The notes: generated by a model not told the origin, from the sequence alone. DNA of 64,000 bases from a virus (IMGVR_UViG_3300012943_000028:240642-304641), one strand, 5' to 3'. Shown: positions 1-64,000, counted from the first letter of the stretch. Program-made: numbers and translations.

Positions 1-286
1 AGGAGTCTGGGTAGCGGTCCTCGACCCAGCCTTCCTTGACCATCAGCATGCGTGGGTCCACCTTGCTGTAGAGCGGGAAGATGGTGCGTGGCGTGCGGGT
101 GCCGTCGGGGTGGCGCCAGTAGTCGAGCGTCACGCCCTTCTGCTCGTCCGACATCTTGTCCAGCACCTCGTTCCACACCTTGCGGCTGTACTCGTGGTGC
201 GAGCCACGGTAGTCGACGACGTAGAAGATGTGCTGGTTGACCAGCGGCAGGGACTCGGCTGGCCACATCTTGATCCACTTGCTCAT
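1..286 (-). CDS. hypothetical protein; the 3' end is truncated by the window edge, N-terminal ~95 aa visible (MSKWIKMWPAESLPLVNQH...)
   Basis: The ATG at 286-284 overlaps the TGA of the upstream gene (ATGA junction). The ORF is open to position 1. Strand and packing match the neighbours. Confidence 0.45.
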   Translation of the reverse strand, partial: MSKWIKMWPAESLPLVNQHIFYVVDYRGSHHEYSRKVWNEVLDKMSDEQKGVTLDYWRHPDGTRTPRTIFPLYSKVDPRMLMVKEGWVEDRYPDS

Positions 287-735
287 GCGAACCTCTCGGT
301 CACGTCAGGAATTCGGATGGACTCGAGGAGCAGCTCGACCTTCCACTTCGTGGTGTAGCGGGTGAGGAAGTTGCCAGGCTCGCCAGTCAGGCCAAGCGAG
401 TCAAGGTCGGCCATCACGAGGTGGTACAGCGACTCATCGTCCATCTGGCTGGGGTCAGCGTCGTCCCATACCAGCGGGTGCTTCTTGGCGATGTCAAGAA
501 GGTCGGCCTTGAGGTTGTCCAGCTGCTCCTTGCCTGGCTCGTACATGTTGCCGAACCGGCCAGGGGCGTTCCAACCCGAGCTGGTGGTGCGGCAGCCCTT
601 CACGAGGTCGACGAGGTACGCTACGTTCTCCTCAGGCAGGCCCTCAAGAACGCGAGTGTGCCTGAGGTCGTCATCGTTCTCGCACGACTCAACGGTCAGG
701 CGGTAGCCGGCGGGGATGGTCGTGTGCTTAGTCAT
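283..735 (-). CDS. hypothetical protein (~150 aa)
   Basis: ORF 283..882 trimmed to the internal Met (MTKHTTIPAGY). Its ATG overlaps the TAA of gene 728..1105. The upstream extension has an abnormal Arg/Pro-rich composition. Confidence 0.5.
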   Translation of the reverse strand: MTKHTTIPAGYRLTVESCENDDDLRHTRVLEGLPEENVAYLVDLVKGCRTTSSGWNAPGRFGNMYEPGKEQLDNLKADLLDIAKKHPLVWDDADPSQMDDESLYHLVMADLDSLGLTGEPGNFLTRYTTKWKVELLLESIRIPDVTERFA

Positions 736-1105
736 CGGCCTTCTCCGCCTCGAGGATGTTACGAACGATGCCGTCTTCCAGCGAGTAGGTCTCCCACCCC
801 GATGCCTCGAGGATGGCCATGATCTTCTCGTACTGGCGGCAGGGCGAGAAGGCTGAGATGTCCGAGTGGGCGGCACCGTCATCGCCGAGGATCAGCCACG
901 TTGATGGCTTCCACCAGCGCCTCGCTGCCCGCAGCTCGAGCGTGCGCTCGACGAACTCCTTGCGCCACTGCTCTTCCTTGCGCTTCTGCTTCTCGTGCAG
1001 ACGCTTGACGCGCGACCACCAGATTTGGCGGTTGTCGTACTTGATCGTGATCATGGCGCCGCCCTGTTCTTCAGGTACTCGGTGGAGAAGTTGCTGATCT
1101 TCCAC
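728..1105 (-). CDS. hypothetical protein
   Basis: 125-aa ORF with protein-like composition, coupled to its neighbours. Confidence 0.5.
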   Translation of the reverse strand: MEDQQLLHRVPEEQGGAMITIKYDNRQIWWSRVKRLHEKQKRKEEQWRKEFVERTLELRAARRWWKPSTWLILGDDGAAHSDISAFSPCRQYEKIMAILEASGWETYSLEDGIVRNILEAEKADD

Positions 1106-1446
1106 TCAATGAGGGCGTGCAGCGCCACCGAGATGGCGAACGCACCGACCAGGTACCAGCGGTGCGTCAGCAGCGTGAGGTAGGCGGTGCCTCCAACGTA
1201 GAGGGTGTAGCACGCGAGCTGGAAGCTGGTGCGAGGACGCCGCATTGCCAGTATCCTTGCCACGCCCGCGCTGATTGGGCTCTTGATGAGGGCGTTGATG
1301 CCGATGAGCATCATCGCCTCAGCGAAGATGATCACGCACAGGCAGGCCGTCAGCAGGCCAGGGATGCCTGGAACCGGCCACTTGAGGTACAGCAGCAGGC
1401 TGATCGGCAGCCAGAAGACCTTCAGGATTGTGGTGATGAGCGGCAT
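1051..1446 (-). CDS. hypothetical membrane protein
   Basis: 131 aa with several hydrophobic transmembrane-like segments. Confidence 0.5.
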   Translation of the reverse strand: MPLITTILKVFWLPISLLLYLKWPVPGIPGLLTACLCVIIFAEAMMLIGINALIKSPISAGVARILAMRRPRTSFQLACYTLYVGGTAYLTLLTHRWYLVGAFAISVALHALIEWKISNFSTEYLKNRAAP

Positions 1447-1447
1447 C

Positions 1448-1732
1448 TCAGTTCACCTTTCCGCCTTCAGGACCACCGATGGTGACGACCTTCGGCTTCT
1501 GCTCGGCGGGCAGCGGGGTGAGAACGTCGGCGAAGGCGTAGTCCACCATCTTCATGATGTCCTGCGGCTTGTAGATGCCGGCGTCGTGGAGCTGACGAAG
1601 GATGTGGCTCGCGCGCGTGAGCAGCATGGCCGACAGGACCTTGGCGTCGTACGTCATCGACAGCGAGTTCAGCTGCGCGTTGATCTCGGTGGCGGCCTGG
1701 TTGAAGCGCTGGTCTGGGGTGAGCATGTCCAT
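1448..1732 (-). CDS. hypothetical protein
   Basis: 94-aa ORF immediately downstream of the previous gene. Confidence 0.5.
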   Translation of the reverse strand: MDMLTPDQRFNQAATEINAQLNSLSMTYDAKVLSAMLLTRASHILRQLHDAGIYKPQDIMKMVDYAFADVLTPLPAEQKPKVVTIGGPEGGKVN

Positions 1733-1733
1733 G

Positions 1734-1925
1734 TCAGGACTCCTTCTTCTTGGGAAGCCAGAGGGCGAGGACGGCGCTGATCATCGTCAAGATGACGAAG
1801 GTGGCGGCCATGTAGTGGGCGGCGGTCTGCAGCGGCTTCGTGCCGACGGTCACGAGACCGAAGAAGCACGACAGCACGACGCAGATCATGAAGGTGAAGG
1901 CCAGCTTGGTGAAGGTGTCGTTCAC
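1734..1925 (-). CDS. small hydrophobic protein
   Basis: 63 aa, mostly hydrophobic (two transmembrane-like segments). Confidence 0.4.
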   Translation of the reverse strand: MNDTFTKLAFTFMICVVLSCFFGLVTVGTKPLQTAAHYMAATFVILTMISAVLALWLPKKKES

Positions 1926-2134
1926 TTGTCGATCTCCTCTTTCAGCTCATAGCAGCGCCACACGCTGAGGTAGGTGGCGCTCTTTGGGCCTTGCTGCTTG
2001 AGGGCGCTGAACGCCTCCTCAGCGTTCTCGTAGCTGGTGAACGAGAGGACCTGCGACGTGATGGCGGCGGCTCGAAGGCCGTTGTCCTCGTTAGTGGTGG
2101 CGGTAACGAGCAGCTTGTAGCATTCATCAACCAT
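1922..2134 (-). CDS. hypothetical protein
   Basis: 70-aa ORF with overlapping start/stop to its neighbours. Confidence 0.4.
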   Translation of the reverse strand: MVDECYKLLVTATTNEDNGLRAAAITSQVLSFTSYENAEEAFSALKQQGPKSATYLSVWRCYELKEEIDK

Positions 2135-2135
2135 C

Positions 2136-2327
2136 TCAACCTCCTACAACGAGCCAGCGGGCGGCGGGGTACAGGCACACGAAGAAGTAGGCAGCGAGGC
2201 CTACGTCGAAGCAGAGCCACGCCTTCCAGTGCCGAGGCCGCTTCTTCCAGCTGTCACGGGCAAAGTAGATCGCCGCCAGCATGAGGGCCAGGGTGAGCAG
2301 CGTCTTGAAAGGATCAGGGGCGACCAT
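2136..2327 (-). CDS. small membrane protein
   Basis: 63 aa with a hydrophobic core. Confidence 0.4.
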   Translation of the reverse strand: MVAPDPFKTLLTLALMLAAIYFARDSWKKRPRHWKAWLCFDVGLAAYFFVCLYPAARWLVVGG

Positions 2328-2586
2328 GTGGTTCGAACCTCTTCTTCAGGGTAAGGTACGTCTGGTAGTCGGCGTTCTGCTCAAGCTGGAACTGCTCGAG
2401 GTCGGCCGCCCAGAAGGCAGGGAACGCCTTGATCAGCCCGCCTCGGAAGGCAGCGATCTCACGCTCGAGCGCCGATGCACCACCGTCGGTGTGGTAGCCG
2501 CCATACGCAGCATCATCACGCTTCTTGGCGGCCACCTTCTCGAGGTAGGCGAGGAACAGCTCAGCGTCGACGCCCTTGACCATCAT
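2314..2586 (-). CDS. hypothetical protein
   Basis: 90-aa ORF. Confidence 0.45.
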   Translation of the reverse strand: MMVKGVDAELFLAYLEKVAAKKRDDAAYGGYHTDGGASALEREIAAFRGGLIKAFPAFWAADLEQFQLEQNADYQTYLTLKKRFEPHGRP

Positions 2587-2993
2587 GACAGCACCTCACC
2601 GTGGTAGGTGCGGCAGTTGACGACCTTGCAGAGGTACTCGGCACCGGCCTCGTTGAACCAGCGGACCTCGAGGCCGGTTGGCCGTGCCATCATGCAGGCG
2701 CTCTCGTACTTCTTGTCGTAGCCGACGAGGTCGAGCAGCGCGTTGTAGTCGGTCTCACCGACCTCTTCAACCATCGCCTTCATGAGCGGGCGCTGTGCAC
2801 ACGTTGTGTTCCAGTCCAGGCCGAAGTAGGCGTTGAGCGCGCGCAGGTACGGCATGATGTCGTCGAGCGAACCATCGAGGCCGTTCGTTTCCTTGAAGTC
2901 AGCATCACCATGCTCGATGTTGATGGACAGCGAGTAGCAGTTGCGCTTCGTCGGGGCTGGAACGGCGAGCTTGTTGAGAATGACCTCGATCAT
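2583..2993 (-). CDS. hypothetical protein
   Basis: 136-aa ORF; ATGA-type coupling at both ends. Confidence 0.5.
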   Translation of the reverse strand: MIEVILNKLAVPAPTKRNCYSLSINIEHGDADFKETNGLDGSLDDIMPYLRALNAYFGLDWNTTCAQRPLMKAMVEEVGETDYNALLDLVGYDKKYESACMMARPTGLEVRWFNEAGAEYLCKVVNCRTYHGEVLS

Positions 2994-3553
2994 GCGGCCT
3001 CCTTCTGCTTGAACTCCATCACGGCGTGGTACTGGTGCTTGAGCACCTTGCTAGTGAACAGCTCGTACTCGCTCGGCATGGAGAGGATGTAGTCAAACGT
3101 GTGGGCGAGGTTGTTCTCCAGCAGCGCAATGTTGGCCTCGCGCTTGATGTTCTCCTCGCTTGGTTCAGCTGGCTCTTCAGGAACTTCGGGCACGTACACG
3201 AGCCAGCTCCACAGCCAGAAGGTGCTGCGCTTCTTGTCGAGGGCCTTGATGCGCTCTTCCTGCTTGGTGATGTACCCTTGGAGGGCGGCGACGTACGCCT
3301 TGTCAAGGGTCGCCCTCTCGGCAGCGAGCACCTCATCACGAAGTAGCTGCAGCCCTTTCGATGCGTCGCTCTTGAGCGAGACGACGAAGGAGTGGAAGGC
3401 GCGCCGCTCGTCACCATCATCGAACATGATGACGGTCTCGCTGCGGTTGTACGCGCGGCGGACCGACTCGTAGACAGGGTCGTCATAGCCGCAGCAACCT
3501 ACGTACTCACGCTCCCAGCGGTGCTCAACCCAGCGGTTGGTGTGCTCGTACAC
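2990..3553 (-). CDS. hypothetical protein
   Basis: 187-aa ORF. Confidence 0.5.
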   Translation of the reverse strand: MYEHTNRWVEHRWEREYVGCCGYDDPVYESVRRAYNRSETVIMFDDGDERRAFHSFVVSLKSDASKGLQLLRDEVLAAERATLDKAYVAALQGYITKQEERIKALDKKRSTFWLWSWLVYVPEVPEEPAEPSEENIKREANIALLENNLAHTFDYILSMPSEYELFTSKVLKHQYHAVMEFKQKEAA

Positions 3554-3555
3554 GT

Positions 3556-4185
3556 TCAGCTCCCGACACCGATGTACGACTCGTACTGCTCATTGAGCAT
3601 TGCGAGGTAGCTGACGATGTAGTTCTGCTGGCGGCGCAGTGCCTCCATCTGCTTCTCGATGATGCCCTGCGGCGGCACCTCGTTGCGGAAGAAGTCGAGG
3701 TGGTAGCGCTCGGCGTGGATGGCCCAGCTCTCGGCGATGTGGAGGATGTAGTCACGCACCGTCTCGTCGCCATCCTCGGCCTCGGCCGGGCAGAAGAGCC
3801 AGCGGTCTTCCTTCGAACCGCTGCCGCTCTTGTCCCAGATGCGGTAGCGAATCCAGCCGGTCGGCGCCTTCGGCAGCGCTTCCTCGGCATGCTTGAAGGA
3901 GCGGATGTGGCTGAGCATGACCAGCTTCGTCGTGCTGGGCACGCTCATGTCCGGGTTCAGGAGGTCCTTGCTCGGCTTGAGCCACACCTCGGCGTTCTCG
4001 CCTGACGCCTCGATGCCGAGCAGCCTGAAGAAGTGCCAGTCACCGGTACGGCCAGGTGCGGCCCACTCGATGTAGATTTCGTGGCCGATCAGCGCCATCA
4101 GGGACTTGCCCTTGTCGCTCGTGCCGGCGAAGATCGGTGACCAGCCTTTCGGACGGGCGCCTGGTTCGAGGGTCGATGTGGACAT
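3556..4185 (-). CDS. hypothetical protein
   Basis: 209-aa ORF. Confidence 0.5.
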   Translation of the reverse strand: MSTSTLEPGARPKGWSPIFAGTSDKGKSLMALIGHEIYIEWAAPGRTGDWHFFRLLGIEASGENAEVWLKPSKDLLNPDMSVPSTTKLVMLSHIRSFKHAEEALPKAPTGWIRYRIWDKSGSGSKEDRWLFCPAEAEDGDETVRDYILHIAESWAIHAERYHLDFFRNEVPPQGIIEKQMEALRRQQNYIVSYLAMLNEQYESYIGVGS

Positions 4186-4532
4186 CAGAAGTACCTCACC
4201 TCGTTGATGGTGACATCACCAGCCGGCGTGATGACAGCTCGTGCCTTCTCGAAGAGCGGCTTCTGCTCGTTCTCGAAGCGGCCGTCCATCTCACGCAGCA
4301 CGTAGACGTCCTCGCCGAGGGTGGCGGCCAGCTCCTTCAGCTTGGCCTCGTCGTTCGTGATGTCGATGTCGCCGTACCACAGCTTGCCGTGGCCCTTCGT
4401 GCAGACGTTGCCGTTGAACACGACCACGTGGGTCGGGAAGCGGCTCGAGTAGCTGGACTTCGACGCGCTGATCATGCGGCCGCAGTGGCCGAGGATGCGG
4501 TCGACGGTCTCGTAGTTGGTGTCAACGCCCAT
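4185..4532 (-). CDS. hypothetical protein
   Basis: 115-aa ORF. Confidence 0.5.
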   Translation of the reverse strand: MGVDTNYETVDRILGHCGRMISASKSSYSSRFPTHVVVFNGNVCTKGHGKLWYGDIDITNDEAKLKELAATLGEDVYVLREMDGRFENEQKPLFEKARAVITPAGDVTINEVRYF

Positions 4533-4800
4533 TGCGCTTGCTCCTTCTTTCGTTCATCAGGTTTGTCCATGCGTCGATGCCGTACATGTGGACCGGCTTC
4601 TCGACGATCTGCAGCTCAACGATGCAGGCTCCCTTCTCGTTGTAGATGCGCCGGTCGGTCGGTGACAGGCACTTCACGTGGTTCGATACCGCAGACGAGG
4701 ACGAGAAGTTCCTCGCGTGCTTGCCAAACTGAGGGCTGCCCCACTTGACGTTCCGCAGCCAAGTTCCGTCGGCGGCCTGAATTCGGTAGATCGTCTTCAT
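4522..4800 (-). CDS. hypothetical protein (~92 aa)
   Basis: ORF 4522..4893 trimmed to the internal Met (MKTIYRIQ). Its ATG at 4800 overlaps the TGA of the upstream gene. Confidence 0.45.
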   Translation of the reverse strand: MKTIYRIQAADGTWLRNVKWGSPQFGKHARNFSSSSAVSNHVKCLSPTDRRIYNEKGACIVELQIVEKPVHMYGIDAWTNLMNERRSKRNGR

Positions 4801-4988
4801 GCTGCGTCGACGACCTTCAACTTGCCGAAGCCACCGGTCCAGAGCTCCTGGCGGCGGTCGAGGTTGGAGCCGAGCGTGATGTTCATGTGCCACGTCGGGT
4901 TGGGGTTCCAGTTGCCCGACTCCAGCAGCTTGATGATCTGCTCCGAGCTCTCTTCGTTCAGCTCGAATACCACCTTCTTACGAGACAT
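4797..4988 (-). CDS. hypothetical protein
   Basis: 63-aa ORF. Confidence 0.4.
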   Translation of the reverse strand: MSRKKVVFELNEESSEQIIKLLESGNWNPNPTWHMNITLGSNLDRRQELWTGGFGKLKVVDAA

Positions 4989-6363
4989 ACTTGAACTCCT
5001 TCAGCTCGCGACGGAACATCTCGTCGGCGGAATCCGCCTCGAGGGAGGCGAGGACCTTCTTCAGGTCGGCGACCTCGTTCTTGAGCTCGTCGATCTTGTC
5101 CTTCGTGAGGTTCCACATCTGCATCTGCAGCAGGCGGTCGTAGTCGACGAACTTGTTCTTGAGCAGCAGCTCGACAAGGTCGTCCTTCTTGCGATTGCGG
5201 AACTTGTCCACGTTGTCGAGGTAGAAGAGGATGAAGCGCAGCTTCTCGCTCATCCACCTGATGGACTCCTTGGTGGTGGCGATCTGCAGCTGCCGACGGT
5301 CTTCGTAGCGGGCGACTCGCCAGGTGGTGAAGCGCTCGATGATGTCCTCGACCGAGTCGAACCGCTTCAGCGTGCCGTCGATGTCCCAGAGCGTGTAGTT
5401 CTCCGTGTCACGCGCAACCAGCTTGAACTTGCGGTACAGCTCCTCGACGTCGAGGGCGGTGGTGCTGCGCGGGACGGTGATGGTGAAGTCGAACTTCGTC
5501 TCGTCAGTCTTGCCGATGTCGTAGTCCTTGACGAAGCCGCTCTCCTCGAGCTTGTGGAGCGTGTCCTTGAAGTCGTCGAGGTAGGTGCCGACTGGAAGTT
5601 CGGTCACCTTGATGGTGGTCGAGTTGACGACCTCCAGCTTGCCAGTGATCACGACCTGGCCCGTTTCTGGGTTGCGCTCGATCGTGCCGCTGAAGCCCTT
5701 GTACCAGGGAGTCAGCGTGCCGGCCTTCAGCTTCTTGCCGTCGAGGACCTTCAGCACGGCATCACGCACGTGCAGTGGGTGGTACGCCATGATCAGTGAG
5801 GCGTGACCAGTGCCGGTGCCGACCGAGCCGTTGATGAGGGCGATCGGCAGCAGTGGCGCGTACGTCTTCGGTTCGATCTTCTCGCCGTCCGTCTCGTTGT
5901 GCTCGAGGATGGCGTCGTCGGCCTTGTTGAAGAGAGAGCGGAAGTAGGGTGAGAGCTTCGTCTCGATGTACCTCGCGGCGGCAGGCTCTGCTGTCAGGCG
6001 ACTGCCGAACTGGCCTTCAGGTACGAAGAGGTTCATGTTGTTCGAGCCAGCGTAGTTCGTAGCGAGGCCGACGATGGTGCTCTGCATCGAACCGATACCG
6101 TGGTGGTAGTCGGTGCTGGCGGCGATGGCGGCGGCGAGACGCTCGACCTGGATCAGGCCAGCGGATTCACCACGAAGGAAGGTGCCATAGAGCGCCTTGC
6201 GCTGCGACGGCTTGAGGCCGTCCGTCAGGCGAGGGATCGAGCGAACGTTGTCGTACAGCGAGAACTCCTTGAAGGCAGAGTTCATGAAGTGCTGCGCGCG
6301 AATCTGGCGGCTGGCACGATATGCAGCGGAATCAGTCATCGTGTTGGTTCCCTTTGTTGCCAT
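4978..6363 (-). CDS. DNA topoisomerase II medium subunit (T4 gp52-like, GyrA-like breakage-reunion domain)
   Basis: Contains DGLKPSQRK (GyrA/ParC active-site region). The length and domain order fit the T4 gp52 family. The start is uncertain: ATG at 6363 (MATKG; leaderless, 6 nt after the -10) or 6339 (MTDSAAY, with an AAAGGGAA ribosome-binding site). The ORF-track start at 6399 lies upstream of the predicted promoter -10. Confidence 0.85.
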   Translation of the reverse strand: MATKGTNTMTDSAAYRASRQIRAQHFMNSAFKEFSLYDNVRSIPRLTDGLKPSQRKALYGTFLRGESAGLIQVERLAAAIAASTDYHHGIGSMQSTIVGLATNYAGSNNMNLFVPEGQFGSRLTAEPAAARYIETKLSPYFRSLFNKADDAILEHNETDGEKIEPKTYAPLLPIALINGSVGTGTGHASLIMAYHPLHVRDAVLKVLDGKKLKAGTLTPWYKGFSGTIERNPETGQVVITGKLEVVNSTTIKVTELPVGTYLDDFKDTLHKLEESGFVKDYDIGKTDETKFDFTITVPRSTTALDVEELYRKFKLVARDTENYTLWDIDGTLKRFDSVEDIIERFTTWRVARYEDRRQLQIATTKESIRWMSEKLRFILFYLDNVDKFRNRKKDDLVELLLKNKFVDYDRLLQMQMWNLTKDKIDELKNEVADLKKVLASLEADSADEMFRRELKEFKYVS

Positions 6364-6420
6364 GTGGCTATTATACCTCGAACCTGTGTGAAAGTACACT
6401 TAACATAATGTGCCTCAGCC
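6361..6420 (-). promoter_or_regulatory. conserved phage promoter motif copy 1 (TTAACATAAT half-site, GTGTAC box, 18 nt, TATAAT)
   Basis: Minus strand reads CATTATGTTAA-GTGTAC-N18-TATAAT-AGCCAC-ATG. Same architecture as five other intergenic sites. Confidence 0.55.
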
Positions 6421-6421
6421 G

Positions 6422-6745
6422 TCAGAGCTTGACCGAGACAGTCGTGTGGAGCTTCACCTCGCCAGGGTGGGCGTAGAAGACCTTGAACTTCTTGCTGTAG
6501 TGGCTCTCGGCCTCCCGCAGAATCCACCAGTTCAGTGCCTCCTCGCTCTCGAACCAGGCCACCGTCAGGTAGTTGTCAGTGCAGCTGCTCGAACCGCCGT
6601 ACGGGTCGGGATACGACCGTGTCTCGTTCTGGAAAACGAAGAACTGGGCGGAACTTGGCAGCTTGTCCACGCTTGATACAACGTGGCACTGCTTGTTGTA
6701 CTTCGTGTAGGCGTCTCGCTCTGCGTCTGACATTCCCATGATCAT
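6422..6745 (-). CDS. hypothetical protein
   Basis: 107-aa ORF between the two topoisomerase subunit genes. Confidence 0.45.
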   Translation of the reverse strand: MIMGMSDAERDAYTKYNKQCHVVSSVDKLPSSAQFFVFQNETRSYPDPYGGSSSCTDNYLTVAWFESEEALNWWILREAESHYSKKFKVFYAHPGEVKLHTTVSVKL

Positions 6746-8694
6746 GCCTCGATGAAGTCTTCGAAGTTGGCGGCCGGCGTTTCGAGCCAGGACTTGCGAT
6801 CGTCGGCCCGCTGGCCGTTGAAGGCGAGGTCGATGGCGGCCTTGTCATCCTTGTCACGGACGCTGATCTTGAAGAGGTAGCGGTCCAGGCTCTCCATGTA
6901 GGGCTTGAAGTCGGGGGTCTTGGTCGTGCCGAGACCCTTGAAGTAGCGGTGCGTCCAGCCTCGCAGCTTCTCGCCGTCCTTCTTGACCCAGTCCTTGAAC
7001 TCCCGCTCGGTGAAGAACTCGTGGACGACCTTGTCCTTCACGTACACCTTCACGATCGGCGTGCGGAGGATGTGGACGAAGCCCATCTCGAAGAGCTCCG
7101 GCCAGAAGTGGTCGAAGAGGTTGATGAGCAGGCCAGAAATGTGGGCACCGTCAACGTCTGCGTCGGTGGCGAAGGCGACCCGCCCGAAGCGAAGCTCGCG
7201 GAGCGTGTTGACCTTGACGCCGATCTGCAGGCCGATGATCGTGAGAATCTTCTGGATTTCGTTCGGCTCCGTCTTGCCTTCCTTCCGCTTGTCGAGGCCG
7301 AGCACGCGGGCAATCTCCTTCTCGCGTACGTTGAGCGGCTTGCCCTTGAGCGGGAAGGTTGCGACATATTGGTGGTCAGCGGTTGCGAAGAGGGACTTGG
7401 ACGCCGAGTCACCTTCTGCCAGGAAGAGCGTGCACTTGCTGCGATCTGCCTTCTCGCTGGCGTCGTTGAACTTGTCGATGCGCTTGGGGTTGGCCTTGTC
7501 GAGGTCCTTGTTGAGCTTGCGCAGCTCGCGCAGCTCGTCCATCTGCTGCTTTGCCATGACCCAGTCGATGATGGCCTGGATGATCGACGACTTGACGATC
7601 TTGTTGATCATCTTGTCGGGCACCGTCCATGTCGTCTTGTAGTCCTTCACCTCGGTGATGAGGTCTTCCTTCGTCTGCGACGAGTAGCGAGGGTTGACGA
7701 TGTTGCAGTCGAGGAAGAGGGTGAGGTGCTGGCGGATGTCGGCGGGCTTGACCTCGACCTTGTGCTTGCGCTTGATGTGGTCTCGCAGGCTGTCGACGAT
7801 CTGGTTGATGACGTACGTGATGTGCGATCCGCCGATCTTCGTGTTCGTGCCGTTCACGAAGGAGACGTGCTGGAAGCCGTCGTCGCTGGAGGCGATGGCG
7901 ACCCGCCAGTTGTCGGTCTCGTCGAAGGCGTACTCGCCTTCCTCGCCGACGTACATCTCGACGTAGTCCTTGAAGGTGCGCGTCATGATGCGCTCACCGT
8001 TCCAGTAGACCTTCAGGTGGGTGTTGATGCCGGCGATGTCGACGACCCGCTTGAGCAGCATCGCCACGTTGCCCTCATCGAGGGTGCAGCCGAGCTTCGT
8101 GAAGTCGGGGCGGTAGGTGATGCGCGTGTAGCCCTTCGAGCCGTCAGCGTCGGTCACCTTGGCAGGCTTGCGGTCCTGCGAGTTCTCTTCGAAGACCATC
8201 TTGAACTTCTGCTTGCCGTCGCAGGTCTCGACGGTGAATCGTTCAGAGAAGATGTTGGTGAGGGCGGCACCTTCACCGTTCTGGCCAGTGAGCATTGCCT
8301 GGTCGTTGTCGTCGAAGTTCGAGCCGGCGCGCAGCTCGAAGATCATCTCAGGCACCCACTGGTTGTACTCCTTGTGCTTGACGACGGGGATACCACCGTT
8401 GTCGTACACGCTGATCTCCCCCTTCTCGGCGTCTACCTCGACTCGAATGATGTCGAGGTGCTTGCCTTCGGGCCGCTTCGAGTGGTCGACCGAGTTGGAG
8501 ATGACCTCGTCGAAAAGCTTGATGAAGCCGGGGTTGAAGGTGATTTCCTTCTTGACCATCCGCTTGGTGGCGGGGTCGTACGTGTAGGCCGTCTCGGTAT
8601 GGGCGGTGATGGAGCCGATGTAGCGGCCCGGGCGGAGCAGAACGTGTTCTACCTCGCTGAGCTTCTTGAACTTCTGTTCGATGGTCTTGACCAC
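6742..8694 (-). CDS. DNA topoisomerase II large subunit (T4 gp39/gp60-like, GyrB-like ATPase plus Toprim)
   Basis: The N-terminal LRPGRYIGS matches the GyrB LKRPGMYIG motif. The 650-aa length fits a fused gp39+gp60 arrangement. GTG start at 8694 with a TGAGG ribosome-binding site. Sits next to the gp52-like gene. Confidence 0.9.
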   Translation of the reverse strand: MVKTIEQKFKKLSEVEHVLLRPGRYIGSITAHTETAYTYDPATKRMVKKEITFNPGFIKLFDEVISNSVDHSKRPEGKHLDIIRVEVDAEKGEISVYDNGGIPVVKHKEYNQWVPEMIFELRAGSNFDDNDQAMLTGQNGEGAALTNIFSERFTVETCDGKQKFKMVFEENSQDRKPAKVTDADGSKGYTRITYRPDFTKLGCTLDEGNVAMLLKRVVDIAGINTHLKVYWNGERIMTRTFKDYVEMYVGEEGEYAFDETDNWRVAIASSDDGFQHVSFVNGTNTKIGGSHITYVINQIVDSLRDHIKRKHKVEVKPADIRQHLTLFLDCNIVNPRYSSQTKEDLITEVKDYKTTWTVPDKMINKIVKSSIIQAIIDWVMAKQQMDELRELRKLNKDLDKANPKRIDKFNDASEKADRSKCTLFLAEGDSASKSLFATADHQYVATFPLKGKPLNVREKEIARVLGLDKRKEGKTEPNEIQKILTIIGLQIGVKVNTLRELRFGRVAFATDADVDGAHISGLLINLFDHFWPELFEMGFVHILRTPIVKVYVKDKVVHEFFTEREFKDWVKKDGEKLRGWTHRYFKGLGTTKTPDFKPYMESLDRYLFKISVRDKDDKAAIDLAFNGQRADDRKSWLETPAANFEDFIEA

Positions 8695-8724
8695 GGTTTG
8701 CCTCAGGCTTCTGTTGAGATAGGA

Positions 8725-8790
8725 CTATCTTATCACGAACCTGTGGAAAGGTACACAGGTCACCCAGTTAACATAATGTCAGGCTACCTG
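8725..8790 (-). promoter_or_regulatory. conserved phage promoter motif copy 2
   Basis: Minus strand reads CATTATGTTAAC-N9-CCTGTGTAC-N18-TAAGAT, upstream of the topoisomerase large-subunit gene. Confidence 0.55.
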
Positions 8791-8946
8791 GCCGAGGGCC
8801 CGGTTGCACTCATATGAGCAGGCTGGTTTGTGACCGCTGATGGCCCGTGAGATGGCGTTCATGTCCCCGTCAGGGAACATCTTGCGGCAGTGCGCGCACT
8901 CGATGTCAGGCGGACGCTGGTATTTCGGCTCTTTCTTTGACTTCAT
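8779..8946 (-). CDS. small Cys-rich protein (possible zinc ribbon), weakly supported
   Basis: ORF 8779..8994 trimmed to the internal Met (MKSKKEPKYQRPPDIECAHCRK...). It overlaps the 3' end of queC and the promoter copy 2 elements. Confidence 0.3.
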   Translation of the reverse strand: MKSKKEPKYQRPPDIECAHCRKMFPDGDMNAISRAISGHKPACSYECNRALGQVA

Positions 8947-9613
8947 CTTTCGGTACCTCAACGTATCCCACCTCGACACCAGGTATCGATGCATCGCAGA
9001 CGACTTGATCGGTTTCTTTCTTCAGTTCATCGAGCAGACCGAGATCGACCATGCGCTTGCACGAGTTGCAGCGACGGCACGACCAACCGTGCTCCATCGT
9101 TTCATGCGACTCGCACCACGTGACATGGTCACGCAGCTTCGAAGGCAGCCAGCTGTGGACGTGCTGCTTCGGAGATTTCGAAAGTGGGAAGGTTACCTCC
9201 CACTTTGGGTTGACGAGGAGCCCCTTGAAGCCGTCGAACATCGCCTTGATCTCATTGAGGTACGAGATGGCGCAGTCGTTCATGACGTAGCCGATGGCGA
9301 TCTCGGTGATCCCGTCTGGAAGAACGTGCATCACGACGGGCCAGAGGATGGCCTGCTGGAGGGCGACGTGGTTGCCTGAGGTCTTGACGTCGACCTTGAC
9401 GACGGTGCCCATGTAGTTGAAGAGGTCGCCGAACTCTGCCTTCAAGAGCGGCACGAGTCTCTCGATGGCTTCCTGCTCACGCTTCGACTGCACCTCGTTG
9501 TTCATGATCTCAACGTAGCCAGCTGAGACCTTGTACCCTTCAGAGAGGCGACAGTAGATGAGGTAGGTCGAGTCGAGACCACCGCTCCACAGCGTGAACG
9601 TATGCGACTTCAC
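8906..9613 (-). CDS. queC: 7-cyano-7-deazaguanine synthase QueC (PP-loop ATPase)
   Basis: N-terminal SGGLDS PP-loop motif and a C-terminal Cys cluster (CRRCNSC) typical of the QueC zinc site; ~235 aa. Confidence 0.8.
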   Translation of the reverse strand: MKSHTFTLWSGGLDSTYLIYCRLSEGYKVSAGYVEIMNNEVQSKREQEAIERLVPLLKAEFGDLFNYMGTVVKVDVKTSGNHVALQQAILWPVVMHVLPDGITEIAIGYVMNDCAISYLNEIKAMFDGFKGLLVNPKWEVTFPLSKSPKQHVHSWLPSKLRDHVTWCESHETMEHGWSCRRCNSCKRMVDLGLLDELKKETDQVVCDASIPGVEVGYVEVPKDEVKERAEIPASA

Positions 9614-9825
9614 CTGAGCTCCACAAAGATTTCGTGCTTGAGTTCCTGGTCCTCGTAGATGTGGTACTCGTGGAGGATGCGGGTCACCTTCAGCATCAGC
9701 GGTCGCTCGCAGTCGTGGATGGTGACCATCTCGCCGATGCGTGGTACGACAGGCTCACGAGTCGTGTAGAGGATCGTGAGCTGCTTCTTGTAGTTTCTGT
9801 CGGTGAAATGAACTTCGACCTTCAT
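9610..9825 (-). CDS. hypothetical protein (~71 aa)
   Basis: ORF 9610..9864 trimmed to the internal Met (MKVEVHF) forming an ATGA overlap with the upstream gene. Confidence 0.4.
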   Translation of the reverse strand: MKVEVHFTDRNYKKQLTILYTTREPVVPRIGEMVTIHDCERPLMLKVTRILHEYHIYEDQELKHEIFVELR

Positions 9826-9974
9826 GCTGGCTCCATGAGAACTTGAACGAGACGCTGCCAACACTTCAGGCAGACGTGGTACTTCTTCACGTCCTGTCCG
9901 TCTGGTGGCGAGAAGACAAGGGCACCAGGAGTGTTTAGCTCCTGCTCACAGCGATCACACTTAACGGCGATCAT
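9822..9974 (-). CDS. small zinc-ribbon protein (~50 aa)
   Basis: Internal start MIAVKCDRCEQ...CLKCW has a CxxC...CxxC pattern. The long N-terminal extension in the ORF track has an abnormal composition and overlaps the next gene. Confidence 0.35.
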   Translation of the reverse strand: MIAVKCDRCEQELNTPGALVFSPPDGQDVKKYHVCLKCWQRLVQVLMEPA

Positions 9975-10177
9975 CGACGGTGAAAGCGGATCGCCCGTGA
10001 GATGGCGATAGGGAAGATGATGAGCGACAGGACGATGGTGATCCACATGCAGATGGCCGACTTGTCCATGAAGTTGAGGGCAAAAATCCAGATCGCCATC
10101 GGTGTGATGAAGTAGTAGAACCGTCGTGGGTTCTGGAGACTGTCGTACCAGTTGTTGAAGCGAGTGAAGATGTTCAT
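9971..10177 (-). CDS. small membrane protein
   Basis: 68 aa with two hydrophobic helices. Confidence 0.4.
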   Translation of the reverse strand: MNIFTRFNNWYDSLQNPRRFYYFITPMAIWIFALNFMDKSAICMWITIVLSLIIFPIAISRAIRFHRR

Positions 10178-10638
10178 TTGAGGATGTTCTCCGTCTGAAG
10201 CACACGCCGCATCTTCATGAGGCGTGAGCAGAACTCATTGCGTGTCAGCACCGTCTCTGACTGCTTTGTGCGGCCGATGGAGTGCTTGAGCACGGCATTG
10301 GCCGTATGGAGCAGCGCATTACGAAAGCCTTCGTTCTGATCGCACATGGCCTGATAGGCTCTGTCGAGGAGCTCCTGGTACTCGAGCCCCTTGCGCGCGT
10401 ACTCGACACCCTTCCAGTGGAGGGTCTGGCGTTCCTGCCAGTTCTTGTGCTTGCCCTTACGCTTGGCCATTACACCGACTAGCTTGCACACCTCCACCTG
10501 CATGTGCTCTTCCTTGAACTTGAAGGCCTGCAGCAGGCCTTCCATGGAGTTACACTGCACACCGTCGAACGTGAACGGGTGTGGGGCAAAGTTGGAGAGG
10601 GCGTTTGCTGGGTAGCCGCTGCCCGACTTGATGTCCAT
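10174..10638 (-). CDS. NADAR-domain protein (YbiA-like N-glycosidase family)
   Basis: LSNFAPHPFTFDGVQCNSMEGLLQAFKF matches the NADAR signature (SNF..PF..G..Y.S.E..fQA.Kf). Confidence 0.7.
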   Translation of the reverse strand: MDIKSGSGYPANALSNFAPHPFTFDGVQCNSMEGLLQAFKFKEEHMQVEVCKLVGVMAKRKGKHKNWQERQTLHWKGVEYARKGLEYQELLDRAYQAMCDQNEGFRNALLHTANAVLKHSIGRTKQSETVLTRNEFCSRLMKMRRVLQTENILK

Positions 10639-10949
10639 CAGCTGAAGTCCCCATGGTCATTGCACATCCAGCAATCGCACGTGACACCTTTGATCTGTCC
10701 AACGATGGAGCCACCCGGCCGGCGGTACCGAACACAGTCCGCCGGCGGGTGCTTTGCGGAGAATGGTGACAGCGGCTGGCGGAACACCTCACGGTTGCCA
10801 GAGTCCCTAACCACAGCGTCATGGCCGTGGCCGTCAGCGCTGTCCTCATAGCTGACGTTAAGCCTGAGGCCGGTGCCGAGACCTACGTCGATTTTATCAC
10901 CATGGGAGAGCTCAATGAGTGGGAGGATGAGCCGCATAGGGTTTCTCAA
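10638..10949 (-). CDS. possible 6-carboxy-tetrahydropterin synthase (QueD-like), weakly supported
   Basis: ~100 aa with H...DGHGH and a C-terminal TCDC, resembling the QueD Cys/His-Gly-His zinc motif; located 3 genes from queC. Confidence 0.4.
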   Translation of the reverse strand: MRNPMRLILPLIELSHGDKIDVGLGTGLRLNVSYEDSADGHGHDAVVRDSGNREVFRQPLSPFSAKHPPADCVRYRRPGGSIVGQIKGVTCDCWMCNDHGDFS

Positions 10950-11015
10950 TGGATTTCAAGGTCAGAGACGATAAATACTACACTGACCGTGCTGTAATGA
11001 AAACTGGAGCCGCAC

Positions 11016-12605
11016 ATGTACATCGTACAATGGACTAGCAAGGACCTAGAGTCAATCCCTGGAAAGGAGGATGTCTCTATCGCTGATGGTGCCCTTGACA
11101 CATCAACAACATCGCTCGTCCTGACCGGAAGCTTCCCACAGGATAACTTCCTGCGCCTCCTTGAGAACTTTGCATCAGCAAATGAACCAGCAAACCCAAC
11201 CATCGGCCAAATCTGGTTCGACTATGACAACAACCAGCTCAAGGTCTATGACGCAACGCAGTCATGGGCTGCCATTGGTGGAGGAGGCGGTGGTAGCGTG
11301 AACTCGGTTGCCGTTGCATCGTCAACGATCTCGGTCTCTGGCTCGCCAATTACGTCAAGCGGCACGATCACAATCAACCTTCCAGCTTCTGGCGTTACCG
11401 CTGGCTCGTACACCCTTTCGAACATCACGGTAGACGCATATGGTCGCATCACCGCTGCAAGCAACGGTTCTGCTGGATCAGGTACGGTCACGTCGGTCGG
11501 CGTCTCTGGCAACAACGGCATCAGCGTATCTGGCTCGCCAGTTACCTCAAGCGGTACGATCACTATCGGCCTTGGTGCCATCACTCCAACTTCTGTCGCA
11601 GCATCAGGTGCCGTTACCGGCAGCAACCTTTCTGGTACGCACAGTGGCTCATCATCAGGCACCAACACTGGTGACCAGACCATCACGCTTACTGGTGACG
11701 TAACCGGTTCAGGCACTGGCTCGTTTGCTACAACACTTGCCACGGTCAACGCTAACGTTGGCTCATTCACGAACGCCAACATCACCGTCGACGCCAAGGG
11801 CCGCATCACCGCAGCCGCCAACGGCTCGTCAGGTACTAGCTTCCCACTGCTTGCCCCAGATGGATCAGCCGCTGCACCATCGTACGCATTCGCTTCACAG
11901 ACCGGCATGGGTTGGTCGCTGCTCACGAGCTCAGCAATGCGCTTCTCGATCGGTGGCGTGTCGAATGGTTACTTCTCTGGTGGTGTCAACGCTGATGGTG
12001 CGCTGAACCTCAACCAGAACGGTTCGGCAACTCGCGCATACGTTAGTTGCGGTGGTGGTGGTGGCCACTCAACGCAGCTTGTCGATGACGCATCGGAAAG
12101 TCGTGGCTCCATCCGCAGCACGCGTTCAGAGCTCGCATTCGCACCAAGCTTCTCAGGCAGCACGAACGGTACGTTCATGCTCAAGGCCAACGAGGTCTAC
12201 CTCCCAACTGGCCTTGGTACGACAGCATCAGCCGCAAACGCATTCATCAACGCAAGCTCATCACCAGCTAACCAGCTGCTTCGTTCAACGTCGTCGATCC
12301 GCTACAAGCAGGACGTTGAGAACGTAACGGCTGAAGAAGCTGACGCCGTTCTTGAGCTTCAGCCTGTAACGTACTCTAGCAAGTGTGAGGCAGATGATCC
12401 AGCAAAGCGCTGGTACGGTCTCATCGCTGAAGACGTTTATGCTGTCGATCAGAAGCTCGTGCACTACATCAACATTGATGATGAGCTGGTACCAGACGGT
12501 GTTCAGTACGACCGTCTGACCGTACTGCTGCTTGACGTGGTCAAGCGCCAGAACGCAAGGATCGAAGCGCTTGAGGCAGCTGTCGCCGCCCTTCAGAATC
12601 CGTAA
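11016..12605 (+). CDS. tail fibre protein with C-terminal intramolecular chaperone (peptidase S74-like) domain
   Basis: Gly/Ser/Thr-rich repeats (VSGSP(I/V)TSSGTITI, ITVDA(Y/K)GRITAA). The C-terminal SSIRYKQDVENV...YGLIAEDV is typical of auto-cleaving chaperone domains of tail fibres and endosialidases. Confidence 0.8.
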   Translation: MYIVQWTSKDLESIPGKEDVSIADGALDTSTTSLVLTGSFPQDNFLRLLENFASANEPANPTIGQIWFDYDNNQLKVYDATQSWAAIGGGGGGSVNSVAVASSTISVSGSPITSSGTITINLPASGVTAGSYTLSNITVDAYGRITAASNGSAGSGTVTSVGVSGNNGISVSGSPVTSSGTITIGLGAITPTSVAASGAVTGSNLSGTHSGSSSGTNTGDQTITLTGDVTGSGTGSFATTLATVNANVGSFTNANITVDAKGRITAAANGSSGTSFPLLAPDGSAAAPSYAFASQTGMGWSLLTSSAMRFSIGGVSNGYFSGGVNADGALNLNQNGSATRAYVSCGGGGGHSTQLVDDASESRGSIRSTRSELAFAPSFSGSTNGTFMLKANEVYLPTGLGTTASAANAFINASSSPANQLLRSTSSIRYKQDVENVTAEEADAVLELQPVTYSSKCEADDPAKRWYGLIAEDVYAVDQKLVHYINIDDELVPDGVQYDRLTVLLLDVVKRQNARIEALEAAVAALQNP

Positions 12606-12845
12606 TTAGAGCTTCTTCGCCAGAACTGGGAAGATTGAGCGCACTGGCCAAAGGCCGATAAGCAGCAGTGCGAGCCCAACAAGGGCGATGACCATGTACC
12701 ATGGATCGCCATTCAGCTTCAACTCGAGGTAGGCTCGATAGCCGACGAGCAGCGCTGCCATCATGAAGAGAGGAATGGCTGTGTAGAAGACACCGTGAGG
12801 GTGCTTCTTCCAGTTGAACATTGTGCTGAGAGCTTCACGGATCAT
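12606..12845 (-). CDS. small membrane protein (~79 aa)
   Basis: ORF 12606..13007 trimmed to the internal Met (MIREAL...). Two hydrophobic helices. The upstream extension has an abnormal His/Arg-rich composition. Confidence 0.4.
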   Translation of the reverse strand: MIREALSTMFNWKKHPHGVFYTAIPLFMMAALLVGYRAYLELKLNGDPWYMVIALVGLALLLIGLWPVRSIFPVLAKKL

Positions 12846-12853
12846 GTCACACC

Positions 12854-13384
12854 TCACATCTGCTTGGACCACTGACGCACCACGATCTCGTACAGCTCGA
12901 GCAGCTTCGGATCGGAAAGCGTAGTGATGATCTCTGGCTTGATCCTCTTCATTGCGGCCTTGCCCTTCTTTGTGGTCGTGCTGCCGCCCATTTCCTTGTG
13001 GAGCCACTCTTTCACGCTGCTCCAGCGGTGCCCATCAGAGAAGCCGTGTACAGTCATGAAGTAGATGGCACGCTGCTCGATGGCAGAGCGGAACGAGAAA
13101 CCTTCGATGCGCCTCGGTGCCTTCGGCTCCACGTTGAGCTGATTGCAGACGAACTCTACAGCATCGCCGACGGTGCGCATGTTTTCACCGTCATCATCGG
13201 AGATGTTGAAGTCAAAGGCCTCCTCCAGCGCCATCACCAGCTCAACGGTGTCGAGCGAGTCGGTGCCAAGGTCGGCAACGAACTGGGTGTCGAGGGAGAG
13301 GAGGTGAACTTCAGTGTTGAACTCCTCAGCGACGATCTTCTTGATCGTGCTCTCGATCTCCTCGTACGAGTAGTACGTCTTCAC
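12854..13384 (-). CDS. acyl-carrier-protein domain protein (ACP fused to a C-terminal domain of unknown function)
   Basis: LGTDSLDTVELVMALEEAFDF is the canonical ACP phosphopantetheine-attachment motif (DSL). The C-terminal ~95 aa have no recognizable family. Confidence 0.75.
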   Translation of the reverse strand: MKTYYSYEEIESTIKKIVAEEFNTEVHLLSLDTQFVADLGTDSLDTVELVMALEEAFDFNISDDDGENMRTVGDAVEFVCNQLNVEPKAPRRIEGFSFRSAIEQRAIYFMTVHGFSDGHRWSSVKEWLHKEMGGSTTTKKGKAAMKRIKPEIITTLSDPKLLELYEIVVRQWSKQM

Positions 13385-13833
13385 TTCTGCTCCTTCGAGA
13401 GAGCGACCAGCTCCATGTAGAAGTGGAAGTAGCGGGCCATGCGGGCGATGTCCTTGTCGGCGACGCCACGCAGGCGTCGGATGTCAGTATTGTGCCGCAG
13501 ATCGCAGAGCTTCACGCGCACTGAGTCGGGGTTGCTCTTGACCTTCAGCTTGTACTCGTCGTACGTTTCGCCAGGCAGCTTCGTCAGGCACTTGATGCCC
13601 TCGATGACACGGTCTGTCATGCCCGCGTTCTTCAGGTCCTGGTACGTGGTGTCAGTGTCCTCGATGAGGTCGTGGCCGAGGGCGATACACAGCAGCTCCT
13701 CGTCTTCCGAGTTCAGGAGGTTCATCACCGCCAGCGGGTGCAGAATGTAAGGGTGTCCACCCTTGTCAAACTGGCCCGCGTGTTTGTTGGTCGCAATGAC
13801 CAACATTGCATTCAGCATTTCGCCCTTGTTCAT
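13381..13833 (-). CDS. HD-domain phosphohydrolase (RelA/SpoT-type (p)ppGpp-hydrolase-like)
   Basis: H...HPLAV...GHDLIEDT pattern of the SpoT/Mesh1 HD domain. ORF trimmed to the internal Met MNKGEML. Confidence 0.7.
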   Translation of the reverse strand: MNKGEMLNAMLVIATNKHAGQFDKGGHPYILHPLAVMNLLNSEDEELLCIALGHDLIEDTDTTYQDLKNAGMTDRVIEGIKCLTKLPGETYDEYKLKVKSNPDSVRVKLCDLRHNTDIRRLRGVADKDIARMARYFHFYMELVALSKEQK

Positions 13834-14369
13834 GATGCCTTCTTCTGTTCGTCCATGTACGCCCAGCTGGACGCGAGGTAGTCGTGGATGCGGGCCATGA
13901 ACTCCTTGTCGAAGGAGAACATGGTATGGTTGTCGATGTCCCACCAGAAGTCCGGCTTCCACAGCTCACGTTCGGCCTTCTGTTTCTCCCACACCTTCTT
14001 CTGCTGTGGGGTCTTGACGTAGTCAGGCATCGTCTCGTAGCGATCTTCCGGAGCAAACTTGCTCCACTCCTTCAGGCGCACCTTGTCGGCACGGAGATCG
14101 ATGAGCAGCGAGTTGTACTCGACAAACTGCTTGTCGTCGAGGAAGGAGAGGACACGCAGTGAGCGGTCCTGGTTGTCCTTGATGTGGTTGAGGGTGCGCA
14201 GCTTGATCAGCGCATCGCACGCCTGTAGGGCACGCAGCGACTTTGGCAGGGCGCCGAACTCGAACTCGGCGGAGCCCATGTAGTCGAGGTTGACAGCGCT
14301 GCCGATGCGCTCATTGGACTCGGCAAGCGGGCGACGAATCTTCGCACGTTGGATCAGCCACATCTTCAT
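13830..14369 (-). CDS. hypothetical protein
   Basis: 179-aa ORF downstream of promoter copy 3. Confidence 0.5.
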   Translation of the reverse strand: MKMWLIQRAKIRRPLAESNERIGSAVNLDYMGSAEFEFGALPKSLRALQACDALIKLRTLNHIKDNQDRSLRVLSFLDDKQFVEYNSLLIDLRADKVRLKEWSKFAPEDRYETMPDYVKTPQQKKVWEKQKAERELWKPDFWWDIDNHTMFSFDKEFMARIHDYLASSWAYMDEQKKAS

Positions 14370-14402
14370 AGGTCAGCTTCCTCGGACAACCTTGGTAGAA
14401 CC

Positions 14403-14452
14403 ATTGTAAGCTCCTGCAATCAACCTGTACACAGTCTCATTATGTAAAATGG
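14403..14452 (-). promoter_or_regulatory. conserved phage promoter motif copy 3 (in a divergent intergenic region)
   Basis: Minus strand reads CCATTTTACATAATG-N5-CTGTGTAC-N18-TACAAT, then a GAGGAAG ribosome-binding site and the ATG at 14369. Confidence 0.5.
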
Positions 14453-14510
14453 AACAGCACTACGTAAATACCTGATTAGAGATTTCACCAGCGAGCTTGA
14501 GTGATACGAT

Positions 14511-15095
14511 ATGAAGGTGCTTGAACTCCTTGAGCAGCACGAACCTGCGGGCCTTTCGTCCGTAGAGTTCTCAGCGCTCTCACCGCCATCGGCCAAGAAC
14601 ATCGACGACCGTTACAAGGTGGGTGATGTTGCCTTTGACAGCAAGGTTGGTATTGGTGCTGTGCCGCACAACCAGGATGTCAAGTACTTTGGTTTTGCGC
14701 TCGAGCTAACCCCGTCAGACTTCCTTCATCTTGCGGCTACAGGTGATCGCACCGAAACTGCAAAGCAGATTGAAAGGCTGATTGTCAAGAAGGTGCCAGT
14801 TGGGCCACCGCTGCTCAAGCTGAACGTGAACCTAGAGGACAAGGCTGGCAAGCCGTTTGCCGCTGTCGCTACTCACGAAGGCAGGGCCAGAATGGAGGCA
14901 CTTCAGCGCCTTGGAATGGGTGACGTAAAGTTCCCAGTCCACGTGGTCATGAATGGTGGAGTACGTGCGCATAGCCTCGACGAAAAGTTCTTTGAGAGAC
15001 TTCGTGATGAGGGCATCGTACCAGAAGACTTTGATTCCCTCGGTCCACACGAAGCTAACGTTGGTAGAATCTTCTGGAGAGGAAGAGAGCTGTAA
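14511..15095 (+). CDS. hypothetical protein
   Basis: 194-aa plus-strand ORF starting after the divergent intergenic region. Confidence 0.5.
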   Translation: MKVLELLEQHEPAGLSSVEFSALSPPSAKNIDDRYKVGDVAFDSKVGIGAVPHNQDVKYFGFALELTPSDFLHLAATGDRTETAKQIERLIVKKVPVGPPLLKLNVNLEDKAGKPFAAVATHEGRARMEALQRLGMGDVKFPVHVVMNGGVRAHSLDEKFFERLRDEGIVPEDFDSLGPHEANVGRIFWRGREL

Positions 15096-15721
15096 TGAAA
15101 CTTCATGAGGTTGCTGGTGCAAGCAAGCGCAGCGGAACGCTGTACGTGTTTGACATCGATGATACGCTGTTCCGCACTACGGCGCAGGTACGTGTCATCA
15201 AAGATGGTGAGCCACCAAAAACTCTAACCAGCCAGGAATTCAATGACTACAAGCTCAAACCTGGTGAACGCTTCGACTACGGTGAGTTCGTTGACGCAGA
15301 GAAGTTCAACACAGAGAGCAAGCCGATCCCAAAGATGATTCAGACGCTAGTGCGAGTGCACGACAAGGTCAAGCTGAACCTTACGCCTGGCTCAAAGGTG
15401 ATCATCAGCACCGCACGTGGCATCCTTGACGATCAAGACACCTTCGACGACACGTTCAGGTATCACGGCATCGACATCGACAACATTGAGGCCAACCACG
15501 CCGAGCATGGTAAGGGGTCGTCGCCGGCAGAACGCAAGAACTCTGTTGCTCGACGCTACCTCAGCGCACATGATTACGATGCGTGCTACATGTACGACGA
15601 CAGCAAGACCAACCTTACGTACTTTCTACAGCTGAAGCACGAATTTCCTGAGGTAGATTTCAGGGCCTTCATCATTAATGATGAAGGCGAGATGCATCAG
15701 TTTACCGCTGAAGCTCGCTGA
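15095..15721 (+). CDS. HAD-superfamily hydrolase (phosphatase)
   Basis: YVFDIDDTLF matches HAD motif I (DxDxT). Confidence 0.65.
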   Translation: MKLHEVAGASKRSGTLYVFDIDDTLFRTTAQVRVIKDGEPPKTLTSQEFNDYKLKPGERFDYGEFVDAEKFNTESKPIPKMIQTLVRVHDKVKLNLTPGSKVIISTARGILDDQDTFDDTFRYHGIDIDNIEANHAEHGKGSSPAERKNSVARRYLSAHDYDACYMYDDSKTNLTYFLQLKHEFPEVDFRAFIINDEGEMHQFTAEAR

Positions 15722-16505
15722 GCAACGGTTCAACCTTCTGCCAAAACGCATCGGCCACCTGAGAGTGGAACTCTGGGCCACGATGGTGGCCATCTCTTGC
15801 GCACGTTTCCTTGTGGTGTTTTGGAAAATCTACCCACTCTATCTGAGGAAATTTTTCCTTCAACACTTCCATGTTGTCAACGGCCGTTGAAAGCGTCTTT
15901 GCTCCCCACAGCTCACACACGGTGCTCATCAACCGCATGCTTCTGATGGATTGGTTGGTGAAGAAGTACCGATCAGTAAAGACTGGCATGAGTGTCTCGT
16001 TGATCACGGCCGGGTAGTTTGATAGATCATTCGGTGAGAAGTGAAATTCTCTGCTTGCCTTGAATGAGAAGTCTCTCCAGAAGAAGGCAGGAAGCCAGCT
16101 CAGCACAAGCTTTGGGCGCATCTTAAGGTGAGTGTGAGCATAGTAGATTTCAGATGCCACTGTGTCCACAGAAGCGCCAGACACAGATAGGTTCCAGTAC
16201 GGAATCTTCTTACCTGTCGCAGCCCTGATCCTTTCAAGCAGCACGTAAGCCCACACCTTCTCAAGTGGGAGGCCTACACCTTCAGTGTGGCTGCAACCAA
16301 CGAAGATGATTGGCAGCTCAGATGGGTCGGTGAACTCATCACAGCGTAGGCCTTCACTGTTAAAGTTGTAAGTGATATCGCCTGGCTTGAATTGATTTGG
16401 ACCGTAGAAGGTCTCTTCCTTGTAGTTTTCAAGCGTGTCAAGGCTGTGCCATTCCGTGGTGCACGCTTTTTGCTTCGTGAACCAGAACAGCGGATGCACG
16501 TTCAT
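15702..16505 (-). CDS. SGNH/GDSL-like hydrolase paralog 1
   Basis: IIFVGCSHTEGVG resembles SGNH block I with Ser retained. Strong similarity to the partial plus-strand ORF at 63654-64000 (RAATGKKIP(Y/F)WN). Confidence 0.55.
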   Translation of the reverse strand: MNVHPLFWFTKQKACTTEWHSLDTLENYKEETFYGPNQFKPGDITYNFNSEGLRCDEFTDPSELPIIFVGCSHTEGVGLPLEKVWAYVLLERIRAATGKKIPYWNLSVSGASVDTVASEIYYAHTHLKMRPKLVLSWLPAFFWRDFSFKASREFHFSPNDLSNYPAVINETLMPVFTDRYFFTNQSIRSMRLMSTVCELWGAKTLSTAVDNMEVLKEKFPQIEWVDFPKHHKETCARDGHHRGPEFHSQVADAFWQKVEPLLSELQR

Positions 16506-17047
16506 TAGTAGTCTCGTGGATCGCCAGGAACGACAGCATCAAGCTTACGCTTGATTTCCTGCCAGAGGATTGGAGCGTAGCCCTGCGCATCAACGCCAAC
16601 GTCTAGGCGCCTACGTGTTGGGTCGAATGGAATCGTGTTGTGGCAGTGACCATGTAGATTGTACGAGCCACGGTGTGCCTTATGCCACGTAAGAAGTGGG
16701 TAATGGCACATCGCAACATAGGTGCCTTCGATCGTCTCATGCCAGAGGTCTGGGTAGATTTTCTCGAAGAGGTCTTGTAGCGGCTTCTGGTTACGGATCA
16801 GCTTGTCGTGGTTGCCAAGGATCAGGCGCTTCTTGCCATTCAGGCGGTGCATGATCTGCTTTGCCTCATTAACTTGGCAGAAGAACACGTCACCCAGAAT
16901 GTAGATGATGTCGTCGTACCGGACTCGTGCGTTCCAGTTCTCGATCAACCCTTCATTCATCTCCTGAGCGGAGGCATACGGTCGATCGCAGTATTTGATG
17001 ATGTTTTCGTGTCCGAAATGAAGGTCGGACGTAAAGTAGATGTTCAT
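16505..17047 (-). CDS. calcineurin-like metallophosphoesterase
   Basis: MNIYFTSDLHFGH...GDVF...GNHD metallophosphatase motifs. ORF trimmed to the internal Met. Confidence 0.7.
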   Translation of the reverse strand: MNIYFTSDLHFGHENIIKYCDRPYASAQEMNEGLIENWNARVRYDDIIYILGDVFFCQVNEAKQIMHRLNGKKRLILGNHDKLIRNQKPLQDLFEKIYPDLWHETIEGTYVAMCHYPLLTWHKAHRGSYNLHGHCHNTIPFDPTRRRLDVGVDAQGYAPILWQEIKRKLDAVVPGDPRDY

Positions 17048-17057
17048 ACGCAGGTAT

Positions 17058-17834
17058 TTACGAGTCTCTACCGTAGTACCTTGGTGATCCACGTTGTTCT
17101 GGTGATGCTGGTGGCGTGTAGATTTTATGTTCAAGCTCAAAGCATTTTTCAAAGTCTGCAATTGGATCAAGGTGCTGCGTTTCAGGTCTGAGAATAGCGT
17201 ACATGCCAACAGTCGCAACACCTATGTTTATTCCACGCTCCATCAAGAATTTGCCAAGCCCGAGATTTGGATTCTTGAGATGGTCCTTCAGCGACCAAAA
17301 GTATTGAGTTGCGGTGTCCATGATCTGCGCAGGCGCAGCCCAAAATACATCGTCCATGACCATCGCCTCTGGCGGCCGCCACTCACCATTTTCCATGATG
17401 AAAGCGTTTTCGTTCATCGCCTGCTCGACAATGGTGGATAGGAGCTTATATCTTGGGAAGATGATATCAGGCCGCATCTTGACAACAGCATCATACTTCA
17501 CGTTGTTCGATGTCTCGTACTGACGCCTAAACTCTACGCTCTTCATCCAAGAGTAGTAGAGCGCAATCGGTGCGTTCATGCTGCCATGCATGTTTAGAGC
17601 CCTAGCGTTTTCGGCAATGAACACCTTTGGCTTAAGTAGTTCAACGTACCGTGAAATAATTGCAGTAGGCACGACCTCCTCATCTACATCCGACAACGCA
17701 TATCGCCTGTTCGTGTTTGTTGTCCACGTATGAACGAAAAAGTCGATGTCCATATCACCGAAGAACAGCTGCTGGTTTTCTAGCGCCTTCAGGCAGGTAC
17801 GAAGCTGGCCGCTAAAGCAAACTGCGACCTTCAT
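17058..17834 (-). CDS. CxSGQxRT-family protein paralog 1 (unassigned family; possible glycosyltransferase)
   Basis: N-terminal MKVAVCFSGQLRT...FFVHTW; the same architecture as 24848..25642 and 25629..26393. Confidence 0.5.
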   Translation of the reverse strand: MKVAVCFSGQLRTCLKALENQQLFFGDMDIDFFVHTWTTNTNRRYALSDVDEEVVPTAIISRYVELLKPKVFIAENARALNMHGSMNAPIALYYSWMKSVEFRRQYETSNNVKYDAVVKMRPDIIFPRYKLLSTIVEQAMNENAFIMENGEWRPPEAMVMDDVFWAAPAQIMDTATQYFWSLKDHLKNPNLGLGKFLMERGINIGVATVGMYAILRPETQHLDPIADFEKCFELEHKIYTPPASPEQRGSPRYYGRDS

Positions 17835-18841
17835 ACCGTATAGCGATCAAGAAGCTGGAACACGCGCCTCTCTACGTGTTCCTGAAAGTCCTCATGGTCG
17901 TTGATCTTCTCAACGAGGCTTAGGTATTCAGGGTCAGTGAAGTGATAGTGCCCAGCGCAGATCAGCTTGTCGTATGTAGAGAAGGCAGGACCATATTCCC
18001 ACTTCTTCCATTTGCCTGAAGCGGCAACGTGGTCCGTGAAAGCATTCAACCCATCAACAAATCCACAGCGCATTGCTAGATCAACAAGCACCTGAGTCTG
18101 GGCGGCACCGAACTCTGGAGCTACATTGATAGCGTGAACACCAATCGTCTTTCTGTGCTGTACCTCCGCATCACTAATGTAATCAGCGTTGTGCTCCTTT
18201 AGCTTCACCCCATATTTCTCAGCGATGCTGACGAGCTGCTTGACAACCTCTGGGCTAAATGAACCGACCTGCTGGTGGCTCTTTACGAGTGATCCAGTCT
18301 GACCAACAACGTAGCGTGGCATTAGAACGCCTGGATACAGAGATGTGATGAAGCGTACGTCGCTTTCAAACTTTTCAACGCTGACAGCCGTTCCAATGTT
18401 CTCTTCGGTGCCAAACTCATACTCAAGCCACTTTGAACTGAGCATTGAAAGGGAGAACAGCTCTTCGGCGGCTGCATATGGGTCGGGTGCAGCAGATGTA
18501 TCAATGTGAATCAGGTCCATCGCATACATGTCGGTGCTGAGGCTTTGTTTAGTGCGCTCCATCGCCTCCTTGTATGACATGCCCTTTTCTATGTCGTTAA
18601 GGAATGGGCCACAGTGATCACGACACAGCATCACGTGTCCGTCTGGGTCTCTCTCACGAACGTATTGGGCGAAAGTTCTGGTATTGAAGGCACCAACATA
18701 ACCACCACCAAGCTCTGCGCACTCTATCTGGTTGCGTGATGCGATCAGCATGAGCTGGATATTTTTGTGGCGCGCATATTTGATCACAGCGTCGATGATC
18801 TCAACGCTCATTGGTCCTACGCCAACTTCTAGCTTTTTCAT
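17831..18841 (-). CDS. GatZ/KbaZ-family protein (tagatose-bisphosphate aldolase accessory / tagatose-6-phosphate kinase family)
   Basis: ASRNQIECAELGGGYVGAFNTRTFAQYV and CRDHCGPF parallel the GatZ [24 protein letters not shown] and GGDHLGPN regions. Confidence 0.7.
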   Translation of the reverse strand: MKKLEVGVGPMSVEIIDAVIKYARHKNIQLMLIASRNQIECAELGGGYVGAFNTRTFAQYVRERDPDGHVMLCRDHCGPFLNDIEKGMSYKEAMERTKQSLSTDMYAMDLIHIDTSAAPDPYAAAEELFSLSMLSSKWLEYEFGTEENIGTAVSVEKFESDVRFITSLYPGVLMPRYVVGQTGSLVKSHQQVGSFSPEVVKQLVSIAEKYGVKLKEHNADYISDAEVQHRKTIGVHAINVAPEFGAAQTQVLVDLAMRCGFVDGLNAFTDHVAASGKWKKWEYGPAFSTYDKLICAGHYHFTDPEYLSLVEKINDHEDFQEHVERRVFQLLDRYTV

Positions 18842-19299
18842 TCGAGAATCCCCTTGAGGTAGAGGCATGCATCAAGCACTGCACCTTGTCCAGCCTTCGA
18901 CGTAGTAACGAAGTCACTTGCCCAACGTGCCTCCTGTCTTGCAGAGACCGGGCAGATACCAAGAGCAACTGCCTCAAGAACAGGTGCATCGTAGTAGCCA
19001 TCGCCCATGTAGGCAACGCTGTCGAGGCCCAGTCCAGCAACAAAGCCGAGCCTGTCCTGTTCAGATACAAGCGACAGCTTGAAACCGAGGTCGTCCTCAA
19101 TGCGGCGCTTCGTGATCTCAAAACCACGGTGGTCGGCTGTGATGAACTGGATGTTGATCATGTCCTTGATCATCTTTAGACCGTCAGCATCGTGCGGGCC
19201 AAATACCTTGGCCACCTTACCTTCAGCCGTGTAGACGAACGTGCCATCAGTCATGACACCGTCGACGTCAAGGACGAAGTGCTTGAGCTTGTCTTTCAT
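18838..19299 (-). CDS. HAD phosphatase of the KdsC/NeuAc-9-P phosphatase subfamily
   Basis: FVLDVDGVMTDG motif and ~150 aa size match KdsC-type sugar-acid phosphate phosphatases. Confidence 0.7.
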   Translation of the reverse strand: MKDKLKHFVLDVDGVMTDGTFVYTAEGKVAKVFGPHDADGLKMIKDMINIQFITADHRGFEITKRRIEDDLGFKLSLVSEQDRLGFVAGLGLDSVAYMGDGYYDAPVLEAVALGICPVSARQEARWASDFVTTSKAGQGAVLDACLYLKGILE

Positions 19300-20092
19300 T
19301 GAAGGCCTCTGTCATTGCATTTACCGGTGCTGGTGTGCCGGTGTAAAGTCCAAATTGTTCCATGGCACCGTACAGCGCCATGATTGAGCCGTTGAAAGCA
19401 GGTATCCCAAGCTTTCTTGCAGTAATCACCGTAGGGGAATCATTCACTCCGAGATCGAGAAGCTTGTGCGTTCTCAGCAGCTCGATACCAAGCAGCTCAC
19501 CATTCATACCAACTGGGGTGCAGTTGATCATGGTGCCGTAGATGTCTTCTGCCCAAAGTTCATCGTGAGTTTCCCTGTTCCACTTTTCCTCAATGAAGGA
19601 ATCTTTGGATGGGTCTTTGATTCTACCTCGCACCCACACAGAAACATCGCTGTAAGCGCTAAGGCACTCGAGCACCGCCCTAGCCGCACCACCAGAACCG
19701 AAGACGTGTATCTTGTCGCCAAGCTTGACGTCAGCTACATCGAGCAGTTTTGAAAATCCAATCAGGTCAGTGTTGTAGCCGTAGAGCTTGCCATTTCGAT
19801 TGACGACTGTATTTACCGCCCCAATTTTGACAGCTGAATCATCAATCCAATCGAGGTAGTCTAGGACCTCAACCTTGAATGGCATTGAGATGCTGGCACC
19901 ACGAATGTCGAAGGTCTTCATCTGCAGCATGGCGCGCTTGATGTTGTCTTCTGAGCAGGCAAGGTACTTGAAGTCTAGACCACGTGCCTTGTAGCCGGCA
20001 CTATGGACCGTCATTCCTAGATTTCCAGGGTTCGAGCTCAGTGAAATACAGAGCTCAGATTTCCCAGCCATTTTAACTGCTTCAAGCAAGTT
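19268..20092 (-). CDS. shikimate/quinate dehydrogenase-like oxidoreductase (AroE fold)
   Basis: ISMPFKVEV...GAVNTVV...GYNTDLIGF parallels the AroE motifs (NVTvPfK, avNT, GyNTDg.G); Rossmann GSGGAARA. Confidence 0.6.
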   Translation of the reverse strand, partial: NLLEAVKMAGKSELCISLSSNPGNLGMTVHSAGYKARGLDFKYLACSEDNIKRAMLQMKTFDIRGASISMPFKVEVLDYLDWIDDSAVKIGAVNTVVNRNGKLYGYNTDLIGFSKLLDVADVKLGDKIHVFGSGGAARAVLECLSAYSDVSVWVRGRIKDPSKDSFIEEKWNRETHDELWAEDIYGTMINCTPVGMNGELLGIELLRTHKLLDLGVNDSPTVITARKLGIPAFNGSIMALYGAMEQFGLYTGTPAPVNAMTEAFNERQAQALRP

Positions 20093-21596
20093 CATTGAGT
20101 CTCTCCAGTGCCAAGCTGAAAAGCAGCTTGTCAAATGGGGCAGCGTGCAGTGGCGCCATGTTTAGGAAGATGATGGTAGTAATCTGATCAATGAGTGGGC
20201 TAGGGAAACGCTGTCTAAGGCTCGCGGCCAGCTCATCATGATGGCGGCTGTGGTAAAAGTTGAACCATACGCTGTCACCGTTCTCATCGAACATGAAGCG
20301 GTTCTGCTTGACTGTTGAGTAGTCAAGTATGATTCCACCTAGAAGCTTTGCGGCGTCATAGTACAGGTCTCCAACGAGTAGCTCACCAGCAAAGTCCTGT
20401 CGCCAGTCGAGCAGCGTAAATGAAGGGCCCTGCGTATCCGGGAATGAGCACACAATGTTGTCGAACTGTAGATCACCATGGATGAAGGTCGAGCGCTGTT
20501 CGAGGTCGCTGTTGCAGATGCTCTTCCAATCTATCAGCTGAAGCGCGTTGTCAATGTCAACCTTCATTCGGTTTCCATTGATGAACTTTGGGTTGAAGTT
20601 TGGGTATTTCTCCCTGAACATCGCTAGGCGCTTCATCGTCTTCGTGTGATAGAAGTCGGTGCAGTGGGAGGCAGCTAACTGCCGTCCGAGGTTGTGCCAT
20701 ACGCGAAAGTCTAGGAACGCTAGCAGCTCATCAAAGATGTGAGCGTCAATAATTGGGTAGAGCGTCTGACCAGAAACGAACTTGTAAGTGTAGAAGCGTT
20801 CCTTATGCTTCACGATCTTTGGGAAGATGCCTGGAGAGTATGCGGCTCTACGCACACGATCTTCTGCGATCTCGTGGTTCTTGAACCACTTAATGACGTT
20901 GTCACCAACTATCCACAAGAACTCATCTGTCTTTGAGAAGTCGTATGGAGAGTTCTGAAGGTAAAAGCGCTGGTACTTTTCAAACGTGCCGAGGTCTACC
21001 CACTTGAGCGGGAACCCATGAACGTCAAGCCCTGACCATCCAGATGAGAGCTCTACATCACCAAGGTTGGCCCAAAACTGGTCCGTGTCTTTGATGTAGA
21101 AGGCACCATTGACGGCGAGACCTGAATCACAGTAGCGCTTGTCAACGATCTTCGTAATCCGGCCGTCGTACATCTCAACGTTGCAGTATGCTGGTGAGTC
21201 TGCTACGTCGACGTTGGATACACCAACGTAGTTCTTATCCGTTGGGATATCGTTAAGCCCTTCGTAGTAGGCATCGCAGGCGATCAGATAGAATGGTCCG
21301 CTGATCACACGATGACAGCGACGAAGGGAATGAGCTGGTCCAGAGTTTGGACCATCGTAGTTGTTGACCAACACGAATGAGAACTTCGTGTTCGGATGTG
21401 CGAGCTCTAGATACGTTCTAACGTCTTGACTGAGGAACCCAAGCGCAACCACGAACTGCGTTGAGCTGTCAAACTGCTCAATGATGTGAGAGATGATTGC
21501 CTTGTCGTTGACAGGAAGCAGTGTCTTGTTGATGACGCCAGCATACTTGCCCATGCGGCTGCCAATACCAGCGGTAAGAAGAACGACGGTCTTCAT
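20082..21596 (-). CDS. bifunctional sugar-phosphate nucleotidyltransferase / APH-family kinase
   Basis: N-terminal VLLTAGIGSRMG nucleotidyltransferase signature. C-terminal IHGDLQFDNIV is the HGDxxxxN motif of aminoglycoside/choline/sugar kinases. The layout resembles LicC-LicA or HddC-HddA type sugar-activation pairs. Confidence 0.75.
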   Translation of the reverse strand: MKTVVLLTAGIGSRMGKYAGVINKTLLPVNDKAIISHIIEQFDSSTQFVVALGFLSQDVRTYLELAHPNTKFSFVLVNNYDGPNSGPAHSLRRCHRVISGPFYLIACDAYYEGLNDIPTDKNYVGVSNVDVADSPAYCNVEMYDGRITKIVDKRYCDSGLAVNGAFYIKDTDQFWANLGDVELSSGWSGLDVHGFPLKWVDLGTFEKYQRFYLQNSPYDFSKTDEFLWIVGDNVIKWFKNHEIAEDRVRRAAYSPGIFPKIVKHKERFYTYKFVSGQTLYPIIDAHIFDELLAFLDFRVWHNLGRQLAASHCTDFYHTKTMKRLAMFREKYPNFNPKFINGNRMKVDIDNALQLIDWKSICNSDLEQRSTFIHGDLQFDNIVCSFPDTQGPSFTLLDWRQDFAGELLVGDLYYDAAKLLGGIILDYSTVKQNRFMFDENGDSVWFNFYHSRHHDELAASLRQRFPSPLIDQITTIIFLNMAPLHAAPFDKLLFSLALERLNELA

Positions 21597-22288
21597 TTGT
21601 GCTCGCTTTCAATCCTACCATTTCCACGGTTAGCATCGTCCTGAACACGAATGACATCATCAAGGTGCGGTGTCGACACCTCAAAGAGGTGGAGGTCAGT
21701 GTTAGCACGAAGACGGTGAATCGTGTTTGGCGTAACGTGCAGACAGACAGGACCATTGAAGCTGCTTTCACCGAGGTCTGCCTTGGTTACAGCATCGTTC
21801 TGTGCTTCACGGTTTGCCTTGAACACGAGCGTAACGTTGCCGCTCTCAATAAGGTTTGTCTCTTCCTTGAAGTTGTGGTACTGAAGGCTCGTCTGATTTC
21901 CAGCCTTGATGAAGATCTTCTTTGCACAGTACCTGTCATTGTCTTTAGTCAACCACAGCTCATAGCCCCAAGGCTTCACAACTTTGTAGTGAACACCAGC
22001 TCTGGTTATGGTGAGGTAGTTGAGCGGCGCATCGTGTGATGCTACCTGAGCAACGTATATTTGGCCGTTACCAATGAGAAGCACCTCACGGTTCTTGACG
22101 TCGATCGTATCACCAGCCTCTACCTTCAATTTGTCAGAGGCTATTGTAAATGAGCCGCTGATGACGTAGATCGTGCGCTCTACTTCACCAGCAAAATACA
22201 CCTCATCCTTCACGTTTGACGAGTAGAAGAGATACGCGCCGTTCGCATACACGTGATCGGCCGTTGTTGGTTGGAGTATCTTGATCAT
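21593..22288 (-). CDS. cupin-domain protein (phosphosugar isomerase-like)
   Basis: VVKPWGYELWL and a second cupin-like beta-barrel core (bicupin). Confidence 0.6.
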   Translation of the reverse strand: MIKILQPTTADHVYANGAYLFYSSNVKDEVYFAGEVERTIYVISGSFTIASDKLKVEAGDTIDVKNREVLLIGNGQIYVAQVASHDAPLNYLTITRAGVHYKVVKPWGYELWLTKDNDRYCAKKIFIKAGNQTSLQYHNFKEETNLIESGNVTLVFKANREAQNDAVTKADLGESSFNGPVCLHVTPNTIHRLRANTDLHLFEVSTPHLDDVIRVQDDANRGNGRIESEHK

Positions 22289-22369
22289 TTGTAGATGTAC
22301 GGGTCTCGTTTACGAATCTCTTTCATCTTCTTCCAGTATCGAATCTTCGAGCGGATTCGATAGATGATG

Positions 22370-23164
22370 TCACGGAAGAACTGCATGATCGTCTCCTAAA
22401 ATACCACGTGCCTTGAGTTCCTGCACCATGTGATCCGCCCATGCAACATGTGTGCTTGGTGTAGGGTGAATGCACTTGGTCAGTTCCAGCTTGTTGTCAT
22501 ACACCCACTTCATGCATGACTCGTTGAGGTTCATGATGCTAGTGTCGATGAGCTCTGGCAGCATGTGAGCGAGAGCCGGCTTGTATTCACCTTTCTTGTA
22601 CACAGCAAGCGATTCCAAGTTTGGAAGCGCCGAGAAGAACAGGAACTTTACACCCTGCGTTCTCAGGAAGGACTTGAGCATCACAACCTGCTTGAGAAAG
22701 GTGTCCATCGCCGAATAGAACTCGTACACTTCAGCCACAAACATCTGGTGATATTTATCGAGCTGGCGGGCCTTCTCTTCAGTCATTGAATAGCCAGAGC
22801 CGCTGTAGAAGCCGCTGTACATAGAAAATGGCTGTGCTGCGTTGAATCTGAACCAACGATCTGATGGGTCGGCGGCCTTGCGCTCGAAACCCTCGACGTA
22901 AATTTCACCACGCTCAATCGTTGACCAGCCAATGATGACCAGGAGGTTCTTCCTTTCCTCTGGCGGAAGGTTGAGCACGTAGTCGATCGTCATTCTGTAC
23001 ATGCGCGCATTGCTGCCGCCGCCCGCTGCCTGGTTGACATGTGTGATGTTTAGCTTACGAGCTAGAACGGTTGGCCAGCAATGGTCGCGAACCTTACCAC
23101 CCCATGCGGCTGTGCCATCACCGTTCGCCCAGCTGCATCCGTTTGTGTAGAGCTTGTTGATCAT
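22370..23164 (-). CDS. SGNH/GDSL-like hydrolase paralog 2
   Basis: LYTNGCSWANGDG N-terminal block I-like motif; similar to 23949..24848. Confidence 0.5.
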   Translation of the reverse strand: MINKLYTNGCSWANGDGTAAWGGKVRDHCWPTVLARKLNITHVNQAAGGGSNARMYRMTIDYVLNLPPEERKNLLVIIGWSTIERGEIYVEGFERKAADPSDRWFRFNAAQPFSMYSGFYSGSGYSMTEEKARQLDKYHQMFVAEVYEFYSAMDTFLKQVVMLKSFLRTQGVKFLFFSALPNLESLAVYKKGEYKPALAHMLPELIDTSIMNLNESCMKWVYDNKLELTKCIHPTPSTHVAWADHMVQELKARGILGDDHAVLP

Positions 23165-23952
23165 TTGACTAGCTTCCTGTAGAGCTCTTCAGCAACAATC
23201 GCGTGCGCTTCTTCAGATGCGTGCATGCTGCCGATCTTGTCTGGATATTTCTGTGAGAGGCCGAACCAGTTCATTGAGTGAATCTCATCAGCCGGCACGA
23301 GGTCAAGCAGCAGTGGATCATTAGAAAGAATGACGCACTTGATGCCACGCTTCTTTGCGTAGAGGTATGACTTGAGTAGCACACCAACGTCGTAGTTGCG
23401 CTTGATGTCACCGTTTAGAATTTCGACGTAGTACTGACACATGCGCTTGAGCTTCTCAATCGGCTCAGTGTGTAGGCGCTTATAGTAGTGAATGGCGCCC
23501 TGCACATTGGAGCTCTTTTCTCTCTCACGCACCTTGATGTAGTCATCGATACCACCTACCTGTTCCGTGAGGAGACAAGGATCATACTCGCTCTTGTTCA
23601 GGAAGTGATGGTCGAATGGGTTCTTGTTTGCCTCTGGATTGTGGTGTGGTGGGTAGAGATGGTAGTTGATGTGCCGTGCCTCAAGTGGGAATCGCTGTGT
23701 CTTACCCTCCTCGATCCACTCAATACGGTCATAGCTCGTGGTGCCGATGACGATGAGGTCGGGTTTTGGGTCCATCCTTGCAGCGTACTCTACTTGAAGG
23801 TGGACGGCAAAGTTGCTTGCGCTTCCTCTTGCGAGCGTTACGAGCTCTGCTCCGAGCTTCTGCGCAAGCAGCACACCGTACGGCTGTGTCTGAAGGTCCA
23901 GCACGCCGATGCCACAGTTGAAGCTGTCACCGCATACGACTATCTTCTTCAC
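23161..23952 (-). CDS. SGNH/GDSL-like hydrolase paralog 3
   Basis: IVVCGDSFNCGIGV contains the GDS(F) block I motif. Confidence 0.55.
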   Translation of the reverse strand: MKKIVVCGDSFNCGIGVLDLQTQPYGVLLAQKLGAELVTLARGSASNFAVHLQVEYAARMDPKPDLIVIGTTSYDRIEWIEEGKTQRFPLEARHINYHLYPPHHNPEANKNPFDHHFLNKSEYDPCLLTEQVGGIDDYIKVREREKSSNVQGAIHYYKRLHTEPIEKLKRMCQYYVEILNGDIKRNYDVGVLLKSYLYAKKRGIKCVILSNDPLLLDLVPADEIHSMNWFGLSQKYPDKIGSMHASEEAHAIVAEELYRKLVK

Positions 23953-24848
23953 TTGAACTTCCTCTCATAGAGATGGTTTGCCCAAGCCTCGTGGCTCTCA
24001 GGGCTTGGGTGCATGTTGATCATTCGAATTGGCTTAGGCACGTTCTCATCGATGAACGACTTGAAGGACCTGAAGTCCAGCTTGTCCAAGAACACATCAT
24101 CTGGAATGCTCTTCCACTGTGCACGAATCCTGTTGATGTCTTGACGGTTGTTCCATGCGCCATCAAGCCAACCATCGAATGGTTCTGCGTGCCAATTGTT
24201 GATCACCAACGAGAGATCACATGGTCTCCAATCATTGAGCGGTGACAGCTTGCCTTTCGGCATGTTTGGAACATAGAAGGAGTTGAAGAAGACGTGCTGG
24301 ATGGCGTTGCTCTTGAGGTAGGTGTGCAGCTGGAAATTCTGCTCAACGAAGCGAGTGATGGCCTCACGCTCATTCCACAGGTGCTGGATGTAGAACTTTG
24401 AGAAGCGCTTCATGACGTCAAGCTTGTAGTACTCATCTTGGATCATGGCTGGCCAGATGGTGTACTGATGAAGCTTGTCGTCAAACCCTTCTATTAGAAT
24501 GTTCTTTCGCTCAAGGCTCGACCAACCAACCACAACAACAAGCTCTGCCGGATCACCACCCTCTGACAGGTACTTCATCACCCAACCCATCGTGCTGTTG
24601 AAGATGGTGTCATTGCTCCTTGCGGGCCAGCTAATGTTGACTGACTTGTAACCGAGCTTGTTCGCAAGGTGCGTGGACCAAATCCTTGGCACTCGGTAGT
24701 AATCATTGTGCGGCTGACAGTCAAGCATGCCCGCCTTGAAGTTCTGAGTCATGCCTTCGCCCTTCTCTCCAGCAGGCACGAGCATGTGCGGGCCAGCTAT
24801 CTCGCTGCCAAATGCCCAGCTATCTCCATTTGTCAAGAGCGTCTTCAT
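23949..24848 (-). CDS. SGNH/GDSL-like hydrolase paralog 4
   Basis: LLTNGDSWAFGSE GDS motif; TAATG coupling to the upstream gene. Confidence 0.6.
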   Translation of the reverse strand: MKTLLTNGDSWAFGSEIAGPHMLVPAGEKGEGMTQNFKAGMLDCQPHNDYYRVPRIWSTHLANKLGYKSVNISWPARSNDTIFNSTMGWVMKYLSEGGDPAELVVVVGWSSLERKNILIEGFDDKLHQYTIWPAMIQDEYYKLDVMKRFSKFYIQHLWNEREAITRFVEQNFQLHTYLKSNAIQHVFFNSFYVPNMPKGKLSPLNDWRPCDLSLVINNWHAEPFDGWLDGAWNNRQDINRIRAQWKSIPDDVFLDKLDFRSFKSFIDENVPKPIRMINMHPSPESHEAWANHLYERKFK

Positions 24849-25642
24849 TAGAAATTCCTATATGCGTCTCTAAGGGCTTCATGGTCTAACGGCCAGTTGA
24901 GGTGCTCTGTACCCAGTCGAACTACAAAAGGTCCGATGTTGCGTGGTATGTCAACCATCTTGATGCACTTGTCGTTGACCCACTTGTACAGCATTACACC
25001 TACACCATAACGATCTAGCGTTGGGTTTCTTGTGCTGTTGTAGTTGTGTAAAGCATGGAAACGACGGTTGCTGTAGTAGTGCCAAAACCCATCAATCATC
25101 GTCATCACACGACTGCTACCATAGTAGAAGATGTCATCGATGCATGGCTGTCGATATTCAAACGCAAACGAATTGCGTGAACAGTAAACGGTGTCTGGCT
25201 CGATGACGTCAGGTATCGTGAGATCAACGTATGCGTGAGGTGAACACGCAAAGTCAAAGCGCACATGGTAGACCATGTCGAATGACCTACCAGTTTCGAT
25301 CTCGTACTGTGTCTTGAGGTGCATTGACTTGGCGCTGCTTTTGAGCATCGCTGACCACGGAAGAACCTTTCCACCATTGATGAACTGGTGTATCTGCTCA
25401 TCTATTATGAGGCGCTCAAAATTGAATGCAGCCTGCAGCTCTTCACGAAGTGTTTCTACACAGAGCTTTTCAGTAGTTCCAGGATGATCACTGCTAGCCC
25501 GCCAGGTATTTTCGTCCCACGTATGGCCAAAGAACTTCACATCAGCCTTAAGACTGTTGAAGAAGCGCTTGATAGCCGGTAGAGCCGTCTTCCACGTACG
25601 GCTCTGTCCGCTCATGCACACTGCGATGCTATACTGTTTCAT
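24848..25642 (-). CDS. CxSGQxRT-family protein paralog 2
   Basis: Internal start MKQYSIAVCMSGQSRT...FFGHTW aligns with the other two paralogs. The ORF-track N-terminal extension overlaps the upstream paralog. Confidence 0.5.
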   Translation of the reverse strand: MKQYSIAVCMSGQSRTWKTALPAIKRFFNSLKADVKFFGHTWDENTWRASSDHPGTTEKLCVETLREELQAAFNFERLIIDEQIHQFINGGKVLPWSAMLKSSAKSMHLKTQYEIETGRSFDMVYHVRFDFACSPHAYVDLTIPDVIEPDTVYCSRNSFAFEYRQPCIDDIFYYGSSRVMTMIDGFWHYYSNRRFHALHNYNSTRNPTLDRYGVGVMLYKWVNDKCIKMVDIPRNIGPFVVRLGTEHLNWPLDHEALRDAYRNF

Positions 25643-26393
25643 ACTGCTCCAGCTTTCCAGCTCGTGCAAGATGCTCAGCATCACGCATGATCTTGAAGTC
25701 AATGTGTGGTAGCGGAACATTGTCTACGCCGATTGAAGCGCAGTAGTAGAAGAGCGCAAGCTCTGGTGGAAAGATTGGCTCACTAGGCATCACAGACAGC
25801 GCGTCGATATACCTAAAGCTGTCATAGAACATGGCGATGTGGTCATACGTCAGGCTGTCCGACATGAAGAAGATGTCACCAATGCGCATCACGCCATTCG
25901 TTGCATCGATGGAATTGTGAACAGAATGGATAGTCGATGGCAGCATAGTGTCTGCACGCACTGGTGATGTGAACCCACCAGAAAAGAAAAGGTCGGACCG
26001 CAGTCTGACAACAACATCATACTCGAAGTCGTTTTCCATCTCGTGCTCGCGCTTCAGCGTGGCTGCACGCCACAGGCTGTAGAACTGCTCATGAGCAAAC
26101 CATGAGACGACGTTTGTTGGGCCAGTCTGCGAGACGTCCTTCTTGCTCTCGAACAAGAACTTCTTCGGCTTCAAGGTGCTGACGATGCGAGCCTTCTCAT
26201 CTTCAGACAGCGGAATTTCCTTAGGCCTACCGTCTATGAACTCAGCCCTTAGCTGAGGATGACTGTTGTAATCCCACAGGTGGAAGAACAGGTCAACCTC
26301 GCCCATGTTTCCTAGGGCTTGATACCATGAGGCATAGCACTTTTCCCAAGTGCGGGCTTGACCACTGAGGCAGAAGGCGATTCTTGAAGTCAT
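25629..26393 (-). CDS. CxSGQxRT-family protein paralog 3
   Basis: MTSRIAFCLSGQART...LFFHLWD; shared YD.VV..R.D..F central block. Confidence 0.5.
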   Translation of the reverse strand: MTSRIAFCLSGQARTWEKCYASWYQALGNMGEVDLFFHLWDYNSHPQLRAEFIDGRPKEIPLSEDEKARIVSTLKPKKFLFESKKDVSQTGPTNVVSWFAHEQFYSLWRAATLKREHEMENDFEYDVVVRLRSDLFFSGGFTSPVRADTMLPSTIHSVHNSIDATNGVMRIGDIFFMSDSLTYDHIAMFYDSFRYIDALSVMPSEPIFPPELALFYYCASIGVDNVPLPHIDFKIMRDAEHLARAGKLEQYETV

Positions 26394-26436
26394 GATGGCA
26401 GCTGTGATGTGATGCCATATTTATTGCCTTGCCCGA

Positions 26437-26470
26437 GGCAAAAAGAAGGGCCCTACATCGAGGGCCCTTC
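26437..26470 (-). terminator. intrinsic terminator (minus strand)
   Basis: GC hairpin AAGGGCCC/GGGCCCTT with a 9-nt loop, followed on the minus strand by TTCTTTTTGCC. Lies after gene 26496..26894. Confidence 0.5.
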
Positions 26471-26495
26471 CTATCGACCAGGCGGACGCTGAAAG

Positions 26496-26894
26496 TTACA
26501 GCGCCTTTGCGATCGCCGCGGCGATCTCCACCTGCGTGCCGGCGGCCGGCACCTTCACGTTGAACTTCTCGGCGGTCTTCAGCAGCTTCGGCATGTTCGA
26601 CGGGTGGACGGCGATGCCGCTGCCCGACTTCACCGACGCCAGCCACTTGGGACCGAACTGGAAGCCACGCTTGCCCTCGTTGTGCACGACCTTGCTGCGG
26701 TACTTGGCGACGCGCAGCTGGCCGCCGTTCTTGGCGATCTTGGCCAGGTACTTCGCCACGACTTCACCCAGGCGCTTGAACGAGCGGACTTCGTTCTTCT
26801 TGATCAGTTCACGGGCGGCGGCTTCGTCGCTCACGCCCAGGGAAGCGGCCTTCAGGACCAGATCACCAACTTTCGGCTGATTGCTCATTGTCAT
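26496..26894 (-). CDS. hypothetical protein (FGPKW-family paralog A)
   Basis: 132 aa; shares FGPKW..SVK.G.GIA.H with 26926..27372. Confidence 0.5.
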   Translation of the reverse strand: MTMSNQPKVGDLVLKAASLGVSDEAAARELIKKNEVRSFKRLGEVVAKYLAKIAKNGGQLRVAKYRSKVVHNEGKRGFQFGPKWLASVKSGSGIAVHPSNMPKLLKTAEKFNVKVPAAGTQVEIAAAIAKAL

Positions 26895-26925
26895 CGTCTC
26901 CTTCTTCAGTGGTTGTTCAACATCA

Positions 26926-27372
26926 TCACAGCTTCGGGCTCAGCATCTCGCAGAGCTCGAGGTCAGTGTACTTCTCGGGATTCTTCAAGCCGAGCACCAC
27001 GCGAGCGTGGTGGTCCAGCTTTTCCTTGTCGTGCAGGGCGATGCCCTTGCCACGCTTCACGCTGTCGTTCCACTTGGGACCGAAGGCGTAGCGGCGGCCG
27101 TTTGGAGCCGGCACTTCACAGCGCTTGCCCTTGATCGACGACTTGATCTTGAGGACGCGCGGGCCCTGCGGCTTCTGCTCTTCCTCGACGATCGGCCCTT
27201 CGGCCTCGACGACCGCTGCGGCAGCCATCACCTGCTTGCGGAAGGTGCGGTCGAGAAGATCGACGTTCACCTCGACCGGCAGCTTGCGTTCGATTCGACG
27301 AAGCAGCGCCAGTGCAGCGGGATTTCCGGCATCGTACGGCAGCTTCGTGATCTTTGAGATTTCCTGCAGCAT
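26926..27372 (-). CDS. hypothetical protein (FGPKW-family paralog B)
   Basis: 148 aa; the AFGPKWNDSVKRGKGIALH block is shared with the adjacent gene. Confidence 0.5.
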   Translation of the reverse strand: MLQEISKITKLPYDAGNPAALALLRRIERKLPVEVNVDLLDRTFRKQVMAAAAVVEAEGPIVEEEQKPQGPRVLKIKSSIKGKRCEVPAPNGRRYAFGPKWNDSVKRGKGIALHDKEKLDHHARVVLGLKNPEKYTDLELCEMLSPKL

Positions 27373-27396
27373 GTGTTCTCCTACTCGACAGGTGGA

Positions 27397-27448
27397 ATTG
27401 TACTACGAACTTCTTGACTTGTACACAACTTCGTGATTTTACATAATG
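27397..27448 (-). promoter_or_regulatory. conserved phage promoter motif copy 4
   Basis: Minus strand reads CATTATGTAAAA-N9-TGTGTAC-N18-TACAAT, then an AGGAGAA ribosome-binding site and the ATG at 27372. Confidence 0.5.
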
Positions 27449-27450
27449 TC

Positions 27451-27708
27451 CTAGGCGACAGGGAAGAGGTGGAACGAATAGATGTTGGCCGTGGGTGCGT
27501 CCTTCTTCCACGGTTCTGTCTGCTTGCCGTAGAGGAAGACGCGCCGTGACTCGATCTTGATCGTCACCATCTTCTTACCGATGCCCTTCACCACACCAAC
27601 AACGACCGTGCCGAAGCCATTGGCGGTGCTGGAATATCCGTACTTCTTTCCGATCTCAACCGGATTTCCGAGGGCGTCTACCTGTTCCATGTCAGCTCCT
27701 GTTTCCAA
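27451..27708 (-). CDS. hypothetical protein
   Basis: 85-aa ORF; the start is possibly the internal MEQVDAL. Confidence 0.4.
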   Translation of the reverse strand: METGADMEQVDALGNPVEIGKKYGYSSTANGFGTVVVGVVKGIGKKMVTIKIESRRVFLYGKQTEPWKKDAPTANIYSFHLFPVA

Positions 27709-28327
27709 GGTTGGCGTATTCGGCCTGAGCTGCCTGAATCAGCTTGCTCAAGTGCGGCAGCTTGATCTGAGAGTTGGAATACCAGATCGCTGCTGGATTC
27801 GGGTGTGTTGCGACGTCGAGCCTGTCCTGAAGCGACATGCGATTTCCCTTCTTCTCGTTACAGCGCCGGCACATGCACTGTGCGTTCTCGATGGTGTTGG
27901 CACCTTCACGGGAACGTGGAAGCACGTGGTCCCACGTCATCATGACGTGGTGACCGTCCTTGTCGATGGCGTAGAGGTTCACGCTGAACGGCATGACGCT
28001 GTCGTTCTTGTGACGCTCGATGCGGAAGTAGGAGCCTTGCAGCCCGCACTTGACGCACTTCGTTTGACCGCTGGCGAACATGTGCACGCGCACGTTGGCC
28101 TTCTTCTGTGTGTTCTCGACGATGAAGCCGTTCAGCTTCCGCCATGGCTGCTTCCTGATGTAGTCGATGCCCTCTTCGAAGGTCATCTGCTTCAGGAGCA
28201 CCATGCTGTCGAGCATCCGCTTCCAGCGGCTGTCGTTGCGCTTGTTGGCCCTGTCCAGGCTCATGAACTTCTTGGCCGAGATCAGGCCAGGAATTGAGTG
28301 CTGGTACGGCTCGCGTTCGACATCCAT
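27692..28327 (-). CDS. HNH endonuclease
   Basis: DHVLPRSREGANTIENAQCMCRRCNEKKGN is a canonical HNH motif with a zinc-binding Cys pair. Confidence 0.8.
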   Translation of the reverse strand: MDVEREPYQHSIPGLISAKKFMSLDRANKRNDSRWKRMLDSMVLLKQMTFEEGIDYIRKQPWRKLNGFIVENTQKKANVRVHMFASGQTKCVKCGLQGSYFRIERHKNDSVMPFSVNLYAIDKDGHHVMMTWDHVLPRSREGANTIENAQCMCRRCNEKKGNRMSLQDRLDVATHPNPAAIWYSNSQIKLPHLSKLIQAAQAEYANLGNRS

Positions 28328-28515
28328 TAGGCGGCCTCGACCTCATGACGGTTCGGGCGGTGCGGCCGGTGACCCTGCTTCTTCTTTGCGACACGGCCAC
28401 GGTTGTCGTCGTCGAAGCGCTGCTTCTTCGGCATGCGCTCGAAGCTGCCGACTTCGTCAGTGTCTTCATCGAGGAGCAGGTTGCGGAGGTTGGCGTTCAT
28501 CGTAATGTCCTTCAT
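28327..28515 (-). CDS. small basic protein (~62 aa)
   Basis: ORF trimmed to the internal Met MKDITMNANL; Lys/Arg-rich C-terminus. Confidence 0.35.
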   Translation of the reverse strand: MKDITMNANLRNLLLDEDTDEVGSFERMPKKQRFDDDNRGRVAKKKQGHRPHRPNRHEVEAA

Positions 28516-28835
28516 CAGATGGTGTTGAGAGTGTAGAGGCCCGTCTTCTTCAAACGCGTTTCGATGGCATGGGCCTCGGATTTGCCACGAACGAACTGCA
28601 AGATGCGGGTGGTGAAAGACTTGGCACCGTGCATGCGAATTGACTCGCACAGCCTCCAGTCCTTGTCGTGAAGCATGGCACGGCCAATGTGGCGTGTCCA
28701 GCGTGAAGCGAGTGATTTCTTTCCGGACCGATCGGTCCGAACGGTCAGGCCGACGTACTCCTCGCCAGTCACGAGGTTCGTCAGCACGTAGATCAGGTGT
28801 ACCCTGTCCGACCGGCGCTTTCGAGAAGTCTTCAT
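28515..28835 (-). CDS. GIY-YIG nuclease-domain protein
   Basis: HLIYVLTNLVTGEEYVGLT matches the GIY-x10-YIG motif. ATG at 28835 lies 7 nt downstream of the predicted -10 (possibly leaderless). Confidence 0.65.
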   Translation of the reverse strand: MKTSRKRRSDRVHLIYVLTNLVTGEEYVGLTVRTDRSGKKSLASRWTRHIGRAMLHDKDWRLCESIRMHGAKSFTTRILQFVRGKSEAHAIETRLKKTGLYTLNTI

Positions 28836-28842
28836 GGAGGCC

Positions 28843-28918
28843 ATTCTATCACAGCCCCGGGGAATGTACACAGGTCAGCCCGTTATGTTAACTTGACTGA
28901 CCGGACCGTTATGTAAAA
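28843..28918 (-). promoter_or_regulatory. conserved phage promoter motif copy 5 (two TTATGT half-sites)
   Basis: Minus strand reads CCATTTTACATAAC...GTTAACATAAC-N9-CCTGTGTAC-N17-TAGAAT. Confidence 0.5.
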
Positions 28919-28922
28919 TGGA

Positions 28923-29195
28923 TCAGGCCTTGGCCTTGATTAGTTCCTTGACAGGCGTGCCATTGAACTTGACGTCGATGAGCTTGTCGGCACCGTCTCC
29001 ATCGAAGAAGACCTTAGGGCCCTCGCCCTTGTCACCATCAACGATACCCCATTGGCGGCTGGCGCCAATGGCGCAGGTGTATGCAACTCCATTCAGCAGC
29101 TCAGCGAGGCGCTGCTTTGCATCACCACGCACCTTCATGGTGATGGTAAGCTCTTCAGCGTCTTTGCTAGCTTCTAGGAGCTGCTCTACCTTCAT
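28923..29195 (-). CDS. hypothetical protein
   Basis: 90-aa ORF. Confidence 0.45.
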   Translation of the reverse strand: MKVEQLLEASKDAEELTITMKVRGDAKQRLAELLNGVAYTCAIGASRQWGIVDGDKGEGPKVFFDGDGADKLIDVKFNGTPVKELIKAKA

Positions 29196-29710
29196 TCCTC
29201 GTCGTCCTCGTCTTCATCCTCATCATCGTAGTCACTCTCATCATAGTCATCGTCGTCGTGATCAACGAACCTAAATGGACCTTCTTCATCGTATGGATCA
29301 CCGACCTTTGGTTCCTTCCTGAGCTTCTCAACGAAGGCTTCGTCCTTAGCGAGGCCGTTCGAGATCGACTCGATCTGCTTCATGAGCTTATCGTAGTCAT
29401 GCTCAGTGTGCACACTCTTGAGAACTGCACCGTACTCTGGCTTCATGTACGAGTAGAGCCAGTTGGCGCTACCGCTGATGTCGTTTGCCCAGCCCTTGTG
29501 GTGGCCAGTGTTGTCGTAGACATCACCGTCATTCCACCACTTGTAGGAGAGCTTGTTGACCGCAACAAGCCACTGTGTCAGTCGGCTGTCACCATCGCCT
29601 GAACCAGGCATCTCCTTGTCGGCGAGGTTGAGGAAGTCACGCATGTGGGCGTGTTCATCTACCTTGTTTGACTCAGCCTCTGAAATTGCGAGTAGTTCTT
29701 GAATGAGCAT
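29192..29710 (-). CDS. hypothetical protein with acidic C-terminal tail
   Basis: 172 aa ending in a run of Asp/Glu (DHDDDDYDESDYDDEDEDEDDEE). Confidence 0.5.
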   Translation of the reverse strand: MLIQELLAISEAESNKVDEHAHMRDFLNLADKEMPGSGDGDSRLTQWLVAVNKLSYKWWNDGDVYDNTGHHKGWANDISGSANWLYSYMKPEYGAVLKSVHTEHDYDKLMKQIESISNGLAKDEAFVEKLRKEPKVGDPYDEEGPFRFVDHDDDDYDESDYDDEDEDEDDEE

Positions 29711-29712
29711 AG

Positions 29713-31221
29713 TTATGCGTAAAGCTCTACGAGCTTCTCCCAGTTTGGTGCGCCAGAGGCGGCAAGGTTGAGGGCACGGACGAGCTTACGAAGGGATACG
29801 TCACCCTTACGCTTCGAACCCTTGACCACATTGAGAACGTGCTGGCGCTCTTCCTTCGAGAGCGACATGCCGTCTTCAAGGCGGATGTCCATGAGAATCT
29901 TTTCCATGTGCTTGAACAGCTCATCGTCAGTTGGGTCAACGTTCACGATGAAGGCGCGAGTACGTAGCGCTCCATCTGGATCGAGCTTATCAAGTGGGAG
30001 GTTTGAGATGAAGATGATGCGGCCCTTGAAGTCGAAGTGACTTGGGGACATCGAGAGATCGTCTTCATACTTGTCGGCGTCAGGACCATCTGGATCGAAG
30101 ATGAATGAGGACTTCTTGTTCCACACCATCTTGCGTACCTTCTTGGTGTCGGTTGCGGCCTTGATAAGGTTGCGCGCGTCGACATCTCCCATTGCACCGT
30201 CAGAGTCATCGAACACGATGATGTCGTTGCGGTGGTGGTAGAGAAGGTTGTAGATGCCGGCTGCCGATGCGGAACCGGTGTTCTTGAAGTAACCGCTGCC
30301 GTCGGTAAGGCCATTCTGGTGCAGAACGCGCTCAACAGTCTGAGTCTTACCCGTACCGCCCTTGCCTGCGACAAACAGCGAATTGAAAGAGCCCTTGACG
30401 AGGGCTGAGACAAGTCCCTCAAGGTGCTCAAGAGTGTCGGCATATGGCACGTGTTCAGGCTTGTCCTTTTCAAGGGCCTCTTCACCACCAGACTTGCCGT
30501 ACGTTTCCTTCGTACCACCCTTTGTCACCTCAACGACGCCAGCCTTTGAGAGGATGGAGTCCTTGAGCTTGTCAAGACCCTTGTTGCTGGCCAGCGATAG
30601 ACGCTTGCCGTCAACGATGAAGCGGTCCTTGAAGTTGTTGACCACGGTGTCGAAGATACCAACGTTGTTGATGTGGTAGTTACCAGCAAACTCAGAACGG
30701 GTAAATGACTTGCCGTTGCCGAGCTTGTGAAGGAAGTCGTTGAGCGCCTCTTCGGCGGTGAATGCGTCTGCCTTCACCTCAAACATCTTAGCTTCTTTCA
30801 CTTCTTCTCCTGCAGACATCGCCTGCTTTGGGTCAACTGGAAATGCAGTGTGCTTACCGAGAGATGGGCGCTGTAGGAGTTCAATGACTACAGGCAGCGC
30901 CTGAAGAATGCTGATACCATCCGTCTTGATGGTGAAGCTTGGATCACGTGACTTGCCGTTGAAGACGTCGATTGAGCTGATGCGAGTCAGCTTACCTGCG
31001 TCCGATGCTGATGGCCAGTTGAAGCGAATGCAGCGAAGGCTGCCGTCTTCAACATAACGGGCACCAACACCCTTGTGGGAAGAGTTGCTGAACGACTCGA
31101 GGCCAGGAATTCTAGTCAAGCTGGAACCAATCTGGTTTCCGATGTATGAGGCAATCTTTGGCAGGGCCACCGGTGCGGTCTCGGCCTTCGTATCACGCTC
31201 AAACAGGTTGAGAAGTTTCAT
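29713..31221 (-). CDS. P-loop AAA+ family ATPase (unknown role)
   Basis: Walker A FVAGKGGTGKTQT and Walker B IIVFDDSD about 50 aa apart in the C-terminal half; the N-terminal 280 aa are unassigned. Confidence 0.6.
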   Translation of the reverse strand: MKLLNLFERDTKAETAPVALPKIASYIGNQIGSSLTRIPGLESFSNSSHKGVGARYVEDGSLRCIRFNWPSASDAGKLTRISSIDVFNGKSRDPSFTIKTDGISILQALPVVIELLQRPSLGKHTAFPVDPKQAMSAGEEVKEAKMFEVKADAFTAEEALNDFLHKLGNGKSFTRSEFAGNYHINNVGIFDTVVNNFKDRFIVDGKRLSLASNKGLDKLKDSILSKAGVVEVTKGGTKETYGKSGGEEALEKDKPEHVPYADTLEHLEGLVSALVKGSFNSLFVAGKGGTGKTQTVERVLHQNGLTDGSGYFKNTGSASAAGIYNLLYHHRNDIIVFDDSDGAMGDVDARNLIKAATDTKKVRKMVWNKKSSFIFDPDGPDADKYEDDLSMSPSHFDFKGRIIFISNLPLDKLDPDGALRTRAFIVNVDPTDDELFKHMEKILMDIRLEDGMSLSKEERQHVLNVVKGSKRKGDVSLRKLVRALNLAASGAPNWEKLVELYA

Positions 31222-31280
31222 TTTCTGGCTGTCCTCTAGCAGTCGGGTCTTAACGACCTATTTATCGCCATGGTGCCGGA

Positions 31281-31313
31281 TACAAGAAAGGGGACCTCCG
31301 AAGAGGTCCCCTT
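31281..31313 (-). terminator. intrinsic terminator (minus strand)
   Basis: Hairpin AAGGGGACCTC-cgaa-GAGGTCCCCTT followed on the minus strand by TCTTGT; lies after the SPFH gene. Confidence 0.45.
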
Positions 31314-31336
31314 GACCCGTAGGGTCCCGAAGGTCC

Positions 31337-32563
31337 TTACTTCTTGATCTGCATGTCGGCGCCAAGCTCCTTGGCAGCCTTCGAGGTCAGCAGGTCAACC
31401 AGTGCAGTGGCGTTGCCACTGCCACCCTTGCCGTCGCCGTTCATGACGACCGAAGGCGTCCAGGCGCCTGGCTGGGCGGACTTGATGGCATCGGCATATG
31501 CGGCGTTCACCTTCACGTACGCTTCCAGCTTCTGCGTCAGAGCGCCGTCGGCGTTGATGATCAGCTCACGCTTGCGGGCTTCACCTTCACCTTCGAGGAT
31601 CAAGCGGCGCTTGTACTCGACGGCCTGCTCGGCCTGCAGCACAGCGATCTGCTTGTTCTTCTCGGCCTCGGCGACCTGCTTGGCATTGACCGTTTCCTGC
31701 TCCCACTTGGCCTTGGCGGCCGCTGCACGACCTTCCTGCTCAGTGGTGATAGCGGCCTGTTCGGCCTTGCGGGCGTTGGCGATGCTGATCTGCACCTGCG
31801 TCGTCGCTTCCTGGCGCTGCTTGATCTGGTTCTCCACGACTTCATCGTACTTGATGTTCTCGATGGAGACCGGCTGCAGCTGGATGCCGTAGGTCGTCAG
31901 CGGAGAGATGGCCTCACGAACCGGCTTGCCAGTGGCGTCAGTGGCAATTTCGACGACGTTCTGCATCTTGTCCTGGCCCGTGATCTGGTCCTTCACCAAC
32001 CGCTGCACGGTCTTCGTAAGGTACGGACCATTCTCGAGCTGGTCATCAATGTACGTCGGAATCTGCGGCCGACGTTCGGCCGAGGATTCGGTCGAGGACA
32101 TCGTCGGGCCCACGTTGAACACGACCTTCTGCACGGCCCGGCGCAAGAGCTGCTGCTCGATCGCCTCGAAGCCACGGAAGTCCTTGTGCAGTGCGATCAC
32201 CTTGTCCGGCGACAACGGCATGGCCCAGTTGATGGAGCCGGAGATGTTGCCGTGACCACCGTCGTTGAAGCGAGTCGAGATGCTGTCGTCATGATCACGC
32301 TGTGCCTCGCCTTCCTTCTTGGTCAAGAAGGCAAACTGCGCGCGGCGCGGGTAGCGGGTGATCGTACCGAAACCCTGGTATTTCCAACCCGGTTCCGTGT
32401 ACACCGAAAGCTTGCCGCTCATGGGTGCCTGCACGACCACGATTTCACTCGCATCGACATCGACCCACATCTGCGTAAGCGTGTAGATGCCCACCAGAAT
32501 CGCAGCTACGACGCCGACGATTACCAGCATGCCTCTACGTGCCAGACCATTCACATCACTCAT
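31337..32563 (-). CDS. SPFH/band-7 domain membrane protein (stomatin/prohibitin/HflK-like)
   Basis: N-terminal transmembrane helix, SPFH core, then a long Ala/Glu/Lys/Gln coiled coil (EAEKNKQIAVLQAEQAVEYKRRLILEGEGEARKRE), typical of HflK/C and flotillin-like proteins. Confidence 0.75.
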   Translation of the reverse strand: MSDVNGLARRGMLVIVGVVAAILVGIYTLTQMWVDVDASEIVVVQAPMSGKLSVYTEPGWKYQGFGTITRYPRRAQFAFLTKKEGEAQRDHDDSISTRFNDGGHGNISGSINWAMPLSPDKVIALHKDFRGFEAIEQQLLRRAVQKVVFNVGPTMSSTESSAERRPQIPTYIDDQLENGPYLTKTVQRLVKDQITGQDKMQNVVEIATDATGKPVREAISPLTTYGIQLQPVSIENIKYDEVVENQIKQRQEATTQVQISIANARKAEQAAITTEQEGRAAAAKAKWEQETVNAKQVAEAEKNKQIAVLQAEQAVEYKRRLILEGEGEARKRELIINADGALTQKLEAYVKVNAAYADAIKSAQPGAWTPSVVMNGDGKGGSGNATALVDLLTSKAAKELGADMQIKK

Positions 32564-32592
32564 GCGTATCTCCTCGTGTTGAAGGGGTTGGA

Positions 32593-32955
32593 TTACTCGG
32601 ACTTCGATTCCGCCGTCGGCTCGGTGGCCGGCGTTGCGGTTTCTTCGGCGGCGACCGGCTGTTCAACAGCGGCAGCAGGAGGTGAAGCTGCCTCTTCGAG
32701 GCGGCGCTTCTGCTCTTGCAGGCGGTTCAGTTCGGCACGGTTTGCATTGTGCTCACGCAGTGTTTCGACTTCATCGCGCGTCTGCTCGACGGCACGTGCG
32801 AGTTCGTTGCTGCGGAATGCGGGGAAAAGCTTGCGACCTTGCGCAGCGGGAATCAGCACCTGCAGGATGAGCAGGGCGATCAGACCAAAGATCAGCAGGA
32901 ATGCCAACAGACGAAGAAGAATCATACGAACCTCCGGTTCAAACAGTGAGGACAT
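32593..32955 (-). CDS. small membrane protein with coiled-coil tail
   Basis: Hydrophobic N-terminus (ILLRLLAFLLIFGLIALLIL), then a charged coiled coil and a Pro/Ala/Thr/Glu-rich tail. Confidence 0.45.
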   Translation of the reverse strand: MSSLFEPEVRMILLRLLAFLLIFGLIALLILQVLIPAAQGRKLFPAFRSNELARAVEQTRDEVETLREHNANRAELNRLQEQKRRLEEAASPPAAAVEQPVAAEETATPATEPTAESKSE

Positions 32956-32976
32956 TCTATCATGCCCAAACCTGAG

Positions 32977-33012
32977 GCAAAACTAAGGGCACCTAACCTG
33001 CGCTAGGTGCCC
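32977..33012 (-). terminator. intrinsic terminator (minus strand)
   Basis: Hairpin GGGCACCTA/TAGGTGCCC followed on the minus strand by TTAGTTTTGCC; lies after gene 33053..33361. Confidence 0.45.
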
Positions 33013-33052
33013 TGTTCAACCTGAAAAATACAGGTTAAATCGACTTCTTGAC

Positions 33053-33361
33053 TTAGGCGGCGAGGCGCTTGTTCAGAAGCTCAGCAACGGCCTGGAAGCC
33101 TTCGCTGTACGTGTCGACGGTGCGAGCAACGAACTCGTTGCTGATGACGGCGCCGTTGGCGGTCACAACGAACGATGGGCGGATCGTCTTGCGGCCGGCC
33201 TTGAACTTGCCCGTGAAGGCGAGTGAGCCGTTGGCAGCCTGGCGGTCGGTCGTGACGTCGTTGAGGCCAGCTGCGAGAAGGGCCTTGTAAGCCTTCGAGC
33301 GCTGTGCAGTTGCGATTGACTTGGACATGAGAGTACTCCTATCTGATTTCTTATTCATCAA
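33053..33361 (-). CDS. hypothetical protein (weak HU/IHF-like resemblance)
   Basis: ~100 aa; the FTGKFKAGRKTIRP segment loosely resembles the HU beta-arm GFGTFKVNHRAER. Not conclusive. Confidence 0.4.
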   Translation of the reverse strand: MMNKKSDRSTLMSKSIATAQRSKAYKALLAAGLNDVTTDRQAANGSLAFTGKFKAGRKTIRPSFVVTANGAVISNEFVARTVDTYSEGFQAVAELLNKRLAA

Positions 33362-33406
33362 ACGATCGAGTCAGCTTAGGACCAACTCGTTTTGAAGCAA
33401 CATGCT

Positions 33407-33583
33407 TCAAATATGGTTACGGTCTGGGCCGGTGAGGGTGATATCCATACCACCGGCTTTTGCGGCGGCGATCAAGTCCTGAAGGGCTTCCATCGTGAAG
33501 GTCATAGTGCACATGAACGTTGGAACATCTACCTTCACTGGCATGATGTACTCGCCGTCATTGTGCTTGATCCTGATTTCCAT
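33407..33583 (-). CDS. small protein (~58 aa)
   Basis: MEIRIKHNDGEY...; its ATG overlaps the TAA of mazG (TAATG). The longer ORF in the track has an abnormal N-terminal extension. Confidence 0.35.
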   Translation of the reverse strand: MEIRIKHNDGEYIMPVKVDVPTFMCTMTFTMEALQDLIAAAKAGGMDITLTGPDRNHI

Positions 33584-33987
33584 TAGAAGAGCCTTGCGAT
33601 GGTGCCAACGTTGTCGGCATGCTGTGGACCAACCCAGCCTTCCGGCTTGATGAGGTCTGGCAGACCGAGCGGGTTTGGACGTTCCTTCTTGATTCCACGC
33701 TCCTTGGCCATGTTTGCCCTGTGAACACGGTTCCAAGCTTCCTGCGAGTCTACGTCGAAGGCGTCGAGAGTGCCAATCGCAACGACGCAAAGGTCGATCA
33801 TGGCATCAACGATGTCTTCAGCAGACTCAGCCGTCTTAGCTTCATCAAGCTCTTCCTGAAGGAACTTCAGGCGGAACTCAAGGAAGGCAGCGAGCTTCTC
33901 TTTCGGCAGCTCACGAATTACCTCACGAACACCAAACTTGGTGTGGAGGTCATGAATGTCGTCGATCCAAAATGTCTTATTTGACAT
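33583..33987 (-). CDS. mazG: MazG-like nucleoside triphosphate pyrophosphohydrolase
   Basis: E..E..D...DIVDAMIDLCVVAIGT matches the MazG/dUTPase-like all-alpha NTP-PPase core. Confidence 0.7.
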   Translation of the reverse strand: MSNKTFWIDDIHDLHTKFGVREVIRELPKEKLAAFLEFRLKFLQEELDEAKTAESAEDIVDAMIDLCVVAIGTLDAFDVDSQEAWNRVHRANMAKERGIKKERPNPLGLPDLIKPEGWVGPQHADNVGTIARLF

Positions 33988-34069
33988 GCGGTGTTCTTCT
34001 TCTTGTTGTGCATGTATTTAGCGCGGCTCGGACCCGAGCCGGATCACGGTCAAATCAACGTAGAAACAA

Positions 34070-34756
34070 TCACCAATCTTCAACTCCAAACAGGTATCCC
34101 TTCTCACGAACGACCTCAACGTCAGCCAAGATCTGAACGAGGTTCTGCGCAGGGTCAACATCACCCTTCAGCGTGCGGTCCCACACACACTTGTAGTGCC
34201 ACTGAGTTTCAGGACCGAGCATGCTCACGAAGCGGTTGTTGTAGTTGCGAACTACGCTGAGCACTGTGTCAGTGTGCTCACCTTGGAGAGTGGTGCTGTT
34301 GAGAAGCTCCATCTGCTTGATGGCCTTCAAAACGTCCGCCTCATAGCGCTTCTTGAAGCGTTCAATGCGAACTTCCTGTGGAACATCGACGAAGTACTTC
34401 AGCCACAGCGCACCAACGTCCAGCGCTGGCTTTGCGTAGTGCTCGATTCCTTCTGGCTCGACAACCAAGAACGCAAGACCCATGTCTAGCTTCTTCTTGA
34501 ACTCTTCCTTGGTAACGCCGTAGCGGAATCCACGGAAGGTCATGAGCTCGGCGAAGCCATCTGCTGCCTCAATCGCTCTCGACTCCTCATCGCTGATGAA
34601 GAAGTAGTCTACGCCGTCTACCTCACCATCACGCTTTGGGCGGGTGGTGGTTGAGACGAAACATGGAAGCTTTGCCACATCTCGAATGTAGCTGAGGAGA
34701 TAGCTCTTACCTGAGCAGGTAGGAGATGTGAAGGTGATCAGGACGGGCTTTGACAT
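34070..34756 (-). CDS. guanylate-kinase-like nucleoside monophosphate kinase
   Basis: [11 protein letters not shown] P-loop and [21 protein letters not shown] mirror the Gmk GPSGAGKST and [21 protein letters not shown] motifs. Confidence 0.7.
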   Translation of the reverse strand: [228 protein letters not shown]

Positions 34757-35238
34757 AGCTTTGGCGTCTTCTTGATGAGCAGCGCTACGACCTGGTCGTG
34801 CAAGCGCTGCGTGGACATGACTCTCTTCTCGAACTCTTCTGGGGTCAGCGATACAACCGTCGTCGGCCCCATGTTGATCCAGTCGAACTTGCCATCCTTA
34901 CCCTCAACGACGGTCGTGTAGTGTGCGTCATGCTCGTTGATAGAGTGGTAGAGGATGAAAGCACCACCTGAGCTGACATGCTTCTTGAGCTGGTCGAGGT
35001 GGACTACTGGGATGGCCTTCGTCTTCAGCCGACCTCGGCTCATCCTGTTGAGGGCACGCCGAAGGTCCCACTGGTGGGTACCAGAGAAGTCCTCGTCATG
35101 CTTGTAGCGAGCCATATTCTTTATGTACTCGATGGACGAATCGTACGTCGCCCTGAGCCCAGCCCACTTGAGGATGTTCAGGATGGCAACAGGCCCACAG
35201 TCACTCTGCGTTCTTTGTCTTGTGTAGCGGGGCTTCAT
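34738..35238 (-). CDS. papain-like cysteine peptidase (C39-like) candidate
   Basis: QSDCGPVAILNILKWAG resembles the C39 QxxxxDCGxAxL catalytic Cys region; downstream HYTTVV fits the His motif. Confidence 0.5.
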   Translation of the reverse strand: MKPRYTRQRTQSDCGPVAILNILKWAGLRATYDSSIEYIKNMARYKHDEDFSGTHQWDLRRALNRMSRGRLKTKAIPVVHLDQLKKHVSSGGAFILYHSINEHDAHYTTVVEGKDGKFDWINMGPTTVVSLTPEEFEKRVMSTQRLHDQVVALLIKKTPKLCQSPS

Positions 35239-35534
35239 GCTTGATCGGTTGAAAGAGCGGAATTTAGAAATTCATCAAGGTCTGCCTGTGCAGGCAGCCA
35301 CGACTTGTCTGTTTTTATTGAGCGTGCCCATTGAACACGCATGAACATATTGTAACACACTCTGAAAATCTGTTCGTCCTTGATGCTGCGTGGCATCAAG
35401 GCTAGCACCTCTTCAGGGTGAATTGGCAGCCAGCTGTTGTCCTTTCGAAACTTGCGCAGGACCTTCAAATTTTCAAGGGTCTCTGCGCAGGCATCGATCT
35501 CAGCTTGCGACAGCCTGCTGTTCCTCTTCTCCAT
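35235..35534 (-). CDS. hypothetical protein (~99 aa)
   Basis: ORF trimmed to the internal Met MEKRNSRLSQ; the upstream extension has an abnormal composition. Confidence 0.4.
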   Translation of the reverse strand: MEKRNSRLSQAEIDACAETLENLKVLRKFRKDNSWLPIHPEEVLALMPRSIKDEQIFRVCYNMFMRVQWARSIKTDKSWLPAQADLDEFLNSALSTDQA

Positions 35535-36534
35535 TGCGCAAGAACCTCTTGGCTGCGGCGAGAGAGCTGCCGACGGCCTGGTGCATGTCGATGTAGACGT
35601 ACTGCCCACAGCGACCGATGAATGTCATCTTCGGCGTATCGATGGCGGCGTACTTCTTGTACGTCTCACGATTCTTTCCGTCGACGTCCTTGACTGGGTA
35701 GTACCGCTCCATGTTGTTGTAGCGGTAGTCGCATGGCTCTTCGAGCGTCAGCGTTGTGATGCTGTCGTTCTGACCGTGTACTGGGTAGTTCTTCCACTCG
35801 GTGATGCGGGTGTGTGGGCCATCATGAGTGAAGTTGACGACTGGGACAGGCAGAATCTTCGACATTGGGAGGTCGAAGGTCGTGAACTTGATTGAGCGGT
35901 ACGGCAGCTCACCGAAGCAGAAGTCGTGGTACTCGTCGATCGGCATCGAGTTGAAGATGTGATCAAACATGCCCTCGAAAATCTTGCTGAACGTGCAGCC
36001 GGTCTTGACGAAGATGTTCTCGTGCTTCAGCATCGCCTCAACCATGGCAGTGTAGCCATTGGTTGGCATTCCCTGGTATGGGTCGTTCGGGAAGTAGAAC
36101 TCGTTGTCGTCATCACGGATCGGCACGCGCTTCATGATTGATGGGTCGAGCCGCTCGAGCGGCATGCCCCACATCTTGAGGGTGTACGGCTTGAAGAAGA
36201 TGTCGAGGACGTTCTCCTCACCTACCATCGCCTTCGTTTCACGGTTGACCGGCAGCGTAGCGTAGCGGCCATCGGCCAGCAGCGCCTTCACCTTGTGCTT
36301 GTATGGAGTCCACTCGGTGAAACGAGACAGGAAGTTCCAGACCTCTTCATTGGCCGTGTGGAAGATGTGCGAGCCATACTTGTGAACACGGATGCCGTGC
36401 TCGTTGGTGTAGTCATAGGCGTTGCCTGCGATATGACCACGCTTGTCGATGACGGTGATGTCGTGTCCAGCTTCTGCCAGCACGCGAGCGACGGTTGCGC
36501 CGGCAAGGCCGGCACCCACTACAAGTATCTTCAT
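35500..36534 (-). CDS. glf: UDP-galactopyranose mutase
   Basis: MKILVVGAGLAGATVARVLAEAGHDITVIDKRGHIAGNAYDY...GIRVHKYGSHIFHT is near-canonical for Glf (FAD-binding GxGxxG then HIGGN then HKYGPHIFHT). Confidence 0.85.
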   Translation of the reverse strand: MKILVVGAGLAGATVARVLAEAGHDITVIDKRGHIAGNAYDYTNEHGIRVHKYGSHIFHTANEEVWNFLSRFTEWTPYKHKVKALLADGRYATLPVNRETKAMVGEENVLDIFFKPYTLKMWGMPLERLDPSIMKRVPIRDDDNEFYFPNDPYQGMPTNGYTAMVEAMLKHENIFVKTGCTFSKIFEGMFDHIFNSMPIDEYHDFCFGELPYRSIKFTTFDLPMSKILPVPVVNFTHDGPHTRITEWKNYPVHGQNDSITTLTLEEPCDYRYNNMERYYPVKDVDGKNRETYKKYAAIDTPKMTFIGRCGQYVYIDMHQAVGSSLAAAKRFLRNGEEEQQAVAS

Positions 36535-36719
36535 TTGAGCACCATGATCATGTCGTAGATGATAGCGACGTCAGTAAAATTGTATGAACCCTTCTGCAGC
36601 ACCGCCTCTTTGGCCCGCGCAAAGATCGCCTCATCGATAGTCCCATGCTGTGACATGATAATTTCTCTGGCAGTTTCAGTTGTCAGCGCAACTGCAAGCT
36701 CGTGTTCAACGTCGATCAT
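36531..36719 (-). CDS. hypothetical small protein
   Basis: 62-aa ORF. Confidence 0.35.
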   Translation of the reverse strand: MIDVEHELAVALTTETAREIIMSQHGTIDEAIFARAKEAVLQKGSYNFTDVAIIYDMIMVLK

Positions 36720-37885
36720 TTGACTGCCTTTAGCACGGCCTCGATCTCGCCGATCTGAATGAGCTTGTCGAGTGGGTGGATGCGATACAGTGCCTGCCTC
36801 TGCAGGGTGGCGATGTACTCAAGCTCAGTGGTGGCAGCTGTTGTGATGTCGGCTGCCGTTAGGTCGAGGAACGGGAAGTCGCTTCCGTAGTAAACAGCGA
36901 GCTCCTTCTTGTCACCAATGAGGATGCTGCCAGCGTCTGCGCACTGCAGCGGGCGTGCTCGCCACCAGCCGGAACCAGCGTGCTCATAACCAGGCATCAA
37001 GCACGCCCAATCACGGTTGATGACCTTGACCATCTCATCTTCGGTGAGGCGCTTCTGCGTCTCCGCCTTTGACCCGTAGAGGTCGACAGGCCAGTCAAGG
37101 ATTGTTCCTTCTTCATCATTCTTCGGGTTGCCAGTGTAGCCCTGCTTCTTGAGCCACTTCTGTGTCTTCGACTGCACGAGGCTGGCAAAGTTGAAGCGCT
37201 TCTCTTTACTCGGTAGGTCTCCAGCCTTCTCAAAGAGGTTGTCAAGAGATGGGTTCCACGTCGGGTCCTCTGCGCCCTCATGACGAATGTCATACCACGT
37301 GCGGTTGCGGTGGTATGGGTTCGGGTTGTAAACGAACAGCCGATCCCGCGGGTAGTCGATCTTGTCGAACAGCAGGTGAGGTCCGAAGTTCTCCGGATCA
37401 TTGAGGTGCTCAGTGCGGAAGGCGCTGATGAGCATGCGGTTCTTCTTCGCAGTGATCACCTTGATGGCGCTGATGAACTGCGTCATGTATGGGTTGAGGT
37501 CTTCCTCGGTCTTCTTGTTGACCCCGAGAATAAAGTCGGCTGACAGCTCGCTCCAATCCTCGCACTTGGCGACGCCCTTGAAAAGGTCTGGCACCTGCCA
37601 ATCGTCGAAGGCGAGGATGCAGTCTGGGCGCTGTGAGATGGCCCACAGTCCCTCGAACACTGTGGTGGCAACTAACTGGCGCGGGCCGGCGATGAAGACG
37701 ATGACCTCATCATATCCGCTGAGGTCCTCGCCAAGTGATACTTGACGCTGATCAACCTCGTAGCCCATTGCCGTAAGGCAGTTGAAGAGCGAGTAGTGAG
37801 ATGGTACCACCTTCAGCTGCTGACGAAGGTAGAACTTGCGGGTACACTGGTTCTTGTTGAAGCCAGTGATCAGAATTCTTTTCAT
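36716..37885 (-). CDS. T4 beta-glucosyltransferase-like DNA glycosyltransferase (GT-B fold), tentative
   Basis: N-terminus MKRILITGFNKNQ...VPSHYSLFNCLTAMGYEVD parallels T4 BGT MKIAIINMGNNV...VPSSETIYLFKVISEMGLNVD. C-terminal ILIGDKK aligns with BGT LIIGDKN. Confidence 0.55.
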   Translation of the reverse strand: MKRILITGFNKNQCTRKFYLRQQLKVVPSHYSLFNCLTAMGYEVDQRQVSLGEDLSGYDEVIVFIAGPRQLVATTVFEGLWAISQRPDCILAFDDWQVPDLFKGVAKCEDWSELSADFILGVNKKTEEDLNPYMTQFISAIKVITAKKNRMLISAFRTEHLNDPENFGPHLLFDKIDYPRDRLFVYNPNPYHRNRTWYDIRHEGAEDPTWNPSLDNLFEKAGDLPSKEKRFNFASLVQSKTQKWLKKQGYTGNPKNDEEGTILDWPVDLYGSKAETQKRLTEDEMVKVINRDWACLMPGYEHAGSGWWRARPLQCADAGSILIGDKKELAVYYGSDFPFLDLTAADITTAATTELEYIATLQRQALYRIHPLDKLIQIGEIEAVLKAVK

Positions 37886-37937
37886 GTGTTCTCCAAAATC
37901 CGGGGTCGGGCGTATTTACCGTGCCTTCGACCGCACT

Positions 37938-38240
37938 TCAACCGCCTGCGTTGTTGCTGCCCTTTCCAGAGCTCAGCGATCTTGCTGTTTCACGCGCCTT
38001 TTCTTCGGCATCAGAGATGGCGCTTTGAAGCTGACGGTAGAACATGGTGAGCTCGAAGGAGCCTGGAACTCTGCCCTTCCCTGCTGCCTCAAGACCACCG
38101 CAGAACTGAATCATTGCCTGCAGGCCGTCGAGGTTCGACTGCGTGATCCACACTGGAACCCTAACGCTGTCGTCATGGTTTGGGTGCCTGTCGCAGATCG
38201 ACAGACGAGCAAGGTGGATAGGACGATCGTTGAAGCTCAT
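37938..38240 (-). CDS. hypothetical protein
   Basis: 100-aa ORF. Confidence 0.4.
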   Translation of the reverse strand: MSFNDRPIHLARLSICDRHPNHDDSVRVPVWITQSNLDGLQAMIQFCGGLEAAGKGRVPGSFELTMFYRQLQSAISDAEEKARETARSLSSGKGSNNAGG

Positions 38241-38449
38241 GGTGAATCTCCAAGCTTTGCTCGCTCTTCACGGAGTTCGGCGAGCTTTGCATCGTTGTTA
38301 GCTGTCAGCGCTGCGATCTCACGATCGAGCTTATGGCGTCGAGCTTCTTTGTACACGAGTGATTGTGCTTCGTGGTAGAGCGCATGCTCTGCATCAGTCA
38401 TCCAGCCAGAGTTGATGATGCAAAGTGCCTGTGTAAGGGTCAAGCTCAT
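38237..38449 (-). CDS. hypothetical protein
   Basis: 70-aa ORF. Confidence 0.4.
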   Translation of the reverse strand: MSLTLTQALCIINSGWMTDAEHALYHEAQSLVYKEARRHKLDREIAALTANNDAKLAELREERAKLGDSP

Positions 38450-39054
38450 GATAGCGCTGCCTCGAGGATGGCTTCCTTCGGCAGGAAACCGCCAGTGGTT
38501 GGGTCAGTGACAACGATCTCGCGCTTGTCCTTGATGTTCGAGCGGTCAAATGCTGCGATGAACCGCGCCTGTTCTTCTTGACGCTTCTCGATGGGACCAA
38601 GCGACTGCCCATCGTCAACGAAGTGCTTTGCTGACGCAAAGTCCTCGAGCAGAAGTATGAGGCGCAGGCTCGGGTGCTCGTTCAACCCTGTGAGAAGCTC
38701 CTGCTTGTAGACGTAGTCGCCGCTGTAACCACGGTACATTGGAGAGTAGACGACCTCGCCGATGTGCCAGCGGTCAAAGATGATTCGTGAGTTGGACTTT
38801 GCCATCAGCATGGAGTTGCGGAAACTTTCCTGCTGGTAGAAGAACGCTGAGCGGTGCTGCTCTGGAACGAGCTCGATACCGCCGTCGCCCTGGTATGCAG
38901 GCTTCTTGGCCGCTTCTTCGTACAGCTTGAGCTTCTGCGGCTTTGCAAAGTGGACCACCTGATAGAAGCCGAAGGTGTCCATGATTCCCTGGATGAGCGT
39001 GCTCTTGCCGAGACGGTCAAGCCCCTCAATGCCGTAGACTGTGCATGGCTTCAT
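38446..39054 (-). CDS. deoxynucleoside monophosphate kinase (thymidylate-kinase family)
   Basis: VYGIEGLDRLGKSTLIQ matches the Tmk P-loop (ieGiDGaGKsT); ~200 aa. Confidence 0.7.
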   Translation of the reverse strand: MKPCTVYGIEGLDRLGKSTLIQGIMDTFGFYQVVHFAKPQKLKLYEEAAKKPAYQGDGGIELVPEQHRSAFFYQQESFRNSMLMAKSNSRIIFDRWHIGEVVYSPMYRGYSGDYVYKQELLTGLNEHPSLRLILLLEDFASAKHFVDDGQSLGPIEKRQEEQARFIAAFDRSNIKDKREIVVTDPTTGGFLPKEAILEAALS

Positions 39055-39189
39055 TTCATTTCCTCAGGTGTGACCAAATAAGAACAGTCGCTGCGATGAT
39101 CGCCGCTACAGTTCTGATGATGCTCATGATGAACTCCGCTTTCTTGCGGCGTTCCTTGAATTCTGGTTGCTCCATCGTATCACCAACCT

Positions 39190-39519
39190 CTAATCAGATA
39201 CAACCTTCCCGTTCGACCTGACAATATCAGGAATTGAGAAGAACACCGGTATGCCAAGCTCCTTGGCACGTGCGACCTCTGCATCGGCGCCCGACGATTC
39301 ACCAGGAAGGCGCAGGACGCAGTCACAGTCCTCGATCCACGCCATGCACCACTTCAGCCAGTCCGAGTATTCACGCTTGTGAACTTGGTCATGGAAGTGA
39401 ACGAGCAGCGGCATGAACGGAATATAACCGAGGTTCATGAGAACATTGGCCGCATCCATCTGGCGCCTGACGTTACCGTCAACGTCTCCGCTGTAGCCGC
39501 TTGAGATGAAGACCTTCAC
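39190..39519 (-). CDS. nucleoside 2-deoxyribosyltransferase-like protein (DUF4406-like), tentative
   Basis: MKVFISSGYSGD...YIPFMPLL layout resembles the small Rossmann-like deoxyribosyltransferase-like family. Weak. Confidence 0.45.
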   Translation of the reverse strand: MKVFISSGYSGDVDGNVRRQMDAANVLMNLGYIPFMPLLVHFHDQVHKREYSDWLKWCMAWIEDCDCVLRLPGESSGADAEVARAKELGIPVFFSIPDIVRSNGKVVSD

Positions 39520-39857
39520 TCTTCATCCTTCTTCTGAGAGTCAAGAAGGCGCTGGTATTCATCGGCCGTGAGGAGCAGACGTTCACGATAGCACTCAACG
39601 AGGGTGCTGATGTCATGCCCCCACATGTTGTGGTCCATCGAGCTCTTGCCAACTTCAACGAGAGTTGGCTCATCCATGATCATGCGAATCTCGTAGACGG
39701 TGTCAGGCTTGAGAAAGCTTTCACCCTTCTTCGGAGCTGTGCCGATGATCATGTCGACTCGACCTTTGCCTTTAGGGCCGGTACCACGCGTGACGAACCT
39801 CGTCACCAGCGGAAAGGCCTGGCTCATTGGTATCTTCTTCGGTGTCTGTGCTTTCAT
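39516..39857 (-). CDS. hypothetical protein
   Basis: 113 aa from ATG 39857 (MKAQTPKK); the track start at 39860 is TTG. Confidence 0.45.
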   Translation of the reverse strand: MKAQTPKKIPMSQAFPLVTRFVTRGTGPKGKGRVDMIIGTAPKKGESFLKPDTVYEIRMIMDEPTLVEVGKSSMDHNMWGHDISTLVECYRERLLLTADEYQRLLDSQKKDEE

Positions 39858-40024
39858 CAAACTCTCTCCTTTTCAACGATGTAGCCAGCTCCCATGCAAG
39901 AACCGCAGTGCATGTATGGATCAACGCATGGGATCATGCGCGTACCGCTTCCGTTGCAGGAGTTGCACTGTCTCCTGCTTTCACGGTACTGAACTCGCTT
40001 CTTGGCCTTCTTACGCTTTGCCAT
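39857..40024 (-). CDS. small zinc-ribbon protein (55 aa; not in ORF track because <60 aa)
   Basis: MAKRKKAKKRVQYRESRRQCNSCNGSGTRMIPCVDPYMHCGSCMGAGYIVEKERV has four CxxC-type pairs. TGATG coupling to the downstream gene. Fills an otherwise empty gap. Confidence 0.4.
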   Translation of the reverse strand: MAKRKKAKKRVQYRESRRQCNSCNGSGTRMIPCVDPYMHCGSCMGAGYIVEKERV

Positions 40025-40514
40025 GAAGCGCCTTAGCGCGAGCCTGTCTCACGCTCACTTCATTTGCCACGGGCCAAGGCACAAACGGGCCGACATTGCT
40101 GCCGAGACGGATCATCTCACGGATCATCGTCGATGAGATGAACGTGTGATCAGACTTTGCCGTAAGAAACACCGTCTCTATTGTGGGGTCAAGGTGGCGG
40201 TTGAAGTGGGCGATCTGTAGCTCGTACTCGAAGTCTGACATTGCACGCAGGCCACGAACCAGCACGGTAGCCTTGTGTGCCTTAGCGTAATGAACCGTGA
40301 AGCCATCGTAGTGACTGACCTCAATGTTCGGAACATCCTTGAACGTCTCAACGATGAACTTGGCTCGTTCTGCTGGAGTAAACATTGTGCTCTTTGCGGA
40401 TGTAATCGGCAAAGCAACGATCACCTTTTCAAACATTGATGCTGCACGCAGTGCAATGTCAGCGTGACCGATGGTGATCGGGTCGAAGGTACCAGCGTAG
40501 ACTGCGATTGTCAT
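40011..40514 (-). CDS. coaD: phosphopantetheine adenylyltransferase (PPAT/CoaD)
   Basis: MTIAVYAGTFDPITIGHADIA matches the CoaD N-terminus (AVYPGSFDPITNGHLDI, T/HxGH nucleotidyltransferase motif). ORF trimmed to the internal Met. Confidence 0.8.
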   Translation of the reverse strand: MTIAVYAGTFDPITIGHADIALRAASMFEKVIVALPITSAKSTMFTPAERAKFIVETFKDVPNIEVSHYDGFTVHYAKAHKATVLVRGLRAMSDFEYELQIAHFNRHLDPTIETVFLTAKSDHTFISSTMIREMIRLGSNVGPFVPWPVANEVSVRQARAKALHGKA

Positions 40515-42259
40515 AGGAACTTTGTGAACCTCGTGTTGAACTCGTCCTTCCATACGTTGAAGCTGCCAGTCCACAGGCGTTGAAGGTTGGCGTCCATGCA
40601 GTACGTGACAGCATGATCGTCGGCGCTGCGGACTGATCGGCCTGCACCCTGCACGGCCTTCATCACGGTGATGATGTTGTACAGGGACGGGTGCTTGTCG
40701 AGAATGAACTTCATGCGCTTGTCGGCGAGTGATGGGAACGGAGCCTTCACTAGAATCTGCCAACGTGACAGATCGCCGGGAAGGTCGATGCCCTCGAACA
40801 TTGACGGCGAGATGAGAACGGCTGGCCCGCCCTGGTAAGCCTTGAAGGCGACGAGGATGTTCTCAAGCTTCTCACCCTGGCGGTGCTCGAAGAGCTTGTA
40901 GCCCTTGATGCCGACGAGCTCTGCGACGAGCTCGTTCTGCAGCTTGAAGCTTGGTGTCAACACAATGCCACGCTCGCCCTTCTCAACGTGGTGCTTCACC
41001 ACCTTTGCCACGTTCTTGCGCAGTTGCGTGACCACCTTCGGGTCCTGCAGCGACTTGTAGCCGAGCGAGAGAGGGTCGAAGAACACAACCTCCTTGTTCT
41101 CCTTCGGAAAGGTAGGTGGCAGCTTGATGAACTTCGTCTGCATTGGGTCGAGGTTCAGGGTCTTCACCATGAACTCTTCAGATACCGTTGCCGACATGAA
41201 GAGATTGTAGTCGGCTGACTGCAGTGCGTCGATCATCGTGCCAACGAAGATTGGCTTCACAGAGATGGCACGCTCTTCTTCCTTGTACTCAAAGACGTGA
41301 TCGTAACCATAGTTGAAGAAGTCGTCGATCTTGCAGCAGAGCCCTTCGTACTTCTTTGCAAAGCGGTTCAGCTTCGTGTACTTGCCCATGTTGCCTGAGC
41401 GCAAGGCGATGTCAGCTTCTGCCTGTCCAGCCTGCTTGGCATAGGTGTACACCTCCATGAGAGCACGAAGGTAGGCCTGGTAGTTGCCAAGATCGCTTGT
41501 TCCGTTGCCATCGTGGATTTTTCCTGGGGTACCAACATCCTTTGCCAGCGACTGAAGCAGCTTGGCGATCTTGACGTCTGTCAGGCCGACAGAGGTGTTG
41601 ATCTCTTCGGCGTACTGCTGCGCCCGCTTTTGTGAGAAGTAGATGGCGTTGTGCTCGCTGAAGAGGTCATTGACGAGGTGGGCTTCGTCCCACACAACAA
41701 GGTCACGGTTCTCAAACTTGCCCGTGTACATGCGGTCAATGAAGTAGTACGAGTAGTTCGTCGTGATGTGACGTACCAGGTTCTTCTTCTGCTTGATCTT
41801 CAGGTAGTCGCAGCCATTGCAGTGCTGCTGGAGAACGGCCTCAAACGAGGAGTCCTTCACCATCGTGTACCAGGCACATGACTCGGCGGTAGCTGGTTCG
41901 GCCGGCGTGCTGAGGGCATCGCAGTCGTAGTTGCCTGCGCCCTTGATCATCACGTACTTACCGTCCTTCTCAAGCTCACGGAATGTGGCGCCGTACTGCT
42001 TTGCAAGAACGTTGGTTGCGGTCAGTGAGATGGAGGACTTGATCGTGCTGGCACTTCCGCCACGGGCGGCCGTCAGCGCCTCGGCTGCGGCGGCGCCGAT
42101 GATGGACTTACCTGTACCAGTAGAAGCATTGAGGATGACGTTCTTGGCCTTGTCGTCGATGAAAGCGGTGATGATTCGATCGACGGCTTCCTTCTGGCCT
42201 GGGCGTGGCGCAAAACCTAGGCGAGCAAACGCTGCGTCAATTTGTTCTTCGTACTTCAT
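40511..42259 (-). CDS. dinG: DinG/Rad3-family ATP-dependent helicase (iron-sulfur type)
   Basis: RPGQKEAV...ASTGTGKS Walker A, a four-Cys cluster (CAWY..CNGCDY), VVWDEAHLVND DEAH box, and the C-terminal LISPSMFEGIDLPGD...VKAPFP typical of DinG. Confidence 0.85.
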   Translation of the reverse strand: MKYEEQIDAAFARLGFAPRPGQKEAVDRIITAFIDDKAKNVILNASTGTGKSIIGAAAAEALTAARGGSASTIKSSISLTATNVLAKQYGATFRELEKDGKYVMIKGAGNYDCDALSTPAEPATAESCAWYTMVKDSSFEAVLQQHCNGCDYLKIKQKKNLVRHITTNYSYYFIDRMYTGKFENRDLVVWDEAHLVNDLFSEHNAIYFSQKRAQQYAEEINTSVGLTDVKIAKLLQSLAKDVGTPGKIHDGNGTSDLGNYQAYLRALMEVYTYAKQAGQAEADIALRSGNMGKYTKLNRFAKKYEGLCCKIDDFFNYGYDHVFEYKEEERAISVKPIFVGTMIDALQSADYNLFMSATVSEEFMVKTLNLDPMQTKFIKLPPTFPKENKEVVFFDPLSLGYKSLQDPKVVTQLRKNVAKVVKHHVEKGERGIVLTPSFKLQNELVAELVGIKGYKLFEHRQGEKLENILVAFKAYQGGPAVLISPSMFEGIDLPGDLSRWQILVKAPFPSLADKRMKFILDKHPSLYNIITVMKAVQGAGRSVRSADDHAVTYCMDANLQRLWTGSFNVWKDEFNTRFTKFL

Positions 42260-42443
42260 TCTCGTAGTGTGCCTTGTTGAACTTCACGCCGTCGTTGCAC
42301 TCTTCGCAAATCCAGGCGTCCCAGAAGCCCTTGTTCTCGTTGTAGTCGCTTTCGTGTATGTCCCAACATAGTGAGATGCCGCAGCTATTGCAGATCGGCG
42401 TCACACCTTCATCCATCGTACCATGATGGATGTGAACACCCAT
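42237..42443 (-). CDS. small Cys-rich protein
   Basis: 68 aa with CNSCG...C...CEEC. Confidence 0.4.
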   Translation of the reverse strand: MGVHIHHGTMDEGVTPICNSCGISLCWDIHESDYNENKGFWDAWICEECNDGVKFNKAHYENEVRRTN

Positions 42444-42754
42444 CAGTCGGTTGACCAGCTGATCAGCAGATCGTACTCGTCTTGTGTCAGCGTGATGGAG
42501 TTCGTGTTCGGGTTCGTCACGGCGTGCAGCAGCACCCTGGCGATCTCGAGCGTACGATCAGCATGAAGACCGGCGACCACGCGCTCGTCGATAGAGTGGT
42601 CGCTGTACTTGTACAGCCAGCGGCTGATGGCGCCCATCTTTGCAATGTCGGCATCGATCTCGTCGATGCGCTTCTTGCGCTCAGCCTTGATCGTCTCGAT
42701 GACCTTGTTGCAGATCAGCTGCCATTGGTGACGGTTGTCGAGCTCGATTTTCAT
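42443..42754 (-). CDS. hypothetical protein
   Basis: 103-aa ORF. Confidence 0.45.
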   Translation of the reverse strand: MKIELDNRHQWQLICNKVIETIKAERKKRIDEIDADIAKMGAISRWLYKYSDHSIDERVVAGLHADRTLEIARVLLHAVTNPNTNSITLTQDEYDLLISWSTD

Positions 42755-43149
42755 ACTGAGTCCTCGTCTCTTGCGTCTTTGGGGTGCATTGGGCCAGGCT
42801 TGCGATCGGTGTAGTACACATCGTCTTCAACAGCAAAGATGTTGGCACCGCTCATGCATGGAACGTGCGCCTCAACTGCGGTCAAGGCAGCTCGGCGCGT
42901 GCAGGGATAGGTGCTGTGCTCAGTGTCGTTCTTGACAAGCGTGCACGCAGTCGCTTCACCAGCCTTCGCTCTGTCAAGCTTCGACAGTAGCGTCGTGATG
43001 TTGCGACGAGAGATGTAGATCGTGTCTGCCTGTTGGTCTGGGTAATGATCACCCATGGCTGACTTCACGATGCGTGGGGCTGGGGCCTTGGCATTCAGGG
43101 CCGCAAGCAGCAGGCTGAGATCATTGCGAGTCAAGAAGAGTTGAATCAT
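42751..43149 (-). CDS. hypothetical protein
   Basis: ORF trimmed to the internal Met MIQLFLTRNDLSL. Confidence 0.4.
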   Translation of the reverse strand: MIQLFLTRNDLSLLLAALNAKAPAPRIVKSAMGDHYPDQQADTIYISRRNITTLLSKLDRAKAGEATACTLVKNDTEHSTYPCTRRAALTAVEAHVPCMSGANIFAVEDDVYYTDRKPGPMHPKDARDEDSV

Positions 43150-43218
43150 GGCTCTACCTAGGGGAACTGGTGGTCCATTGTAACACGGTGACAATCAGCA
43201 GTAAACCAACAACCTCGA

Positions 43219-43249
43219 GGCAAAAGAAGGGGGACCGAAGTCCCCCTTC
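43219..43249 (-). terminator. intrinsic terminator (minus strand)
   Basis: Perfect hairpin GAAGGGGGAC-cgaa-GTCCCCCTTC followed on the minus strand by TTTTGCC, 20 nt after the stop of the outer-membrane beta-barrel gene. Confidence 0.6.
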
Positions 43250-43271
43250 AACCTGCGAGCTTGCGTGAAGC

Positions 43272-43859
43272 TTAGAACTTGTACGCGAGCGATGCCACAA
43301 CACCATTGTACGTGGTGTTCGTCCAGGCCTTCTGACCACCAACCTTGCCAACGAGCTTTTCGTTGATGTTGATGTAGGCGCCCAGTGAAGCGTACTTGTC
43401 GCCTTCCTTCTCGAGGGAAGCGCTGTAGCCGCCGAAGAGCGTTACGTTCTTGATGAACGTTGGAACGCTGATTTCGCCGAAGGCTACGGTGTCGTCGGTG
43501 TGGTTTGCACCACGATCAACACCAGTCCAGTTCACACCACCAACGAGGGCGATCGAACCGAGCTTCAGACCATTGGCATAGCCTACCGAGTACGTGAGCT
43601 GATCTGCGCGGGCGCCACCGGCATACGTTGAAACGTTGCCAACAGAACCGAATGCCGAACCGAGCACGCCTGCATTCAGCTGCAGGCCGGCGAGACCGAC
43701 GTGGCTCGAGACCCATGGGGTTGAGCTGTCAGCACGACGCAGGTACGAATAGTCAACGGTGGCTTCGACTCCCTTCGAACCAACTGACGAGAGGTCAGCA
43801 GCCGCAGCAGCGCCTGCAAAGCCCAGCGTCAGAGCGAGGGCGAGTAGAATCTTCTTCAT
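43272..43859 (-). CDS. outer-membrane beta-barrel protein (OmpW/OmpX/Ail-like) with signal peptide
   Basis: MKKILLALALTLGFAGAAAA signal peptide, alternating amphipathic beta-strand pattern rich in Gly/Tyr/Ala, and the C-terminal ...LAYKF with terminal Phe typical of Gram-negative outer-membrane proteins. Confidence 0.65.
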   Translation of the reverse strand: MKKILLALALTLGFAGAAAAADLSSVGSKGVEATVDYSYLRRADSSTPWVSSHVGLAGLQLNAGVLGSAFGSVGNVSTYAGGARADQLTYSVGYANGLKLGSIALVGGVNWTGVDRGANHTDDTVAFGEISVPTFIKNVTLFGGYSASLEKEGDKYASLGAYININEKLVGKVGGQKAWTNTTYNGVVASLAYKF

Positions 43860-43911
43860 GCAATACTCCTTATGATTGAACAATTTCGATCATTGCTGAT
43901 CGACGGGGTAT

Positions 43912-44151
43912 TTACTGTGCGCAGGTTGCGTTCTTTTCAGACTCACGAGCGATTGAAAGTGATCGCTCTAGAATCTCTACAGAACCTGGCCAACGTCCAG
44001 CAAAAACTTCTTGTGCAACGACAGCATCCGTTTCTGCCGCTTCGAGGCGCATTAGCATCTCTTCAAACGCTTCTTTCGCCTCTGGTGTTTCGGGTTTGAG
44101 TGCCTTCGCCCAGCGATCTATCGCCGTACATGTCTCACACGTGCAGCTCAT
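43912..44151 (-). CDS. hypothetical small protein
   Basis: ORF trimmed to the internal Met MSCTCETC. Confidence 0.35.
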   Translation of the reverse strand: MSCTCETCTAIDRWAKALKPETPEAKEAFEEMLMRLEAAETDAVVAQEVFAGRWPGSVEILERSLSIARESEKNATCAQ

Positions 44152-44489
44152 GATTTTCTCCTGAGGTATGCCATCTTGTGTGGGCCTGCAGGCATGGCCT
44201 CGATTTCCCACGTAGCTTCCATCTCATCTAGCTGAGAGCGCCAGCACTTCAGCACCTCAACATCATTTGGTTTGCGATGGAAGAAGTAGAGCTCCATGTC
44301 ACCAACAGATGACTTGTAGTCTTCAATCCGTTTGGCGGCTGTCGCCTTAGCCTTCTCAACATCGCCATGATGTACGATGGTGTAGAACTCGACTGCCTGC
44401 TCAAAGGTCATCTCATGGTCAGCAAGATAGTCGCCGGTGCTCGGCGTGAGATTGCCAATCCAGGACTCGAAGGCGGTGATCAGCTTCAT
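44148..44489 (-). CDS. hypothetical protein
   Basis: ORF trimmed to the internal Met MKLITAFESW. Confidence 0.4.
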   Translation of the reverse strand: MKLITAFESWIGNLTPSTGDYLADHEMTFEQAVEFYTIVHHGDVEKAKATAAKRIEDYKSSVGDMELYFFHRKPNDVEVLKCWRSQLDEMEATWEIEAMPAGPHKMAYLRRKS

Positions 44490-45229
44490 GGCGTGTAGTT
44501 TGGGTCGACAAGCGTGTAATGACGAGCGTAGACGTGAAGCGATCCGGCGTTCCAGAAGATGTTGCCAACTGGAACGTCGAGGTCGGCTGCGAGCTTGGTT
44601 AGCACGTGGTGCTGCCATGCCCAATCATTCTTGTAACCGAACACCGCATCATTGCTGCGCATCTGAACGATGGCATGCAGCTCGCCGTTACGGATGAGGT
44701 ACTGCACGGCGTTCGTGCACATGAAGTCCGAACGACCATTCTTGTTGTAGTCCAGCCACATGGATGGGCGGGTGTAGATCATCATGGCTCGCCGAGACTC
44801 TGGGTTCTTGCGGAGCTCGATGGCACAGCGCGTGTACTGGCTGTCGTTGTCAATCAGCTGGCTGACGATGTCGTCGTAGTGCGTGAAACCGTTGGCGCTA
44901 GAGTAGATGCACCAGCCGTAGTTCGAGTTGATAAAGCCGTCCTTGTCGGCGACGGTCTTCCAAATCTGTGGTGGTCCGCCGGGGATGTCGTTGACGTTCA
45001 GCGACATTGAGTTGTACCATTCCTCTTCACGCTGCACGTAGTCTTGGTTGACTTCGCCGAAGATTGACGGCTCATCAGCGATGAAGGATGCATTGACGAT
45101 CTCAATCGTTGTAGCGCCGGTAAATCCTAGAAGGTTTGCCTCTCTGTTGACTGAGGTGAACTGCTTGTTGGCGAGTAACGCTTTGAAGAGGTTGCGCACG
45201 TCATTTGTCTTGAGGCTGAGTCCTAGCAT
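44486..45229 (-). CDS. thymidylate-synthase-family pyrimidine hydroxymethylase (dCMP hydroxymethylase-like)
   Basis: RRAMMIYTRP...FMCTNAVQY...QMRSNDAVFGYKND aligns with ThyA RRIIMSAWNP...PCHALFQFY...QRSCDVFLGLPFN. An Asp sits at the position of ThyA Asn177, the cytosine-versus-uracil discriminator. The N-terminal half is divergent. Confidence 0.75.
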   Translation of the reverse strand: MLGLSLKTNDVRNLFKALLANKQFTSVNREANLLGFTGATTIEIVNASFIADEPSIFGEVNQDYVQREEEWYNSMSLNVNDIPGGPPQIWKTVADKDGFINSNYGWCIYSSANGFTHYDDIVSQLIDNDSQYTRCAIELRKNPESRRAMMIYTRPSMWLDYNKNGRSDFMCTNAVQYLIRNGELHAIVQMRSNDAVFGYKNDWAWQHHVLTKLAADLDVPVGNIFWNAGSLHVYARHYTLVDPNYTP

Positions 45230-45877
45230 TTACTTTCTCACTTTCTGGTTGTATTTTTCGAAGAGAGTAACGAACTTGTTGATCGTGTCACGGTAGTCGT
45301 CAGCGTCGATGTAGAAGTTCTTCTTCAGGTATTCGTCAGGGCTCGTTGCGAGGTATGCGTGTGTTTCATCTGCAAACACGTTCTCACCGTAGCCCATCAT
45401 GTCAGAGAAGCGCTGGTTGAAGATCATCTGCAGCGCTGGGTCTATCTGATTTATCGCTTCCAGAACCTCATTTCGGTAGTCTTCATAGAGGAAGAACATC
45501 GCGTGAGCGATCTCATGATCAACGGCGTGGCTACCGCCTGACAGAGTGCCGATCACGTAGAATGGTCGGCTGTCAGTGTTGGCCTTGATCATTCTCAACA
45601 GGTCACGTTCAGGTTTTGTGATCGCTGTGTGGAGGTTGCGCCAGTTGTGGAAGACGTAGGACGGAAAGTTGAAGCCACTCCACGAATGGAAATAGTCAAA
45701 GTGCCCCTCATCGTTCGTGTACGCCTGCACGAACTCGAAGAAGTCGAACTTCTTACCACGAATGTTCTCGAACGGCGATTCGTAGAATTCCTGAATTCTA
45801 CAAAACGTGAGCACGAGTTCTTTCTGGGTATCTGCCTCGAAGTGCAGAATTTGGTCGGTGATCTTAGTGAGGTTCAT
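45230..45877 (-). CDS. hypothetical protein with HExxH motif
   Basis: 215 aa containing AVDHEIAHAMF (zincin-like HExxH). Confidence 0.45.
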   Translation of the reverse strand: MNLTKITDQILHFEADTQKELVLTFCRIQEFYESPFENIRGKKFDFFEFVQAYTNDEGHFDYFHSWSGFNFPSYVFHNWRNLHTAITKPERDLLRMIKANTDSRPFYVIGTLSGGSHAVDHEIAHAMFFLYEDYRNEVLEAINQIDPALQMIFNQRFSDMMGYGENVFADETHAYLATSPDEYLKKNFYIDADDYRDTINKFVTLFEKYNQKVRK

Positions 45878-45948
45878 TTGTGGTCGCCGTGAAGCGGCGA
45901 GGCTTATTCTAAGCCCTAATCATACCACAGTTGAGTGCGTAGAAAAAC

Positions 45949-46812
45949 TTACAGCTCTTCTGGGATTGGGAGCTTTGCTTTCTTCAACTCTGACCTGCTT
46001 GCACGCAGGATTTGATCTGCGTTCTTCAGGCCCTTGACGTGCTTGATGACGTCCTCAGCCGTGAGAAGGTCGCTAGGCTTAACGTCTGATCCGAAGATGT
46101 GGGCGGCAACCTTAGCTGGATCGCTAGTTGCATCTTCCTTGTCTGAAAACTCTGCGCTCTTGCCGATTGACTTGAGATGAGAGCGCAGCTCATCTGGTGT
46201 TGCTTTGATCAGCGTCTTGTTACCAGGCTTGGCATACTTGAACATGCGCTTCATGCCGTCAGCAAGCGTGATGGACTTAGATGCCCTTGCGATGGCCTTA
46301 CCGTCCTCATCACGGATAACAAAGTCTTCGCCAGGCTTTTGTGAGTGCGCAAGAGCCGTAAACAGAATGATGTTGCGCACCGCTCCAGGATATTTTGAGC
46401 CAGCACCGTGAGCTGAGTGGTAGATAAAGTTTGCCCAGTTCTTGTCCTTAACGTACATAAGGTCCACTTGAACCTTCTTACCGCCAACTGGAACGGCATA
46501 CGAACCGACCTTGGTGCCCGTGTTGTATGTGCCCTGATCACCGGTGGCTGCCATCATCTTCTTGTGCACGTCATCGGCATTTACCTCTTTGTATGGAAGT
46601 GCAATGTCGACATCGCCGCTGTCCTTCTTTTTGCCGGCAAGGGTAAGCCGTGTTGAACCTAGCAGTCCATTCTTGAGCTCTATGGATGGGATACCAATGG
46701 TCTTTGACACGAACTTGATTGCAGTGTCGACATCCTTCTGAGATGCACGTACAGTGTTGTACTTTGCCGTGGCGTGACCACCTTCTGTAAGGAATTGCTT
46801 GAACGAGACCAT
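45949..46812 (-). CDS. Pol-beta-superfamily nucleotidyltransferase-fold protein
   Basis: LLGSTRLTLAGKKKDSGDVDIALP fits hG[GS]-x9-13-DhD. ORF trimmed to the internal Met MVSFKQFL. Confidence 0.5.
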   Translation of the reverse strand: MVSFKQFLTEGGHATAKYNTVRASQKDVDTAIKFVSKTIGIPSIELKNGLLGSTRLTLAGKKKDSGDVDIALPYKEVNADDVHKKMMAATGDQGTYNTGTKVGSYAVPVGGKKVQVDLMYVKDKNWANFIYHSAHGAGSKYPGAVRNIILFTALAHSQKPGEDFVIRDEDGKAIARASKSITLADGMKRMFKYAKPGNKTLIKATPDELRSHLKSIGKSAEFSDKEDATSDPAKVAAHIFGSDVKPSDLLTAEDVIKHVKGLKNADQILRASRSELKKAKLPIPEEL

Positions 46813-46918
46813 TAGACACCTCAGGACGATACGGATATTTATGCCCACCGGCGTCGATCTGATAAATATCGTAGGGAGAAAGTCACCTGGCTGGTGACGC
46901 CTATTAGGAGTATCGGAA

Positions 46919-49120
46919 ATGCTATTCGACGGTATCAAGCTTGTAGAAGGCTCTGAGGTTCAGAACCTGGTTGTTGACACTGGATCAGTGTTTCCCGCCT
47001 CACCAAACGACGGTGAGCTGTTCTACATCAACAACACTGGCGATGGTAATGACATCGGCCTGTACGTCTACTCTGAAACGGACACCGCATGGTTCCGCCA
47101 AGTAGCTGAAGGTGATGACATCGGCGACATTCTCCCAGACGTCGTCTCACCTGGTACCTACAAGTCCGTCACGGTTAGCGCCAAGGGTATCGTAACGGCC
47201 GGCACCAACCCAACCACTCTCTCAGGCTACGGCATCACCGATGCCCAGCCGCTCGATGCCGACCTCACCGCAATTGGTGCGATCTCGGCTACCTCAGGTC
47301 TGCTCCGTAAGACGGCAGCAAACACCTGGTCGCTCGACACCTCAACTTACCTCACCACGAACGAAACAATCACGCTTTCTGGTGACATCTCCGGTTCAGG
47401 CACGTCCTCAATTTCCACGACGCTGGCTAACACTGCCGTTGGTCCAGGTTCGTACGGCACTGCAACCAACGTTGCCACCTTCACCGTCGATTCCAAGGGT
47501 CGCCTCACGAACGCTTCGAACACGCCGATCGCAATTGACGCTTCAGCAGTAACATCTGGCAGCTTCGCAAACGGTCGCATCTCACAGGCAAGCGTAACGC
47601 AGCATGAGTCTGCTCTGACGATCCTCGAGTCACAGATCACCGACGGCGCAACGCTCGCTCGCGTTGGTGCAAGCGAGACCATCTCTGGAGCATGGACGTT
47701 CAACAACGCTATCACCCAGAACACCGCCCCAACGGTCAGCACGCACGTAGCAACCAAGGGCTATGTGGACAACGTCGCCTCTGGCATGAACGTCCACCTC
47801 GCCTGCCGTGCTGCAACCACTGCCAACCTTTCGTCTACGTATGACAACGGCGCATCTGGTGTCGGCGCAACGCTCACCGGTTCAGGTGCCCTCGGTACAA
47901 TTGATGGTGTCACGATGGTCGTCGCAGACCGCGTGCTCGTCAAAAACCAGACCGACCCAAAGCAGAACGGCGTCTACGTCGTAACGCAGACCACAGCAAA
48001 CTGGGTACTTACCCGTGCTGATGACTTCGACAACTCACCAACTGGTGAAGTCGTTGCAGGTGACAGCACCTTCATCCAGGAAGGTACACAGGCCACCACG
48101 CAGTGGGTGCAGACCACAACCGGCTCTATCACGATCGGTACCAGCAACCTAGTCTTCACGCAGTTCGGCGGTCCAGGTACCTACCTCGCCGGCGCCGGCA
48201 TCAACATCACTGGCACGACCATCGCCAACACCGGCGTTACGTCGGCTGCTGGTGGCACCGGCATCTCAGTCAACGCCGCAACTGGCGCAGTAACGTTCAC
48301 CAACACTGGCGTAACGAGCCTCACTGGTGGTACGAACATCAACGTGTCAGCCGCAACTGGTGCGGTAACCATCAGCATTACCGGCACGGTCGCTTCAGCT
48401 ACCTCTGCAACCACTTCAACGAACGTCGCTGGCGGTGCTGCAAACAGCCTTGTCTACCAGACTGGTTCAGGTACGACTGGATTCATTGCAACTGGTACCG
48501 GCGTTCTCGCCGCATCTGGTGGCGCTCCAGCTTACACGACTGCACCATCAATCGCTGGTACAAACTTCAGCGCAATTCCAAACTCGGCCCTTACCAACAG
48601 CAGCGTCACGGTTACCGCAGGTACCGGCATGTCTGGCGGTGGTGCAGTATCTCTCGGTGGTTCAGTCACGCTCAACAACACAGGCGTTACCTCACTGGCC
48701 GGTACTTCAAACCAGGTGTCGGTGTCTGGCGCAACTGGTTCAGTCACGATCTCAATTCCATCAACATTCGTCGCACCTGGTTCGGTTCAGGCCACCACAT
48801 TCGTCAAGAAGTCAGTCACGACTGGCGTCACCGCAGCTGGTTCAAACTCAGCTGGTGCAACGCTGCTTACAACTGAAATCAACGACGTTGGTGCAGGCAG
48901 CGGTGGTGTTCGCCTTCCAAACTCGCTTGGTACTACGTTCATCGTTCGCAACTCACTCGGTTCGGCGCTCAATGTTTACCCAACGTCTGGCGGTACCATC
49001 TACAGCAGCAACGTCAGCTATGGCACGGACGGCGCATACGCGCTGCCAGTTGGTGCAACGATCATGTTCATTCAGGTGACCTCATCTGTATACGTGGTAC
49101 TGAACTCAGCATACGTTTAA
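46919..49120 (+). CDS. tail fibre protein
   Basis: 733 aa, Gly/Thr/Ser-rich, with the LSGYGITDA phage tail-fibre repeat, FTVDSKGRLTNAS shared with the 11016 fibre, and three NTGVTS...AATGAVT repeats. Confidence 0.8.
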   Translation: MLFDGIKLVEGSEVQNLVVDTGSVFPASPNDGELFYINNTGDGNDIGLYVYSETDTAWFRQVAEGDDIGDILPDVVSPGTYKSVTVSAKGIVTAGTNPTTLSGYGITDAQPLDADLTAIGAISATSGLLRKTAANTWSLDTSTYLTTNETITLSGDISGSGTSSISTTLANTAVGPGSYGTATNVATFTVDSKGRLTNASNTPIAIDASAVTSGSFANGRISQASVTQHESALTILESQITDGATLARVGASETISGAWTFNNAITQNTAPTVSTHVATKGYVDNVASGMNVHLACRAATTANLSSTYDNGASGVGATLTGSGALGTIDGVTMVVADRVLVKNQTDPKQNGVYVVTQTTANWVLTRADDFDNSPTGEVVAGDSTFIQEGTQATTQWVQTTTGSITIGTSNLVFTQFGGPGTYLAGAGINITGTTIANTGVTSAAGGTGISVNAATGAVTFTNTGVTSLTGGTNINVSAATGAVTISITGTVASATSATTSTNVAGGAANSLVYQTGSGTTGFIATGTGVLAASGGAPAYTTAPSIAGTNFSAIPNSALTNSSVTVTAGTGMSGGGAVSLGGSVTLNNTGVTSLAGTSNQVSVSGATGSVTISIPSTFVAPGSVQATTFVKKSVTTGVTAAGSNSAGATLLTTEINDVGAGSGGVRLPNSLGTTFIVRNSLGSALNVYPTSGGTIYSSNVSYGTDGAYALPVGATIMFIQVTSSVYVVLNSAYV

Positions 49121-49141
49121 TCAAAGAAGAGAGCGCATAGA

Positions 49142-51148
49142 ATGAGTTACTCTCATGGACAAGTGATCACACGTGCAGACTACAATGCACTTGCTGGTCA
49201 AACGGGAACAGCAGGCTCTCTTAGCACCGGTCTGCTCTTCACCAACATCGTCACATCTCCTGGTTCTGACTACACGGTTGTAGGTGTAACCAGCCCAGAG
49301 AATGCCGTTATCGTTCGCAAGACGAGCGGCGTCGGTTCATGGAGCAGCGGCTTCAATTCGAACCTCACTGAAGTCAGCGTTTGCGCTATTGAGTTCCAGT
49401 TTGAAGGTCAGTACGGCGCCGGCAATGGTGACGCAATGTGCGGTCTGTCTAACGGCGCAGCTTCACGTGACGGTGGCTATCCATCAATTGAGTTCGCCTT
49501 CCACAACTCTGAAGGCCGTACTCCATACATCTTTGAGAGCAACTCTGCCGTTTGGTCAGGTGGCGTAGGTTCAGTCGGTCCAGACACCAAGTATGCCATC
49601 AAGTACGATGGCAAGCACGTTCGCTACTACATCGACGGCGTTCTCATCCGCACCGTCGCGCGCACTGGTACCCTTGGTCTTGACGGTTCCATCTACTACC
49701 CAGGCGCAAACCTCGGCATCAAGAACCTTCGCTACACGCGTGATTCTGGTGGAACCACGCTCATGACAGCTGGCTCCATTTGGGGCGTCGGCTATGGTGA
49801 TCGTGGTTACGGCCAGTCAAGCCCAGCCCTCGTTAATGTTTCCGCTGGCAACCCAGTGGGTCAGGGATATCCAAACCTTCGCAGCGTAATTGCAAACCTC
49901 TGCTCATGGCAGAACACCTCAACGTCGCTTCTCCCATCTTCTGGTGCTGTGTCTGCGGGTGCGGTCATCTCAGCATACCCAGTGAACGAAACCCCATCGT
50001 TCCCTGACATCATTCCTCTGGTAGACACAAACCGCTTTAACTACCAGGTCGGCAACATGACGCTCACGTCATCGGCTGCATCTACAACGCGTTCAACGAA
50101 GTGGGGCTTTACGCCGAACTTGACTGAGCGCGTGCTTGGTGGTGGTGGTGGCGTAACTGGCACCAACGGCTCATACACCATTCACAAGGGAACCGGCGCT
50201 GGTTCAGGCTGGCACCTGATCGCCTACACACCTGAGGTGTTCGGAACGTTCCGCGTTGACTGGCGCTGCGACACCAGCAACCACACGATGATCGGTCTGA
50301 TCCCACAGCCAAACGCTTATGAGACGCCGTGGGAACAGCCAAGTTCGTTCTTCATCTACAATGACTGGTTCAACGGTCCAGCCGTTCGCTGCTACGAAAG
50401 CAACACGAACCCAGCCACGTTCATGGGTGCATGGACGACGTCTGACATCTTCACTATCACGTATGACGGTTCAAATGTTCGTTACTACGTGAACGGCGCC
50501 CTGCAGCGCACTACGGCGTACTCAGCAGGCCCGCTTGGCCTTGCCATCAGCCAGTACTACGATTATGGTCAGTACCCAGCAAACGTGTTCGGTCTCGGCT
50601 ACACACCTGACGTCTCTGGTAACCTTGCTCCAGCCTTCATTCAGGGTGGATTCCAGGTGGACTTCGCAAGCGAAGACGCGGCACGTTACTTCTTTAACAC
50701 TGGTGGTGAGATTCGTGTTGCATTCGCTCACCCAAATACTAGCACATCTCAGGACAGCAACTGGAACTCGACACTAAGCAACCTGAACATCGCGTTCAGG
50801 GCCAACAGCTCAGCGAAGCTTTCAGGAAATGGAACTACAACGACGAACGTTGGTTACTACCAGCTCACCACTGACTGGCAGGTAATCCACACTGTAGATG
50901 GTAGCGGTGCATACTCGTCTAATATCATGCAGGTTTACGCTAAGGCACTGTCGATTAGTGGCTCAAATGGCGCAAAGGGTTATCAGATACAATTCTTCGC
51001 CAACTTCTACGACAACCATGACTCGAACTACTACGACGTCGTGAACTCTGGAACGGTCATGACGCTGTCGCACCTGCGTGCAACGGCATCGCCTCTCACT
51101 ACCGCTATCGCTGCACCAACATGCAGCGTTGCTCAGGCCCTCGGATAA
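49142..51148 (+). CDS. tail fibre / receptor-binding protein with internally duplicated domain
   Basis: 668 aa immediately after the fibre gene. Two copies of the block YDG..VRYY(I/V)(D/N)G.L.RT.A..G.LGL suggest a tandem lectin-like domain. Confidence 0.6.
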   Translation: MSYSHGQVITRADYNALAGQTGTAGSLSTGLLFTNIVTSPGSDYTVVGVTSPENAVIVRKTSGVGSWSSGFNSNLTEVSVCAIEFQFEGQYGAGNGDAMCGLSNGAASRDGGYPSIEFAFHNSEGRTPYIFESNSAVWSGGVGSVGPDTKYAIKYDGKHVRYYIDGVLIRTVARTGTLGLDGSIYYPGANLGIKNLRYTRDSGGTTLMTAGSIWGVGYGDRGYGQSSPALVNVSAGNPVGQGYPNLRSVIANLCSWQNTSTSLLPSSGAVSAGAVISAYPVNETPSFPDIIPLVDTNRFNYQVGNMTLTSSAASTTRSTKWGFTPNLTERVLGGGGGVTGTNGSYTIHKGTGAGSGWHLIAYTPEVFGTFRVDWRCDTSNHTMIGLIPQPNAYETPWEQPSSFFIYNDWFNGPAVRCYESNTNPATFMGAWTTSDIFTITYDGSNVRYYVNGALQRTTAYSAGPLGLAISQYYDYGQYPANVFGLGYTPDVSGNLAPAFIQGGFQVDFASEDAARYFFNTGGEIRVAFAHPNTSTSQDSNWNSTLSNLNIAFRANSSAKLSGNGTTTTNVGYYQLTTDWQVIHTVDGSGAYSSNIMQVYAKALSISGSNGAKGYQIQFFANFYDNHDSNYYDVVNSGTVMTLSHLRATASPLTTAIAAPTCSVAQALG

Positions 51149-51190
51149 AACAAAGGGCGCTTGGAGAAATCCAGCGCCCTTTGTTTGGCC
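51147..51190. terminator. intrinsic terminator, probably bidirectional
   Basis: Hairpin AAAGGGCGCT-loop-AGCGCCCTTT flanked by an A-run upstream and TTGTTTGG downstream, 1 nt after the fibre-gene stop. Confidence 0.5.
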
Positions 51191-51326
51191 TCGAACTTGT
51201 GATCAGCTGTAGATGAACTGCTTGAAGCTGTTCAGTGCCAGTGCGATTCGGAATTCCACCTGCGTCATGAACATCTGGAAGCGGAGCTTGCGGATGTCAC
51301 GGTTGATCTGACGAACTGCGTCCATG

Positions 51327-51860
51327 TTACTCTCCAGCGTAGAAGGTTGAGGTGATGATGATCATGACGTCTTCACCGACGTTCGGCTGTCGGACCATGA
51401 CGCCTTGCATCTGAAGACCCGCGTAGGTGGCCGTGTAGTTCCAGCCGACCGTTCGCATCTCGAAGACCGTGACGCAGCCGTTCGAATCGGCCGCAGAGGT
51501 GCGCTTCTCGTAGGAGCGCTTGTCGATGTTGTTGCCGATGGCGCCGCCAGCTGCAGCGCCTGCCACCGTCGCAACCCCATTCTTGTCGCTGATGACGTAG
51601 CCTGCTGCAGCACCTGTGATGGCACCGATGATCGTGCCTTTGTTCACGACGCTGTGCGGCTTGGGCTTGGTGGGATCGGGGCAGTCGTAGCCGACGTTGA
51701 TCGGCTTGGTGATGGGCGACCCGACCGAAATGATCGTGCCAACCACTCGCTGGGTGAATTGAACGCCGGGACCAGATGCGCCGTCAGGGCGGTTGGCAGG
51801 AATGTCCTGCGCATTTGCCGTTGCGGCGGCGATCAGAAGAGCAGCGGTCAGGGCTTTCAT
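51327..51860 (-). CDS. secreted glycine-zipper protein (Gly-zipper_2TM / 17-kDa surface-antigen-like)
   Basis: Signal peptide MKALTAALLIAAATANA and GTIIGAITGAAAGYVISDKNGVATVAGAAAGGAIG glycine zipper. Confidence 0.65.
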   Translation of the reverse strand: MKALTAALLIAAATANAQDIPANRPDGASGPGVQFTQRVVGTIISVGSPITKPINVGYDCPDPTKPKPHSVVNKGTIIGAITGAAAGYVISDKNGVATVAGAAAGGAIGNNIDKRSYEKRTSAADSNGCVTVFEMRTVGWNYTATYAGLQMQGVMVRQPNVGEDVMIIITSTFYAGE

Positions 51861-51891
51861 CGTGATGCTCCAGTGTGTCGAAGTAGGAGCA

Positions 51892-51960
51892 TCATATCAA
51901 GAACTGGGGAATTGTACACAGGTTGACAGTTATGTTAACTGGAACGGTCAGTTAACATAA
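51892..51960 (-). promoter_or_regulatory. conserved phage promoter motif copy 6 (two inverted TTATGTTAAC sites)
   Basis: Minus strand reads TTATGTTAAC-N12-GTTAACATAAC-N9-CCTGTGTAC-N16-TATGAT. Confidence 0.5.
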
Positions 51961-51984
51961 TATCCCAGTCTTGGAGTTGACCGG

Positions 51985-52293
51985 CTAGAATATAGAAAGG
52001 ATGAGGAACGACGCGATGATCGTTCCACCGGCCACAAGGATCACGCTGACGGTGTTCTTGTGCCCAAGCTTCTTTGCCTGAGCGATGGCTGGCTGGATGG
52101 CGGGTGCAAGAAGGCACATGCCGATGAGCATGAGGATTCGGCTCTTCAGCTCTACACCGATGCAGAAGCCTAGAAGACCGAGAGTCAGGAAGAGCATGAA
52201 CAGAAATACGCGCTTCGGCTCTGGCTGTCTTTCAAACCACTCGTCAAACCGATTGATGATGCGCGGGATTTTCATGCGCGTATTTACGCGCAT
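51985..52293 (-). CDS. membrane protein
   Basis: 102 aa with three hydrophobic helices; the start is possibly the internal MKIPRIINRF. Confidence 0.45.
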   Translation of the reverse strand: MRVNTRMKIPRIINRFDEWFERQPEPKRVFLFMLFLTLGLLGFCIGVELKSRILMLIGMCLLAPAIQPAIAQAKKLGHKNTVSVILVAGGTIIASFLILSIF

Positions 52294-52302
52294 GCGGCAT
52301 CG

Positions 52303-52527
52303 CTATTTCTTTTTCGGCGCTTCTTCGTCTGGAACGAGGATTGGACGCTCAGCACGCCAGTAGATGTCTGGCACGTAGTTCAAGTTGTTCTGCTTGTTGT
52401 GCTCAACAACGAACGCCTCGGCCTCCTTCAAGGAATTTGGGCCAGTGAAGTACTTGCGGTCGTCCACCTTTTGACCCCAGCCACGCTCACTCTCAATGAT
52501 GTCAACTCTGTAGGTTGTCATGTTCAA
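52303..52527 (-). CDS. hypothetical protein
   Basis: 74-aa ORF. Confidence 0.4.
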   Translation of the reverse strand: MNMTTYRVDIIESERGWGQKVDDRKYFTGPNSLKEAEAFVVEHNKQNNLNYVPDIYWRAERPILVPDEEAPKKK

Positions 52528-53111
52528 ATACCATAGTCAATGGACAGCTTGGTGTACGCCTTCAAGTTGCCGATGGCATCATGAAGTGCGTTGTGACGGA
52601 CCACCTTTGGGTCCGAAAAGTATTCTTCAAGGGCCTTCTGGAAGGTCTCAACTCCACGGTTGTAGACAGCGGTCGCTTCATCAAGCGCCATGCCTTCTGC
52701 AAGGGCCTGTCTAGCAAAGCGAGCCATGTTGTCAAACACGAACTCCACGTGGCTGAACTTTGGGTGTTCGGCAAGGCCGTGCGCCTTGAAGAGAAGCCAG
52801 TCGGTTGGGTAGTCTACGATAACCGAGAACTTGTCCGCCGGCAGCTCGTCAAGCCATTCCCAGAGACGAGCGACAAGCGTTGAGCGCTTCATGCCGTACT
52901 TGACTGGATCAAGAAGCGGATAGATGTTCTGGACCACCCACGTCGATGACAACGACTGATCAAAGTCCAGGTTCTCTGCGTAAAACGTAAGATCAGTCGA
53001 TGCGGCGATGCCGATCGAGATCATGTCCGCCTTAGCAAAGTCGGTGAACTCTGTGTCAATATGAAGGCGGAGGGTCTTTTGAGAACTCTGTGAAGCAGTA
53101 GTCGTAGCCAT
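52524..53111 (-). CDS. DEDDh 3'-5' exonuclease (DnaQ/RNase T-like)
   Basis: LHIDTEFTDF (Exo I) and HNALHDAIG (Exo III) motifs. The start is uncertain because the ORF overlaps the DHFR 3' end. Confidence 0.65.
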   Translation of the reverse strand: MATTTASQSSQKTLRLHIDTEFTDFAKADMISIGIAASTDLTFYAENLDFDQSLSSTWVVQNIYPLLDPVKYGMKRSTLVARLWEWLDELPADKFSVIVDYPTDWLLFKAHGLAEHPKFSHVEFVFDNMARFARQALAEGMALDEATAVYNRGVETFQKALEEYFSDPKVVRHNALHDAIGNLKAYTKLSIDYGI

Positions 53112-53595
53112 TTTCGTGCAGCTTTGCTGATGTGTAGCGGTTGTAGTACAGCGTTGAGCAGCCTGATGGCATGAAGATGCCACCCTTGAACTGCCACCCC
53201 TCGTATGGGAACTTCACGTCACCTTCTGGATCAGCATCAACGACGGTGATGTAGAACGTTGCGGGACGAAGTGAGCATGCCTCTTCGTAGATTCTCTGGC
53301 CACCGATGGCAAAGACATCACCATCTTCCTGCGAGAGGGCCTCAGCAAGAGTTGGGTAGGTGATGACCTTATGGCGCCAGCGGAACTGAGGGTCTGACGT
53401 GATGACGATGTTCTTGCGCTTCGGCAACGGTCGGCCGATCGACTCAAAGGTCTTGCGACCCATGACGACGGTCTTCTCAGCCGTCACGCGCTTGAAGTTG
53501 AACAGGTCCGCTGGCAGGTGCCATGGGATCGTGTTGGTGCGTGAATCGCCGATGACGCCGTTGAGCGCCACCGCAGCAATGACGTTGAGGTTCAT
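53056..53595 (-). CDS. folA: dihydrofolate reductase
   Basis: NVIAAVALNGVIGDSRTNTIPWHLPADLFNFKRVT...VVMGRKTFESIGRPLPKRKNIVIT is near-canonical for FolA. Confidence 0.85.
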   Translation of the reverse strand: MNLNVIAAVALNGVIGDSRTNTIPWHLPADLFNFKRVTAEKTVVMGRKTFESIGRPLPKRKNIVITSDPQFRWRHKVITYPTLAEALSQEDGDVFAIGGQRIYEEACSLRPATFYITVVDADPEGDVKFPYEGWQFKGGIFMPSGCSTLYYNRYTSAKLHENGYDYCFTEFSKDPPPSY

Positions 53596-53801
53596 CGAAC
53601 CTTCTTGACCGTTGCGGTACCAGCTTCGAGGTCGACCTCGACGTCAACGTACTCGGTTGAGCCGAGAATTTCGATGAGGCGCTCCATGTAGGCCTCACGC
53701 TTTTCACGAAGCTCGACGATGCTGCCAGTCTCATTGGCCATCAGATCGTCGACGGCAAAGTAGAGGGCGTCAGGGGATTTGTATGTCACTCGGATTTTCA
53801 T
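53592..53801 (-). CDS. hypothetical small protein
   Basis: ORF trimmed to the internal Met MKIRVTYK. Confidence 0.4.
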   Translation of the reverse strand: MKIRVTYKSPDALYFAVDDLMANETGSIVELREKREAYMERLIEILGSTEYVDVEVDLEAGTATVKKVR

Positions 53802-54060
53802 CGATGTCCTTAATCGGTTCCCAGGTATCTGGATCAAATGGGTCGCCAGTGAAAAAGCCTTTCTTTTCGCCATCGTCACCAGAAAAGTAGCAGTCGTGAC
53901 CGAGCTTTTTGACTATCCGTGCGTGAAGATCAGGCGCAAGCATCTCGTAGATGGTGCGGCTGACGACGGAGACCGGTTCACCCTCTTCTATCTTCCACCC
54001 AGTCAGATCGACTTGACGGTGGCGGGCATGAACCTCGATCTTCTCAACTTCTATCTTCAT
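53770..54060 (-). CDS. hypothetical protein
   Basis: 96-aa ORF. Confidence 0.4.
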   Translation of the reverse strand: MKIEVEKIEVHARHRQVDLTGWKIEEGEPVSVVSRTIYEMLAPDLHARIVKKLGHDCYFSGDDGEKKGFFTGDPFDPDTWEPIKDIDENPSDIQIP

Positions 54061-54066
54061 GTTCCA

Positions 54067-54111
54067 GGCAAAACAAAGGGCGAGAGGTTCATTCTAAACC
54101 TGTCGCCCTTT
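54067..54111 (-). terminator. intrinsic terminator (minus strand)
   Basis: Hairpin AAAGGGCGA-loop-TCGCCCTTT followed on the minus strand by GTTTTGCC. Confidence 0.45.
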
Positions 54112-54118
54112 GGGTAAA

Positions 54119-54313
54119 CTATGACCTGCGCTTCGGTGGTACTCTACGAATTGGAACTAGCGGAGTTCGAAAAGCATTCCATAGACCACGTAGTTCGTCT
54201 TCTGTGAAGTCCTTCGGTGTACCGAAGAGCTCGATCACATCAGCAGTGGATTTCACTTCAACCACCTTCTCAGGTGGCGTAGTTACTCCGGTTCGACCGC
54301 TTTTTCTACGCAT
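54119..54313 (-). CDS. hypothetical small protein
   Basis: 64-aa ORF downstream of rsr. Confidence 0.35.
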   Translation of the reverse strand: MRRKSGRTGVTTPPEKVVEVKSTADVIELFGTPKDFTEDELRGLWNAFRTPLVPIRRVPPKRRS

Positions 54314-54468
54314 TCGCCCGCCGTCTTGAGCATCTTCTCGGTTGAACCGAAAGCTGGCTCGTTGTTGTACGCAGTTGATGGAAGCTTGGCAATGTCAACG
54401 GCCACGGCAACAGGGGTCAGAGCGGTCGCTACTGCGGCCTTACTCAGATTTGTCAGCATCTTGAACAT
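54283..54468 (-). CDS. hypothetical small protein
   Basis: 61-aa ORF. Confidence 0.35.
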   Translation of the reverse strand: MFKMLTNLSKAAVATALTPVAVAVDIAKLPSTAYNNEPAFGSTEKMLKTAGECVEKAVEPE

Positions 54469-54625
54469 TGACCTTCTCCTTCGGCTTCCTGAACCTATTT
54501 AACTCGAGCTCAATCTCAAGATCAGTGTAGCCTTCCATCTCCATGTTGGACGCGATGGCCGCCTCCCCCATTGCTTCCCAAGATTCCTTGAAGAACTTGG
54601 AAATGCGATGGAGGAGGCGCTTCAT
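54440..54625 (-). CDS. hypothetical small protein
   Basis: 61-aa ORF. Confidence 0.35.
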   Translation of the reverse strand: MKRLLHRISKFFKESWEAMGEAAIASNMEMEGYTDLEIELELNRFRKPKEKVNVQDADKSE

Positions 54626-54626
54626 C

Positions 54627-56243
54627 TTAGAAGGACTGAATCAGCTGCGGAGCGGCTGAGTCGAATCCAACGATGTCGAGCATGCCTGGGTCCTTCGGGT
54701 CAGCGATGGTGAAGTTCGTCGTAGACGTACCACACACGATCAGCTTCGCGTTCTTGACGTACTGCTTGCGGTAGCGAGCGAGGGCCTCGACCGGCTGCAT
54801 GCGACCAGCGTAGGTCTCGTTGTCAGTGATGACAACGAACTTCTCAACACCGTCCATCTTGTGCTCGAGGGCGTGCGTCATCGGCAGAGAGCAGTCGGTG
54901 CTGCCCCACGAGAATGCCTGGATGACCTTCAGCACCTTGTCGAGGCGCATTGCTGGCGTGATCTTGAGCTCACCCATCTTGTGGTTGAAACCACCGATCC
55001 AGTAGTTCGGCTCGCGCTTCGCTACGGCCAGGGCCATAACACCAGCCACCTCGGCGGCGGTGAGGTTGTTTGCGCCAGTCACGCGCGCGCCGAACATCGA
55101 GCCAGAGCAGTCCACGCCGATGAGGTGACCCTTACCGGTTGACTCAATGAACTCGAACGACTCGTAGAACGCATCGTTCAGGGCGTCAAGCACCTGCTGA
55201 ACTGGAGTCCAGGTCAGCGAGCCCTTGTCACCATGACCCTGCTTGTACTGGTTGAAGGCGTTGAGGATCGTGATCGGGTGAACACGGCCTGCCTTGATCG
55301 CCTCCTTGTCAGTCAGCTTCTCGATGACGACCTTCATGTCGGCCGACAGCGGCTTGAGCACACCCACATTCGTGAGCTGGCCCAGCTTGCGGATGAGTGC
55401 CGTCATACCCATGCCTGGGAGCAGGGCTGACATCACCTTCACATCACGCTGCAGCTCAGTTGGGATCATCTCCCAAGTGATTGCGTCGTTCGACTCGATC
55501 AGCTTGATGGCCTTCTTCGCATCGGCACCCTTGAGCGCCTCGAAGTCGTTGAGCAGCTGCGGAACAACTGCACCAGCCTCCAGGCCTTCAGCACCCTTCA
55601 CGACGTAGCGGAAGAGGTTCGACTGAACGTCAGAGAGCGGCTTCACGTGCGCCAGGCGGAGCACGTCACGGTGAGCCCAGCCATCACGTGACTGGTACTT
55701 GAGCAGCTGGAGGGCCAGCTTGTCCTCACCACGCTTGGTGTACCACGCAGCGACACCACGCTTTGCAGCAGCGTTCCACTTGCCGAGCTCATCGAGCGCA
55801 GCAACGAACTGGAACAGGTGCGTGCCGATACGGCAGACCTTTGGCAGCGCCTCGTAGGCGGCCTTCACGGTCTCCTCGTTACCATGCACAGCGCACATGG
55901 CAAGAGCAAAGACCGATGGATCGTTCTTCGGAGCACGGCCGGCGAGCGACAGCTCGGTGATGCGGTTGACAGTGCGGACACCGTCAGCCTTGATGCACTC
56001 GAGAAGGTTCTTCGACGCGCCGAGGGTCAGCTTCTTGGCAGAAGCGTAGTACGAAGGCGTGTCTGAGCCGAGGATCAGGAAGCGGTCGAGGTAGCCCCAC
56101 TGATCAAGCTGGAAGGTCATTCCGCCTGCAGAGTTGCGCACCATTTCTGCCTCGCGACCTGGGAGCGCCTGCGTCTGTGGGGTCACAGTCGAAGCTGGCT
56201 TGCGAGTGTTGGTTGAAACGTAGATTGCCGATGAACGTGCCAT
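54627..56243 (-). CDS. rsr: Ro60-related protein (TROVE domain plus C-terminal vWA-like domain), Rsr homolog
   Basis: AGGMTFQLDQWGYLDRFLILGSDTPSYYA is the TROVE signature; a vWA-type DxSGS motif (VDCSGSM) lies in the C-terminal part. Start set at ATG 56243, preceded by an AAGGAG ribosome-binding site. The ORF-track extension to 56390 lacks a ribosome-binding site. Confidence 0.8.
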   Translation of the reverse strand: MARSSAIYVSTNTRKPASTVTPQTQALPGREAEMVRNSAGGMTFQLDQWGYLDRFLILGSDTPSYYASAKKLTLGASKNLLECIKADGVRTVNRITELSLAGRAPKNDPSVFALAMCAVHGNEETVKAAYEALPKVCRIGTHLFQFVAALDELGKWNAAAKRGVAAWYTKRGEDKLALQLLKYQSRDGWAHRDVLRLAHVKPLSDVQSNLFRYVVKGAEGLEAGAVVPQLLNDFEALKGADAKKAIKLIESNDAITWEMIPTELQRDVKVMSALLPGMGMTALIRKLGQLTNVGVLKPLSADMKVVIEKLTDKEAIKAGRVHPITILNAFNQYKQGHGDKGSLTWTPVQQVLDALNDAFYESFEFIESTGKGHLIGVDCSGSMFGARVTGANNLTAAEVAGVMALAVAKREPNYWIGGFNHKMGELKITPAMRLDKVLKVIQAFSWGSTDCSLPMTHALEHKMDGVEKFVVITDNETYAGRMQPVEALARYRKQYVKNAKLIVCGTSTTNFTIADPKDPGMLDIVGFDSAAPQLIQSF

Positions 56244-56790
56244 GTGATATCTCCTTGATGACGGCTGCCACTGCGGCAGCAAAGAACTTAACTTAGAGAG
56301 GCTGACTCCGACAAAGGTTAGTGTCGGGCCTTCGGATACTTCAGCTGCGGCCAGGTTTGCAACCCTAACCGCGTGTTGCCGCTGGGACAACGCTTGGTTC
56401 CTACACCAGTTGATTTGGCAACTGGTAACCTATCGACTTAATTCGTGTCGCAACTATTGGGTGTTTCAGTCCCACAAATATCGAGTGTTCTACCTCGCAC
56501 TATCTCTTGTTGGGTTGTTGCGGCATACGCCTGGGCCGGTCAAGAGAACCCGCATGCGATTCGGCACATGCGCCTATCCGATCACAAACTGCTGGTCTGC
56601 TTTCGGAACCTACCGTTAAGTATTGGGTAACCAACACCATCGGTGAAGTCAGCTTTTCTAAGTCAAGTTTTCGAAGATGAAGAGTTCAGAGAAGGGAACA
56701 AAAGAGTACAAGTCGTTCATAACCAAGATAACCAACTTGTTCCGGTTCCAAAGAACTCTTTAAGATGAGAATTCTACCACAGAGGTGCGT
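56244..56790 (-). ncRNA. candidate Y-RNA-like noncoding RNA locus (ORF-free region adjacent to rsr)
   Basis: About 550 nt without a credible minus-strand ORF in an otherwise gene-dense genome. It contains several stem-loops (GGTTAG...CTAACC, CCAGTTG...CAACTGG) and UCCGAAGG / CUUGACC-like segments on the minus strand. Bacterial and phage Rsr genes are usually accompanied by Y RNAs. Confidence 0.35.
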
Positions 56791-56814
56791 GGCAGTAAAC
56801 TCTCGTGCGGCTAT

Positions 56815-57402
56815 TTATACGGTTTCGTCAACCTGACGAATGACAATCGGGAGTTCATCGTCCATCTTGTAGATGATGCCAGGCGGAACGATGATGCAAC
56901 CTTCGGGAAGGTTTATGCGCTGTGCTGGTGTCTGTGCAACAGAATGGTAGGTGAAGCGGCGCACGACACCGTCACCGCCGACGAAGTGCAGCCATTCGTA
57001 GATGTTAGCGTCCATGAACTTGCCAAGTGGTTTTTCCGGGCCGGCCACAACGAAGAATGGCTGGATGGCGGCGAGGTTCAACTTACCTGGGTCTGTCGGC
57101 GCCTTTTCGGTCTGAGGGGCTCCAGTCAACAGGCCTTGAAAATGGTTGATGGCGCCGTCTGTGTCGATGATGAACTCTCGAAGATCACCTTTGTAGATGC
57201 GGCGCTGGAGATAGAAGAAGTGAAGGGCTGAGCCGACCTTCATGATGCTGAAGGCGGCGAGGGCGGCCAGAACGAATGACGGCCACCCGAGAAAGAAGGT
57301 CTTCCATAGAAGGAGGATTCCAACTATGGAAGACAGAAGACCGATGATGAGCGACCCACGACGTTGAGCTTCAAGAAATTGCTGCATGCGTGGGTCGATC
57401 AT
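56815..57402 (-). CDS. membrane-anchored hypothetical protein
   Basis: 195 aa with N-terminal transmembrane helices. Confidence 0.5.
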   Translation of the reverse strand: MIDPRMQQFLEAQRRGSLIIGLLSSIVGILLLWKTFFLGWPSFVLAALAAFSIMKVGSALHFFYLQRRIYKGDLREFIIDTDGAINHFQGLLTGAPQTEKAPTDPGKLNLAAIQPFFVVAGPEKPLGKFMDANIYEWLHFVGGDGVVRRFTYHSVAQTPAQRINLPEGCIIVPPGIIYKMDDELPIVIRQVDETV

Positions 57403-57411
57403 CTCTACTCC

Positions 57412-57984
57412 TTACCGTGCCTTGGCTGCGTGCTGTCGAACGCGCGACTTCTCATCGACGAACGACAGCAAGAACTCCATCTGATCCGCAAGGATGTTGC
57501 GGTTGGCCAAGATGAGGTGCTCAGCCCGGTTCGGCACATACGGCGCATAGAGCAGCGGCATGTTTGCCTGCTCAGGCGTGCGGTCGTCCTTCTTCTGGTT
57601 GCACTTCGTGCAGGCCGAAACGCAGTTCATCCATGAGTCAGCACCCTTCTGTGCCTTTGGGATGATGTGGTCACGCGTGAGGTTCGACTCACCGAAGATG
57701 TCGCCGCAGTATGCGCACACGTGATGGTCACGGCGGAACAGCTCCTTGTTGTTGAGAGCTGGAACGCGCGTCTTGCGCTTCGTCTTGCCCTTGACGGCCA
57801 TGATCGAGGAGGTGACAACGACAGTCTGGGTTCCCGTCTTGGACGAGGTACCACCCTTCACGACCGTTTCTACCTCACCAATTTCCCAGGCGACCAGGTT
57901 CTTGGCGTGATAGGTCACTGCGGCCTTCCACGAAATCCACTTGCTCGGTTGACCCGAAGCGTCAAGCTGAAGAATCAATGCCAT
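57412..57984 (-). CDS. HNH endonuclease
   Basis: HHVCAYCGD...LTRDHIIPKAQKGADSWMNCVSACTKCNQKK is a canonical HNH motif. Confidence 0.8.
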   Translation of the reverse strand: MALILQLDASGQPSKWISWKAAVTYHAKNLVAWEIGEVETVVKGGTSSKTGTQTVVVTSSIMAVKGKTKRKTRVPALNNKELFRRDHHVCAYCGDIFGESNLTRDHIIPKAQKGADSWMNCVSACTKCNQKKDDRTPEQANMPLLYAPYVPNRAEHLILANRNILADQMEFLLSFVDEKSRVRQHAAKAR

Positions 57985-58303
57985 TACACGTCAGCTCAAT
58001 TTCTCAAGCTGCTCCTTCTTATTGTGGCCACATAAACAGCAGCCGTATGATGAAGATGTCTACCATCAGCACGTGTTCACATTCGTCATCAATCGGTGTC
58101 ACGTACTCTACACCACACGAAACACCAGTGATCACGTCTAGTCCAATGTTCATAGAAGTCCTTTGAACCAGGCTTGATCTGGTTCGATTGTATCACATCG
58201 ACCTGAGCAGATAAACTGCAGGTCGATAGGGTTGATTGGCTCATCTGGACAACCTGAGCGCTCGTAAATACCCTAGCGCAATCGTATTCAACCGGAGATC
58301 ATC

Positions 58304-59062
58304 GTGAACAAGAAAGCCTTAGTGCTGGCCTTCGTACTATTTACATCGGCATTTGCAGCAGTTCCAGCACATGGGCTGGATCAAGCAGAATGTCTGAAGA
58401 TGGTCTACGCAGAAACCTTCCCAAAGATGAAGGATCAGACGATCATTTGCCACAAGAGCTACGTTGTTGGTTATTCGGCAACCGTGAAGGGACCACTATG
58501 GTCGGCGCAGCTGCTCACCGCCGATGATCTCAAGATCGAGGCTGTAGATCGAGATGGCAGCTTCAAACCAGACCCTGATTTTCCAAAGGACAAGCAGTCG
58601 TCAGCAGCAGCATACACGAACACCGGTTTTGACCGTGGGCATTTGACGAGCTTTGCTGACATCGCAGATGATCCAGTGTCGGCAGAAGAATCGTTCTTCA
58701 TGACCAACATTGTGCCGCAAAAAGCTGGCAACAACCGTGGAATTTGGAATGCGCTAGAGGGTCGTGTTAGGAAAATCGCAGCTAGAGAAGGTGCTGTCTA
58801 CATCGTAAGCGGTGTGCTCTATGATGGTAAGGTCTCAACGCTTGTCGACGGCACTGCAATTCCAACCCGTCTATTCAAGCTCGTCTATGCGCCTGCATCT
58901 GGAAAGGTGTATGCGCTCATTATTCCGAATCTCGAAGGGCTACCTTCATCAACGCTTCCTGCATACCTTATCACGTTGAAAAATCTCAAGCTGATTCTTG
59001 GTGATCTGAATGTTCTACCAAAGATGCCGGCGAAATACACTGACATGACGGTCATCGAATAA
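58304..59062 (+). CDS. secreted DNA/RNA non-specific endonuclease (Serratia NucA / EndA family)
   Basis: Signal peptide MNKKALVLAFVLFTSAFAA and the GFDRGHL beta-beta-alpha-Me DRGH active-site motif. GTG start with a GGAGA ribosome-binding site. Confidence 0.8.
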   Translation: MNKKALVLAFVLFTSAFAAVPAHGLDQAECLKMVYAETFPKMKDQTIICHKSYVVGYSATVKGPLWSAQLLTADDLKIEAVDRDGSFKPDPDFPKDKQSSAAAYTNTGFDRGHLTSFADIADDPVSAEESFFMTNIVPQKAGNNRGIWNALEGRVRKIAAREGAVYIVSGVLYDGKVSTLVDGTAIPTRLFKLVYAPASGKVYALIIPNLEGLPSSTLPAYLITLKNLKLILGDLNVLPKMPAKYTDMTVIE

Positions 59063-59087
59063 GAAAAGGGGCTCGTAAGAGCCCCTT
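59060..59087. terminator. intrinsic terminator (serves minus gene 59116..59379; possibly bidirectional)
   Basis: Hairpin AAGGGGCTC-gtaa-GAGCCCCTT followed on the minus strand by TTTTCTTATT. Confidence 0.45.
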
Positions 59088-59115
59088 CTGCTATGATGGT
59101 CAGCAAACGAAGAAC

Positions 59116-59379
59116 TTACTTCTTCGTCTTCTTCTCGAGCTTCTTCTCAAGCTTGTCGGCGACTGGGTCGGCGACATCCTGCAGCTGGTCTACGGTGCTC
59201 TCAACCTTCGTGAAGAAGATTGCCAGGAATGGAACCTTGGCAAGAATCTTGTACTTTGCGAAGTTGTAGGCAGCGATCCAGAGTGGTGAGAAGAGAGCGC
59301 CAAGAACGATACCGACGTAGGTGTATGGGCTGATGACGCTCTTTGCGAGCAGGCCCAGAATGTAGGTCATGAAGTCCAT
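59116..59379 (-). CDS. small membrane protein (holin-like size)
   Basis: 87 aa with two hydrophobic helices and a Lys-rich C-terminus. Confidence 0.45.
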   Translation of the reverse strand: MDFMTYILGLLAKSVISPYTYVGIVLGALFSPLWIAAYNFAKYKILAKVPFLAIFFTKVESTVDQLQDVADPVADKLEKKLEKKTKK

Positions 59380-59459
59380 GGTTTTTCTCCTAAAGAATAA
59401 ACAGACGCAACCGCTATTGCGGCTTGATATTCCTTATGAGATGAGCTAGTTGGTCGAAC

Positions 59460-59960
59460 TTACTTGTTCGACGGATTGTTCTTCGACTTCTTCCATTTGC
59501 GAGTGAGCTCGCTGATGGCAGAGTCATAGGTCTTCACGAGTGACTTGACTGGATCGCCTGAGACCATGCGTGGCTTCGGAGATGCAAGGCGTGTACGAGC
59601 TTCACCGCCCCAGTTGTTATCGCTTGAGCTACGAATCTGGCCGTTAGCATGAACGATGTAGGTGTTCTGCTCACGACCAAGGCGGCCAGGCTGGTTGTCA
59701 TAGCCCTTACGTGCTACCTTGAAGTAGAAGGTGCCGTTCTTTTCGGCCTTGGAATTTGGCGAGTAGATCAGACCTGCTTCCTTGGCCTTTGCGAAGGCAT
59801 CACCGCCACGAACGTGGTCCATTGCCTGCTTGATGTGCTCAGGCTTTACACCGCCGGCATCGAGCCAATCCTTTACAGAGCCAAGAAGGTTTTTGTCCTT
59901 GTAGGCAGGATTGTAGTAGGCGCCAGACTGACGCTCTAGAAGCAGTTCAGATACCTTCAT
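59460..59960 (-). CDS. hypothetical protein
   Basis: 166-aa ORF. Confidence 0.45.
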   Translation of the reverse strand: MKVSELLLERQSGAYYNPAYKDKNLLGSVKDWLDAGGVKPEHIKQAMDHVRGGDAFAKAKEAGLIYSPNSKAEKNGTFYFKVARKGYDNQPGRLGREQNTYIVHANGQIRSSSDNNWGGEARTRLASPKPRMVSGDPVKSLVKTYDSAISELTRKWKKSKNNPSNK

Positions 59961-59991
59961 GGTGTTCTCCAGAAACCGATGCAGGTATTTA

Positions 59992-60519
59992 TCAGAACCG
60001 AGTTGTAAGGCTCTTTAGAGCAGAGATGCTCTTGGTGTGATCCGTGTACTCGTGGAGGATGCCGAAGCCCATTCCGTGGTTGATCCATTCCTGGATGTTG
60101 CTGTGGCGGTCGTCAACCAGGACGTCACCAGGCTTTGCATGCTTCCACTTGTCAGCCGAGAACGGACCGAAGTTCACCTTGATGTCTGGGCCGAGGTGCT
60201 TGAGGGCCCAGTCAATCTTGTCCTGGTTTGCCGAAGGCATCTCGACACGACGTGGGATTGCAGTCAGAATCTCTACCTTGGCACCGGTAGCTAGAGCGGC
60301 TTCAACCAGCTCATGGCAGTATGGGGTTGGTTCGAGGTGCAGGTACATGTTCGGCACCGACTTGAGGAAGTCCCACATTTCTAGGTCGGCGCCTGGGCCG
60401 TCGGCGTGGATGAAGGTGCGGCCAAGGTTCTGAAGAACGAAGAGGTCGAAGTCGGCAAGCACTCCGTCCATGTCAAGGTAGACGATGTTGACCTTGTTGC
60501 TGAACGTTCTGCGTACCAT
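59992..60519 (-). CDS. HAD-family 5'(3')-deoxyribonucleotidase-like
   Basis: YLDMDGVLADF motif I and the ~175-aa size of NT5C-type nucleotidases. Confidence 0.65.
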   Translation of the reverse strand: MVRRTFSNKVNIVYLDMDGVLADFDLFVLQNLGRTFIHADGPGADLEMWDFLKSVPNMYLHLEPTPYCHELVEAALATGAKVEILTAIPRRVEMPSANQDKIDWALKHLGPDIKVNFGPFSADKWKHAKPGDVLVDDRHSNIQEWINHGMGFGILHEYTDHTKSISALKSLTTRF

Positions 60520-60665
60520 TAGCTTGCCTTCTTGATCTGTGAAAATGAAACGTGGCTGATCATCTTTTTCTTCTTGCTCGCCTTTGAAACGTGCGAGGCG
60601 GTACTGAGCACAGACGTCACCTGCTGGGAAACTACCCTCTTCAGCTTTTTCTGCTTCTCATCCAT
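60519..60665 (-). CDS. small Lys-rich protein (48 aa; below ORF-track cutoff)
   Basis: MDEKQKKLKRVV...; its ATG overlaps the TGA of the upstream small ORF (ATGGATGA); TAATG coupling to the nucleotidase gene. Confidence 0.25.
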   Translation of the reverse strand: MDEKQKKLKRVVSQQVTSVLSTASHVSKASKKKKMISHVSFSQIKKAS

Positions 60666-60804
60666 CTGTCGTCTTCACCTTGCCATCTTTCTTCTGCTTC
60701 CAAATTTGGAACAGACGCTCAGCCTCTTCCTGAACCTTCTTGTCACGAGCGATGGCGGCGGCCTTACGCTCTTCGAAGGTTCCCCTTCGTTTTGCTTCTC
60801 CCAT
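60658..60804 (-). CDS. small basic protein (48 aa; below ORF-track cutoff)
   Basis: MGEAKRRGTFEERKAAAIARDKK...; an AAGAGG ribosome-binding site lies 8 nt upstream. Confidence 0.3.
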   Translation of the reverse strand: MGEAKRRGTFEERKAAAIARDKKVQEEAERLFQIWKQKKDGKVKTTDG

Positions 60805-60847
60805 GTGGGATACCTCTTATTGTACTTTGATTTGGGTTGCCGGTAAA

Positions 60848-61288
60848 CTATACCAGCGCAGCGGCCTTCCTGACAATGTGCTGCTGTGGCTGACGACCCT
60901 TCTTGACGAAGTCCTTGGCTGTCAGCCAGGCGGTCTCAGCTGTTTCGTGCGTTGGCTCTTTGAAGTTGTCTTTCTTCTTGATCTCGCCCATGTACACTGA
61001 CATGGTGTAGACCTCTTCAGCCCCGCGCATCTTACCACGCCATACGAGTTGAACAGTATCGTCCTTGACGTTTGAGCGGCGCAGGCCAAGTTCCTCTTTG
61101 GCCTCACGGAGGGCGGCGTCAAGCGATGTCTCACCACTTTCCAATCCACCCTTGGCGATCTGGAACTGGGCGCCACCAAACTTGGCCTTCGATGGCTTCA
61201 TGAAGTAAAACACTGGCTCGTCATCTTCAATGACGTATGGCAGAAAGCCTGCACGTTCGGTGATCTTTGCCACTTCAAGAAGCTTCAT
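60848..61288 (-). CDS. Nudix hydrolase
   Basis: GGLESGETSLDAALREAKEELGL matches the Nudix box GX5EX7REUXEEXGU. ORF trimmed to the internal Met MKLLEVAK. Confidence 0.75.
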   Translation of the reverse strand: MKLLEVAKITERAGFLPYVIEDDEPVFYFMKPSKAKFGGAQFQIAKGGLESGETSLDAALREAKEELGLRRSNVKDDTVQLVWRGKMRGAEEVYTMSVYMGEIKKKDNFKEPTHETAETAWLTAKDFVKKGRQPQQHIVRKAAALV

Positions 61289-61638
61289 ACGGCAAACGAT
61301 GAGCCGCAACCGCATGAGCCTGTTGCGTTCGGGTTGACGATCTTGAACGTTGAGCCCATGATGTCCTCAACATAATCGATGGATGCGCCATCAAGATAGT
61401 TTCCAGAGATAGCGTCGACGATGAACAGCACCCCATGCTGTGAAACGAGGTTATCACCGTCTTCAAACTCACTTTCGAAGGCAAAACCGTACTTCATACC
61501 TGAACACCCACCGCCCTCAACATAGACGCGCAGACCTTTATTGTTCGGTCCATTGCTTCCGGGATTTGGGTTGATAGGGTTCTGCTCGAGCAGTGAGGCA
61601 ACCTTCTTTGCTGCGGCTTCGGTGATGGTCAAATTCAT
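61285..61638 (-). CDS. erpA: A-type iron-sulfur cluster carrier (ErpA/IscA/HesB family)
   Basis: GGGCSGMKYGFAF...VDAISGNYLDGASIDYVED...FKIVNPNATGSCGCGSSF carries the three conserved Cys of HesB-family proteins. Confidence 0.8.
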   Translation of the reverse strand: MNLTITEAAAKKVASLLEQNPINPNPGSNGPNNKGLRVYVEGGGCSGMKYGFAFESEFEDGDNLVSQHGVLFIVDAISGNYLDGASIDYVEDIMGSTFKIVNPNATGSCGCGSSFAV

Positions 61639-61964
61639 GCTACGGCCTTCGTGAGCTTCTTCCAGATGAGTTCGAGGACGTCGTTAGACACTGCATCTGG
61701 ATGGTCAGCTGAATAGTCGACACCACCACGGATGTCGTGCGTCTCTGGTTTGGTGCGCCAGCTTTCAGTCAGAGCATTCGTATGCCACAGACCGTAGGTG
61801 TTGCGAATCCACTGGCCAACGGAGTGGTGCATGGCACACACGTTGTCGAGAGAGTGTTTCGTAACCCATACCTTGTCTTCATCGCTCATCTTGCTGATGA
61901 CGTCATCCGCAATGCCTTCGATGGTGTTGATGTTGGAGAGTTCCATGTCTGTATTTATCTCCAC
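61635..61964 (-). CDS. hypothetical protein
   Basis: 109-aa ORF. Confidence 0.45.
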   Translation of the reverse strand: MEINTDMELSNINTIEGIADDVISKMSDEDKVWVTKHSLDNVCAMHHSVGQWIRNTYGLWHTNALTESWRTKPETHDIRGGVDYSADHPDAVSNDVLELIWKKLTKAVA

Positions 61965-62629
61965 AAAAGTTGGAAGTTACCTGCTAGAACTGCGTCAGTC
62001 GGTGCCTGCCGTTCAGTGCGGTGGTCTTTGACGATGTTGTCTTGGAAGCGATAGGTACGAATCTTGTCGCCCCTCTCACCACTTCCAACCTGCTGTTTTC
62101 TATCAACTGCCATTGTATCACGAACCTGTTGGTGTTGGAACTGGTTCAACCTGCGCAGAATTTCTTCCTTCGCCTGTTGAAGCGAGCTCTGTCTGCTCCT
62201 AGTTTGTGACGTGACAATGACTCCACTTTTGATGTGGGTGATGCGGCAAGAGTTTTGGTGCTTGTTGCGGTGTTGACCACCGGCGCCTGAGCCCGAGTAC
62301 CACTCTACCTTGAAGTCACGGTCATTGAATTCAACTCGCTTTGTCTCAAGCGGGTTGATGACGGCGACGGTCACGGTAGACGAGTGGACTCGCCCATTGC
62401 GTTCAGTTGGTGGTATGCGCTGGATGCGGTGGCCTCCGGCTTCTCCATCTAGAACATGGAGGTTGTCGCCTTCGACCTCGATCGTTGCTTCCCCAAGACG
62501 CGGGAAAGCGAGCCGATACTTTCAGCCGACCTTGAGAAGGTACTTCGTGTATGCGTTGGCCAAGTCTCTTACGAAGAGCTTGGAGTCTGCTCCGCCTTCT
62601 GCGGAACGAATTTCGATGATGCGCTTCAT
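61955..62629 (-). CDS. class I peptide-chain release-factor homolog (domains 2-4 only) interrupted by an in-frame TGA at 62522-62524
   Basis: Reading from ATG 62629 gives MKRIIEIRSAEGGADSKLFVRDLANAYTKYLLKVG-TGA-KYRLAFPRLGEATIEVEGDNLHVLDGEAGGHRIQRIPPTERNGRVHSSTVTVAVINPLE...SGSGAGGQHRNKHQNSCRITHIKSGVIVTSQ...IRTYRFQDNIVKDHRT. It has the GGQ motif and a PxT-type (PPT) codon-recognition tripeptide. The TGA aligns with the conserved Trp of GWK in RF1/RF2, and the frame is identical before and after it. Confidence 0.6.
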
Positions 62630-62877
62630 GTTCGCTCCTTTAGTCGTGGACATTCTTTGAGAATCACAATCCACATTTCTCGCGTTTGAGTAAATGCTTC
62701 TTGCTTTTGGTTGAGGGACTTCATCTGTTCGAGAAGCCCTGGGGATGGGGAAAGTTTCAAGCGCTTGAGCTCTAGGAGCTCGGCGTTGACTTGCGCTATG
62801 CGCTCACCTATCTCGGCGAGGCGATCGTCAATGCGTTGGAGTTGATCTATATCAACAGCTTGATGTTCATGTGGCAA
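62626..62877 (-). CDS. hypothetical coiled-coil protein
   Basis: 83-aa ORF directly downstream of the tRNA. Confidence 0.45.
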   Translation of the reverse strand: MPHEHQAVDIDQLQRIDDRLAEIGERIAQVNAELLELKRLKLSPSPGLLEQMKSLNQKQEAFTQTREMWIVILKECPRLKERT

Positions 62878-62889
62878 GATTCCGGTAGG

Positions 62890-62964
62890 TGGTGCTCGCT
62901 GTAGGGATCGAACCTACGACCTCTTCTATGTCAAAGAAGTGCTCTACCACTGAGCTAAGCGAGC
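62890..62964 (-). tRNA. tRNA-Val (anticodon GAC)
   Basis: Minus strand GCTCGCT-TA-GCTC-AGTGGTA-GAGC-A-CTTCT-TTGACAT-AGAAG-AGGTC-GTAGG-TTCGATC-CCTAC-AGCGAGC-A-CCA gives a full cloverleaf with canonical U8, GG in the D-loop, U33/A37, TTCGATC T-loop and an encoded CCA. Confidence 0.8.
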
Positions 62965-63455
62965 CCGAGTTTCTTCATCTTCTTCTTGATCCAGTCCTTC
63001 TTGACTGGGCTCAAGTGATCGTAAAACGTAATTCCATTCAGGTGATCAAGCTCATGCTGAAAGCAGACTGCGTCAATGCCATCAAGCGTAAGCTCAAACT
63101 CTTCAAACTTGTCGTCACGAGCCTTCACCTTTACCCAGCTTGGGCGCTTCACGATGGCAAACAGGCCAGGGAAGCTCAAGCAGCCTTCGTTGAAGGGCAC
63201 GATCTCTGTCGATGCTTCAACGATCTCTGGGTTGAAGAACACACGGCGCTCCATCTTTCCACCCATGGAACTTGTGTCCATGATGAAGATGCGGAACGGG
63301 TATCCAATCTGAATGGCCGAAAGCCCAATGCCATTCTGGCGCTTCATCACCTCAAACATCTCAACGATCGTCGCCTCATCAACGTTAGTGATGCGGGAAA
63401 CCGGGTTGCTGATCATCTTCAGCGTCTTGTCTGGGTAGTGAAGAACTTTCATCAA
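62955..63455 (-). CDS. def: peptide deformylase
   Basis: GIGLSAIQIG (motif 1), EGCLSFPG (motif 2) and QHELDHLNG (HExxH motif 3). Confidence 0.85.
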   Translation of the reverse strand: MMKVLHYPDKTLKMISNPVSRITNVDEATIVEMFEVMKRQNGIGLSAIQIGYPFRIFIMDTSSMGGKMERRVFFNPEIVEASTEIVPFNEGCLSFPGLFAIVKRPSWVKVKARDDKFEEFELTLDGIDAVCFQHELDHLNGITFYDHLSPVKKDWIKKKMKKLGLA

Positions 63456-63556
63456 GGTGGTGCCCTCACACAGAATCGAACTGTGGTTTCAGCCTTACCA
63501 AAGCCGCGTAATAGCCACTATACTATGAGGGCATAATCTCGTACATCTCTATTTAT

Positions 63557-63632
63557 TGGAGCGCCCAGTGGGAATCGGACCCACGACCTTCGCCTTCGGA
63601 TGACGACGCTCTATCCACTGAGCTACAGGCGC
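63557..63632 (-). tRNA. tRNA-Arg (anticodon CCG)
   Basis: Minus strand GCGCCTG-TA-GCTC-AGTGGATA-GAGC-G-TCGTC-ATCCGAA-GGCGA-AGGTC-GTGGG-TCCGATT-CCCAC-TGGGCGC-T-CCA gives a cloverleaf with two G-U pairs in the acceptor stem. The T-loop has C at position 55 (unusual). Confidence 0.7.
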
Positions 63633-63653
63633 ATTGGAACCACGGTAAATACA

Positions 63654-64000
63654 CCATGGAAACCGTCATTGAACATTACATGAACCGTCTGGATTCTCGC
63701 CGTGGTGCACTGCACCAGTGGTGCGGAACAGACAATGCAGAATCGTACCGTGAGCAACATGGCAATGGTCCAAATCCGTTCAAGCCGGAGGACTTCGATT
63801 ACCGCTTCAACTCAAATGGGTTCAGGTGCGACGAGTTCACAGAAGAAAGCGAGCTGCCGGTTCTATTCAACGGCTGCAGCATCACTGAAGGGATAGGAGT
63901 TCCTGTCACTGGAACTTGGGCCTATCAGCTCGTTGAGAAGCTGCGCGCTGCAACTGGCAAGAAGATTCCATTCTGGAACATTGCCATTGGCGGTGGTGGA
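63654..64000 (+). CDS. SGNH/GDSL-like hydrolase paralog 5, 3' end truncated by window edge
   Basis: METVIEHYMN...GPNPFKPEDFDYRFNSNGFRCDEFTEESELPVLFNGCSITEGIGVP...RAATGKKIPFWNIAIGGGG is strongly similar to the gene 15702..16505 product. Open to the window end, so absent from the ORF track. Confidence 0.5.

What the first reader, a model, noticed from the sequence alone, without database searches (positions are those of the whole stretch)
61955..63632. Translation-takeover cluster: release-factor homolog, peptide deformylase and two tRNAs in a row
Within 1.7 kb on one strand sit the RF homolog, a small coiled-coil ORF, tRNA-Val(GAC), peptide deformylase and tRNA-Arg(CCG). The 5' end of tRNA-Val overlaps the last four codons of def by 10 nt. 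The tRNAs are not suppressors, so they do not explain the UGA in the RF gene. tRNA-Arg(CCG) reads the rare CGG codon, consistent with codon-usage compensation for a GC-rich phage. Its T-loop has C55 instead of the near-universal U55. Co-localisation of termination, deformylation and decoding functions suggests a dedicated module that adjusts host translation during infection.
Basis: partly seen in the sequence, partly recalled or inferred. Interest (0 to 1): 0.55.

Follow-up and report, generated by a model that had tools for sequence, protein, structure and literature searches.

The report
Phage tRNA island with recoded release factor
This stretch is the tail end of a roughly 29-gene phage tRNA island that also carries a peptide deformylase fused to tRNAs at both ends and a shortened RF1-type release factor whose gene always contains an in-frame UGA stop, a conserved recoding feature I could not find described.

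Summary
A third tRNA, Thr(GGU) at 63458-63532, was missed. A 94%-identical contig shows 26 more tRNA genes just beyond the window end. CGG is the rarest Arg codon in the phage's own genes, so codon compensation by "two tRNAs" does not hold.

def is intact. Its Shine-Dalgarno sequence lies inside tRNA-Thr, and its last 10 nt are the 5' end of tRNA-Val. The same layout is found in two relatives.

The release factor is RF1-like with PPT and GGQ motifs, but it lacks domain 1. Its in-frame UGA is codon 36, where cellular RF1 has Trp. In 73 of 73 distinct homologues from viral contigs, codon 36 is TGA. It is never followed by U. Homologues in three bacterial genomes also have TGA there. The gene ends in TAA in 72 of 74 cases. 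Codons before the UGA are under purifying selection. No tRNA with a UCA anticodon was found among 579 neighbouring tRNAs. The phage itself uses TGA as its commonest stop codon.

Best reading: a co-oriented, probably co-transcribed tRNA and translation-factor island. The release factor is made only by UGA-to-Trp readthrough, so its level should depend on host RF2 activity. This step is inferred, not shown.

The parts
63557..63632 (-). tRNA-Arg(CCG) with an encoded CCA end and C55 in the T-loop (TCCGATT)
   Evidence: ARAGORN. Rfam RF00005 scores 57.4 bits against a cut-off of 29. The sequence is identical in L101, while L006 has U55.
Its encoded CCA ends 2 nt before the def TTG.
   Evidence: ARAGORN. 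Rfam 59.9 bits. Present at the same place in L006 and L101.
63463..63467 (-). GAGGG, a likely Shine-Dalgarno sequence for def. It lies inside the 3' acceptor strand of tRNA-Thr, 7 nt before TTG 63455 and 10 nt before ATG 63452.
   Evidence: Read directly from the sequence. Its function is inferred.
62955..63455 (-). Peptide deformylase (def), 165-166 aa, with all three catalytic motifs
   Evidence: Pfam PF01327 at 2.6e-49. TIGR00079 scores 157.2 against a cut-off of 103.95. Motifs start at residues 41, 89 and 133. The protein is 75% identical to that of L006.
62955..62964 (-). 10-nt overlap. The last base of a Gly codon, then Leu, Ala and the TAG stop of def, are also bases 1-10 of tRNA-Val.
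   Evidence: The junction is identical in L006 and L101.
62890..62964 (-). tRNA-Val(GAC) with an encoded CCA end
   Evidence: ARAGORN. Rfam 73.1 bits. 100% identical in L006 and L101.
62626..62877 (-). 83-codon ORF predicted to form a helical hairpin. Its TGA stop overlaps the RF ATG (ATGA).
   Evidence: Compared with L006, 55 of 82 residues are identical, 20 codon changes are synonymous, and the other two frames are closed. AlphaFold gives pLDDT 85.6 with two long helices. No Pfam or PHROG family matches.
62635..62640 (-). AAGGAG Shine-Dalgarno sequence, 5 nt before the RF ATG at 62629
   Evidence: An SD-like sequence is present in 70 of 74 family members.
61955..62629 (-). RF1-type class I release factor lacking domain 1. 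It has 224 codons including UGA at codon 36, and ends in TAA.
   Evidence: Pfam PCRF (positions 103-194 of 194) and RF-1 domains. NCBIfam prfA scores 190.8 bits and covers model positions 107-332 of 347. It aligns with PDB RF1 entry 1RQ0 at residues 87-299. A model of a 68%-identical homologue superposes on ribosome-bound RF1 with TM 0.91.
62522..62524 (-). In-frame UGA at codon 36, in the context GGC-UGA-A, at the position of the conserved Trp of RF1
   Evidence: Codon 36 is TGA in 73 of 73 distinct viral homologues and in three bacterial genomes. The position aligns with the Trp in the 'KGW' segment of T. maritima RF1.
62405..62413 (-). PPT codons (residues 73-75), matching the PxT 'tripeptide anticodon' of RF1
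   Evidence: P73, P74 and T75 are invariant in 52 homologues.
62273..62281 (-). GGQ codons (residues 117-119), the peptidyl-tRNA hydrolysis motif
   Evidence: Invariant in the family alignments.

Best explanation
The stretch 61955-63632 is the promoter-distal end of a large phage tRNA island. Close relatives carry about 29 tRNAs on one strand. Two protein cassettes for translation factors are interleaved with the tRNAs.

(1) def is fused to tRNAs at both ends. Its ribosome-binding site lies inside tRNA-Thr, and its last three codons and stop codon lie inside tRNA-Val. Each primary transcript can therefore give either an intact def mRNA or mature flanking tRNAs. This resembles tRNA punctuation of mitochondrial transcripts.

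(2) A small helical-hairpin ORF is translationally coupled, through an ATGA overlap, to a minimal RF1-type release factor. This factor has domains 2-4, a PPT motif and a GGQ motif, but no domain 1.

The full-length factor can be made only if the ribosome reads UGA at codon 36 as a sense codon. The most likely reader is tRNA-Trp(CCA), acting as a near-cognate tRNA, because the site is the conserved Trp of RF1. UGA is recognised by RF2 but not by RF1-type factors. The yield of the phage factor should therefore rise when host RF2 is limiting or when tRNA-Trp is abundant. The factor's own activity would not shut the gene off.

Shown: the anatomy, the conservation, the standard genetic code in this phage, and the absence of a UGA suppressor tRNA nearby.

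Inferred: co-transcription, insertion of Trp, dependence on RF2, and UAA/UAG specificity.
For: - The tRNAs, def and the RF are verified.
- Synteny holds in L006 and in L101, with 26 and 29 co-oriented tRNAs.
- No promoter-like or terminator-like sites were found on the minus strand between 61640 and 63660.
- Codon 36 is TGA in 73 of 73 distinct viral loci. The base after it is A in 52, G in 17, C in 4 and U in 0.
- Database proteins listed with Trp at position 36 are code-4 translations of a TGA codon.
- In codons 2-35, synonymous pairwise differences (34,220) outnumber non-synonymous ones (26,018).
- The family's own terminal stop is TAA in 72 of 74 genes, against 53% TAA in neighbouring ORFs (P = 5e-18).
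- TGA is the commonest ordinary stop codon in the window (54 of 101 ORFs), and coding density is 0.91 under the standard code.
- None of the 579 nearby tRNAs has anticodon UCA.
- E11, G12, G13 and D15, which precede the UGA, and Q70, P73, P74, T75 and GGQ, which follow it, are all invariant.
- A distant huge-phage homologue (L099) has a prfB-type +1 frameshift cassette (GGAGGGG..CTT TGA C) at the equivalent position. This suggests that UGA-dependent control is a recurring design at this site.
- Of 17 distinct phage tRNA-Trp(CCA) genes near these RF genes, 11-12 have A24 paired with U11, and 6 have an unpaired 27:43 position. Both features are linked to UGA reading in PMC13092985.
Against: - No expression data exist. 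Readthrough, the inserted amino acid and the transcript structure are not shown.
- The tRNA-Trp genes of the two closest relatives (L006 and L101) look like E. coli wild type, with U11.G24 and a 5-bp anticodon stem.
- No covarying RNA structure was found after the UGA.
- RF1-like specificity is inferred only from motifs. If the factor does read UGA, the logic becomes autoregulation as in prfB.
- It is unclear why a phage whose commonest stop codon is UGA would need an extra UAA/UAG factor.
- A tRNA(UCA) could lie elsewhere in the genome, outside the regions examined.
Confidence: 0.6

Rival explanations
1. The two tRNAs supply rare codons (CGG, GUC) for a GC-rich phage. Together with the RF and def they form a dedicated module that takes over host translation.
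For: - The genes are adjacent and on one strand.
- GUC is the commonest Val codon in the phage (36%). tRNA-Val(GAC) would read 62% of Val codons.
Against: - CGG is the rarest Arg codon (8%).
- A third tRNA was missed, and the lineage carries about 29 tRNAs, including five Arg and three Val anticodons.
- GC content is only 51-55%.
- The def-RF linkage is limited to one sub-clade (def within 6 kb in 6 of 73 loci).
- The host is unknown.
Confidence: 0.12
2. An island that counters RNA damage. The tRNA array replaces host tRNAs destroyed by anticodon nucleases or other tRNA-targeting defences. The domain-1-less RF acts as a ribosome-rescue or quality-control factor on stalled ribosomes, in the manner of PrfH or ArfB, rather than as an ordinary terminator.
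For: - In the largest RF sub-clade the gene sits in a conserved run. The run holds a small ORF, the RF, a DSP-type phosphatase (45 loci), a metallophosphoesterase (33), an AAA_33 kinase (13) and a T4 Rnl1-type RNA ligase (12). This is an RNA-repair toolkit.
- A Ro60 homologue (TROVE plus vWA) lies 5.5 kb away in the window and is also present in L002.
- Like PrfH, the factor lacks domain 1.
- Phage tRNAs are known to counter tRNA-targeting defences (PMC10264068, PMC11464382, PMC11555353).
Against: - All RF1 stop-codon-reading elements are invariant (Q70, PPT, the GG-x-D segment), unlike in PrfH or ArfB.
- The PrfH model scores 56 bits against a cut-off of 167, and only over the GGQ domain.
- No RtcB gene appears among the recurrent neighbours.
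- The window's own sub-clade lacks the repair genes next to the RF.
Confidence: 0.2
3. Autoregulation as in prfB. The phage factor itself recognises UGA, so the in-frame UGA is a negative-feedback site that caps the factor's own level.
For: - An early in-frame UGA is exactly the prfB design.
- A distant phage homologue (L099) carries a full prfB-like frameshift cassette at the same position.
- UGA is universally conserved there, never UAA or UAG.
Against: - The tripeptide is PPT (RF1-type PxT), not SPF.
- The protein scores higher against prfA (190.8 bits) than against prfB (124 bits).
- The best structural matches are to RF1.
- The gene's own terminator is almost always UAA, not UGA.
Confidence: 0.15
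4. A genetic-code-change module, as described for TGA-recoded phages. The RF1 would support a switch to TGA = Trp late in infection.
For: RF1 genes occur in 'code change modules' of TGA-recoded Jade phages (bioRxiv 10.1101/2021.08.26.457843). The in-frame TGA sits at a Trp position.
Against: - TGA ends 54 of 101 ORFs in the window and 243 of 658 ORFs flanking the family's genes.
- Coding density is already 0.91 under the standard code.
- There is no tRNA(UCA) among 579 tRNAs in the family loci, 29 in L101 or 3 in the window.
- No aminoacyl-tRNA synthetase lies nearby.
Confidence: 0.03

Closest known systems
Bacterial release factor 1 (prfA)
   Same: Domains 2-4 are present, with PxT and GGQ motifs and the switch-loop region. 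Sequence E-value is 6e-46 to T. maritima RF1. A homologue's model fits ribosome-bound RF1 with TM 0.91.
   Different: It lacks the roughly 105-residue N-terminal domain 1 and the C-terminal helical extension. It scores below the NCBIfam cut-off (190.8 against 400). It has an obligatory in-frame UGA at codon 36. It is carried by phages and sits among tRNA genes.
prfB (RF2) programmed +1 frameshift autoregulation
   Same: A release-factor gene is interrupted early by an in-frame UGA, so its expression depends on inefficient UGA termination.
   Different: Here the downstream part is in the same frame, so the event is readthrough, not a +1 shift. The codon before the UGA is GGC, not the slippery CUU, and there is no internal SD 6 nt upstream. 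The factor is RF1-like, so the sensed activity (RF2) is probably not its own. A true prfB-like cassette does occur in a distant phage homologue (L099).
PrfH (RF-H) with RtcB2
   Same: It is a class I RF paralogue without domain 1. In part of the family it lies next to RNA-repair enzymes.
   Different: The canonical PxT decoding elements are retained. It fails the TIGR03072 model. The associated ligase is Rnl1-type, not RtcB. No ligase gene lies among the characterised genes flanking the RF in the window.
Translation-gene and tRNA repertoires of large or huge phages (Al-Shayeb et al. 2020, PMC7162821); cyanophage peptide deformylase (Frank et al. 2013, cited there)
   Same: A large phage carries many tRNAs together with a peptide deformylase and a release factor. 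The nearest cultured relatives by topoisomerase II are Xanthomonas and Ralstonia jumbo phages.
   Different: Those reports list RF1 and RF2 without noting a domain-1-less form or a conserved in-frame UGA. A def gene fused to tRNAs at both ends is not described there.
Programmed UGA readthrough by tRNA-Trp (for example phage Q-beta A1 protein); tRNA-Trp(CCA) variants that read UGA (G24A, 4-bp anticodon stem; PMC13092985)
   Same: A UGA in a weak context, here followed by A, G or C but never U, is decoded as Trp by a near-cognate tRNA. The Q-beta example is from my own knowledge.
   Different: Here readthrough does not add a C-terminal extension. It is needed to make any functional protein, and the readthrough site lies inside a translation termination factor.
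Mitochondrial tRNA punctuation of polycistronic transcripts
   Same: An mRNA is directly flanked by tRNAs, so tRNA processing would define the mRNA ends.
   Different: Here RNase P cleavage at tRNA-Val would remove the def stop codon altogether, and processing of tRNA-Thr would remove the def ribosome-binding site. Whether this happens is untested.

Membership tests
RF1 (prfA; TIGR00019 / NF001859) | GGQ hydrolysis motif in domain 3 | tested here: met
   GGQ at residues 117-119. Invariant in 52 homologues.
RF1 (prfA; TIGR00019 / NF001859) | PxT tripeptide and associated decoding residues in domain 2 | tested here: met
   PPT at residues 73-75. Q70, E76 and H82 are invariant. It aligns with the PVT motif of T. 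maritima RF1.
RF1 (prfA; TIGR00019 / NF001859) | N-terminal domain 1 of about 105 residues | tested here: not met
   The alignment starts at model position 107 of 347 and at RF1 residue 87-112. An SD and ATG lie directly at the start, and the upstream frame is a different gene.
RF1 (prfA; TIGR00019 / NF001859) | Score above the curated equivalog cut-off | tested here: not met
   190.8 bits against 400 for NF001859, and 185.8 against 423 for TIGR00019.
RF1 (prfA; TIGR00019 / NF001859) | Three-dimensional fold of domains 2-4 | tested here: met
   The model of the 68%-identical P0001 has pLDDT 87. It fits ribosome-bound T. thermophilus and E. coli RF1 with TM 0.91 and rmsd 2.2 A. The window protein itself could not be submitted.
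RF1 (prfA; TIGR00019 / NF001859) | Release activity specific for UAA and UAG | not testable with these tools
   Inferred only from motifs.
PrfH (TIGR03072) | Lacks domain 1 | tested here: met
PrfH (TIGR03072) | Score above the family cut-off over the full length | tested here: not met
   56.4 bits against 166.65, and only residues 96-195 align. PDB PrfH chains match at E of about 1e-6 to 1e-7, against 6e-46 for RF1.
PrfH (TIGR03072) | Operon partner RtcB RNA ligase | tested here: not met
   No RtcB gene appears among recurrent neighbours within 4 kb in 74 loci. The ligase that does recur is PF09511, the Rnl1 type. The window's flanking genes are def, DUF6794, IscA-like, NUDIX and NT5C.
prfB-type programmed frameshift | Early in-frame UGA | tested here: met
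   UGA at codon 36.
prfB-type programmed frameshift | Downstream ORF in the +1 frame, with a CUU-UGA slippery site and an internal SD | tested here: not met
   The downstream part is in frame 0 and the context is GGC-UGA-A. The cassette is present only in the distant homologue L099.
Peptide deformylase (PF01327 / TIGR00079) | Three catalytic motifs GxGxAAxQ, EGCLS and HExxH, and a score above the cut-off | tested here: met
   GIGLSAIQ at residue 41, EGCLS at 89 and HELDH at 133. 157.2 bits against 103.95.
tRNA genes | Cloverleaf detected by two independent methods | tested here: met
   ARAGORN. Rfam scores 73.1, 59.9 and 57.4 bits against a cut-off of 29.
tRNA genes | Near-universal U55 in the T-loop | tested here: not met
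   tRNA-Arg(CCG) has C55 in the window and in L101. L006 has U55.
Phage tRNA array / island | Many densely packed tRNA genes on one strand | tested here: met
   Three lie in the window. L101 (94% identical) has 29 in 6.8 kb. L006 has 26.
Stop-codon 'code change module' (Borges et al.) | Suppressor tRNA for the recoded stop codon | tested here: not met
   No tRNA(UCA) in the window, in L101 or among 579 tRNAs in the family loci.
Stop-codon 'code change module' (Borges et al.) | Many phage genes with in-frame recoded stops and a low coding density under the standard code | tested here: not met
   Coding density is 0.91 under code 11, and TGA ends 54 of 101 ORFs.

The most novel reading that the evidence does not exclude
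A widespread family of domain-1-less RF1-type release factors, carried by phages and also present in some alphaproteobacterial chromosomes, has an obligatory UGA-to-Trp readthrough site at codon 36. The family forms a sensor-actuator circuit. The gene reads the balance between host RF2 and tRNA-Trp, which is often phage-supplied and sometimes carries UGA-reading features. It converts that balance into extra, RF3-independent UAA/UAG termination capacity. This could rebalance termination during infection or time late gene expression. It would be a second, independently evolved recoding control of a release-factor gene, alongside the prfB frameshift.
Probability: 0.35. Interest if true: 0.85.

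Novelty: new variant of a known kind. Interest (0 to 1): 0.68.

Why it matters
Recoding control of a release-factor gene is a textbook case known only from the prfB +1 frameshift. Here a second design appears. It is in-frame UGA readthrough at a conserved Trp codon in a minimal RF1-type factor. It is invariant in every family member examined: 73 distinct viral loci, the window, three further metagenomic contigs and three bacterial genomes.

The finding also exposes an annotation problem. Gene callers either split this gene in two or translate it under code 4.

If the factor's level is set by RF2 activity, phages have a built-in gauge of host termination capacity. That can be tested directly with reporters and release assays. 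It could also supply a compact, RF3-independent release factor for synthetic biology.

The def gene embedded between tRNAs is a clean system for studying competition between tRNA processing and mRNA translation.

Tried and rejected
1. Split release factor. I tested whether the 83-codon upstream ORF is RF domain 1 encoded separately. Foldseek returned only generic helical hairpins and no RF. The equivalent upstream ORF in the main sub-clade is unrelated. Rejected.

2. Selenocysteine, or a readthrough-stimulating hairpin after the UGA. RNAalifold on 20 diverse sequences found only a 4-bp CGCC/GGCG helix, at -2.7 kcal/mol, with no covariation, made of conserved Arg and Gly-Glu codons. Third-codon positions +1 to +6 are more conserved than those upstream. 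This may reflect sampling bias, so it stays inconclusive.

3. Genome-wide TGA reassignment. Rejected.

4. Pseudogene. Rejected on the basis of purifying selection on both sides of the UGA and its universal conservation.

5. Finding the window's own contig. Exact searches for the window's last 50 nt found nothing in IMG/VR or JGI metagenomes. A search with the def/tRNA-Val junction then found L101 and L102, and L102 is from the same 107.7-kb contig as L006.

6. Megablast-level relatives among cultured phages. None were found. Only the tRNAs matched. PHROGs has no family for the truncated RF.

7. A Y RNA next to the Ro60 gene. Rfam found nothing.

8. Literature. Eight full-text searches, not all aimed at this question, and five papers read gave no description of a truncated phage RF with a conserved in-frame UGA. 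The library is limited to open-access papers.

9. Structure prediction of the window RF with Trp in place of the stop codon.
Full report
OBSERVATION. Everything lies on the minus strand.

ARAGORN finds three tRNA genes in the whole 64-kb window:
- tRNA-Arg(CCG) at 63632-63557;
- tRNA-Thr(GGU) at 63532-63458;
- tRNA-Val(GAC) at 62964-62890.

Rfam scores them 57.4, 59.9 and 73.1 bits against a cut-off of 29.

Between tRNA-Thr and tRNA-Val lies def (63455 or 63452 to 62955).
- Pfam Pep_deformylase gives 2.6e-49.
- TIGR00079 scores 157 bits against a cut-off of 104.
- The motifs GIGLSAIQ, EGCLS and HELDH are present.

Bases 62964-62955 (GCTCGCTTAG) are both the end of def, including its TAG stop, and bases 1-10 of tRNA-Val. 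The encoded CCA of tRNA-Thr ends 2 nt before the def TTG. The only Shine-Dalgarno-like sequence, GAGGG at 63467-63463, is part of the tRNA-Thr acceptor stem. The C55 in the tRNA-Arg T-loop is real (TCCGATT). It recurs in an independent assembly, L101, whereas L006 has U55.

Downstream of tRNA-Val there is an 83-codon ORF (62877-62626). Its TGA stop overlaps the ATG of the release-factor gene (62629-61955). That gene is preceded by AAGGAG and contains TGA as codon 36 at 62524-62522.

CONTEXT. The window is from a large phage.
- It encodes topoisomerase II subunits, a helicase and structural proteins.
- Its nearest cultured relatives by topoisomerase II are Xanthomonas phages X1 and BUDD (55% identity), XacN1 and Ralstonia phage RsoM2USA.
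- No cultured phage matches this stretch at the DNA level, apart from the tRNAs.
- GC content is 54.6% for the window and 51% for this stretch.

Two metagenomic relatives settle what the tRNAs are.
- L006 is a 107.7-kb IMG/VR contig whose RF is 85% identical. It has the same gene order: tRNA-Arg(CCG), tRNA-Thr(GGU), def, tRNA-Val(GAC) with the same 10-nt overlap, the small ORF, the RF, DUF6794, an IscA-like gene, NUDIX and NT5C. Twenty-three further tRNAs on the same strand precede this run.
- L101 is a 6.8-kb JGI contig, 94% identical to window positions 62749-64000. It runs 5.6 kb beyond the window end and carries 29 tRNAs. They include Trp(CCA), five Arg anticodons and three Val anticodons.

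The window therefore shows the last three genes of a tRNA island of about 29 genes.

CODON USAGE. I counted codons in 59 window ORFs of at least 120 codons.
- GUC is the commonest Val codon (36%), and GUC plus GUU make up 62%.
- ACC plus ACU make up 51% of Thr codons.
- CGG is the rarest Arg codon (8%).

With a near-complete tRNA set and CGG rare in the phage itself, a targeted codon-compensation reading of "two tRNAs" is not supported.

THE RELEASE FACTOR. With Trp placed at codon 36, the 224-residue product has these properties.
- It matches Pfam PCRF (positions 103-194 of 194) and RF-1.
- It matches NCBIfam prfA best (190.8 bits, model positions 107-332 of 347), then prfB (124 bits). It matches PrfH only over the GGQ domain (56 bits against a cut-off of 167).
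- Against the PDB it aligns with T. maritima RF1 residues 87-299 at E = 6e-46. Codon 36 aligns with the Trp of the 'KGW' segment.
- It has PPT at the PxT position and GGQ.
- It lacks domain 1 and the C-terminal extension.
- A model of a 68%-identical homologue (pLDDT 87) superposes on domains 2-4 of ribosome-bound RF1 with TM 0.91 and rmsd 2.2 A.

It is therefore an RF1-type factor by motifs and fold. It is not a member of the prfA equivalog family, because it lacks domain 1 and scores below the cut-off. It is not a PrfH.

THE IN-FRAME UGA IS A FAMILY TRAIT. A protein search found a large family of proteins about 222 residues long. Members appear either as 167-183-residue calls that start after the stop codon, or as 'full-length' proteins with Trp at position 36. 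The contigs encoding the full-length ones have TGA there, so these are code-4 translations.

The evidence across 80 IMG/VR loci, out of 219 confirmed hits, together with five loci fetched earlier by exact-protein look-up:
- All 73 distinct sequences have TGA at codon 36. None has TGG, TAA or TAG. The codon before it varies synonymously (GGC, GGT, GGA).
- The base after the UGA is A in 52, G in 17, C in 4 and U in 0. From my own knowledge, U is the strongest termination context in E. coli.
- In codons 2-35, synonymous pairwise differences (34,220) outnumber non-synonymous ones (26,018). E11, G12, G13 and D15 are invariant. The segment before the stop is therefore translated as part of the protein.
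- The gene's own terminator is TAA in 72 of 74 genes, against 53% TAA in neighbouring ORFs (P = 5e-18).
- These phages use TGA as a normal stop codon. It ends 54 of 101 ORFs in the window and 243 of 658 flanking ORFs. Coding density is 0.91 under the standard code.
- None of the 579 tRNAs near these genes has anticodon UCA.
- RNAalifold finds no covarying structure after the UGA.
- Homologues at 44-48% identity in the genomes of Jiella sp. LLJ827, Thalassospira xianhensis and Pararhizobium sp. BT-229 also have TGA-A at codon 36.
- A distant domain-1-less homologue in huge phage LR745208 has, at the equivalent position, a prfB-style +1 frameshift cassette (GGAGGGG TCTT TGA C). Another, in LR756504, has an in-frame TGA six codons later.

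NEIGHBOURHOOD OF THE FAMILY.
- 59 of 73 loci have at least one tRNA within 6 kb, and 24 loci have at least ten. Of the 579 tRNAs, 577 are on the RF strand.
- def is nearby in only 6 of 73 loci, mostly in the window's own sub-clade: L002, L006, L008/L009 and L021.
- In the largest sub-clade the RF sits in a conserved run: a 75-residue ORF with an ATGA overlap, the RF, a DSP-type phosphatase (45 loci), a metallophosphoesterase (33), an AAA_33 kinase (13) and a T4 Rnl1-type RNA ligase (12).
- Of 17 distinct tRNA-Trp(CCA) genes near these RFs, 11-12 have U11-A24 and 6 have an unpaired 27:43 position. Both features are linked to UGA reading (PMC13092985).
- The tRNA-Trp of L006 and L101 has neither feature.

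MECHANISM (inferred). The three tRNAs, def, the small ORF and the RF share one orientation. They have minimal or negative spacers. No promoter-like or terminator-like sites were detected between them. I read them as one transcription unit continuing from the upstream tRNA array.

def can be translated only from unprocessed precursor RNA. Maturation of the tRNA-Thr 3' end would remove its ribosome-binding site. RNase P cleavage at tRNA-Val would remove its stop codon.

The RF is translated by coupling to the small ORF, and the ribosome then meets UGA at codon 36. Host RF2 would terminate there. Near-cognate decoding by tRNA-Trp gives the full factor, with Trp at the position where RF1 has it. 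An RF1-type factor cannot read UGA, from established knowledge of the PxT and SPF rules. The site is therefore invisible to the gene's own product but visible to RF2. The terminal UAA is a strong stop that both factors can read. The output should then follow the ratio of tRNA-Trp to RF2.

Alternatives remain open. The factor might read UGA itself, which would give autoregulation as in prfB. It might also act mainly in ribosome rescue within an island that counters RNA damage. The first alternative is disfavoured by the PxT motif. The second is disfavoured by the fully retained decoding elements.

THE SMALL ORF. It is a real gene. Compared with L006, 55 of 82 residues are identical, 20 codon changes are synonymous, and the other frames are closed. 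It is predicted to form a helical hairpin (pLDDT 85.6). It shows no detectable relation to RF domain 1. Its role is unknown.

COMPARISON AND NOVELTY. Large phages are known to carry tRNAs, a peptide deformylase and RF1 or RF2 (PMC7162821). RF1 is part of 'code change modules' in TGA-recoded phages. PrfH is a known domain-1-less paralogue. Phage tRNAs are known to counter tRNA-targeting defences. I found no description of a domain-1-less RF1-type family with an invariant in-frame UGA, nor of a def gene embedded between tRNAs. PHROGs has no family for it. I rate it a new variant of a known kind.

VERDICT. Interest is 0.68.

Noticed in passing
window 54630-56390 (-): This ORF is a Ro60 homologue (Pfam TROVE 1e-33 and vWA_Ro60 1e-52), 5.5 kb downstream of the RF. 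L002 and L003 have one in the same relative position. Rfam found no Y RNA nearby.
   Followed up: partly
L099 (LR745208.1, huge phage) 3001-3595: This is a distant domain-1-less RF homologue. A prfB-like +1 frameshift cassette (GGAGGGG TCTT TGA C) sits at the position equivalent to codon 36. The PxT/SPF loop appears to be deleted (HRVQRTS----NGRIHSS).
   Followed up: partly
L100 (LR756504.1, 636-kb phage) about 3120-3130: This RF homologue (35% identical) has Phe at the codon-36 position and an in-frame TGA six codons later (PIE*RDG). I did not check whether this phage recodes TGA.
   Followed up: no
L092, L093, L094 (Jiella sp. LLJ827, Thalassospira xianhensis, Pararhizobium sp. BT-229), about 5001-5690 in each: These bacterial chromosomal copies of the truncated RF also have TGA at codon 36. 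In Jiella the flanking genes look like housekeeping genes (an RNase HI-like and a peroxiredoxin-like gene, judged by eye from the translated ORFs; no family search was run). In Pararhizobium the gene is followed by three or four tandem partial copies of the C-terminal half in which GGQ is replaced.
   Followed up: partly
L095 (Hahella MAG) 5001-5664: This is the only copy seen with TGG at codon 36. Its reading frame is broken about 8 codons later, so it may be a decaying gene or an assembly error.
   Followed up: no
tRNA-Trp(CCA) genes in L010, L012, L014, L016, L020, L022, L023, L043, L051, L061, L064, L072: Most phage tRNA-Trp genes near the RF have U11-A24, the state of the Hirsh G24A suppressor. 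Six also have an unpaired 27:43 position, giving a 4-bp anticodon stem. I did not measure how common these features are in phage or host tRNA-Trp generally.
   Followed up: partly
L017-L084 (main RF sub-clade), within 2.5 kb downstream of the RF: A conserved run of a DSP-type Cys phosphatase (HCxxGxxRS), a calcineurin-like phosphoesterase, an AAA_33 kinase and a T4 Rnl1-type RNA ligase lies here. This is an RNA-repair toolkit next to the RF.
   Followed up: partly
L073 11706-11860: ARAGORN calls two tRNAs with anticodons CUA and UUA (amber and ochre suppressor-like) about 5 kb from the RF. This is the only locus with suppressor-like tRNAs.
   Followed up: no
L006 5522-6004: The L006 copy of the small helical ORF has no ATG, GTG or TTG before its conserved part. 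Its frame overlaps the end of a 67-codon ORF that is absent from the window because of a roughly 220-nt indel. A non-canonical start or a frameshift fusion is possible.
   Followed up: partly
window 63657-64000 (+) and L006 3973-4752 (-): A 259-residue gene of unknown family (no Pfam hit) is inserted in the opposite orientation inside the tRNA array, 24 nt from the 5' end of tRNA-Arg(CCG). Transcription of the last three tRNAs may therefore run antisense through it.
   Followed up: no
window 61288-61964 (-): Directly downstream of the RF lie a DUF6794 protein and an IscA/HesB-type Fe-S assembly protein, followed by NUDIX and NT5C genes. The same set occurs in L006.
   Followed up: no
L005 143-217 and 4724-4798: ARAGORN reports two tRNA-like genes with 2-nt 'anticodons' (tt, ct). 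These are odd anticodon loops within a 21-tRNA array.
   Followed up: no
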